DNA of 28,286 nt, taken from assembly GCA_049509455.1 (NCBI GenBank), contig JBEKZX010000015.1, positions 1-28,286 of the forward strand, in the 5' to 3' direction. The notes below the pieces were generated by a model. The model ran no database searches, was not told where the DNA came from, and saw nothing but the letters and a program-made list of their open reading frames with translations. Source of the stretch: Conexivisphaerales archaeon (GTDB lineage: Archaea > Thermoproteota > Nitrososphaeria > Conexivisphaerales > DTJL01). The position numbers and the translations under genes are program-made. Numbering within the stretch: position 1 is the first letter of the stretch; every line of letters begins with the position of its first letter. This document shows, in pieces, positions 1 through 28,286 of this stretch.

Positions 1-201
1 AGAAACGGATTGCCCTGAAGCGATGGACGTGGCGTTCAAGGACAGGTGCAGCTCGAGGCCCGAGGTCGTGAGGGTGACGCTCGACGTGGACAGGAAACTC
101 GAGCCCGCCCCTGGTGAGACCGGCGCCAACAAGAAGAACGCCAATAAAGTCGCGGCCACTCCGGCTGTCGCGACTCCATGTGCGACCAAGCCGCTGCGCA
201 T
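1..201 (-). CDS. Secreted or membrane-anchored hypothetical protein (runs off the left edge; 5' part only)
   Basis: ATG at 201 directly after an in-frame TAG and a purine-rich tract. Reads MRSGLVAHGVATAGVAATLLAFFLLAPVSPGAGSSFLSTSSVTLTTSGLELHLSLNATSIASGQSVS: a hydrophobic signal/anchor followed by Ser/Thr-rich beta-like sequence. Open to the window edge; not in the ORF track. Confidence 0.7.
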   Translation of the reverse strand, partial: MRSGLVAHGVATAGVAATLLAFFLLAPVSPGAGSSFLSTSSVTLTTSGLELHLSLNATSIASGQSVS

Positions 202-342
202 CTATCTCCCTCCTCCTCTTCCTCCCTATCCGTAAGGACCTATTCAGACTAACGCTTAGTACAGTCTGTTCAAGTCGCGCGTGAGGAGGCCATCGCGATG
301 CAGGCCGGGGTGGAATGATCAGGAGGTCCCATGGTCGACAGA

Positions 343-540
343 CTATTCGGCTTCGCCCAGCGCTGAAGCAGGCTCCACCCTAGGCACGTCCAGGCCGTCG
401 AAGTGCTTGTTGAAGCTGACGATGGAGCCGGCAGCCATTTTCTTGGTCACATAGTATTGCGGCGGGTCATCGAAGGCCCTTTCTATCTTCTCCGCCATCG
501 ATCCGGCAGCTGTAAACGAAACATCCTTCTGTTCTTCTTG
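343..540 (-). pseudogene. C-terminal relic of a PIN-domain (VapC-like) ribonuclease
   Basis: Open frame (stop at 541-543 upstream, ATG at 498) gives MAEKIERAFDDPPQYYVTKKMAAGSIVSFNKHFDGLDVPRVEP..., matching the archaeal PIN C-terminus (LDFDDALQYYVAKK...IVSFDKHFD.LDIPRVEP). The N-terminal half is missing and the SFD Asp is Asn. Confidence 0.7.
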
Positions 541-634
541 TCACAGGAGGGCTAGGCAGGTTCGTCAGACATATATCGAGGCGGCTGGGATCGATTAGGC
601 CTTCGGCCGTTAGGCTCGCCGATGGATGCAGCCT

Positions 635-1342
635 TTAACGCGTAAGGCTCAGAAGGAGCTTAATCCTTGCGAAGATCGGCTCAACGGGGAGGTTGACCTC
701 CACGGTCCCCAGCGTGACCGCGCCTGGGCTATCCCCTAAGGAGGCTCCCGCCAGCGAGCACGCCCACCCTCCCTCCGCCAGCGCCATCTGGTCGACCTCG
801 GAACGCGCCGCAACTAGGTAGCAATGCCTCCCCTTCCTGAGCAACTCCTCCCTCTTCCTCCTCTCCTCCTGGAATCTCTGCTGGCTGAGGTCTAGGAGCA
901 CTGTCAGCTCCCCCAACGTGCTCCGACCCCTCTTCAAGGGGAGCGAGTTCCCCGTCGGGCAGTCCTCTCTCTTCTTTACTCTCGCCAGATGGAGCTTTCT
1001 GGGGCTGTCCCCCTCGGTGAAAAGCTGGAGCGTCTCGGCGACCAGCCCTACGAAGTACATCTCCGCGGCCGCGTTCAAGACCAGCCTGGCCACCTCGTTC
1101 TTGCTTTGGATCCCGACGTACTCCCGCATCCTGACGAGCATGGAGCGGGTCAGCAGAGAGTTGGACTCGACGACGTCCCACTTCTCCAGGAAGAGGGCGT
1201 TGAGGGAGCGCCTAGCCGCCGTGGCGCCCATGTCTCCACCCGTTCCCTGCGTCTCTATCTGGCAGAGCTCGCTCACTTCCTTCTCGAGCGCCATCCTCTC
1301 GAGCGCCCTGGGCGGGTTGCCTGCGACAGTCCTTCGGGACAT
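635..1342 (-). CDS. Hypothetical protein (235 aa), no family recognised
   Basis: Long ORF with G/C-rich third positions; TATA-like CTTAAG at 1368-1373 about 28 nt upstream of the ATG. Confidence 0.6.
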   Translation of the reverse strand: MSRRTVAGNPPRALERMALEKEVSELCQIETQGTGGDMGATAARRSLNALFLEKWDVVESNSLLTRSMLVRMREYVGIQSKNEVARLVLNAAAEMYFVGLVAETLQLFTEGDSPRKLHLARVKKREDCPTGNSLPLKRGRSTLGELTVLLDLSQQRFQEERRKREELLRKGRHCYLVAARSEVDQMALAEGGWACSLAGASLGDSPGAVTLGTVEVNLPVEPIFARIKLLLSLTR

Positions 1343-1367
1343 AGTACGGAATAGAGGTTACCGTGGA

Positions 1368-1373
1368 CTTAAG
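1368..1373 (-). promoter_or_regulatory. TATA-like box for the 635..1342 gene
   Basis: CTTAAG about 28 nt upstream of the start; the same motif and spacing recur at other genes here. Confidence 0.5.
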
Positions 1374-1624
1374 GCGAAAGCCCATCAGGAATTGACTCGG
1401 GGGTCAACTGGATGCGGGGGTAAGCAGCCTCTGACCAGAGAGATCAGGCAGGGGCAAGGAAGATCTCGCATGAAGGGTGATGTGGGCCACTAGGAGAATG
1501 GCGGGCTCGGCCACCTGGTGCTGTCAGGCTGGCTTTTGATGAGAAAAGGGAGGAGCATTGTCTTCCCCGCTGGCCCGCTAAGGCCGCGTGTTTCGGGGTC
1601 CGGAGTCTACCGAAGGGCGTCCTA

Positions 1625-1984
1625 CTAGAGTTCCACGATGCCGCCTTCGGTGTCCTTGATGTAGGCCGTGGAACTCATTTCGTCGACTCCCTGCTTGGGG
1701 CCTCCACCTTGCCGCCTAAACTCCTGGCGGGTAGCTGTGTGCTGTCGATGTCTTCGACTTTGATAGTCCCTACAAGGACCTTAAGTGGGCCCTGCGCGCT
1801 TCGCCAGGCCGACGTTGATGGCGCCCCGGGACTTGAGTGTTCCGTTCTCGTCGTTGGGAACCGTGCATTTCGTGAAACAGTCCATCCCTGAGTATTGACT
1901 GATTGTCCATCCGTACGCCCTGCGGTAGAATCGCTGCGCGCGCCTGACGTCGTCCGATGGTATCTCGAAGCGGACTATGCTCAT
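1625..1984 (-). pseudogene. Frameshifted VOC/glyoxalase-family gene
   Basis: MSIVRFEIPSDDVRRAQRFYRRAYGW...RGAINVGLAKRAGP, then frameshift near 1785, LKVLVGTIKVEDIDST...SLGGKVE, then frameshift near 1700, PKQGVDEMSSTAYIKDTEGGIVEL*. The three segments rebuild a typical roughly 120-aa VOC protein. Confidence 0.8.
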
Positions 1985-2046
1985 GGCAGCGGAGCCTTCT
2001 GTCAAAGAGGTAAATCTGGGACACGCAGAAATCTAACACGTCCCTT

Positions 2047-2976
2047 TTAGGCTGGGACCTCTTCATCGGGCTTCTCCGCCTCGACGTAGATGTGGCGATA
2101 GCGCGGGCTCAGGTTCCTTATCGCTTTCTCGATCTTGTCAACGGCGGCCTCAAGCTCCTCGGTCCTCAGGCCGTCACGGAACTCCACTTCGAGACCCAAG
2201 ACGATATCTTCAGGCCCGAAGTAGATTCCTCTTATGTCCATGACCGACACCACTTCAGGGAACCCCTCCAGCGTCTGCTCAATGTCGGCGATATCCCTTC
2301 TGCCTATCCCCTCACCGATGAGGAGGTCCTTGCTCTCGAAAGCCAGTATCACCCCGTACACGGCAAGGGCTACCCCTATCGCTATGGATGCGGCGGCGTC
2401 GAAGAACCCATCTCCGGTAATGTACGTGAGGAGGACGCCTGCCAAAGCAATCACGACGCCCAGCAGCGCGACGACGTCTTCGAGGAAGGTCGCCATCACC
2501 ACGGGATCCTTTGAGACCCGGAAGAAGTGTCGGATGTTTCTCAGTTTGAGCGCCTGCATCCTTCTGTCGATGTGTCGCCGAGTCACCAAGAGGGCAGCGC
2601 CTTCGATGACCGCGATCGCAGCCAAGGACAGGACGGTCAAGAAGAGGTAGCTCACTTGGGCGGGCCTGCCGATACGAAGGATGCCTTGGCTGATGGAGAA
2701 GGTCGCGGAGACCCCGAAGACCACCAGTGACACCAGAAAGGACCAGAAGAACTGCTCTTTCCCTCTGCCGAAGGGGTGCTTCGCCGATGCCGGCCGGTGG
2801 CTTAGATTGATGCCGGTCAGCAGGAGGACCTGGTTCACGGTGTCGGACAGAGAGTGCACAGCCTCTGCCATCACGGCGCTGCTCCCGCTGAAGTACGCTA
2901 CGAGGAACTTGACGACGGCCACCAGAAGGTTAGCGATGAGGGCGGCCTTGACTGGTCCGGTGGTGCTTTCGGTCAA
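2047..2976 (-). CDS. Cation diffusion facilitator (CDF) family metal transporter
   Basis: N-terminal SSAVMAEAVHSLSD (HxxxD site), HPFGRGKEQF, EDVVALLG, six TM helices and a C-terminal cytoplasmic domain ending HIYVEAE; TTG start; CTTAAG at 3014-3019. Confidence 0.93.
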   Translation of the reverse strand: MTESTTGPVKAALIANLLVAVVKFLVAYFSGSSAVMAEAVHSLSDTVNQVLLLTGINLSHRPASAKHPFGRGKEQFFWSFLVSLVVFGVSATFSISQGILRIGRPAQVSYLFLTVLSLAAIAVIEGAALLVTRRHIDRRMQALKLRNIRHFFRVSKDPVVMATFLEDVVALLGVVIALAGVLLTYITGDGFFDAAASIAIGVALAVYGVILAFESKDLLIGEGIGRRDIADIEQTLEGFPEVVSVMDIRGIYFGPEDIVLGLEVEFRDGLRTEELEAAVDKIEKAIRNLSPRYRHIYVEAEKPDEEVPA

Positions 2977-3252
2977 GTTCAGGTCCGCAACATAGAGCCT
3001 GTCCCCAAGGTGTCTTAAGCTTGCCCACGCATCGGTCTAATCCGAGTAGGCGCAGCGAGGGAAGAATCGCCAAATTATCATTATCCCCCGGCCGGCACAG
3101 AAGAGGCAGCTTCTCGGGACGTCCCTATGCATTCTGCGACCATGACTGGCCTCGTCAACGAGGCTTCCGCGTCTTCCTCGGCCAGTTAGTTATCAAGTTG
3201 ACAACCAAAGGCGAAGGCATAACTATCGGGATGCGGCAACAGGTTGTGACAG

Positions 3253-4155
3253 ATGTCCCTCAGGGTGCTGCGTTTTCCAAAGTCGAGCATCCGCGACGAG
3301 GTGGCGGCCTGCGTTGACGCCTCCATGGCTGAGGCCGTCGGCGACGAGGCATGGCGCGAGCTGAAAAGGGCGCTCCTCGACCTCTACTCCCTCGAGCCAG
3401 GCGACATCGTGTACGACCAGGAGCGGTTCATAGAGTCGGTGGGGGTCCTCCTGGGAAGGCACCCATCGGTGGTCCTCTATCCTCTCGTCTTCACGCAGCT
3501 GAAAGGGGCCTTCCCTGAAGCTCTGAAGGAGGCCGAGTCCATCCAGGACGTCCCCGCCAGGATAGAATCCGTCGACCTCACCCTCCAGGTTCAGCACACC
3601 GTCATGAAGAAGGTGTCTTCAGGCGACCATGTGCTAGTTCTCTGCGATAACCTCGATATGAAGGAGCAGATTGTCAGATGGTTCGGAAAGGGGGCAGGTG
3701 AGGCTGGCGAGATGTTCATCCTAATCACCGGAAACCCCTTCGGCGCCAACACCTCCGGCAGCCTGAACATCAGGGGCCTGGTTGAGCATTCCTACAGGGA
3801 CTCCAGCTACCAGCTGAGCGTCAGGGAGGTCTTTTTCGAGGGCTACGAGTTCAGCCATCTGAAGGCCATAGAGACCTTCATGGGCCTGGCCGAGGAATCC
3901 CTCAAGAAGGGCTTCAAGGGGATAAGGCTGGTGATGGACACGGCCGATTTGCTCAAGTTCGGAGAGGTTGAGGGTGTTTTGAAGCTCGAGGAGGCACTGG
4001 GAGAGAGGCTGCCCTTCAACGCCCTGTTCTTGTGCACCTACGATAGCAGGCAGTTTCAGGACAGGGAGGCGCTGAGGGATGCGCTCGTAGGATGTCACTC
4101 GCTCCTGATACTTCCCGAGGGCGACTCTACTATCAAGGCTGGCGCCCCACCGTGA
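3253..4155 (+). CDS. MEDS-like sensory-domain protein with a small N-terminal helical domain
   Basis: C-terminal about 190 aa: DHVLVLCDN...FILIT...KKGFKGIRLVMDT...LKLEEAL...ALFLCTYDSRQF, the MEDS pattern (H-x-V at the start, G-x-R-x-x-x-D, E-E-x-L, C-x-Y-D). Confidence 0.75.
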   Translation: MSLRVLRFPKSSIRDEVAACVDASMAEAVGDEAWRELKRALLDLYSLEPGDIVYDQERFIESVGVLLGRHPSVVLYPLVFTQLKGAFPEALKEAESIQDVPARIESVDLTLQVQHTVMKKVSSGDHVLVLCDNLDMKEQIVRWFGKGAGEAGEMFILITGNPFGANTSGSLNIRGLVEHSYRDSSYQLSVREVFFEGYEFSHLKAIETFMGLAEESLKKGFKGIRLVMDTADLLKFGEVEGVLKLEEALGERLPFNALFLCTYDSRQFQDREALRDALVGCHSLLILPEGDSTIKAGAPP

Positions 4156-4226
4156 GAGGTCCGCAGGTCGCCCTTCTAGCCCTCTTCACAATCTCTTCGA
4201 ACAGAACACGTCCTTAGGACATAGTC

Positions 4227-4256
4227 GAAGGGCGGGGGAACCCGGACCCCGCCTTC
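4227..4256. terminator. GC-rich stem-loop between convergent genes (possible terminator or 3'-end structure)
   Basis: GAAGGGCGGGG...CCCCGCCTTC forms 10 bp with one bulge, between the MEDS stop (4155) and the SpoIIM-fusion stop (4340). No U-tract. Confidence 0.3.
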
Positions 4257-4339
4257 AAGGGACGGGGACTTGAGACGGCTCACTCGAGGTCTTTGAGAAC
4301 GCATGACGCCCTCCTGCAGTCCATGTCTCCCTGGCTGAC

Positions 4340-5899
4340 CTAGCTCCAGCCGGCCATCTTCATGATGACGGGGGTGAGGTTTCCCTCTATCAGGCCAGCC
4401 ACGAGGAAGAGCAACGCCAAGCCCACGACGATGTAGACCGACTGCCTGGCCACCGAATGGAACTCCGCCGTCGCCGTGGGGTCATCGCTCCGGACGGAAC
4501 GGAGGAAGGTCACACCCAGCTTGATCCCGGCCGACCCTGCTAGCACGAAGGACGGCAGCTCGATTATCCCGTGAGGAAGGAGGGCGGCGAGGAGCATGTT
4601 CGTATTGGGGACAAGGCTGGCGACTACGCCGATCAGGACGCCGTTCAGGAAGAGTGTGATGAAGGGTGCCGCCGAGAACCAGACGCCTGACAACGCCGTA
4701 GCTAGGCTCACCTGCCAGTTGTGGAAGAAGATGTAGACGCCGAGGGAGAACGGCAGGCTTTCGCTGACCAGCGGATTGATCTTCCCTGCCGTGTAGCCCA
4801 TCCCGTAGATGAGCTGGGTCACCCCGTTCTGGCCGACGTATAGGCCGGCATACCAGCCCAGGACCATGGCCAGTGCCGACAGCGCATGGAAGGGCAGGTT
4901 TGCGGGGTCCAAGGCGAACCTCTTCAGCTCCCCCAATCCTGTAAGGAACCTCGACCAGAGGGAGCCCAGCATGGGCTTCAGGTCCGAGGAGAAGGGTGGG
5001 AGGAATTCATAGGGAGGAACCTCCGGCCCGTCCAGCTCCTGGAACAGCCTGGTCTTTGACATATGGAGCACCGGCGTCACCAGGATGAGCACGCCCACTG
5101 TCACCAGCGACGATATCGGCAGCCCTCCCTCGGGTATCAACGACGAGGCGGCTGTGAGCGCCCCTGTGAGGAGGACGTAGACGACGCCATAGGTGAGCGT
5201 GACGCCGTAGTTCCTCCGGCTCAGCCTGAGGCTCCTCGAGATGGCCGCCCACCCAGAAAGGTTCTCCGCCACCACGGCCACCGGGGTGTAGACGAGCATG
5301 GAGGAAAGGATGAGAGTGAGCACGGTGGCCACCGACAGGAGGGACACGGCACCTACCAAAGCTGCAACCTCCGTGGATGAAAGCAGGATCGCCGCGGACG
5401 CCGGAACTGCCACTATTAGGGGTCCCAGGGTGACGAGGTACGAGAGGAGGAAGGTCCAAGCCATGGGCCTCCACCTCTCTCTGAACGCCGTCATCACCTC
5501 GGGGATCCCCACATGAGCGCCGTCTAGCGCCTTCCAGTAGGACCCGTATTCTGCCGAGTACACGAAGCCTCCTGCCAGGACCACGACGGCGAGGGTGACA
5601 ACCGCCGCGGGGACAACGAACAGGGCCGCTGTTTCGACGAACAAGCGAGCGGTTAGCAGGGAGCCCAAGGTGGCGTAGTCCGACGCGCCAATGGCGGCCG
5701 CCGCCTCCTTGATCCAGGAGGTCTTCTCCAGGTCGACGACCATTCCCAGGAAGGCCATCCCGAATATTGCCTCTGACAGCACGCTGAGAGACGTGGCCAG
5801 CATGGTCGGCACGGAAAGCGCGGGGCTGGCCCTCCACGACCAGTAGGACTTCGAAAGCATCGTGTCGATAGAAATGGTCTTGCGGTATGGGTAGACCAT
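4340..5899 (-). CDS. Polytopic membrane protein with a C-terminal stage II sporulation protein M (SpoIIM/DUF95) domain
   Basis: C-terminal motifs IFFHNWQVSL, LFLNGVLIG, LLPHGIIELPSFVLAGSAG, LVAGLIEG. N-terminal about 290 aa is a separate multi-TM domain with GWAAISRSLRLSR. Confidence 0.85.
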   Translation of the reverse strand: MVYPYRKTISIDTMLSKSYWSWRASPALSVPTMLATSLSVLSEAIFGMAFLGMVVDLEKTSWIKEAAAAIGASDYATLGSLLTARLFVETAALFVVPAAVVTLAVVVLAGGFVYSAEYGSYWKALDGAHVGIPEVMTAFRERWRPMAWTFLLSYLVTLGPLIVAVPASAAILLSSTEVAALVGAVSLLSVATVLTLILSSMLVYTPVAVVAENLSGWAAISRSLRLSRRNYGVTLTYGVVYVLLTGALTAASSLIPEGGLPISSLVTVGVLILVTPVLHMSKTRLFQELDGPEVPPYEFLPPFSSDLKPMLGSLWSRFLTGLGELKRFALDPANLPFHALSALAMVLGWYAGLYVGQNGVTQLIYGMGYTAGKINPLVSESLPFSLGVYIFFHNWQVSLATALSGVWFSAAPFITLFLNGVLIGVVASLVPNTNMLLAALLPHGIIELPSFVLAGSAGIKLGVTFLRSVRSDDPTATAEFHSVARQSVYIVVGLALLFLVAGLIEGNLTPVIMKMAGWS

Positions 5900-5922
5900 C
5901 GTTACAGGTTGGCTGCAAGCTT

Positions 5923-5930
5923 CTTAAAAG
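5923..5930 (-). promoter_or_regulatory. TATA-like box for the SpoIIM-fusion gene
   Basis: Minus-strand CTTTTAAG about 27 nt upstream of ATG 5899. Confidence 0.5.
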
Positions 5931-6216
5931 CGTTGGACGGAGCAAAGAGCGACGGACATACGGAAAAGCCTCGCAGTCCGCGTCGGGTGAGGAAATAAAG
6001 GGCAGAGACGGGCGGTCGGCAGCCAAGGGCATTACCAGGGTTGGCATCGCTTTCTCGGCGCTACGGAACTGGCTTGGCGGGTCCTTCCCGTCCAGAGGGT
6101 TCGAAGATTGCCCAGGGTCCAGCTAGCTCCTCGCGGTCCCTACCGCGGCGGTCATGACCTTTGTCCCTGCGACTAGTCAGTCGGGGGCGGGGCGGCGCTC
6201 CGACCAGTTTCCTCGG

Positions 6217-6963
6217 CTAAAGCTTCATCCTTCTAAAGGAGATGGTACCCACCGCTAGGACCGCTAGGTCGAAGCCGACGAGCACGGGAAGGTCCACCAA
6301 GAGGCCGAACTTGTATGTCCCCAGCATCAGCCCCCGAATGGCGTCCACCCCGTAGGTCACAGGGTTCCCAAAGGTGACGATGGAGAGCCACGGGGGGAGG
6401 TTGCTGAGGGGGAAGAGCGCGCCCGAGAGGAAGAACAGCGGGAAGGTGACAAAGCTGCTCAGGAGGCCGAAGCCCTCCGGGGACTCCATCATGGAGCCGA
6501 TGATGAGGCCGATGCTCACCAGCCCCACCACCAGCACGAAGAGCACCACGTAGACTAGCGCGAAGCCCAGCCCCGCGGGTATCCCGAATATCGGCGCCAA
6601 CACCAGCATTATAGTCGCTTGTATCACGCCGTCGGTCACCCCTCCCAGGACCTTCCCGAGGAAGGCCGTGCTCCTAGCGATGGGGGCCACCAGGACCTCC
6701 TTCAGGAAGTCCAGCCTCTTGTCCCAGACGACGTAGGCCCCGTAGAAGATGGAGGAGAAGATCACCGTCATGGCGATGATCCCAGGATAGATGAACGTCT
6801 GGTAGTTCACGCTGCCGACGCTGAACTCCGAGCCCAGCCCGCCGCCGAATACGAAGAGCCAGAGGAGCGGGTTGATGGCGGAGGACACTATCCTGGACCT
6901 CTCCCGAAGGTAGATCTTCAGCTCCCTCTCCCAGAGGGCGTAGAGCCCCGATAGCTCGCTCAT
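6217..6963 (-). CDS. ABC-2 type exporter permease (DrrB-like)
   Basis: Six TM helices; LKEVLVAPIAR, FPLFFLSGALFPL, NPVTYGVDAIR motifs; ATGA overlap with the upstream ATPase. Confidence 0.93.
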   Translation of the reverse strand: MSELSGLYALWERELKIYLRERSRIVSSAINPLLWLFVFGGGLGSEFSVGSVNYQTFIYPGIIAMTVIFSSIFYGAYVVWDKRLDFLKEVLVAPIARSTAFLGKVLGGVTDGVIQATIMLVLAPIFGIPAGLGFALVYVVLFVLVVGLVSIGLIIGSMMESPEGFGLLSSFVTFPLFFLSGALFPLSNLPPWLSIVTFGNPVTYGVDAIRGLMLGTYKFGLLVDLPVLVGFDLAVLAVGTISFRRMKL

Positions 6964-7925
6964 CTTCTCTCACTGGCCGTCATGGCCCTCTCCCAGAAGC
7001 CTCCCTCCTCGCCTTCCTCCTTGAACTCCCTTCCCGTGTAATGCATGAAGACGTCGTCTAGCGACGGCGGGTGAAGCTCCACTCCTCCGACCTTCCCGAC
7101 GAGGCTCAGTACCTCCTGGATGTGAGAACGGGCGTCCGTCACAGTCAGGTAGAGGGTCGACCCCTGGGCCTCCACCTTCTTGACGTAGGGGAGAGACTCC
7201 ACCGCCTTCACGTTGGGGCTCTCGATCTCTAGCTTAATGATGTCCCCGCCCAGCGTGCGCTTCAGGTTCTCGGGCGTGTCGAGGACGACTATCTTGCCGT
7301 GGTCTACGATCGCTATCCGGTCGCAGAGCCTGTCCGCTTCATCCATGTAATGCGTGGTGATTATGATCGAGAGCTTCTGCTCCGCCACCAGCTTCTCTAC
7401 ATACTCCCATATGTGCTCCCTCGTCTGAGGGTCCAGCCCGAGGGTGGGCTCGTCTAGGAAGAGGACCTTGGGGCTGTGGAGAAGGCCTCTGGCGATTTCG
7501 AGGCGTCTCCTCATGCCGCCGGAGTAGTGCTTGACGAGGTCGCCCCTCCGGTCCCACAGACCCACGAGGTTGAGGACCTCCTCGATGCGCTTCTTGCGAA
7601 CGTTCGCCGGCACTCCATAGAGGAGGGCGTGGAGCTTCAGGTTCTCATATCCGGTCAGGAGATCGTCAGAGCTGGGCTCTTGGAAGACCATGCCGATGCT
7701 CTTCCGGACCTTGGCGGGTTGCTTCAGGACGTCGAAGCCGTTGATCCTTGCCGTGCCCCCGCTGGGCTTCAACAGTGTGGCCAGCATGTGAAGCGTCGTC
7801 GTCTTCCCGGCACCGTTCGGCCCAAGAAGGCCGAAGACCTCACCTTCTCCGATGGAGAAGCTCACGCCGTCCACCGCCACAAGGTTCCCGAATTCCTTCC
7901 TGAGACCTTCTACTTCAACGATCAA
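6960..7925 (-). CDS. ABC exporter ATP-binding protein (DrrA-like, with C-terminal accessory domain)
   Basis: Walker A GPNGAGKTT, signature YSGGMRRRL, Walker B FLDEPT, H-loop TTHYM, C-terminal PSLDDVF. Confidence 0.95.
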   Translation of the reverse strand: MIVEVEGLRKEFGNLVAVDGVSFSIGEGEVFGLLGPNGAGKTTTLHMLATLLKPSGGTARINGFDVLKQPAKVRKSIGMVFQEPSSDDLLTGYENLKLHALLYGVPANVRKKRIEEVLNLVGLWDRRGDLVKHYSGGMRRRLEIARGLLHSPKVLFLDEPTLGLDPQTREHIWEYVEKLVAEQKLSIIITTHYMDEADRLCDRIAIVDHGKIVVLDTPENLKRTLGGDIIKLEIESPNVKAVESLPYVKKVEAQGSTLYLTVTDARSHIQEVLSLVGKVGGVELHPPSLDDVFMHYTGREFKEEGEEGGFWERAMTASERR

Positions 7926-7952
7926 TAACTATCAGCACGCCGTCCGTGCCGC

Positions 7953-7959
7953 CTTAAAG
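7953..7959 (-). promoter_or_regulatory. TATA-like box for the 6217..7925 ABC operon
   Basis: Minus-strand CTTTAAG about 30 nt upstream of ATG 7925. Confidence 0.5.
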
Positions 7960-7980
7960 ACATTGTTGGGGAGCCGGTCG

Positions 7981-8393
7981 GTGATCATACTGGCCTTGTC
8001 GATCCTCCTGGGCGCCACGATGGCAACAGGGGCTTTCGCGGGTCGTTATCATCCTCCTTTCGATAGCCTTCTTTGGCTTGGCGTGGTCCGGCATCTCCTT
8101 GATCATCGAGCTGCGGACAAACAACGGAGAAACTGTCTTGGGAATCGGGGCCCACCTGCCTCTCCCCCCTCCTCTTCATGAGCACGGCCCTGACGCCCGC
8201 TTCATTCATGTCCAGCCCGATCCAGACCGTCTTCGACTTCAACCCCATCAGTTATACGGTGAACGCCGTGCGGGTGCTCATGTTGAATGGCTACGACTGG
8301 GGGACGATAATCCAGGCCTATGCGGTGATCGCCTCATAGCGGTCCTGACCCTGGTGGACCACATTCTACCTCTTCAGGAAGGTCGTGAGCTAA
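7981..8393 (+). pseudogene. 5'-truncated, multiply frameshifted ABC-2 permease relic
   Basis: Stitched frames read VIILALSILLGATMATG / LSRVVIILLSIAFFGLAWSGISLIIELRTNNGETVLGIGAHLPLP / LLFMSTALTPASFMSSPIQTVFDFNPISYTVNAVRVLMLNGYDWGTIIQAYAVIA / LIAVLTL / WTTFYLFRKVVS*. About four frameshifts; the NPISYTVNAVR motif is diagnostic. Confidence 0.8.
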
Positions 8394-8807
8394 TCACTCG
8401 CCAACGATCTCCACGATGACCTTCCTCTCGGGCCTTGGCCCATCCAGCTCGAGAAAGAAGACGCTCTGGAATTCGCCAAGAGTAAGCGAGCCCCCTTCCA
8501 CCGGGACCGTGACCGAAGGCCCGAGATAGGCCCCTGCAAGGTGCGACTGGGCGTTGTCGTCAACGAGGTTGTGGAGCCAAGTCCCCCTGCGTGGGAAATC
8601 CTCCGCCACCTTCACCAAGACGTCTCGGAGTAGGCCCTCTTCGTTTTCGTTGATGATTATCGCTCCCGTCGTATGCATGGAGTAGACCACGCAGATCCCA
8701 CCTTTCACTCCGCTCTCCTTGACCGCCTCGGCGACGCCGGCCGTCAGGTCGACCAGCTCCCTCTTGTCATGGGTTTCCAACGACAGTTCCCTGCTGAATG
8801 CCTTCAA
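8394..8807 (-). CDS. yjbQ: UPF0047/YjbQ family protein (secondary thiamine-phosphate synthase-like)
   Basis: Motifs HTTGAIIINENE, HN-x-x-D-DNAQSHL, LGEFQSVFFLELDGPR; TTG start. Confidence 0.92.
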   Translation of the reverse strand: MKAFSRELSLETHDKRELVDLTAGVAEAVKESGVKGGICVVYSMHTTGAIIINENEEGLLRDVLVKVAEDFPRRGTWLHNLVDDNAQSHLAGAYLGPSVTVPVEGGSLTLGEFQSVFFLELDGPRPERKVIVEIVGE

Positions 8808-8894
8808 ACCAGGTTACATCCCTTTTCGAGATCGATGCCTCATGCTGTCACGGGGAGATAATTCATCGTTTCGGTCCTGCGGCCGGTTCCTCGG

Positions 8895-9020
8895 TCACCT
8901 GAATCCGGCGGCGAAGTCCTCCGGGATGGCGGAGGCATCTCCATTAAAGGGCGGTCCATGGCCGGGGAGCAGGATCGAGAAGTCTAGGGTCGTCGTTTTC
9001 CTGACGGAAGCCTTCGCCAT
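8895..9020 (-). pseudogene. C-terminal relic of a metallo-beta-lactamase-fold hydrolase
   Basis: MAKASVRKTTTLDFSILLPGHGPPFNGDASAIPEDFAAGFR*: the S-x-x-K-x-x-x-LDF-x-ILLPGHG terminal motif of MBL-fold proteins. In-frame stop four codons upstream; no HxHxDH part present. Confidence 0.65.
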
Positions 9021-9148
9021 GAGCGGGGCTCAGCTACCGGGCTTGGGTCGCAAAGACCCGAGCTACGGGCGAACCACGGCAAGCCCTCCCCAGTATCGGC
9101 TGTCTGGCTTTCGCTGGGCCGGGGCTCAAATGCCTTCCTCGGACCTCT

Positions 9149-9424
9149 CTACATAGCCAGGATGATTTCGATGCTAGAGACGTTGCTCATTGTCCCAGTT
9201 TCCGTGTTCTTGAGCTGCTCCGTCTCGATGTTTATCTCCTTCACCTTGGCTTCGGTGGCGAAACGCTTCCTCGTTATTTCTGCCACGTCAACAGCCGTGC
9301 TGATGGCTCTTCCTCTTGCCTTGATGTGTACCTCGTTCACTCCGTTCTGGAAGAGGGTCAGGCATGCTAGCACGTAGTTCATCGCAGGTTTCTTCCCGAT
9401 TAGTACGGTGTTTGGGGCTGACAT
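9149..9424 (-). CDS. albA: DNA/RNA-binding chromatin protein Alba
   Basis: [14 protein letters not shown]...[17 protein letters not shown]...NVSSIEI. Start placed at ATG 9424 rather than 9442 because the TATA box (9454-9460) is too close to 9442. Confidence 0.96.
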
Positions 9425-9453
9425 TTTGTGTCCTCGTGACATTACTAAGCTGG

Positions 9454-9460
9454 TTTTAAA
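9454..9460 (-). promoter_or_regulatory. TATA box of albA
   Basis: Minus-strand TTTAAAA about 33 nt upstream of ATG 9424. Confidence 0.65.
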
Positions 9461-9501
9461 TGTCTTTCGCTGGCATCAGCCAATCCCCTTCGGGCCCGGG
9501 C

Positions 9502-10275
9502 TCAGATCTTCCCCACCTCTCTCACTTCGTAGAATACGTGACGGTATGAAACCGCCCCCATAGCCAACAGCACCAACGACGTCAGGATGAGCGAGCCCAG
9601 CGCCCCCAGGGCCACCGGCTGGCCCCCGAAGACCCATGACCTGAGAGCGCCGACCCCCTGGCTCAGTGGATTGTATTCGATGAGCGTGGTCAGGAACCCC
9701 GGAAAGACGCTCTGTATGACGGAGATGGGGTAGGATATGGTGCTCATCCCCAGGAAGGCCACTTGGAGGCCATCGGCGAAGACCCAGTACCTCTCGCCCC
9801 TCTTGGAGAATAGGTTAAGCACAGCGGCTATCCCGGAAAGTCCCATCGAAAGCATGAACATCATCGGCAGCATCGCCAGGGCGGCCAGCCATGAAGCGTG
9901 AGGAAGTATGGCTAGGGCGACGGCCAGCAGGATGCCCGAGTAGATGGTCCCTCCGAGGCCCCCGGAGATGATGTGTGCCCATACCAGGCCGTCTGTGCTC
10001 ACCGGCAGGCTGAGGTAGTACTGAATCACGCCTTCAGTGAGCCCCAGATAGACCCTCCTCCCGACATCCAACGCGGCGGCGAACATCCCCGCGATGACGA
10101 CGCCTGGCACGAAAAACGCGAAGTAGTTGAAGCTCATCATGCCGTTGTAAACCAGGCCGAGGACCAGCATATCCGAGAGGTTCAACCCGATCAGCGTGGC
10201 GATGAGCCATTTCGTCCTGAAGAAATACGAGACGTCTACTCTGACGATCCTGAGTATCCTGCTACGCTGGCTCAA
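9502..10275 (-). CDS. ABC-2 type permease (second subunit)
   Basis: Likely TTG start at 10275 overlapping the upstream TGA (TTGA). YYLSLPVS, STISYPI and EYNPLSQGVGALR motifs; six TM helices. The ORF-track extension to 10674 is not credible. Confidence 0.85.
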   Translation of the reverse strand: MSQRSRILRIVRVDVSYFFRTKWLIATLIGLNLSDMLVLGLVYNGMMSFNYFAFFVPGVVIAGMFAAALDVGRRVYLGLTEGVIQYYLSLPVSTDGLVWAHIISGGLGGTIYSGILLAVALAILPHASWLAALAMLPMMFMLSMGLSGIAAVLNLFSKRGERYWVFADGLQVAFLGMSTISYPISVIQSVFPGFLTTLIEYNPLSQGVGALRSWVFGGQPVALGALGSLILTSLVLLAMGAVSYRHVFYEVREVGKI

Positions 10276-11042
10276 GACGACTTCACTCCCTCGACGGCGT
10301 GAGAAATCGTGAACATGCCAGCGAACAGGGCCCCTATGACCAGAGCCAAGACTACCACCGCCGCCAAGTAGGGATCGAGGAGGAGGGAGGGGGAGAAGCC
10401 CAGCATTCTCCTCAGGAGGTCCGTCCCGTACGTCATGGGGTTGCCCAGCGACACGTCGGCGTAAGCGGTGGGCATGTAGGCCAATGGGTAGTACATGGTG
10501 CTGAACCGTATGAGGAGGGCGCTGAGCCCCGCCACCACCGCGCTGTATATGTCGAAGGACCGGAAGGCCACGAACGACAGGGCCACCATCAGGCCGATGA
10601 CCGCTATACTCAGCAGCGTTATGATAGCGAGCGTCGACAGCAGGACAGTGGGGGTCATAACCCCGCTCAGCCACATTATGATGGCTAGAGGCGGCGTCAG
10701 CCTTACAGTGTTGACCACCACGCCCAGCATTATCTGCTCGAAGAAGAGGTCGTTACGGGCCATAGGGAGGGAGAGCAAGTACTTGAGCCTCCCTTCATGG
10801 GCGCTTTCGACGAAGCCCCTGCCGACCCAGGACGCCGTGTTGAAGAGTATGAGGACCAGCAGCCCCGTGCCATAGTAGAAGATATAATTGTCGGGCTTCA
10901 CAACAAGGGCCGAAATCAGGCGCCCGTACACGAAGAACTCGAACGCGAAGAAGAACCAGTAGTAGAGCACCCAGGGGATGGAATCGAAGGCCTCCGCCAA
11001 GTCGAACAGCAAAAGCGAGAAGATCCTAGGAGGAGCCGTCAT
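10272..11042 (-). CDS. ABC-2 type permease (first subunit)
   Basis: LKYLLSLPMAR, STMYYPL and GNPMTYGTDLLR motifs; six TM helices; follows the ATPase. Confidence 0.88.
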   Translation of the reverse strand: MTAPPRIFSLLLFDLAEAFDSIPWVLYYWFFFAFEFFVYGRLISALVVKPDNYIFYYGTGLLVLILFNTASWVGRGFVESAHEGRLKYLLSLPMARNDLFFEQIMLGVVVNTVRLTPPLAIIMWLSGVMTPTVLLSTLAIITLLSIAVIGLMVALSFVAFRSFDIYSAVVAGLSALLIRFSTMYYPLAYMPTAYADVSLGNPMTYGTDLLRRMLGFSPSLLLDPYLAAVVVLALVIGALFAGMFTISHAVEGVKSS

Positions 11043-11982
11043 CTTGGAGTGTCCCTCCCGCGTAGTGCAGAAAGATATCGTCCAGGGAAGGCTCCGTGAC
11101 CCTGACCGATGTAACCTTCAGCGAGCGCGAAGAGGCGCTGCTCATCATCAGCGGGAGCCAGTCCTCCGACCTCGTGACGTAAACCCTGAGGCGGTTGTCG
11201 GACTCCTGCAGCACCTTGGCCGTTCCTTCGACCTTCTCGATGGCGGCTACGTCCAGCCCGCCGACGGGGGCCATGAATTCGATGTCCACTATGTCAGCGC
11301 CCCTGACGCTGTCCTTGAGGGTCCTGAGGTTGTCGGTGACCACCTCCCTCCCCTTGCTCATTATGGTGATCCTGTCCGCGAGGTACTCGGCCTCTCTCAC
11401 TTCGTTCGTGGCCACCACGACGGTCGAGCCTCCCTCCCTCATCTCCCGGATCTTGTCCCAGATCATCCGCTTCCCCGCCAGGTCCACCATGGAGGTGGGC
11501 TCGTCGAAGATGGCCACCTGGGGCTTCTGGATGAACTGCTTCGCCACTTCTAGCCGCTTCCCCTGCCCCCCTGAAAGCTCCATGAACCTCTTGTCGCGGG
11601 ACTCCCACAGGTCGAACTCGTGGAGGGCCCTGTCGACGACCTCTCTCCTCTTCTCCCCTTCGAACCCATAAATGGAGGCGTGGAACGACAGGATGCCCCT
11701 CGGCTTGTGCCTCCAGAAGCCCCTGGGCTCCTGGAAGGAGATTCCCACCACTTCCCTCACCTTCAGAGGCTCCTTGACGATGTCGTAACCCATGACCTTC
11801 GCCGTCCCCCCGCTGGGCTTGAGCACGGTCGAAATGAGGTGGAGGAGCGTGGTCTTCCCCGAGCCGTTGGGCCCCAGGATGACGCGTATCTCTCCCATCT
11901 TCACTTTGAGGTTGAGGCCGTTGAGGGCCGTCGCCTTCCCATAGCCTTTCGACAGCCCCATCGTCTCGACGGCGAAATCCAA
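11026..11982 (-). CDS. ABC exporter ATP-binding protein (DrrA-like)
   Basis: GPNGSGKTT, LSGGQGKRL, IFDEPT, C-terminal EPSLDDIF; H-loop reads ATNE; TTG start. Confidence 0.93.
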   Translation of the reverse strand: MDFAVETMGLSKGYGKATALNGLNLKVKMGEIRVILGPNGSGKTTLLHLISTVLKPSGGTAKVMGYDIVKEPLKVREVVGISFQEPRGFWRHKPRGILSFHASIYGFEGEKRREVVDRALHEFDLWESRDKRFMELSGGQGKRLEVAKQFIQKPQVAIFDEPTSMVDLAGKRMIWDKIREMREGGSTVVVATNEVREAEYLADRITIMSKGREVVTDNLRTLKDSVRGADIVDIEFMAPVGGLDVAAIEKVEGTAKVLQESDNRLRVYVTRSEDWLPLMMSSASSRSLKVTSVRVTEPSLDDIFLHYAGGTLQDDGSS

Positions 11983-12095
11983 TCCGACTTCTGCCTCTAC
12001 ATCTCGCCGCTCCGCAGCAAGGATGTAATAAGACTTGCGACCCCCAGCTTGCGGGCTCCCTTGTTCTATGGTCTAGGGGCCGGCGGCCCCCGACT

Positions 12096-12386
12096 GTGGA
12101 CGTCTCTAACCAGACGATTGTCGAGCCGGACTCCGCAGCCGCACTTGGCGCATCTGTGGCCAGGTCGCAGCCTTCCAATTGGAGCGCTACGATTTCAGTG
12201 GGAGGCGCCATCACGGGCGCACCAGCGTCCGGCGCGTTGCCTGCCGTCGCATGGTCGCTCGCCGTCGTAGCCCTCCTTCTGCTCTGGTGCGTCAGGAATC
12301 CCTCGTCAATAGGAGGGTTCTATTCTGGATTGTCTCGCTTTGCCAGGTCGAGGCTTCGCAGGCCGTCTGGGGCTGGCCTCCGCTAA
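12096..12386 (+). CDS. Possible small membrane protein or gene relic (one TM segment)
   Basis: Ala/Ser-rich sequence, then AWSLAVVALLLLW, then a basic tail. No convincing promoter or start. Confidence 0.3.
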   Translation: MDVSNQTIVEPDSAAALGASVARSQPSNWSATISVGGAITGAPASGALPAVAWSLAVVALLLLWCVRNPSSIGGFYSGLSRFARSRLRRPSGAGLR

Positions 12387-12447
12387 TCACCGTTTAGCAG
12401 CTTAGGCCAGGGGTCAGGTGCGAATCAGGCTCGAAGGAACGGGTCCA

Positions 12448-12819
12448 TTAGATGAACCCGCCCAGGTAAATGGACGCCGTGATTTCTATCCCTATCACCA
12501 TGCAGATTAGCCCCGCGACGATTATGTACAGTCCCTTGTTCCCTCGTTCATTCTTCCACACCATCGCCCCTAGGATGACGGCGGCGGAGCCAAAGATCTC
12601 AGGCAAGATAAAGAGGCTCGCGATCGCGGCCAATATTCCAAGAGTCGCATACCTGCTCGGCGTGGCCGCTCGAGAAGCACGGGGCGGCGGAGAAGAGTAG
12701 GTCATGGGCTGAGAGCTGGGCGGGGCAGAAGGCTGTTGAGGCTGAAGCGCGGCGCCACACCTACTGCAGAAGGTGGCCTGCGAAGACACTAGCTCGCCGC
12801 AGTTGGGACATGTGGGCAT
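12448..12819 (-). CDS. Zinc-ribbon membrane protein (N-terminal CxxC...CxxC, Pro/Gln linker, two to three TM helices)
   Basis: CPNCGELVSSQATFCSRCG, PQQPSAPPSSQP linker, hydrophobic C-terminus. Confidence 0.85.
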   Translation of the reverse strand: MPTCPNCGELVSSQATFCSRCGAALQPQQPSAPPSSQPMTYSSPPPRASRAATPSRYATLGILAAIASLFILPEIFGSAAVILGAMVWKNERGNKGLYIIVAGLICMVIGIEITASIYLGGFI

Positions 12820-12867
12820 AATTTATTCGGCAGTCCGAACAGATATCCACCTCTTATGTCTTTCTCC

Positions 12868-12893
12868 CCTTGGACAGCTAGTCTGTTCCAAGG
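12868..12893. terminator. Stem-loop just downstream of the VOC gene stop
   Basis: CCTTGGACAG-CTAGT-CTGTTCCAAGG forms 10 bp with one bulge, 6 nt past the stop at 12900. No U-tract. Confidence 0.35.
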
Positions 12894-12899
12894 AGCTGC

Positions 12900-13280
12900 T
12901 CACTGGAAGACCTCAATCCATATTCCGTTGGGGTCTTCTACGTAGGCCCATCTTGCTGTCTTGGTCCTGATCTCTTTAACTAAGGGGTGCCCCAGCTTCT
13001 TCGCTAAGGCAACGGTTTCGTCCACGTTCTCGACTTGGAAGCAGAGATGGTCCAGCCCATCCCCGACCGTGTATCGCTTATCGTAGAGGCTCCCCTTCTG
13101 GTAGAAGTTAAGCTCCAGCGGGAAGCCTCCCTCTTCGCTGACCAGAGAAGCCACCTCTCCGTGAGTGACTTCGATCTTGCTTCTTCCCGAAAGCTTCATG
13201 CCGAACAGCTTCGTGTAGAATTCGATGGACGCGTCAAGGTCCTTGACTCTGATGCCTACGTATGTAAACTTGGATTTCAC
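12900..13280 (-). CDS. VOC family protein, lactoylglutathione lyase (glyoxalase I)-like
   Basis: YVGIRVKDLDASIEFYT, LELNF, LDHLCFQVENVD, AYVEDPNGIWIEV; GTG start; CTTAAG at 13305-13310 about 27 nt upstream. Confidence 0.9.
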   Translation of the reverse strand: MKSKFTYVGIRVKDLDASIEFYTKLFGMKLSGRSKIEVTHGEVASLVSEEGGFPLELNFYQKGSLYDKRYTVGDGLDHLCFQVENVDETVALAKKLGHPLVKEIRTKTARWAYVEDPNGIWIEVFQ

Positions 13281-13905
13281 AGGTCGAACTCCGCAGCAGG
13301 ATGTCTTAAGGTTGTCGTCGCTCGCTCATCGCCCGAGAATGCAAGCCCGTGCACCTAGCTTTCGGCGAATGGTGACCACGTGCGGGGTCCGCACTACGGT
13401 CCGTCGGCAGAGACCGCCCAAGTGGGTATGCGCTTTCGGCTCACATTGCATTCTTGCCTTCCACCACGGGGGAATCTGACCCAACTCTCTGTAGCGGGTC
13501 TCTTATGCCGCTGTTTCGACGTCCACCTCACCGTGACCAACGATTTGATGTCGCAGATTCGCGTCGCCATCAACATCTCGGTCTATGATCAAAGGAGTGG
13601 CGACCTGTTGGACTGCAAAGGCGCTCATGTAAACATACACTCTCGATCACTCCGCGTTTGCCGCTGCCTAGTTTAGCCTGTCCACCCAGGAGCTCCGGCT
13701 CGCGTTCGTCGTGAAAGTCAGCTCCCCCCAATTGCCAGGACGCGGCCACCGTGTCGACCACCAAGAAGGTCACCACCATCGACTTCCTGCTCTTGAAAGC
13801 CGGCATCCTGACGAGGCGAACGTGACCGGGTTCCCTCGCTCACAAGAGTTGCTCCGCGTAGAGTTTCCTGATCAGCCGCGGCTTCGGTTCTGCGGATCAG
13901 GCCAC

Positions 13906-15051
13906 CTACAGTGGTTCACCCCTTGGGGAGCCGGCAGCCTTCCGCCGAAACGCTACCCCCGTAGATAGGACTCCACCGATCGCCACGAGAGGAAGCAACA
14001 TGGTGAGCCACAGCCCCGACGACGCGACAGCTCCCGCCAGCGCGGGCCCCACGAACGAGCCAAGGCCCAGCGACGACTCGAAGAGGCCGGCCGATCGTCC
14101 CCTCCCTTCGGCCGGACCGCTAAGCATGCTGACTAGGGTGGCCGAATACACGGACCCAAAGCCTATCCCGGTCACCAGAGAGCAGAGGATGAGAAGATAC
14201 TGGTTGGGTCCAGGAAGTATCGCATATAGTGGAAAAGCCGCGGCCACCAGTAGGAACGTCGTCATGGTGCCCATCAGCCCCAGAGAGCGCATCACCCTCT
14301 CCGAGAGGAAGAAGGCGAGAAGGCGCCCCGCGTAGATGGCGCTGAGCACCGTCCCCCACAGCGCGACTTCGAGGTTCAGGCTGGCGGCGTACCTTGGGAA
14401 GAACGTAGAGAAAGTTGTCAAGGTCAGGCCGTACACGAAGCTGAATGAAAGAAGCACCGCCGTCGCCTTGAATTCCAGTTTCTCCTTCGGCCTCACTAAG
14501 GGGGAGGAGTGAACCGGAGGGCGACCCTCTATCCTCAATGTGAGGAGGAGGGCAGCGAGCATTGCGGCGACACAAAAGAATAGGGTACCCACCACCGAGC
14601 TCCAGTCCACCAGCAGGCTCCCGAAGACTGGCGCGGCCATGGCACCCACTCCCCAGGCTAGGTTGAACGTCTTCATGCTCCTTCGGACATCGGTTCCGCT
14701 GACGCTGTAGAGGGCCTCCAGAGGAGGCCAGATCATGGCCCAGCCTAACCCCTCTAGGAGCCTCAGGCCGACGAAGACGGCAGGGTTGCTCACCATGGTA
14801 TAGGCTAGGCAGAGGACGGTCAGGAGCGAGGAGCCCAGGACCAGGAGCCTCTTCGGGCCGACCCTGTCCGAGAGCCTGCCTGTGAAGAAGGGAGCGAACA
14901 TGTATACCACTGAACCCGACGCCCCCACTAGCCCCACCAGAAAGCTGTTCGCACCCAGCTGGAAGGCCCTGTAGGGGAGGTAGATGGAGATCATGACTAT
15001 GGTCAGCTCCGAGAAGAACGAGATTATTGCCGGGTACTGGCTTCTGTCCAC
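13906..15051 (-). CDS. MFS transporter
   Basis: Motif A GRLSDRVGPKR, RLLEGLG, about 12 TM helices. Start probably GTG 15051 (or 15063); the ORF-track extension to 15174 is antisense to a small + strand gene. Confidence 0.88.
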   Translation of the reverse strand: MDRSQYPAIISFFSELTIVMISIYLPYRAFQLGANSFLVGLVGASGSVVYMFAPFFTGRLSDRVGPKRLLVLGSSLLTVLCLAYTMVSNPAVFVGLRLLEGLGWAMIWPPLEALYSVSGTDVRRSMKTFNLAWGVGAMAAPVFGSLLVDWSSVVGTLFFCVAAMLAALLLTLRIEGRPPVHSSPLVRPKEKLEFKATAVLLSFSFVYGLTLTTFSTFFPRYAASLNLEVALWGTVLSAIYAGRLLAFFLSERVMRSLGLMGTMTTFLLVAAAFPLYAILPGPNQYLLILCSLVTGIGFGSVYSATLVSMLSGPAEGRGRSAGLFESSLGLGSFVGPALAGAVASSGLWLTMLLPLVAIGGVLSTGVAFRRKAAGSPRGEPL

Positions 15052-15077
15052 GCTTTCATGCACGTCGATAGGGCGGG

Positions 15078-15085
15078 TTCTAAAG
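15078..15085. promoter_or_regulatory. Candidate bidirectional TATA-like element
   Basis: TTCTAAAG (minus strand CTTTAGAA), about 31 nt from the MFS GTG 15051 and about 34 nt from the TTG 15116 of the divergent small gene. Confidence 0.35.
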
Positions 15086-15115
15086 GTTGCCGTACCCTTG
15101 CCGGACGTCCCTTCC

Positions 15116-15337
15116 TTGAACGTAGGCTGGGTCAAGGTGCTGGTCGCCGTCGCCGTGGGACTGCTGATGTTCATCGTCGGTGTTCGTCACTTCAAGATCT
15201 TCCCACCGCAGGATTTCCCGCCGAATCAGACAAATGACAGGCTTCCCTACGACGCCCTCAGGACGAGCATCAGGACGCTTCTGGCGGACCCGGCGAACTC
15301 AGGGGCTAGCGAAGAGCTGCTTCAGCGCTTCTCCTGA
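15116..15337 (+). CDS. Small single-TM membrane protein (about 73 aa)
   Basis: TTG start; MNVGWVKVLVAVAVGLLMFIVGVRHFKIFPPQDFPPNQTNDRLPYDALRTSIRTLLADPANSGASEELLQRFS*; strong GC3 bias. An alternative TTG lies at 15098. Confidence 0.6.
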   Translation: MNVGWVKVLVAVAVGLLMFIVGVRHFKIFPPQDFPPNQTNDRLPYDALRTSIRTLLADPANSGASEELLQRFS

Positions 15338-15659
15338 ACCTGAAGGCGGTCACCGCGGCGTATGCGGCGACTGAGACGACGAGACCGAACCAGTCAGCCG
15401 CGTAGATGAGCCCGAGCGCCACGCCAATGGTGAAGACGACGCCATCACGGACGATGGTGTCACCTTCTTGGAAGTACCACGCCACGAGCAGCTCGGCGAG
15501 GACGATGTAGGCCACCACGGGCGCCGCCGAACTCGCTTCGGCCTCTCCCATCACAGAAAGCACCAACCCAAACACCAAGAGCAGCATGCTCTCGCGGACG
15601 CCATCGAAGGTCAGTCTGGCGGACCTCATTACGTGCTTGAGGGATCCTTCTGGAGCCAT
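15306..15659 (-). CDS. Small multi-TM hypothetical membrane protein
   Basis: Four hydrophobic segments; AGGAG 5 nt before ATG 15659 (ORF extends to 15683); 3' end overlaps the convergent small gene by 32 nt. Confidence 0.65.
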   Translation of the reverse strand: MAPEGSLKHVMRSARLTFDGVRESMLLLVFGLVLSVMGEAEASSAAPVVAYIVLAELLVAWYFQEGDTIVRDGVVFTIGVALGLIYAADWFGLVVSVAAYAAVTAFRFRRSAEAALR

Positions 15660-15958
15660 AGGATGCTCCTCCGCAACCATCAAGACACCCTCCTAGATGG
15701 TAGGAGAGCGAACGAAGGAGGAGGGTCGCAATGTGCCGATCCCGGGGGAGGGCTCGGCCTGTACGCCATGGGTCTAGCGACCAGGCCGAATCTCTCCGGG
15801 TGCGTCCTACCCCATTCACGCCAGCCGTTCAACCCATTCGTCAGGTTCAAAGTTGCCTGGTACGCTATTTATCGGATTTCCGAAAACGTTCCATAATCAC
15901 TAGTGATAGGACGCAAAGTGTGGCGTCATAGCGGCCCGCGCCGCCGCTTGTGGACCGC

Positions 15959-16708
15959 TCAGTAGATCCCGTCGAGCGCCCTGTTGTACTTATCCGAAAA
16001 TATGGCGCTTGACAACTCCTTTGTCGACAGCTCGTGCGTCACCTTTCCGTCCCTCACTGCGTAGGCTCTGTCACACTGGGAGATTACGATGGGATCATGG
16101 GTTACGATGACGAAGGTCACGTTCTTCTCCTTCCTGAGCTCCTTAATCAGGTCCATGAGTCTCTTGGCTGACTTCGAGTCCAGGTCCCCCGTCGGCTCGT
16201 CGGCTAGGATTACTGAAGGTCCATTGGCAAGGGCCCTAGCGACGGCCACCCTCTGCTGCTCTCCTCCGCTTAGCTCGTCGGGCCTGTGATGGAGCCTCTC
16301 CTCTAGCCCCACCGTCTTCAGGAGCTCCCGCGCTCGATCGTCCTGCACCCCCTTCGGCACGTTGGCGAACGACATGGGCAGCTCCACGTTTTCGAGGGCG
16401 GAGAGCGTCGAAATCAGGTTGTAGAACTGGAAGATGAAGCCGACCTTGTTCAGCCGGTAATCCGCCAGCTCGGATTCTCCCAGCTGGCTCAGGTCGACCC
16501 CGTCGACCACCACCTTCCCCTGCGACGGCCTGTCCAAGCCTCCGATCAGGTTCAGGAGCGTCGTCTTCCCCGACCCCGAAGGGCCGATGATCCCCACGAT
16601 TTCGCCCCGATTGATCTTCAGGCTCACACCGTTCAACGCCGGAACGGGCACCTTCCCTCTCCTGTACTGCTTGGTGGCTTGGACGGTCTCAACGAGGCTC
16701 TCAGACAT
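15959..16708 (-). CDS. ABC ATP-binding protein, LolD/MacB/FtsE family
   Basis: GPSGSGKTT, FIFQFYNLI, LSGGEQQRVAVARAL, LADEPTGDLD, VTHD. Confidence 0.95.
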   Translation of the reverse strand: MSESLVETVQATKQYRRGKVPVPALNGVSLKINRGEIVGIIGPSGSGKTTLLNLIGGLDRPSQGKVVVDGVDLSQLGESELADYRLNKVGFIFQFYNLISTLSALENVELPMSFANVPKGVQDDRARELLKTVGLEERLHHRPDELSGGEQQRVAVARALANGPSVILADEPTGDLDSKSAKRLMDLIKELRKEKNVTFVIVTHDPIVISQCDRAYAVRDGKVTHELSTKELSSAIFSDKYNRALDGIY

Positions 16709-17978
16709 GTCTTAGCGCCTCCACAGGGTCCATCCTCGTAGCACGCCAGGCCGGGTATATGCCGGCGAGGATGCCCACAAGGGTCCCGAGCCCCAAGCTG
16801 AGGACGAGGTTAAATGCCGTTAACGTAGGGGCCAGCCTGCCTGGGATAAGCCCCGCAGCTGCCCGACCTGCTCCACCAGCCGCGATGCCTCCGGTGAGGG
16901 AAGGCATGAACAGGGTCACCGCGATGCCTACGCCCAATCCCACGACAGCGCCGATCAGGCCGATGATGACCGCTTCGCTCATGAAGATCTTCATGACCTG
17001 GCCCCTACGGGCGCCTATCGCCCTCAGGGTACCTATCTCGCGGGTCCTTTCGCTGATCGACATCATCATGGTGTTCACTACGCCGAATCCGCCGGCGAGC
17101 AAGGCCACAAGCCCAATGACAGTGAAGAAGGTGGTCAGCGTGCTGGATAGGGAGGAGGCCGTGCCGGTGACGCCGTTGGCCGTTGTCACTCTGACGCCTG
17201 CGATGGTGGAGGAGATTATGGTGGCAAGGCTCTGCACCGTGCTGGAGTCGGTGGCCTTTACGTAAATTTCCGACACCTGCCCGGTCTCGTTGGCTATGCT
17301 CTGGGCGTTCGCCAGCGTAATGTAGGCCGACCGTGCTTCCGCTCCGAAGGTGCTGCCTGTAGAATAGAGTCCCACTACCGTATAGTTCGCCACATCTGTG
17401 GAGTTGGCCCCAACCGTGACCACGTCACCCACGGTCACGTTGAGGTTCGACGCCAACGTGCTGTCCAGGACGATTTCGTTCTGCTGCGGCGAGGAATCCA
17501 AGGAAGTCCCGTTGACAATGTTCAGCCCGTTGGTGACTGCGGAATAGGTGCTAGGGTCGATCCCGTTGAGGAAGACGGTGCCGTTGTCGACGTATCCGCT
17601 GGTCGACAGCTGCACGGAGGTGGCATAGACGCCCGTTATGTTTCCAATCTCCCCGACCACCGTGTCGGGGAGCGTGTTGCCAGATCCGAATATCTGCTGG
17701 AAACTGAAGCCTCCGTATCCGCCCCCGGGAGCTCCGCCACCGAACCCCCCGAACCCGCTGAAAGTCGTCCTGTTGAACTGGGGGGTGGTGCCGTTCGCCA
17801 CCGTAATCTCCGCCCCGATGAGGTTCCTCACGAGGCCGCTGGTCTGCGCCGACGTGCCCGCGGCCAGCGAAAGCAAGACGAGGATCATGGCGACGCCTAT
17901 GACGATGCCCGACACGGTGAGGGCAGTCCTCGTCTTCCTCTGCCTCAAGCTTCTTATCGCTAGATTCCAGGAGGACAA
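16701..17978 (-). CDS. ABC permease, MacB/FtsX type (four TM helices plus a large extracellular domain)
   Basis: RQRKTRTALTVSGIVIGVA, VVNTMMMSISERTREIGTLRAIGA, GIYPAWRATRMDPVEALR; TTG start. Confidence 0.95.
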   Translation of the reverse strand: MSSWNLAIRSLRQRKTRTALTVSGIVIGVAMILVLLSLAAGTSAQTSGLVRNLIGAEITVANGTTPQFNRTTFSGFGGFGGGAPGGGYGGFSFQQIFGSGNTLPDTVVGEIGNITGVYATSVQLSTSGYVDNGTVFLNGIDPSTYSAVTNGLNIVNGTSLDSSPQQNEIVLDSTLASNLNVTVGDVVTVGANSTDVANYTVVGLYSTGSTFGAEARSAYITLANAQSIANETGQVSEIYVKATDSSTVQSLATIISSTIAGVRVTTANGVTGTASSLSSTLTTFFTVIGLVALLAGGFGVVNTMMMSISERTREIGTLRAIGARRGQVMKIFMSEAVIIGLIGAVVGLGVGIAVTLFMPSLTGGIAAGGAGRAAAGLIPGRLAPTLTAFNLVLSLGLGTLVGILAGIYPAWRATRMDPVEALRHV

Positions 17979-17984
17979 TCCGAC

Positions 17985-18074
17985 CTATCGCGCTCCAAGT
18001 CTCCAGACGAGGTCGGATTCGACCGGGCAGGTAGAGCGAATCTCATCATTCGAACTGTGAACGGTTAGCAACAT
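17985..18074 (-). CDS. Candidate 29-aa upstream ORF (leader peptide) of the MacB-type operon
   Basis: ATG 18074, MLLTVHSSNDEIRSTCPVESDLVWRLGAR*. Stop is 6 nt before the permease TTG; TATA-like GTTAAATG (minus) at 18105-18112 about 34 nt upstream. Confidence 0.3.
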   Translation of the reverse strand: MLLTVHSSNDEIRSTCPVESDLVWRLGAR

Positions 18075-18267
18075 GCGCACTGCGAGTAACCGCCATCAGG
18101 GCGGCATTTAACGAATTTCCTGAATGGCTCCCTAATCTCTAGCTACCTCATAGCGAATACCCCACCCTGTGCGACCCAACGGAACAATAAAGGAGATCGG
18201 CATGTCGCGCGCTTTCCTGGTGTCTAGCGCGTCTTGCCAACAATTATGGAACCTTTGTGGAAATCCG

Positions 18268-18275
18268 TTATATAT
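18268..18275. promoter_or_regulatory. Strong TATA box in the divergent intergenic region (orientation ambiguous)
   Basis: TTATATAT, one of the clearest TATA matches in the window; TTG codons lie about 30-35 nt away on both strands (18306 on +, 18240 on -). Confidence 0.55.
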
Positions 18276-18305
18276 CGTCCGAAGCCTGCTTCTTATCTGA
18301 CTGGT

Positions 18306-18428
18306 TTGTCGGAGCTTCTGCGCAAGGCCGGCCGCGATTTGTTGGAGGCGAGCTTGAAGCCGCTTGACCTCAAGTTCGAGCTCGGCTCCAAGCTTGGGAT
18401 CTTGGGGGCCAATCCTTGGACATCATAA
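18306..18428 (+). CDS. Possible small protein or frameshifted relic
   Basis: TTG about 35 nt after the TATA; MSELLRKAGRDLLEASLKPLDLKFELGSKLGILGANPWTS*. One extra G in the G5 run would extend it as GGQSLDIITSNLVARIA*. Confidence 0.3.
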   Translation: MSELLRKAGRDLLEASLKPLDLKFELGSKLGILGANPWTS

Positions 18429-18598
18429 CTTCGAACCTGGTAGCGAGGATAGCATGACGACCACCGTCCCCCGGCCTGGCCACTCCGACTTCGCGGTTCC
18501 TCTCATGAAGGAGGCGCTCCGTTCGTCAGGGCGGGAGCTTCTTGACGCTCGGCCCTCCGATATCGTTATTTCAGGGCGTCGTTTGAGTCGTAGCGGTC

Positions 18599-18922
18599 TT
18601 GGATGCATACGAGCGCCTTCTCTGGTGGCTCTTCGCGGGGAGCGCCGGCGCAAAGACGAGGGTCCAGGTCCTTCTGGCGATAAGGGAGGAGCCGAGGAAC
18701 GCCCTTCAGCTCTCCCAGAAGCTGGGGCTGGACTACACTACCGTGAGGCATCACCTGAAGGTACTAGAGAAGAACGGAATAGTGGTGAGCGAAGGTGAAA
18801 AGTACGGCAGGCTGTACTTCGTCTCCGACGCCATGGAGTTCCACTGGAAGGGCTTCGAATCCATCCTTGAGAAGACAGGCCGCGCCAAGCGAGGAGGTGA
18901 AACCAGAAATGGGAGCAGTTGA
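18599..18922 (+). CDS. ArsR-like winged helix-turn-helix transcription regulator (archaeal LLWWL-x-AG subfamily)
   Basis: ERLLWWLFAGSAGAKTRVQVL...PRNALQLSQKLGLDYTTVRHHLKVLEKNGIV...KYGRLYF; TTG start; TTATTT at 18566-18571 about 30 nt upstream. Confidence 0.92.
   Translation: MDAYERLLWWLFAGSAGAKTRVQVLLAIREEPRNALQLSQKLGLDYTTVRHHLKVLEKNGIVVSEGEKYGRLYFVSDAMEFHWKGFESILEKTGRAKRGGETRNGSS
18893..18900 (+). promoter_or_regulatory. Shine-Dalgarno sequence for the membrane-protein gene
   Basis: GGAGGTGA 8 nt before ATG 18909. Confidence 0.75.
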
Positions 18923-19349
18923 GAAGAAGGGTCATGGCGCCTTCATATGGCTGATGGCGGTACTGCTTATCGGGATCGGAGCCGGGGTCATACTCTCCAT
19001 ATTCGACCAGATACATGGATTCGGGTTTGGGTTCGGCTTCGGTCGCCAGCTGCCATTCAACCTCCTCGAGCCCGTGCTGACGCTGAACGCCATCTTATCC
19101 ACCACCAGCATAGCCCTACTAGTCGCCCTCTTGATCGTCTATGTGAGGTTGTACTCCGAGACGAGGGCCAACTTTTCACTGGGGCTTGTAATCGTGCTGT
19201 GTGCGCTGCTGCTGAACTCGCTGATATCGCACCCTCTGCTGCTGGTGAGGGCTGGGCCCATACCCTTGGGTCCAAGGGAGTTCCTTTCGACAGCGGAGAT
19301 CTTCCTGGTGGTGGCCTACGCGGTCTTCCTATATCTGAGCCTGGAGTAG
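18909..19349 (+). CDS. Four-TM membrane protein coupled to the wHTH regulator
   Basis: Start at ATG 18909 (SD-supported, 14-nt overlap with the regulator); IVYVRLYSETRANFSLGL pattern; GFGFGFGFG loop. Confidence 0.85.
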   Translation: MGAVEKKGHGAFIWLMAVLLIGIGAGVILSIFDQIHGFGFGFGFGRQLPFNLLEPVLTLNAILSTTSIALLVALLIVYVRLYSETRANFSLGLVIVLCALLLNSLISHPLLLVRAGPIPLGPREFLSTAEIFLVVAYAVFLYLSLE

Positions 19350-19420
19350 CCAGGCTAGGACCCGAAGGCCGCCGGCCATCAGACAGGGGCCAGGCGCAGG
19401 TGCCCCTGATAGCTCCACCC

Positions 19421-20482
19421 CTAGAGGAGCTTGCCAGCCTTCACGATGGTCTCGGCGCCCACCTTCAGGGTAGCTCCCTGCAGGATGCCCGTGAAGGTCG
19501 AAACTAGGCCTATGGAACCTGCCGGGAACCTGTCCTGCCCGTAGCCGAACTTCATTGCTGGGTTCAACCCGATGGTGATGGCGTAGAGGACGCGTGACTT
19601 CTCAGGGATCGCTTCGCCCAGGTCGCGGAGGACCTTGGAGGATTTCACTGACCTCCAATCCACGATCTTGCCCTTTTCGAAGACCAAGGTCGCGTCTTTG
19701 AGTAGGCCAAACCTGGTCAGGGTCGGAGAGAGCCTCGCCTTCCCGGTGACAGTGGCGGTGTCGACCTCCTTATACACGAACCCCGCAGGCACGTAGGCGA
19801 CGTTGTTGCCTGCGGATATGTCCTCGGCGTCGGTGATCCCATCCTGTATCTCCAGCTCCCCCTTCAGCTCGAACGAAAGATCGGTGCCCTTCCCCTTTAT
19901 GGTGGCCATGCTCCCGTCGACGAGATGCTTGGCGATCTCGTTGCCCTTCTTCCCCATCTTATCGAAGTCCGCTAGCGCGGCCTGCAGGTGATGGCGGGTC
20001 ATCTCGTCCAGTGGCTTGCCCAGCACTTCGGCGATATCCTCGCCGAGGTACCCGAAGGTGAGCCTGGCCCCCCTGAGCCCGGCCTTCTCTGCCGCCTTGT
20101 ACCAGGAGTCGTTGTACTTGGTAGAATCAACGTACTCCTGCCGGGTTATCTTCTTGTTGTAGCTCGCCAAGGGAGGGCCGGGTATGAAGACGTACGCATC
20201 GGACCCCGAAAGCAGACCGAGCTCATGCTTACCCATCACGCCAAGGACGTCCTTGGGCGTGCTTCTGACCCCTTCCAGGTAGGCGTCCTCGTCTTCGTAG
20301 ACGACGAGCGGGATCGCTCCCATCTTCTTGGCTTCGTGCGCCACGATGAGCGCGAAGGGAAGGGAGTTGCTCCACGTCTCCACGGTCAAGGTCTCGCCCT
20401 TCTTCAGACGCAGGGTCTCGGACAGGACCTTGCGGGCGACGTCCAGGTAGAAGGAATCGGCGGCTGCCTTTTTTGGCTTCAT
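19421..20482 (-). CDS. M29/aminopeptidase T (COG2309-like) homologue, apparently lacking metal ligands
   Basis: N-terminal ARKVLSETLRLKKGETLTVET, GTDLSFEL, VPAG, LVFEKGKIV and ITIGLNP patterns. Start set at ATG 20482, about 32 nt below TAAATATA (20510-20517). Confidence 0.8.
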   Translation of the reverse strand: MKPKKAAADSFYLDVARKVLSETLRLKKGETLTVETWSNSLPFALIVAHEAKKMGAIPLVVYEDEDAYLEGVRSTPKDVLGVMGKHELGLLSGSDAYVFIPGPPLASYNKKITRQEYVDSTKYNDSWYKAAEKAGLRGARLTFGYLGEDIAEVLGKPLDEMTRHHLQAALADFDKMGKKGNEIAKHLVDGSMATIKGKGTDLSFELKGELEIQDGITDAEDISAGNNVAYVPAGFVYKEVDTATVTGKARLSPTLTRFGLLKDATLVFEKGKIVDWRSVKSSKVLRDLGEAIPEKSRVLYAITIGLNPAMKFGYGQDRFPAGSIGLVSTFTGILQGATLKVGAETIVKAGKLL

Positions 20483-20509
20483 GTCGATCTGTGAAGGCGA
20501 GCCCTCGGG

Positions 20510-20517
20510 TATATTTA
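20510..20517 (-). promoter_or_regulatory. TATA box of the aminopeptidase-like gene
   Basis: Minus-strand TAAATATA. Confidence 0.6.
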
Positions 20518-20974
20518 GCTTGACCAGCAAGCACGAACGACTCGGGGATTCATTTCGTGGGCCGCTCCAGAGTCCGTAAGGCCGGGTCGCCTATGGTGAA
20601 GATAAGTGTACTCACCACCTCTTAAGGTCGAAAAATTCTTCAAGGCACCAAGTGGCTGCATAGATGTCGACGAAATCCGATGCGTATTTGCGGGAGGACC
20701 CTACGCTGCTACTGGCATCGACATCTCCCGCCGTGCTCGGTGAGGATTACTCTCTGGTTTCCTGCATCCTGGAGCCCATCTGCCTGGATCAATTTGTGTT
20801 CTCCACGTGTCCTCACGCCGATGTCCCCTGCCTGCGCCATCGCTATGAAAGTATGGCCGACGGGGAGGGCGAGCGCGCTCCAAGGCCGCATACCACCTTC
20901 AGGGCCAAAGGAGGGGCCCCGGGCCGAAGGGAGACGAGGTCGCCACCTGTTGCCCCACGGTCCTCTAAATCGTC

Positions 20975-21220
20975 ATGGACGAGGCCAAGGATATCAAGTG
21001 TGTTGGCAAGGACGTCAAGCACGGCATCAAGGCCGGCGACCACATGGCTGAGGACCTTTCTGAAGTCAAGCGGACAGTCAGCGAAATCCAGGAGACCCAG
21101 GGAGGGGCCCGTCCGTATGAGCCGGCGGCGACGGAAGGGAGGCGCCCTGGCTCTCCCAAGGCAGCACGATCCTGTACACTCCTATCGGGGCTTGGACGTT
21201 CTTCAGCTCCTGCTTCCTGA
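20975..21220 (+). CDS. Possible small hydrophilic protein or relic
   Basis: MDEAKDIKCVGKDVKHGIKAGDHMAEDLSEVKRTVSEIQETQ has coding-like GC3 bias. The 3' part overlaps the cyclase gene antisense, and there is no well-spaced promoter. Confidence 0.25.
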   Translation: MDEAKDIKCVGKDVKHGIKAGDHMAEDLSEVKRTVSEIQETQGGARPYEPAATEGRRPGSPKAARSCTLLSGLGRSSAPAS

Positions 21221-24200
21221 GCTCCAAGAACTTGCACTCAAGCTTGTTCCACACCTGATCGTACACCTGCTGCGAAACGCAGATCCCCCCTGCCTCGGCC
21301 AATGGCCTTATCCTGGAGGCGATGTTGACGACGTCGCCCAACACATCTCCTCCCCTATGCACTACGTCTCCCACATGGACCCCCACTCTCAGCTCGATTC
21401 GCCTTTCGGCCTTCGCGCCCAGGTTCTTTTCGTAAGTCGCCTTTTGAATATCGATGGCGAAGGATGTCGCCTCCAGCGCGCTCGCGAATTCGATCAGGAA
21501 CGAGTCACCTATGGTCTTAACCTCCCTCCCGTTGTGTTTCGGCAGGGTTTCCCGAACCAGCCGCTCGTGCTCCTTGAGAAGCTCTAGGGTCAAAGCCTCG
21601 TTCTTCTGCGTCAGGGCCGTGTAGCCGACGACGTCAGTAAAGACGATGGCCGAGAGGCCCCTCTTGTCCGCCCGAGAAACGCCGCCCGTCACTGTCAGGA
21701 TCACGGCCTCGGGAGTATACCCCCGGTACTTCCCTCCTTCGTCTAGGTACAGGAACTTTGGGGCAATCTCCATCACGCCCGCCTCCCAGGGGATGACCTT
21801 CAGCCTGATCTCCTCTGTGGCCATGGGCTCTATCTTCCTGGCCTTGAAGACCAGATGATCTATCTCCCAGACCACCCCTGGGGAAACGCTTTCGACGTCC
21901 GCAGCGGGAGGGAACCCATCCACCTTCACCATCAGCGCCGGAGCGTTCCCTGCGTTGACCATCTCCAGCTCGAGCTGGACAGCCTCCCCTGCGGCTGCCT
22001 CCTCTTTCGACAGGGTCATGTTGCACTGGATGTTGGCGTGTTGGAGCCACTCATAGCCAACCGACTGGTCGCGCGTAAGGGACGGGGCCTTCTCAGGCAT
22101 CTGCAACACGATGCCGGCGTCGAGGGCTTCCGCGGGGGATGCGAAGACGCTCTTCCTCTGCTTGACCTGCTCCAGGTGGCGCTCCGCCTCCTGCTGCTTC
22201 CCGGTGTATCCCGCCTTCGCATAGAGTCGCGCGGCTGACTCGAAGCTGCTTTCTGCCAAAGAGTAAAGCCTCGCCTTCTCGTTCGTGGCGAGCTCCCCTT
22301 CCGCCTCGGTCAGATACACAGACCCGTCAAACATCCTTTCCGTCGCCGTCGTCCAGCTGGCGGCTCTTTCCATGCCGGCCTCCGTGTAGTAGTCGGTCGC
22401 CGCCTCTAACTGCTGCTTGGCCACCCTGAAAAGCGAAGGGTCTCGATTGACGCGCAATCCCGCCCCTGCCTCCAAGGCGTGACAGAAGGCGGCGTTTCCG
22501 CGCGCCATCGCTACGAGCTTGTCGTCCCTGCTGCTCCCGGACACGTCCTCGAAGAGCTTCGCGGCGCTCGCATATCTTTCTGGCTTCTCTTGTGTCTCCG
22601 CCTGCTTCAGCAGCTGCCATGCCCTGCACAGGAGCGCCAAGGTGATCGTCTCCTCCCTCCACTCTCCGTCTCCTCCAGACTTGGCCAGCTGTTCGAGGAG
22701 CTCCGCCGCCGATTCGAAACCTTGAGCGCTCTCTAATCGCTCGCCTCTGCGGTCCAGGAGCTTCGCCTCCTCCAGATTCGCCATTGCGAGCGAATACCTT
22801 TCCCTTGACACAGAAAGCGCCAGCCATCCGCTGGCCTCGGATTGCTCCTCAAGGGAGGGTAGGGAGCTCCCCCATTTCTCTAACGCTACAGCCGCGGCCG
22901 CAAATCCCTCCGCCGCCTTGGCAAAGAGCTTCGCAGCCGCGTCGGGCTCCTCACTCCTAGAGAACTGCTCTCCATCCTCTAAGACTCCGCAGGCAGAGTA
23001 GTGCAACCCTAGGGGTGACCACCGCTGAACCTTGGAGAGGATGTCGCTCGCGCGCCGATAAGCTTCGGCCGCGGGTGCGAAGCGCCCTGCCGAATGAGCG
23101 AAACGTGCCTGCTCTATATGCTGCCAGGCGAGCATGTATTGCGATAGCTCTTCATAGAGAGTTCTCAAGCTCGGACTTTCGCTGACCGATCCGCTGTAAG
23201 CAGCGGAGGCGCGGGCGTACTCCCTGGCGGCCTCCTGCGGCTTACCCATAAGATCCTTGACGCTGGCTTTCAGCCACAGGGCCTCGGCAACACGCGTCGA
23301 TCTTCCGATCCTGTCGAATTCCTTCGTGGCCTCATCTAGGACCTTCAGCTCATCTTCAAGAAGCGCCCTCTCGCTGGAGAGCTCGTAGAGGTCCTGGAGG
23401 ACCTTGGCAAATCGAAAGGCGGAGTTGCCCATGCGCAGGACCTGTCCGTCGGTTAGAGGCTGCACGACCGTCGCGATCTTCGAGAACCCCTCTCTGAACT
23501 CTTTCGCGGCGTCTTCCAGAAGGCCCCTCTTCTCGGATTCATCTAGGATGTCCTTCGCCAGCAGCGAGCGCATGGTCGCCTCTGAAATCATCTGGATTCC
23601 GAGGTTCCAGGAGAAGTGTGGAGAAGTCCGCAACGCGATCTCCGTCGCCCTCCTGTCCAGCTCGACAGCTTCATTGAGTATGGCCTTCCTCTTCCCGGCG
23701 TCCTCCTCAATCAATGCCAGCTGCTGCAAGGCCTCGGCCCCGGCGTACCAAAGGTAGGGGAGGTTGTCGTTGAATTCGCCCTCCCCTAGCTGATACGCTT
23801 CGCGGAAGATGGAGATTCCTTCCTCGATGGTCCTCCTCCTCAGGGGCTGGTCGGTGATGAAACCAGTTGCGAACACGAAGTAGCTTTGGACCATGTCGCC
23901 ATAGAGGTTTAGAAGGAAGTACCGTGAGACCGGGTCAGAAAGGTGTCGCAGGCGCCGCCTTCCCTCCTCGTAGTAGAGCTTCACCGTTTCAAAGAGCTCC
24001 CTTGCAGGCTCCTCGTTCTTCTCGGCCACCAACTTCCAGCGAGTAGAGAACGCCAGTCCAGACAACGCAACACCGATTTCGGTTCCGTTGTCGGTCTTCT
24101 GCGCCTCCGATAAGGCTAGGTCCAGATGTTGCTGAAGGGTCGTTCCGAGAGACTCCCCAAAGAGTGCAGACACGTTGGCAACCGAAGAATGCAACCTCGA

Positions 24201-24917
24201 GAGAGTCAGGTGGTCGGTGATCGTCGGGGCGATGCTCGCCGCCTCCACGGCGATCCTCTTGACGCGACCTTCCTCTCTGGCCCAACCCTCCATCGCAAAA
24301 TACGCGCCCAGGGCCAGCCAGACCCATTTCAGATACATCTCTCCCGCTAGGTTCGCGTCGGAAGGAAGCTTCTTTGTGGATGTCAGGCGCTCGATGAGGT
24401 CCAGGCCCTCCGTCAGAAGAGGGGTGATCCGCTCATCGCCGTGGAGGAGAGAACGTTCGTAAATCAGCTGGAGGTGGTAGTTCACCTGCTCGAAATAGGC
24501 CTCACCCGTGGTGGGGTCAAGCTTCTGCAGGACGACCCTCTGGACGCCTATAGCGTCGTCCAAAAGAAGGACGCGCTCTTCATGCTCCGCGGACATGATG
24601 CTCTGCAGCCGCAGACGGCGAGCCTTCGCTATCATGTGCTGGGTCTCGCTCGCTTCGAAGGTGACCAGCGCCTCCGCCGTCCGAAAAGCTTCGACTCCCG
24701 CATCCACGAAGTGCTCGAACTCCGAGGCGCTCAGCGACTGGTAGGCCGCCTGCTCGTAGCAGTATCCAATTCGCATGGAAGCATTCGCCGCCTCCTCGGA
24801 GCTAGGTGCCACTTGCGAAAGCAGCGCTGCGTATTTCTCCGCGGCTTGGCTCCATTCGTAACCCTTCTCACGTTCAAGGGCTTCATGGAGAATGGATGGA
24901 GCTTTCGGAGAAGACAT
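21078..24917 (-). CDS. Large helical-repeat (TPR/SNAP-like) + Ig-like beta-sandwich + C-terminal class III adenylate/guanylate cyclase fusion (1279 aa)
   Basis: Cyclase motifs AIVFTDVVGYT, EVKTIGDSF, LRVGVHVGDV, GDVLGDVVNIASRI, ELKNV (about 21140-21665). CARDB/BatD-like segment about 21690-22040. Ala-rich A-A-x-x-Y/F-x-x-A helical repeats upstream. No TM segment or signal peptide. Confidence 0.9.
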   Translation of the reverse strand: MSSPKAPSILHEALEREKGYEWSQAAEKYAALLSQVAPSSEEAANASMRIGYCYEQAAYQSLSASEFEHFVDAGVEAFRTAEALVTFEASETQHMIAKARRLRLQSIMSAEHEERVLLLDDAIGVQRVVLQKLDPTTGEAYFEQVNYHLQLIYERSLLHGDERITPLLTEGLDLIERLTSTKKLPSDANLAGEMYLKWVWLALGAYFAMEGWAREEGRVKRIAVEAASIAPTITDHLTLSRLHSSVANVSALFGESLGTTLQQHLDLALSEAQKTDNGTEIGVALSGLAFSTRWKLVAEKNEEPARELFETVKLYYEEGRRRLRHLSDPVSRYFLLNLYGDMVQSYFVFATGFITDQPLRRRTIEEGISIFREAYQLGEGEFNDNLPYLWYAGAEALQQLALIEEDAGKRKAILNEAVELDRRATEIALRTSPHFSWNLGIQMISEATMRSLLAKDILDESEKRGLLEDAAKEFREGFSKIATVVQPLTDGQVLRMGNSAFRFAKVLQDLYELSSERALLEDELKVLDEATKEFDRIGRSTRVAEALWLKASVKDLMGKPQEAAREYARASAAYSGSVSESPSLRTLYEELSQYMLAWQHIEQARFAHSAGRFAPAAEAYRRASDILSKVQRWSPLGLHYSACGVLEDGEQFSRSEEPDAAAKLFAKAAEGFAAAAVALEKWGSSLPSLEEQSEASGWLALSVSRERYSLAMANLEEAKLLDRRGERLESAQGFESAAELLEQLAKSGGDGEWREETITLALLCRAWQLLKQAETQEKPERYASAAKLFEDVSGSSRDDKLVAMARGNAAFCHALEAGAGLRVNRDPSLFRVAKQQLEAATDYYTEAGMERAASWTTATERMFDGSVYLTEAEGELATNEKARLYSLAESSFESAARLYAKAGYTGKQQEAERHLEQVKQRKSVFASPAEALDAGIVLQMPEKAPSLTRDQSVGYEWLQHANIQCNMTLSKEEAAAGEAVQLELEMVNAGNAPALMVKVDGFPPAADVESVSPGVVWEIDHLVFKARKIEPMATEEIRLKVIPWEAGVMEIAPKFLYLDEGGKYRGYTPEAVILTVTGGVSRADKRGLSAIVFTDVVGYTALTQKNEALTLELLKEHERLVRETLPKHNGREVKTIGDSFLIEFASALEATSFAIDIQKATYEKNLGAKAERRIELRVGVHVGDVVHRGGDVLGDVVNIASRIRPLAEAGGICVSQQVYDQVWNKLECKFLELRKQELKNVQAPIGVYRIVLPWESQGASLPSPPAHTDGPLPGSPGFR

Positions 24918-24946
24918 TGCGATACGCTTCGCCTTCTTCGCTCGGG

Positions 24947-24999
24947 ATTAATAAGCGCTCTAAAGAAACTGTGGGACCCCTGCGGGATAATCCTTTAAG
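24947..24999. promoter_or_regulatory. Divergent promoter pair (cyclase gene / ABC operon)
   Basis: Minus-strand CTTATTAAT at 24947-24955, about 34 nt before ATG 24917; plus-strand CTTTAAG at 24993-24999, about 37 nt before ATG 25033. Confidence 0.55.
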
Positions 25000-25032
25000 C
25001 TACGACGGCGGGGAGGAACCCCGAAGCGCACC

Positions 25033-25803
25033 ATGCCATCGGAAGCCGTCGTAGTGGACTCCGTTACGAAGACCTTCGGTCCGAAGGTGGCGGTGAACAA
25101 CATCTCCCTGCATGTGGAGAAAGGCGAAATCCTCGGCCTGCTCGGGCCCAACGGCTCCGGCAAGAGCACGACCATGAGGATGATCATGGGCATAATGAAG
25201 CCCGACTCGGGGAGGATCTCTGTCTGCGACATCGACGTCCTAAGGCAGCCGTCCGACTCGAAGAGGCTCGTCGGCTACGTGCCCGAGTCTCCCTACCTCT
25301 ACGAGTACCTTACGGCATCAGAATACCTAGACTTCGTGGGGACCGCCTACGGGATCAAACCAGACGACAGGCGCCAGCGTGTCGCAGACCTCTTCGACGC
25401 GCTCCAGATGTCGGAACACGTGAACGAAGTTATGAGCGGTTTCTCGCAAGGCATGAAGCAGAAGGTGGCGTTCACCGCGGCGCTCCTCCACCGGCCGAGG
25501 GTCCTCGTATTGGACGAGTCCCTGAACGGCTTGGACCCGAGGTCGGCTAGAATCATCAAGGACATACTCGTCCGCCTCTCCAGGGAGGGCGTCGCCATAC
25601 TGTTCAGCACTCATGTCCTTGAGATAGCCGAGGCTGTCTGCAGCAGGATCGTCATAATGAACGAAGGGATGGTGATCGCCGAAGGCACGGCTCAGGAGCT
25701 GAGATCGCTGGCGGGCATGCCGGGATCCAGCTTGGAAGACACCTTCCTCAAACTTACAGGCAGCGAAGATACCGCCAAGATCGTGGAGGCACTGAACATT
25801 TGA
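25033..25803 (+). CDS. ABC-2 type exporter ATP-binding protein
   Basis: GPNGSGKST, FSQGMKQK, LVLDESLNGLDP, FSTHVL, SLEDTFL. Confidence 0.95.
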   Translation: MPSEAVVVDSVTKTFGPKVAVNNISLHVEKGEILGLLGPNGSGKSTTMRMIMGIMKPDSGRISVCDIDVLRQPSDSKRLVGYVPESPYLYEYLTASEYLDFVGTAYGIKPDDRRQRVADLFDALQMSEHVNEVMSGFSQGMKQKVAFTAALLHRPRVLVLDESLNGLDPRSARIIKDILVRLSREGVAILFSTHVLEIAEAVCSRIVIMNEGMVIAEGTAQELRSLAGMPGSSLEDTFLKLTGSEDTAKIVEALNI

Positions 25804-27437
25804 AACGGGATACGGTCGTGAGCCTTGCCATCGTCCTCTTCAAGTCATATTTCAGGGCGAGCCGCGCAGGCCGCAGGAGCACCTTCTCCAATCCCAATTC
25901 CATCTTCGCTATCGACGCTGTCGTCTTCGTGGTGCCGTTCGCCCTGATCTGGTACTTTCTTCCCCAAGCGCCACAGGAGATCGTCACATTCCTGGCGCCT
26001 CTTACGGCTGAGGCCGTAGTGGGCCTCCCCGTCATCCTGATCTCTGGGGTAATCCTCGCCGGGGTGCTCTTCGAATTGGGAACCGCCAGCGGCCTGGCTT
26101 CTAGCGAGGCCGTCAACTGGCTCCCCGTCACGCCTAGGGAGTATGTGGTGGCCTCCTGCCTATCTCTCGATTTCGCATATTCTCCCCTGCTGGCCTTCGG
26201 TCTCGGAGCCGTACTTCCTCTCGCCGCCGGACTCGGCTTCTCTTCGGTCATACCCTCTCTGGTGGCGCTCTCCTTCATCGCATTCTTCTGGGGGGCCGTG
26301 ATCGTCGAGGCCATCCGGTCCCTCCTAAATCGTATCTCCATGTCAGTCAACAGGAGGAGCGGCAGGCTGGGCACCATCCTTCGCATCGTGCTGGTGATCG
26401 CCCTCCTCGTAGTCTTCCAGCTGGCGTTTCAGCCCACCGTCCTCTACATCGCCCTATCCGACATCGTCAACGGGGTGAGCCTCGCCTGGTTCGTCCCCAT
26501 GGTTTGGCCTTCGGTGGCCCTGGTGGCCGAGCTTTCCTCTGACCTCTCCAAGACGGCTTCCTTTCTGGCCTTGACAGCCCTCTTCACGGTGGTGCTCTTC
26601 GAGGTGTCGGCCATGCTCAGGTCCAAGTACTGGTCGCCGGTTCCCGTCATCACGGCCTTCGCCTCGTCTCCCGTCTATGTCCCCCAGGGGAGGTCCTTTC
26701 TGTGGCTGGACCCCGTTTCATACGCCCTCGCCATCAAGGACCTAAGGTCTCTGACCAGGCGGAGGGAGATGAGCAGGTTCCTAGCCATCCCCGTGCTGCT
26801 GGTCGTCGTCTTCCTCCTCCCATCTCTTTACGGCGGCGGCCTCGGTGCTGATGCGACTCCCTTCAGTCTCTACCTTCTGGGAGAAGTCTCCACGCTTCTC
26901 CCCATCATGCTCTCATCCATCAGCCTCGGGCAGGAGGGGCGCTCGGTGGCAAACCTGTACATGCTCCCGATGAGTCCAGACGAGCTAATCATGGGCAAGC
27001 TCTTCCTCCCATGGGTCTTCACCGGAGCGGCGGTCGCGGTCGTTGCGTCGCTAATGCAGTTGCTCTTCCCCATGCCCATGGACCAGTTCGCCGTCGTCCT
27101 CGTCGCCCTCGCCTTCATCGTCTTCATCCAGGCGTACGTCGGGCTGGGGACCGGTGCGCGCCATCCCGACTTCACTTTGGGTCCCAGGGCTAGGTACGTC
27201 ACGGGTGTGGGCTTCTTGGTAGCCTTCGCCGTCGGGGCGCTGTCGACCCTGGTGATGTTCCTCCCACTGATGGCCAGCATGTTCCTGTCCGTCTTCTCCT
27301 CTTTCGGGCTTGGGTCGACCGGCACCGCCATTGCCGATATGGTCCTAACTGCGTCCGTCGGCGTGGTGCTCCTCCTGGCGTCGAGGGCATATTGCAGGAG
27401 CGGAGTGGAGAAGTTCCTCTCCGACATGTTGGCCTGA
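25800..27437 (+). CDS. Large (about 12-14 TM) ABC exporter permease
   Basis: TTGA overlap with the ATPase; two pseudo-repeated halves (WLPVTPREYV; MLPMSPDELIMGKL); fully hydrophobic profile. Confidence 0.88.
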   Translation: MKRDTVVSLAIVLFKSYFRASRAGRRSTFSNPNSIFAIDAVVFVVPFALIWYFLPQAPQEIVTFLAPLTAEAVVGLPVILISGVILAGVLFELGTASGLASSEAVNWLPVTPREYVVASCLSLDFAYSPLLAFGLGAVLPLAAGLGFSSVIPSLVALSFIAFFWGAVIVEAIRSLLNRISMSVNRRSGRLGTILRIVLVIALLVVFQLAFQPTVLYIALSDIVNGVSLAWFVPMVWPSVALVAELSSDLSKTASFLALTALFTVVLFEVSAMLRSKYWSPVPVITAFASSPVYVPQGRSFLWLDPVSYALAIKDLRSLTRRREMSRFLAIPVLLVVVFLLPSLYGGGLGADATPFSLYLLGEVSTLLPIMLSSISLGQEGRSVANLYMLPMSPDELIMGKLFLPWVFTGAAVAVVASLMQLLFPMPMDQFAVVLVALAFIVFIQAYVGLGTGARHPDFTLGPRARYVTGVGFLVAFAVGALSTLVMFLPLMASMFLSVFSSFGLGSTGTAIADMVLTASVGVVLLLASRAYCRSGVEKFLSDMLA

Positions 27438-27573
27438 CGTTCCGAGGCCTATCTGCACAAGAGCGGCATCCACAGATCCTATCGCAGCCGTGAATAGGTG
27501 CGAAGGGAGGCTCTTGGGATAGCAGGCGGCCCGTGATGCGTTGAGAGTCGTGGCCCTTTCGAGGTCTTTAATT

Positions 27574-27580
27574 CTTATAT
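27574..27580 (+). promoter_or_regulatory. TATA box for the terminal gene
   Basis: CTTATAT about 30 nt upstream of ATG 27607. Confidence 0.6.
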
Positions 27581-27606
27581 CTCGGGTTCGCCTGACGTCC
27601 TACGTC

Positions 27607-28286
27607 ATGTCGGGCGGCTTCGGTGGAAGGACCGGAGGCTCCTTCGTCAGGAGGGGTTCCTCTTCGAAGAAGGTCAGGCGCAGGAAACAGGATTACCACA
27701 AGCACCGGGTGCGGTCGTCCACGGCCGAGGCGGAGATGGACCTGCAGACCCTCAAGGAGAGGACGCTTCAGTCCCTTAACAGGCTGGGGCATCAAACGTT
27801 CCAGCCCGGATCAGGATACGACCTGGAGAGTTGGATGAAGAGCCTGGGCATCCTCCTCGACGACTTCGAGGCCAAGGCGACGGCATCCTTGAAGCTGTCG
27901 AGCGGCTATTTGGAATCCAAGGGCGAAGTGTTATCCTCACTCTCCAGGACCCCAGAGCTCCCGGAGATGGACTCTGCGATCGCAGCGGCGAAGGACGAAG
28001 AGCAGAAGATCTTGTCAGGACTGGGCGACCTCAACGCTTCATATTTCGGCTCGAAGCTGGGCCCTCTGCGGAGTCGACGGATGAAGCTGACTTCAGATCT
28101 GGACGAGGAACGGGCATCCATCGCGAGGATAAAAGCGGAATCGAGGCCTGGCGGCTTCCTTAACAGGATCCTAGGTCAGAGGCCTCCGTCGACCACAGAG
28201 AACGAGGCCCGCGTCGCCGGCTTGCAGCTGGAACTGGACGACGTGAACGCGAAGATTGCTTCACTTGAAGAGGAAGAGTCCAGATA
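27607..28286 (+). CDS. Coiled-coil hypothetical protein with a Gly/Arg/Lys-rich N-terminus (runs off the right edge)
   Basis: Open frame from ATG 27607 to the window end (226 codons): MSGGFGGRTGGSFVRRGSSSKKVRRRKQDYHKHR...LNRLGHQTF...LQLELDDVNAKIASLEEEESR. Strong GC3 bias; missed by the ORF track because no stop is present. Confidence 0.85.
   Translation, partial: MSGGFGGRTGGSFVRRGSSSKKVRRRKQDYHKHRVRSSTAEAEMDLQTLKERTLQSLNRLGHQTFQPGSGYDLESWMKSLGILLDDFEAKATASLKLSSGYLESKGEVLSSLSRTPELPEMDSAIAAAKDEEQKILSGLGDLNASYFGSKLGPLRSRRMKLTSDLDEERASIARIKAESRPGGFLNRILGQRPPSTTENEARVAGLQLELDDVNAKIASLEEEESR

Follow-up and report, generated by a model that had tools for sequence, protein, structure and literature searches.

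The window analyzed here is a 28,286-nucleotide stretch of contig JBEKZX010000015.1 from a Conexivisphaerales archaeon, an organism of soil/peat. Positions 21078-24917 of its minus strand form one unbroken open reading frame (ORF list and translation) encoding a 1279-aa protein, P0001, in which a helical superhelix comes first, then a flexible linker, then an Ig-like beta-sandwich and lastly a class III cyclase. The features of the gene are given below, A6 being an alignment of eight relatives (five fused forms and three cyclase-first paralogues).

24948..24954, minus strand: TATA-like box TTATTAA, lying 31-37 nt before the ATG (direct sequence reading)
21078..24917, minus strand: P0001 gene, 1279 codons plus stop (ORF list, translation)
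22152..24896, minus strand: predicted TPR-like alpha-solenoid of 38 helices, aa 8-922 (AlphaFold2, pLDDT mostly 85-98; Foldseek)
22032..22151, minus strand: predicted flexible linker, aa 923-962 (pLDDT 28-59 over aa 926-960)
21696..22031, minus strand: predicted Ig-like beta-sandwich, aa 963-1074 (AlphaFold2, eleven strands, pLDDT 80-89)
21168..21656, minus strand: class III nucleotidyl cyclase domain, aa 1088-1250 (PF00211, LipJ, PDB alignments)
21633-21635 and 21504-21506, minus strand: metal Asp residues D1095 and D1138 (A6)
21516-21518 and 21345-21347, minus strand: adenine-specifying residues K1134 and D1191 (Ma1120 alignment, A6)
21324-21326 and 21312-21314, minus strand: transition-state residues N1198 and R1202 (Ma1120 alignment, A6)
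21201-21203, minus strand: phosphate Lys K1239 (A6)
21081..21167, minus strand: Pro/Ser/Gly-rich C-terminal tail, aa 1251-1279 (A6)

The proximity of the TATA-like box to the ATG suggests that the P0001 transcript has a short leader or none. Kyte-Doolittle hydropathy reached a 19-residue maximum of 1.25 and therefore no transmembrane segment is predicted, in agreement with the soluble protein proposed by an earlier, sequence-only reading of the window. That reading had also divided the protein into helical repeats, a beta-rich domain and a cyclase, an anatomy recovered by AlphaFold2 (aa 1-1075), Foldseek and Pfam, and all the motifs it quoted were located in P0001, starting at residues 25 (AAEKYAALL), 563 (AAREYARASAAY), 616 (AAEAYRRAS), 661 (AAKLFAKAAEGF) and 892 (FESAARLYAKAG) and, in the cyclase, at 1093 (FTD), 1133 (VKT), 1136 (IGD), 1190 (GDVLG), 1197 (VNIASR) and 1238 (LKN). 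An orthologue from a separate metagenome, P0002, is 70% identical and has the same domain junctions. The dN/dS ratio between the two was 0.06-0.17 in the solenoid, in the linker and in the Ig and cyclase domains alike, showing, at the level of codon comparison, that purifying selection acts on all parts of the protein. The genome is a 140-contig assembly and the solenoid-cyclase junction could in principle be a metagenome assembly artefact, but we regard this as having a negligible chance of being true: the same junction recurs in independent samples (P0002, P0198, P0199, P0200, P0151, P0172, P0176 and P0248), a composition break is absent and selection is purifying on either side of the junction.

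In the AlphaFold2 model of aa 1-1075 (pLDDT 87.4, pTM 0.79), residues 8-922 form 38 helices and residues 963-1074 a beta-sandwich, the linker between them being modeled with low confidence at 926-949. Alanine makes up 14.1% of aa 1-930, and the signature A-[AE]-x-x-aromatic/Leu-x-x-[AS] occurs 7 times as compared to 1.5 +/- 1.25 in 2000 shuffles (4 of which reached 7); together with the predicted helices, these counts bear out the Ala-rich helical repeats described earlier. Foldseek matched the solenoid to the TPR superhelices of Ctr9, Ski3 and IFT-A (best E 5.5e-12) and also to TTC21B (E range together with Ctr9 and Ski3 5.5e-12 to 1e-8) and separase. The predicted fold is thus the antiparallel helix-pair superhelix typical of TPR proteins, as judged by AlphaFold2 and Foldseek. 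Of the HMM searches suggested at the outset, Guanylate_cyc recognized P0001 while TPR did not: no Pfam TPR model matched at E<=1 and the solenoid had no Pfam match, weak TPR_12 or SNAP matches being found in relatives. The linker is 74% identical between P0001 and P0002, with a dN/dS of 0.07. The label "CARDB/BatD-like" given earlier to the beta-rich domain suits the family, in which homologue P0004 matched TRAP_beta (5.7e-8), BatD (7e-5) and DUF11 (1.2e-3) in Pfam, but not P0001 itself, whose Ig region matched no Pfam model. In the nearest ESM Atlas cluster, 13% of members carry TRAP_beta.

The cyclase domain was recognized by Pfam Guanylate_cyc (PF00211; aa 1090-1230, E 2e-18, with 67.1 bits where the cut-off is 21.9; 71.8 bits in the scan of its own genome), and it matched the cyclase part of NCBIfam LipJ (E 1.1e-22). 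The best PDB sequence matches were 3mr7 (annotated as an adenylate/guanylate cyclase, E 2.5e-29), Ma1120 of Mycobacterium avium (4wp3/4wp9, E 1e-21) and Rv1900c/LipJ (1ybt, 3e-15); the assignment to class IIIc is putative. The Lys, Asp, Asn and Arg of these proteins align with P0001, yet they are lone domains or alpha/beta hydrolase fusions and carry neither solenoid nor Ig module. Specifically, D1095 and D1138 align with the matching Asp of 3mr7 and Ma1120, and K1134, D1191, N1198 and R1202 with the Lys, Asp, Asn and Arg that serve as catalytic residues in Ma1120. All seven catalytic or ATP-specifying residues are invariant across the eight relatives in A6, and the complete class III set claimed by the sequence-only reading is supported. 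P0001 combines a score above threshold with the two metal Asp and the transition-state Asn/Arg of class III, and its Lys/Asp pair K1134 and D1191 is the one expected of adenylate cyclases. The domain could instead be a guanylate or other nucleotide cyclase in vivo, or a regulatory pseudo-enzyme, as sequence alone cannot fix substrate choice with certainty and some relatives, such as Rv1900c, use non-canonical residues; with seven canonical residues present and invariant and a cyclase dN/dS of 0.06 against P0002, we consider this highly improbable. The P0001 domain is apparently a working cAMP maker, judging from its residues, and a head-to-tail homodimer with two active sites is expected from the established chemistry of the family. 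About 12 residues separate the last beta-strand of the Ig domain from the cyclase and no helical transducer element is present. The Pro/Ser/Gly-rich tail is missing from P0002 and the remaining fused relatives in A6.

What precedes the cyclase is, as judged by alignment, an unnamed archaeal solenoid plus Ig-like family found mainly in Bathyarchaeia, to which P0001 aligns end to end over ~1075 aa. A search of 1.84 billion proteins returned 511 clusters at 50% identity (representatives, E<=1e-3), 293 of them at E<=1e-30, and phmmer matches spanning query residues 3-1075, conserved core 540-900 and Ig domain included, were obtained for >100 representatives. Members such as P0004 and P0044, "hypothetical proteins" of Bathyarchaeia, are 24-42% identical to P0001 across aa 1-1075 (E down to 1e-246) and share both linker and Ig domain; near-invariant residues include W22, W548, W598, H608, F789, D864 and G990 (P0001 numbering). 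Among GTDB species genomes we found 79 family loci, nearly all in Bathyarchaeia, with several copies per bathyarchaeal genome. In contrast to P0001, most members have no cyclase: more than half end after the Ig domain, which argues that the module has a function beyond input to a fused output, and others carry tails that fall into discrete length classes and belong, by Pfam, to KaiC, AAA, DUF835, CN_hydrolase (nitrilase-like) and Guanylate_cyc. The commonest tail, 115-140 aa long (pLDDT 89.8), is probably a winged helix, since its Foldseek matches were all winged-helix regulators (most of the ten best with a probability of 0.97-0.99, yet E 8e-3 or weaker). Some other members have an HTH extension at the N-terminus, and P0248 combines module, winged helix and cyclase. 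Homologues with and without the cyclase, both of which the earlier reading had proposed to look for, thus exist, the former in about ten of the 511 clusters and in 0 of 82 complete module genes from GTDB species genomes. Overall, these members show the solenoid/Ig module to be a reusable platform bearing varied C-terminal domains.

Such a platform need not be a sensor. The module could be a structural part or adaptor in the manner of the eukaryotic TPR superhelices Ctr9, Ski3 or SNAP, with the tethered cyclase ungated and either constitutive or locally confined. That most members lack an output domain, that the best Foldseek matches are scaffolds of multiprotein complexes and that the cyclase junction is short and unstructured all favor this explanation. 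We nevertheless find it unlikely, though the most serious of the alternatives, as DNA-binding, ATPase, hydrolase and cyclase tails are repeatedly swapped at one fixed position, which is the pattern of regulator families, and no conserved neighbor was found across the 79 loci as a possible scaffolded partner. The RNPP family (PlcR, NprR, Rgg) comprises bacterial TPR-plus-HTH one-component regulators with a dimeric output. By analogy, winged-helix members of the module family may resemble them in binding ligands through a repeat solenoid, but RNPP proteins have a far shorter TPR part, lack the Ig domain and carry the HTH at the N-terminus.

The genome encodes four class III cyclases in all, the other three (L001, L003 and L004) being cyclase-first TolB-like/TPR paralogues. 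Proteins of this type (~650-800 aa; JGI annotation [quoted passage not shown]) belong to the same catalytic clade as P0001, with 49-53% identity for the genome paralogues and up to ~65% in databases, have the seven catalytic residues and are likewise soluble with helical repeats. In P0001, however, the cyclase comes last, the TolB-like domain is absent and the helical part, a 920-aa superhelix with an Ig-like domain, is unrelated to theirs. The reversed order remarked on in the sequence-only reading is therefore real, as hundreds of database relatives are also cyclase-first and only about ten clusters are solenoid-first. When compared with the 650-aa paralogues of the lineage, fused cyclases scored 180-205 bits, as opposed to <=102 bits against bacterial matches and <=23 bits against Nitrosopumilaceae-type cyclases, which points to the lineage's own cyclase-first family as the probable source of the P0001 cyclase. 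A ~170-aa class III domain would have been excised from this family, the bare catalytic domain only according to A6, and joined ~12 residues past the last beta-strand to the C-terminus of a ~1075-aa solenoid plus Ig module. In the cyclase tree, P0151 is sister to L003 (99/99) and P0001 with P0002 forms a separate clade (98/100); in the module tree, P0001/P0002 fall inside one clade of tail-less or winged-helix members and P0176 inside another. The two trees indicate at least two independent graftings of a cyclase onto the module.

Although cAMP is present in archaea, no archaeal enzymes making, degrading or binding it have been characterized (PMC10249747). As the sequence-only reading had noted, no cAMP receptor is visible in the window, but the genome scan that it suggested revealed seven stand-alone cNMP-binding proteins elsewhere (PF00027, 142-220 aa, soluble), all with intact FGE..R[ST]A phosphate-binding cassettes. 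We favor the view, with a probability of roughly 0.6, that P0001 is a soluble cytoplasmic adenylate cyclase grafted onto a solenoid plus Ig module, its activity being set by assembly. Class III cyclases are active as dimers only, and the alternative tails of the module probably also act as dimers or higher oligomers, which is why we propose control through the solenoid; with some 12 residues and no transducer helix at the junction, coupling would rely on proximity or assembly and not on a coiled-coil lever. The solenoid, for which we infer the role of sensor, would bind a protein, peptide or other ligand that sets the assembly state, which would in turn bring two cyclase domains together or keep them apart. 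A cytoplasmic cue would thereby be converted to cAMP and read by the small stand-alone cNMP-binding proteins. More tentatively, and with the odds against it, the module may be an undescribed archaeal receptor of one-component type that binds a macromolecular ligand, switches its fused tails via controlled assembly and is coupled to cAMP by P0001; a sizeable and unrecognized share of archaeal signal transduction would then be involved. P0001 itself appears to be a new and uncommon arrangement of a sensor enzyme of known type. What is new here is the archaeal module family behind aa 1-1075, its tail swapping and its cyclase fusions: P0001 exposes an unnamed ~1100-aa family of hundreds of clusters whose C-terminus can bear a DNA-binding, ATPase, hydrolase or cyclase domain. 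If the module is such a receptor, P0001 would be the first archaeal candidate for a ligand-gated cAMP synthase, and the cyclase version of the module would offer in cAMP the easiest read-out for finding its ligand. The four cyclases and seven cNMP-binding proteins of this genome constitute a compact testable set.

The earlier reading had likened P0001 to immune or pattern-recognition proteins, whereby the solenoid would detect a viral or foreign molecule, the cyclase would raise a cyclic-nucleotide alarm as in Pycsar or CBASS, and the other tails would be alternative effectors. A patchy distribution, loss in a sister species, many paralogues per genome whose conserved repeat scaffold rapidly exchanges its tails, and a weak PycC match could be read in this way. 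The analogy nevertheless found no support and we consider it very unlikely. Cyclase/STAND-type ATPase/TPR proteins (AAA_16 or NB-ARC plus TPR_12; the mycobacterial Rv0386 type and "AAA family ATPase" of Nitrososphaerales), abundant among the matches, share a class III cyclase and a long TPR region with P0001, but their order is cyclase, P-loop NTPase, TPR. In P0001, the central P-loop NTPase of STAND/NLR proteins was not found: a motif scan detected no P-loop or Walker A motif, and Pfam and NCBIfam gave no match to NACHT, NB-ARC or AAA_16. Similarly, the cyclase fold is homologous to Pycsar PycC (PADLOC E 6e-5), but with 20 bits only, versus 67-80 bits for adenylate cyclase models; the purine-type Lys/Asp adenine pair is canonical, and P0001 lacks both a PycC-type cyclase and the adjoining cNMP-activated TM/TIR effector gene that define Pycsar. 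The seven cNMP-binding proteins are small and contain no TM, TIR, other killing domain or second Pfam domain. More than half of the family is tail-less, and the commonest tail is a putative DNA-binding one. Neighboring genes of P0001 encode transporter (ABC transporter) and M29-like (peptidase-like) proteins, with no defence genes nearby, and a neighborhood comparison across the 79 family loci revealed no recurrent defence gene. Finally, at the syntenic site of a congeneric sister species only codons 5-73 of the gene are left; the gene is thus dispensable, which counts against the favored reading.

P0001, the 1279-aa product of the giant gene, carries what reads as a complete adenylate-type catalytic domain, fused at the point where relatives of the preceding module bear other domains. 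By module we mean aa 1-1075, a TPR-like alpha-solenoid, a linker and an Ig-like beta-sandwich; whatever follows the Ig-like domain is referred to as the tail. The gene and two of its neighbors are as follows:

21078-24917, minus strand: giant gene, one single open reading frame of 1279 codons
25033-25803, plus strand: ABC ATPase of 256 aa, separated by 115 bp from the divergent cyclase gene
25800-27437, plus strand: permease of 545 aa with about 12-14 predicted transmembrane segments, no Pfam match, overlapping the ABC ATPase gene by 4 nt

The GC content of the giant gene (~0.60) is the same as that of the remaining window, and a TTATTAA box lies 31-37 nt 5' of its ATG. P0001 is predicted to be soluble, since no 19-residue hydropathy window exceeds 1.25. 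Alanine accounts for 14% of residues 1-930, where the signature A-[AE]-x-x-aromatic/Leu-x-x-[AS] occurs 7 times versus 1.5 +/- 1.25 in shuffles. The motifs quoted in the sequence-only reading, which proposed a helical solenoid, an Ig-like domain and a class III adenylate cyclase, were each found at their position in P0001. Its proposed Guanylate_cyc domain was recovered as the sole Pfam match (aa 1090-1230, E 2e-18), and the sole NCBIfam match was to the cyclase part of LipJ. An assembly chimera at the solenoid-cyclase junction is very unlikely, because the junction recurs in independent metagenomes, in the 70%-identical ortholog P0002 and in other fused relatives. Between P0001 and P0002, rough dN/dS values with dS near saturation were 0.13 for the solenoid, 0.07 for the linker, 0.17 for the Ig-like domain and 0.06 for the cyclase. 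Two open reading frames at the 3' end of the cyclase gene, adjacent or antisense, are probably not genes: a 123-aa frame at 20680-21051 (+) was rejected as Cys/Arg/Pro-rich with no family match, and another at 20664-21587 (+) is mostly antisense overlap with that 3' end.

Judged by every sequence-level criterion, the C-terminal domain is a class III cyclase. The closest solved structures are 3mr7 (E 2.5e-29), Ma1120 (1e-21) and Rv1900c/LipJ (3e-15), and K1134, D1191, N1198 and R1202 align with the Lys, Asp, Asn and Arg of Ma1120. The catalytic residues picked out from the sequence (D1095, K1134, D1138, D1191, N1198, R1202 and K1239) are indeed invariant in 5 solenoid-fused cyclases and 3 cyclase-first paralogs from the same genome. 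Established class III chemistry predicts an ATP-using, dimerization-dependent enzyme. A prediction of the cyclase domain as a two-copy complex, based on the same alignment, scored 0.00 and speaks neither for nor against a homodimer.

The module was modeled by AlphaFold2 from a 65-sequence alignment of its relatives (pLDDT 87.4, pTM 0.79 over aa 1-1075), yielding 38 helices over residues 8-922, a linker modeled at low confidence (926-949) and a beta-sandwich (963-1074). Foldseek against PDB matched the model to long TPR superhelices, namely Ctr9, Ski3, IFT-A TTC21B and separase (best E 5.5e-12). No Pfam model reached the Ig-like region of P0001 itself; that of the module-family member P0004 matched TRAP_beta (5.7e-8), BatD (7e-5) and DUF11 (1.2e-3). 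Together, these results bear out the three-part anatomy read from the sequence. Nearly invariant residues of the module are W548, Y594, W598, H608, W633, E647, E650, R705, R712, E716, C812, D864 and E889.

Searching 1.84 billion cluster representatives with phmmer returned 511 module matches at E<=1e-3 and 293 at E<=1e-30, mostly aligned end to end, so that the solenoid and the Ig-like part constitute a conserved module. The family is unnamed: neither Pfam nor NCBIfam has a family for it, and its nearest clusters in the ESM Atlas are labeled 'hypothetical protein'. A word-indexed protein search with the alignment profile gave 4 proteins only, a limit of the word index. P0001 alone as query found no relative in genome contigs; scanning GTDB species genomes with a tight bathyarchaeal sub-alignment succeeded and gave 79 module loci, nearly all from Bathyarchaeia MAGs of peat and soil and a few from Thermoplasmata. 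Often several copies are present per genome, and some must be tandem, as the 79 loci (L056-L134) hold 104 module open reading frames, of which the module HMM confirmed 94. In individual bathyarchaeal MAGs such as SPRUCE 53 and MFD04408.bin.2.62, the number of module paralogs reaches four to six. Clustering of the open reading frames in these loci (n = 984) gave as top recurrent neighbors a dockerin-like protein, seen in 15 loci, and an ABC ATPase, seen in 12; both were rejected as module partners, these numbers being too small for 79 loci.

What follows the Ig-like domain falls into discrete classes.

Tails among the best 150 of 511 module representatives
No tail: ~80
Tail of 115-140 aa: 43
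KaiC-like ATPase (PF06745): 12
Class III cyclase: 5
AAA ATPase (PF00004): 4
Carbon-nitrogen hydrolase (PF00795): 1
DUF835: 1

According to PMC5847659, DUF835 is a KaiC-like domain that has been inactivated. The 115-140 aa tail is a probable winged helix, because the best structural matches of its predicted fold (pLDDT 89.8) are winged-helix regulators throughout (PadR, MarR, AbfR2, TFE-alpha; probability 0.97-0.99 for most of the top ten, yet E 8e-3 or weaker) and its Pfam matches, all weak, are to HTH_IclR, Cdc6_C and MarR_2. A profile search of this tail against PDB sequences gave nothing beyond Cdc6 at E 0.18. Certain module members instead bear an N-terminal HTH (FilR1_middle, PadR/HTH_Crp_2). 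Among 82 complete genes from the GTDB loci, 48 had no tail, 19 a KaiC-like tail, 8 a winged helix, 6 a tail of ~300 aa, 1 an AAA tail and none a cyclase. The ~300-aa tails are all from Bathyarchaeia (L097, L102, L106, L109, L110 and L114), and P0058 has one as well; all those scanned (L097, L106, L114 and P0058, 4/4) matched carbon-nitrogen hydrolases, members of the nitrilase superfamily (PF00795, E 1e-6 to 9e-9), an enzymatic output that one would not expect on a repeat-protein module. A literature search found nothing joining KaiC, tetratricopeptide and Bathyarchaeota, the Makarova 2017 KaiC-hub paper lying outside that search. We consider the unnamed family with swappable outputs a more interesting by-product than the cyclase fusion itself.

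The fusion is rare. Querying 5.8 billion proteins with aa 940-1279 in a word-indexed search returned 815 cyclase-bearing proteins, and among the listed matches the module was also present only in P0002, P0172, P0198, P0199, P0200 and P0248; adding P0151 (GenBank HKW04096.1, 'Nitrososphaerales archaeon'), P0176 and P0003 brings cyclase plus module to about ten clusters. P0003, from a Logan assembly (743 aa), shares 76% identity with P0001 over aa 3-596 of the latter and then passes out of frame through a stretch rich in Arg, Ser and Pro. Either this copy is frameshifted or the assembly is in error. The other listed matches are mostly cyclase-first, with TolB-like and TPR parts or a STAND-type ATPase and TPRs, as are three TolB-like/TPR proteins of the same genome (645-649 aa); the domain order of P0001 is therefore reversed, as had been suspected.

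By sequence comparison, its cyclase falls within the clade of these cyclase/TolB-like/TPR proteins: the fused domains score 180-205 bits against the own-genome paralogs versus <=102 against bacterial matches and <=23 against Nitrosopumilaceae-type cyclases of the same class. In the maximum-likelihood cyclase tree, P0151 is sister to one own-genome paralog, L003 (99/99), and P0001 and P0002 form a separate clade (98/100); the starred branches of this tree force at least two origins of the fusion. In the module FastTree, P0001 and P0002 lie amid tail-less and winged-helix members (P0029-P0034), and P0176 within another winged-helix clade. P0248 (ENA sample ERZ1758402, 1405 aa) looks like an intermediate form, with the module at 35-1104, a probable winged helix at 1106-1208 and the cyclase at 1219-1388, and would be both DNA-binding and cAMP-making. 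The same sample contains P0176, in which the cyclase comes with no winged helix. The transferred piece is a bare catalytic domain, which begins ~12 residues beyond the final Ig strand and extends to a PWE motif, after which the cyclase-first paralogs run on into their TolB-like part.

Winged helices of PadR/MarR type function as dimers, RecA/KaiC-like and AAA ATPases assemble into rings, enzymes of the nitrilase superfamily form dimers or larger assemblies, and class III cyclases are obligate dimers. Since the tails would thus all be dimeric or higher-oligomeric, we propose that the solenoid sets oligomeric state, and we infer assembly control as a possible common denominator of all module tails. 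The chief alternative is that the module serves as a passive scaffold, holding the cyclase and exerting no gating, a view favored by the many tail-less module members and the scaffold-like structural matches. Under assembly control, a ligand or partner binding the solenoid would set the oligomeric state, which would in turn set cAMP synthesis, and small cNMP-binding proteins would be the candidate cAMP receptors. The architecture of P0001 adds a new version to the known sensor-type class III cyclases with helical repeats.

To judge from kinship labels and the name attached to P0151, the lineage appears to belong to class Nitrososphaeria, outside the order with the small complete genomes of family f2, whose cyclases are the Nitrosopumilaceae-type ones compared above. 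Class III cyclases are ordinary in this lineage and widespread in the class, with 93/151 sampled genomes having them (the tally takes in one genome, G388, flagged unpublished, and the conclusions are independent of it). The same genome (2.05 Mb, 95.5% complete) has 4 PF00211 genes and 7 PF00027 genes (L017-L023), the latter encoding soluble single-domain proteins of 142-220 aa whose FGEMA...R[ST]A cassettes are intact. They are paralogous, spread over contigs C69, C51, C81, C97, C138 and C66, and share a ~140-aa core; three are of nearly identical length (142 aa). Such stand-alone CNB proteins without an output domain are themselves uncharacterized in archaea. Scans of this genome for SAVED, PDEase_I, PDEase_II and archaeal AmoA gave no match, but the controls were silent or almost so, and these negatives carry little weight.

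The patchy distribution and the tail swapping would suit an immune protein, the analogy drawn by the sequence-only reading. This analogy finds little support and does not hold, as P0001 has no NTPase (a sequence search found no Walker A motif in it), its specificity residues are purine-type, and neither an effector nor a defense context was seen. PADLOC gave a PycC match of 20 bits on P0001 and nothing more, and generic ABC matches on the neighboring ABC ATPase.

An M29-like gene lies downstream of the giant gene, and a MacB-type ABC transporter and an MFS transporter are found farther out. The ABC ATPase also adjoins the close ortholog P0002 (locus L024) and is not adjacent to P0151, P0176 or P0248; apart from this gene, shared with P0002, the neighborhoods of these cyclase-bearing relatives differ. 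The full module was found in 1/36 genomes of the order, this one only, and the giant gene is not universal even inside the genus. In a congeneric genome (G347), the flanks are syntenic with the window, the M29-like gene and the ABC ATPase bordering the site on opposite sides. Beside the ABC ATPase, a remnant (L135:14691-14897, contig C3) syntenic with window 24715-24917 retains codons 5-73 at 68% identity, and an unrelated 265-aa gene fills the rest of the site. This remnant is a deletion relic, and it demonstrates that the giant gene can be dispensed with. A second indel affects the same neighborhood: the MacB/FtsX-type ABC transporter and a wHTH/membrane gene pair (window 15053-19420) are missing in G347, where only ~345 bp (L135:11669-12014) separate the MFS and M29-like genes.
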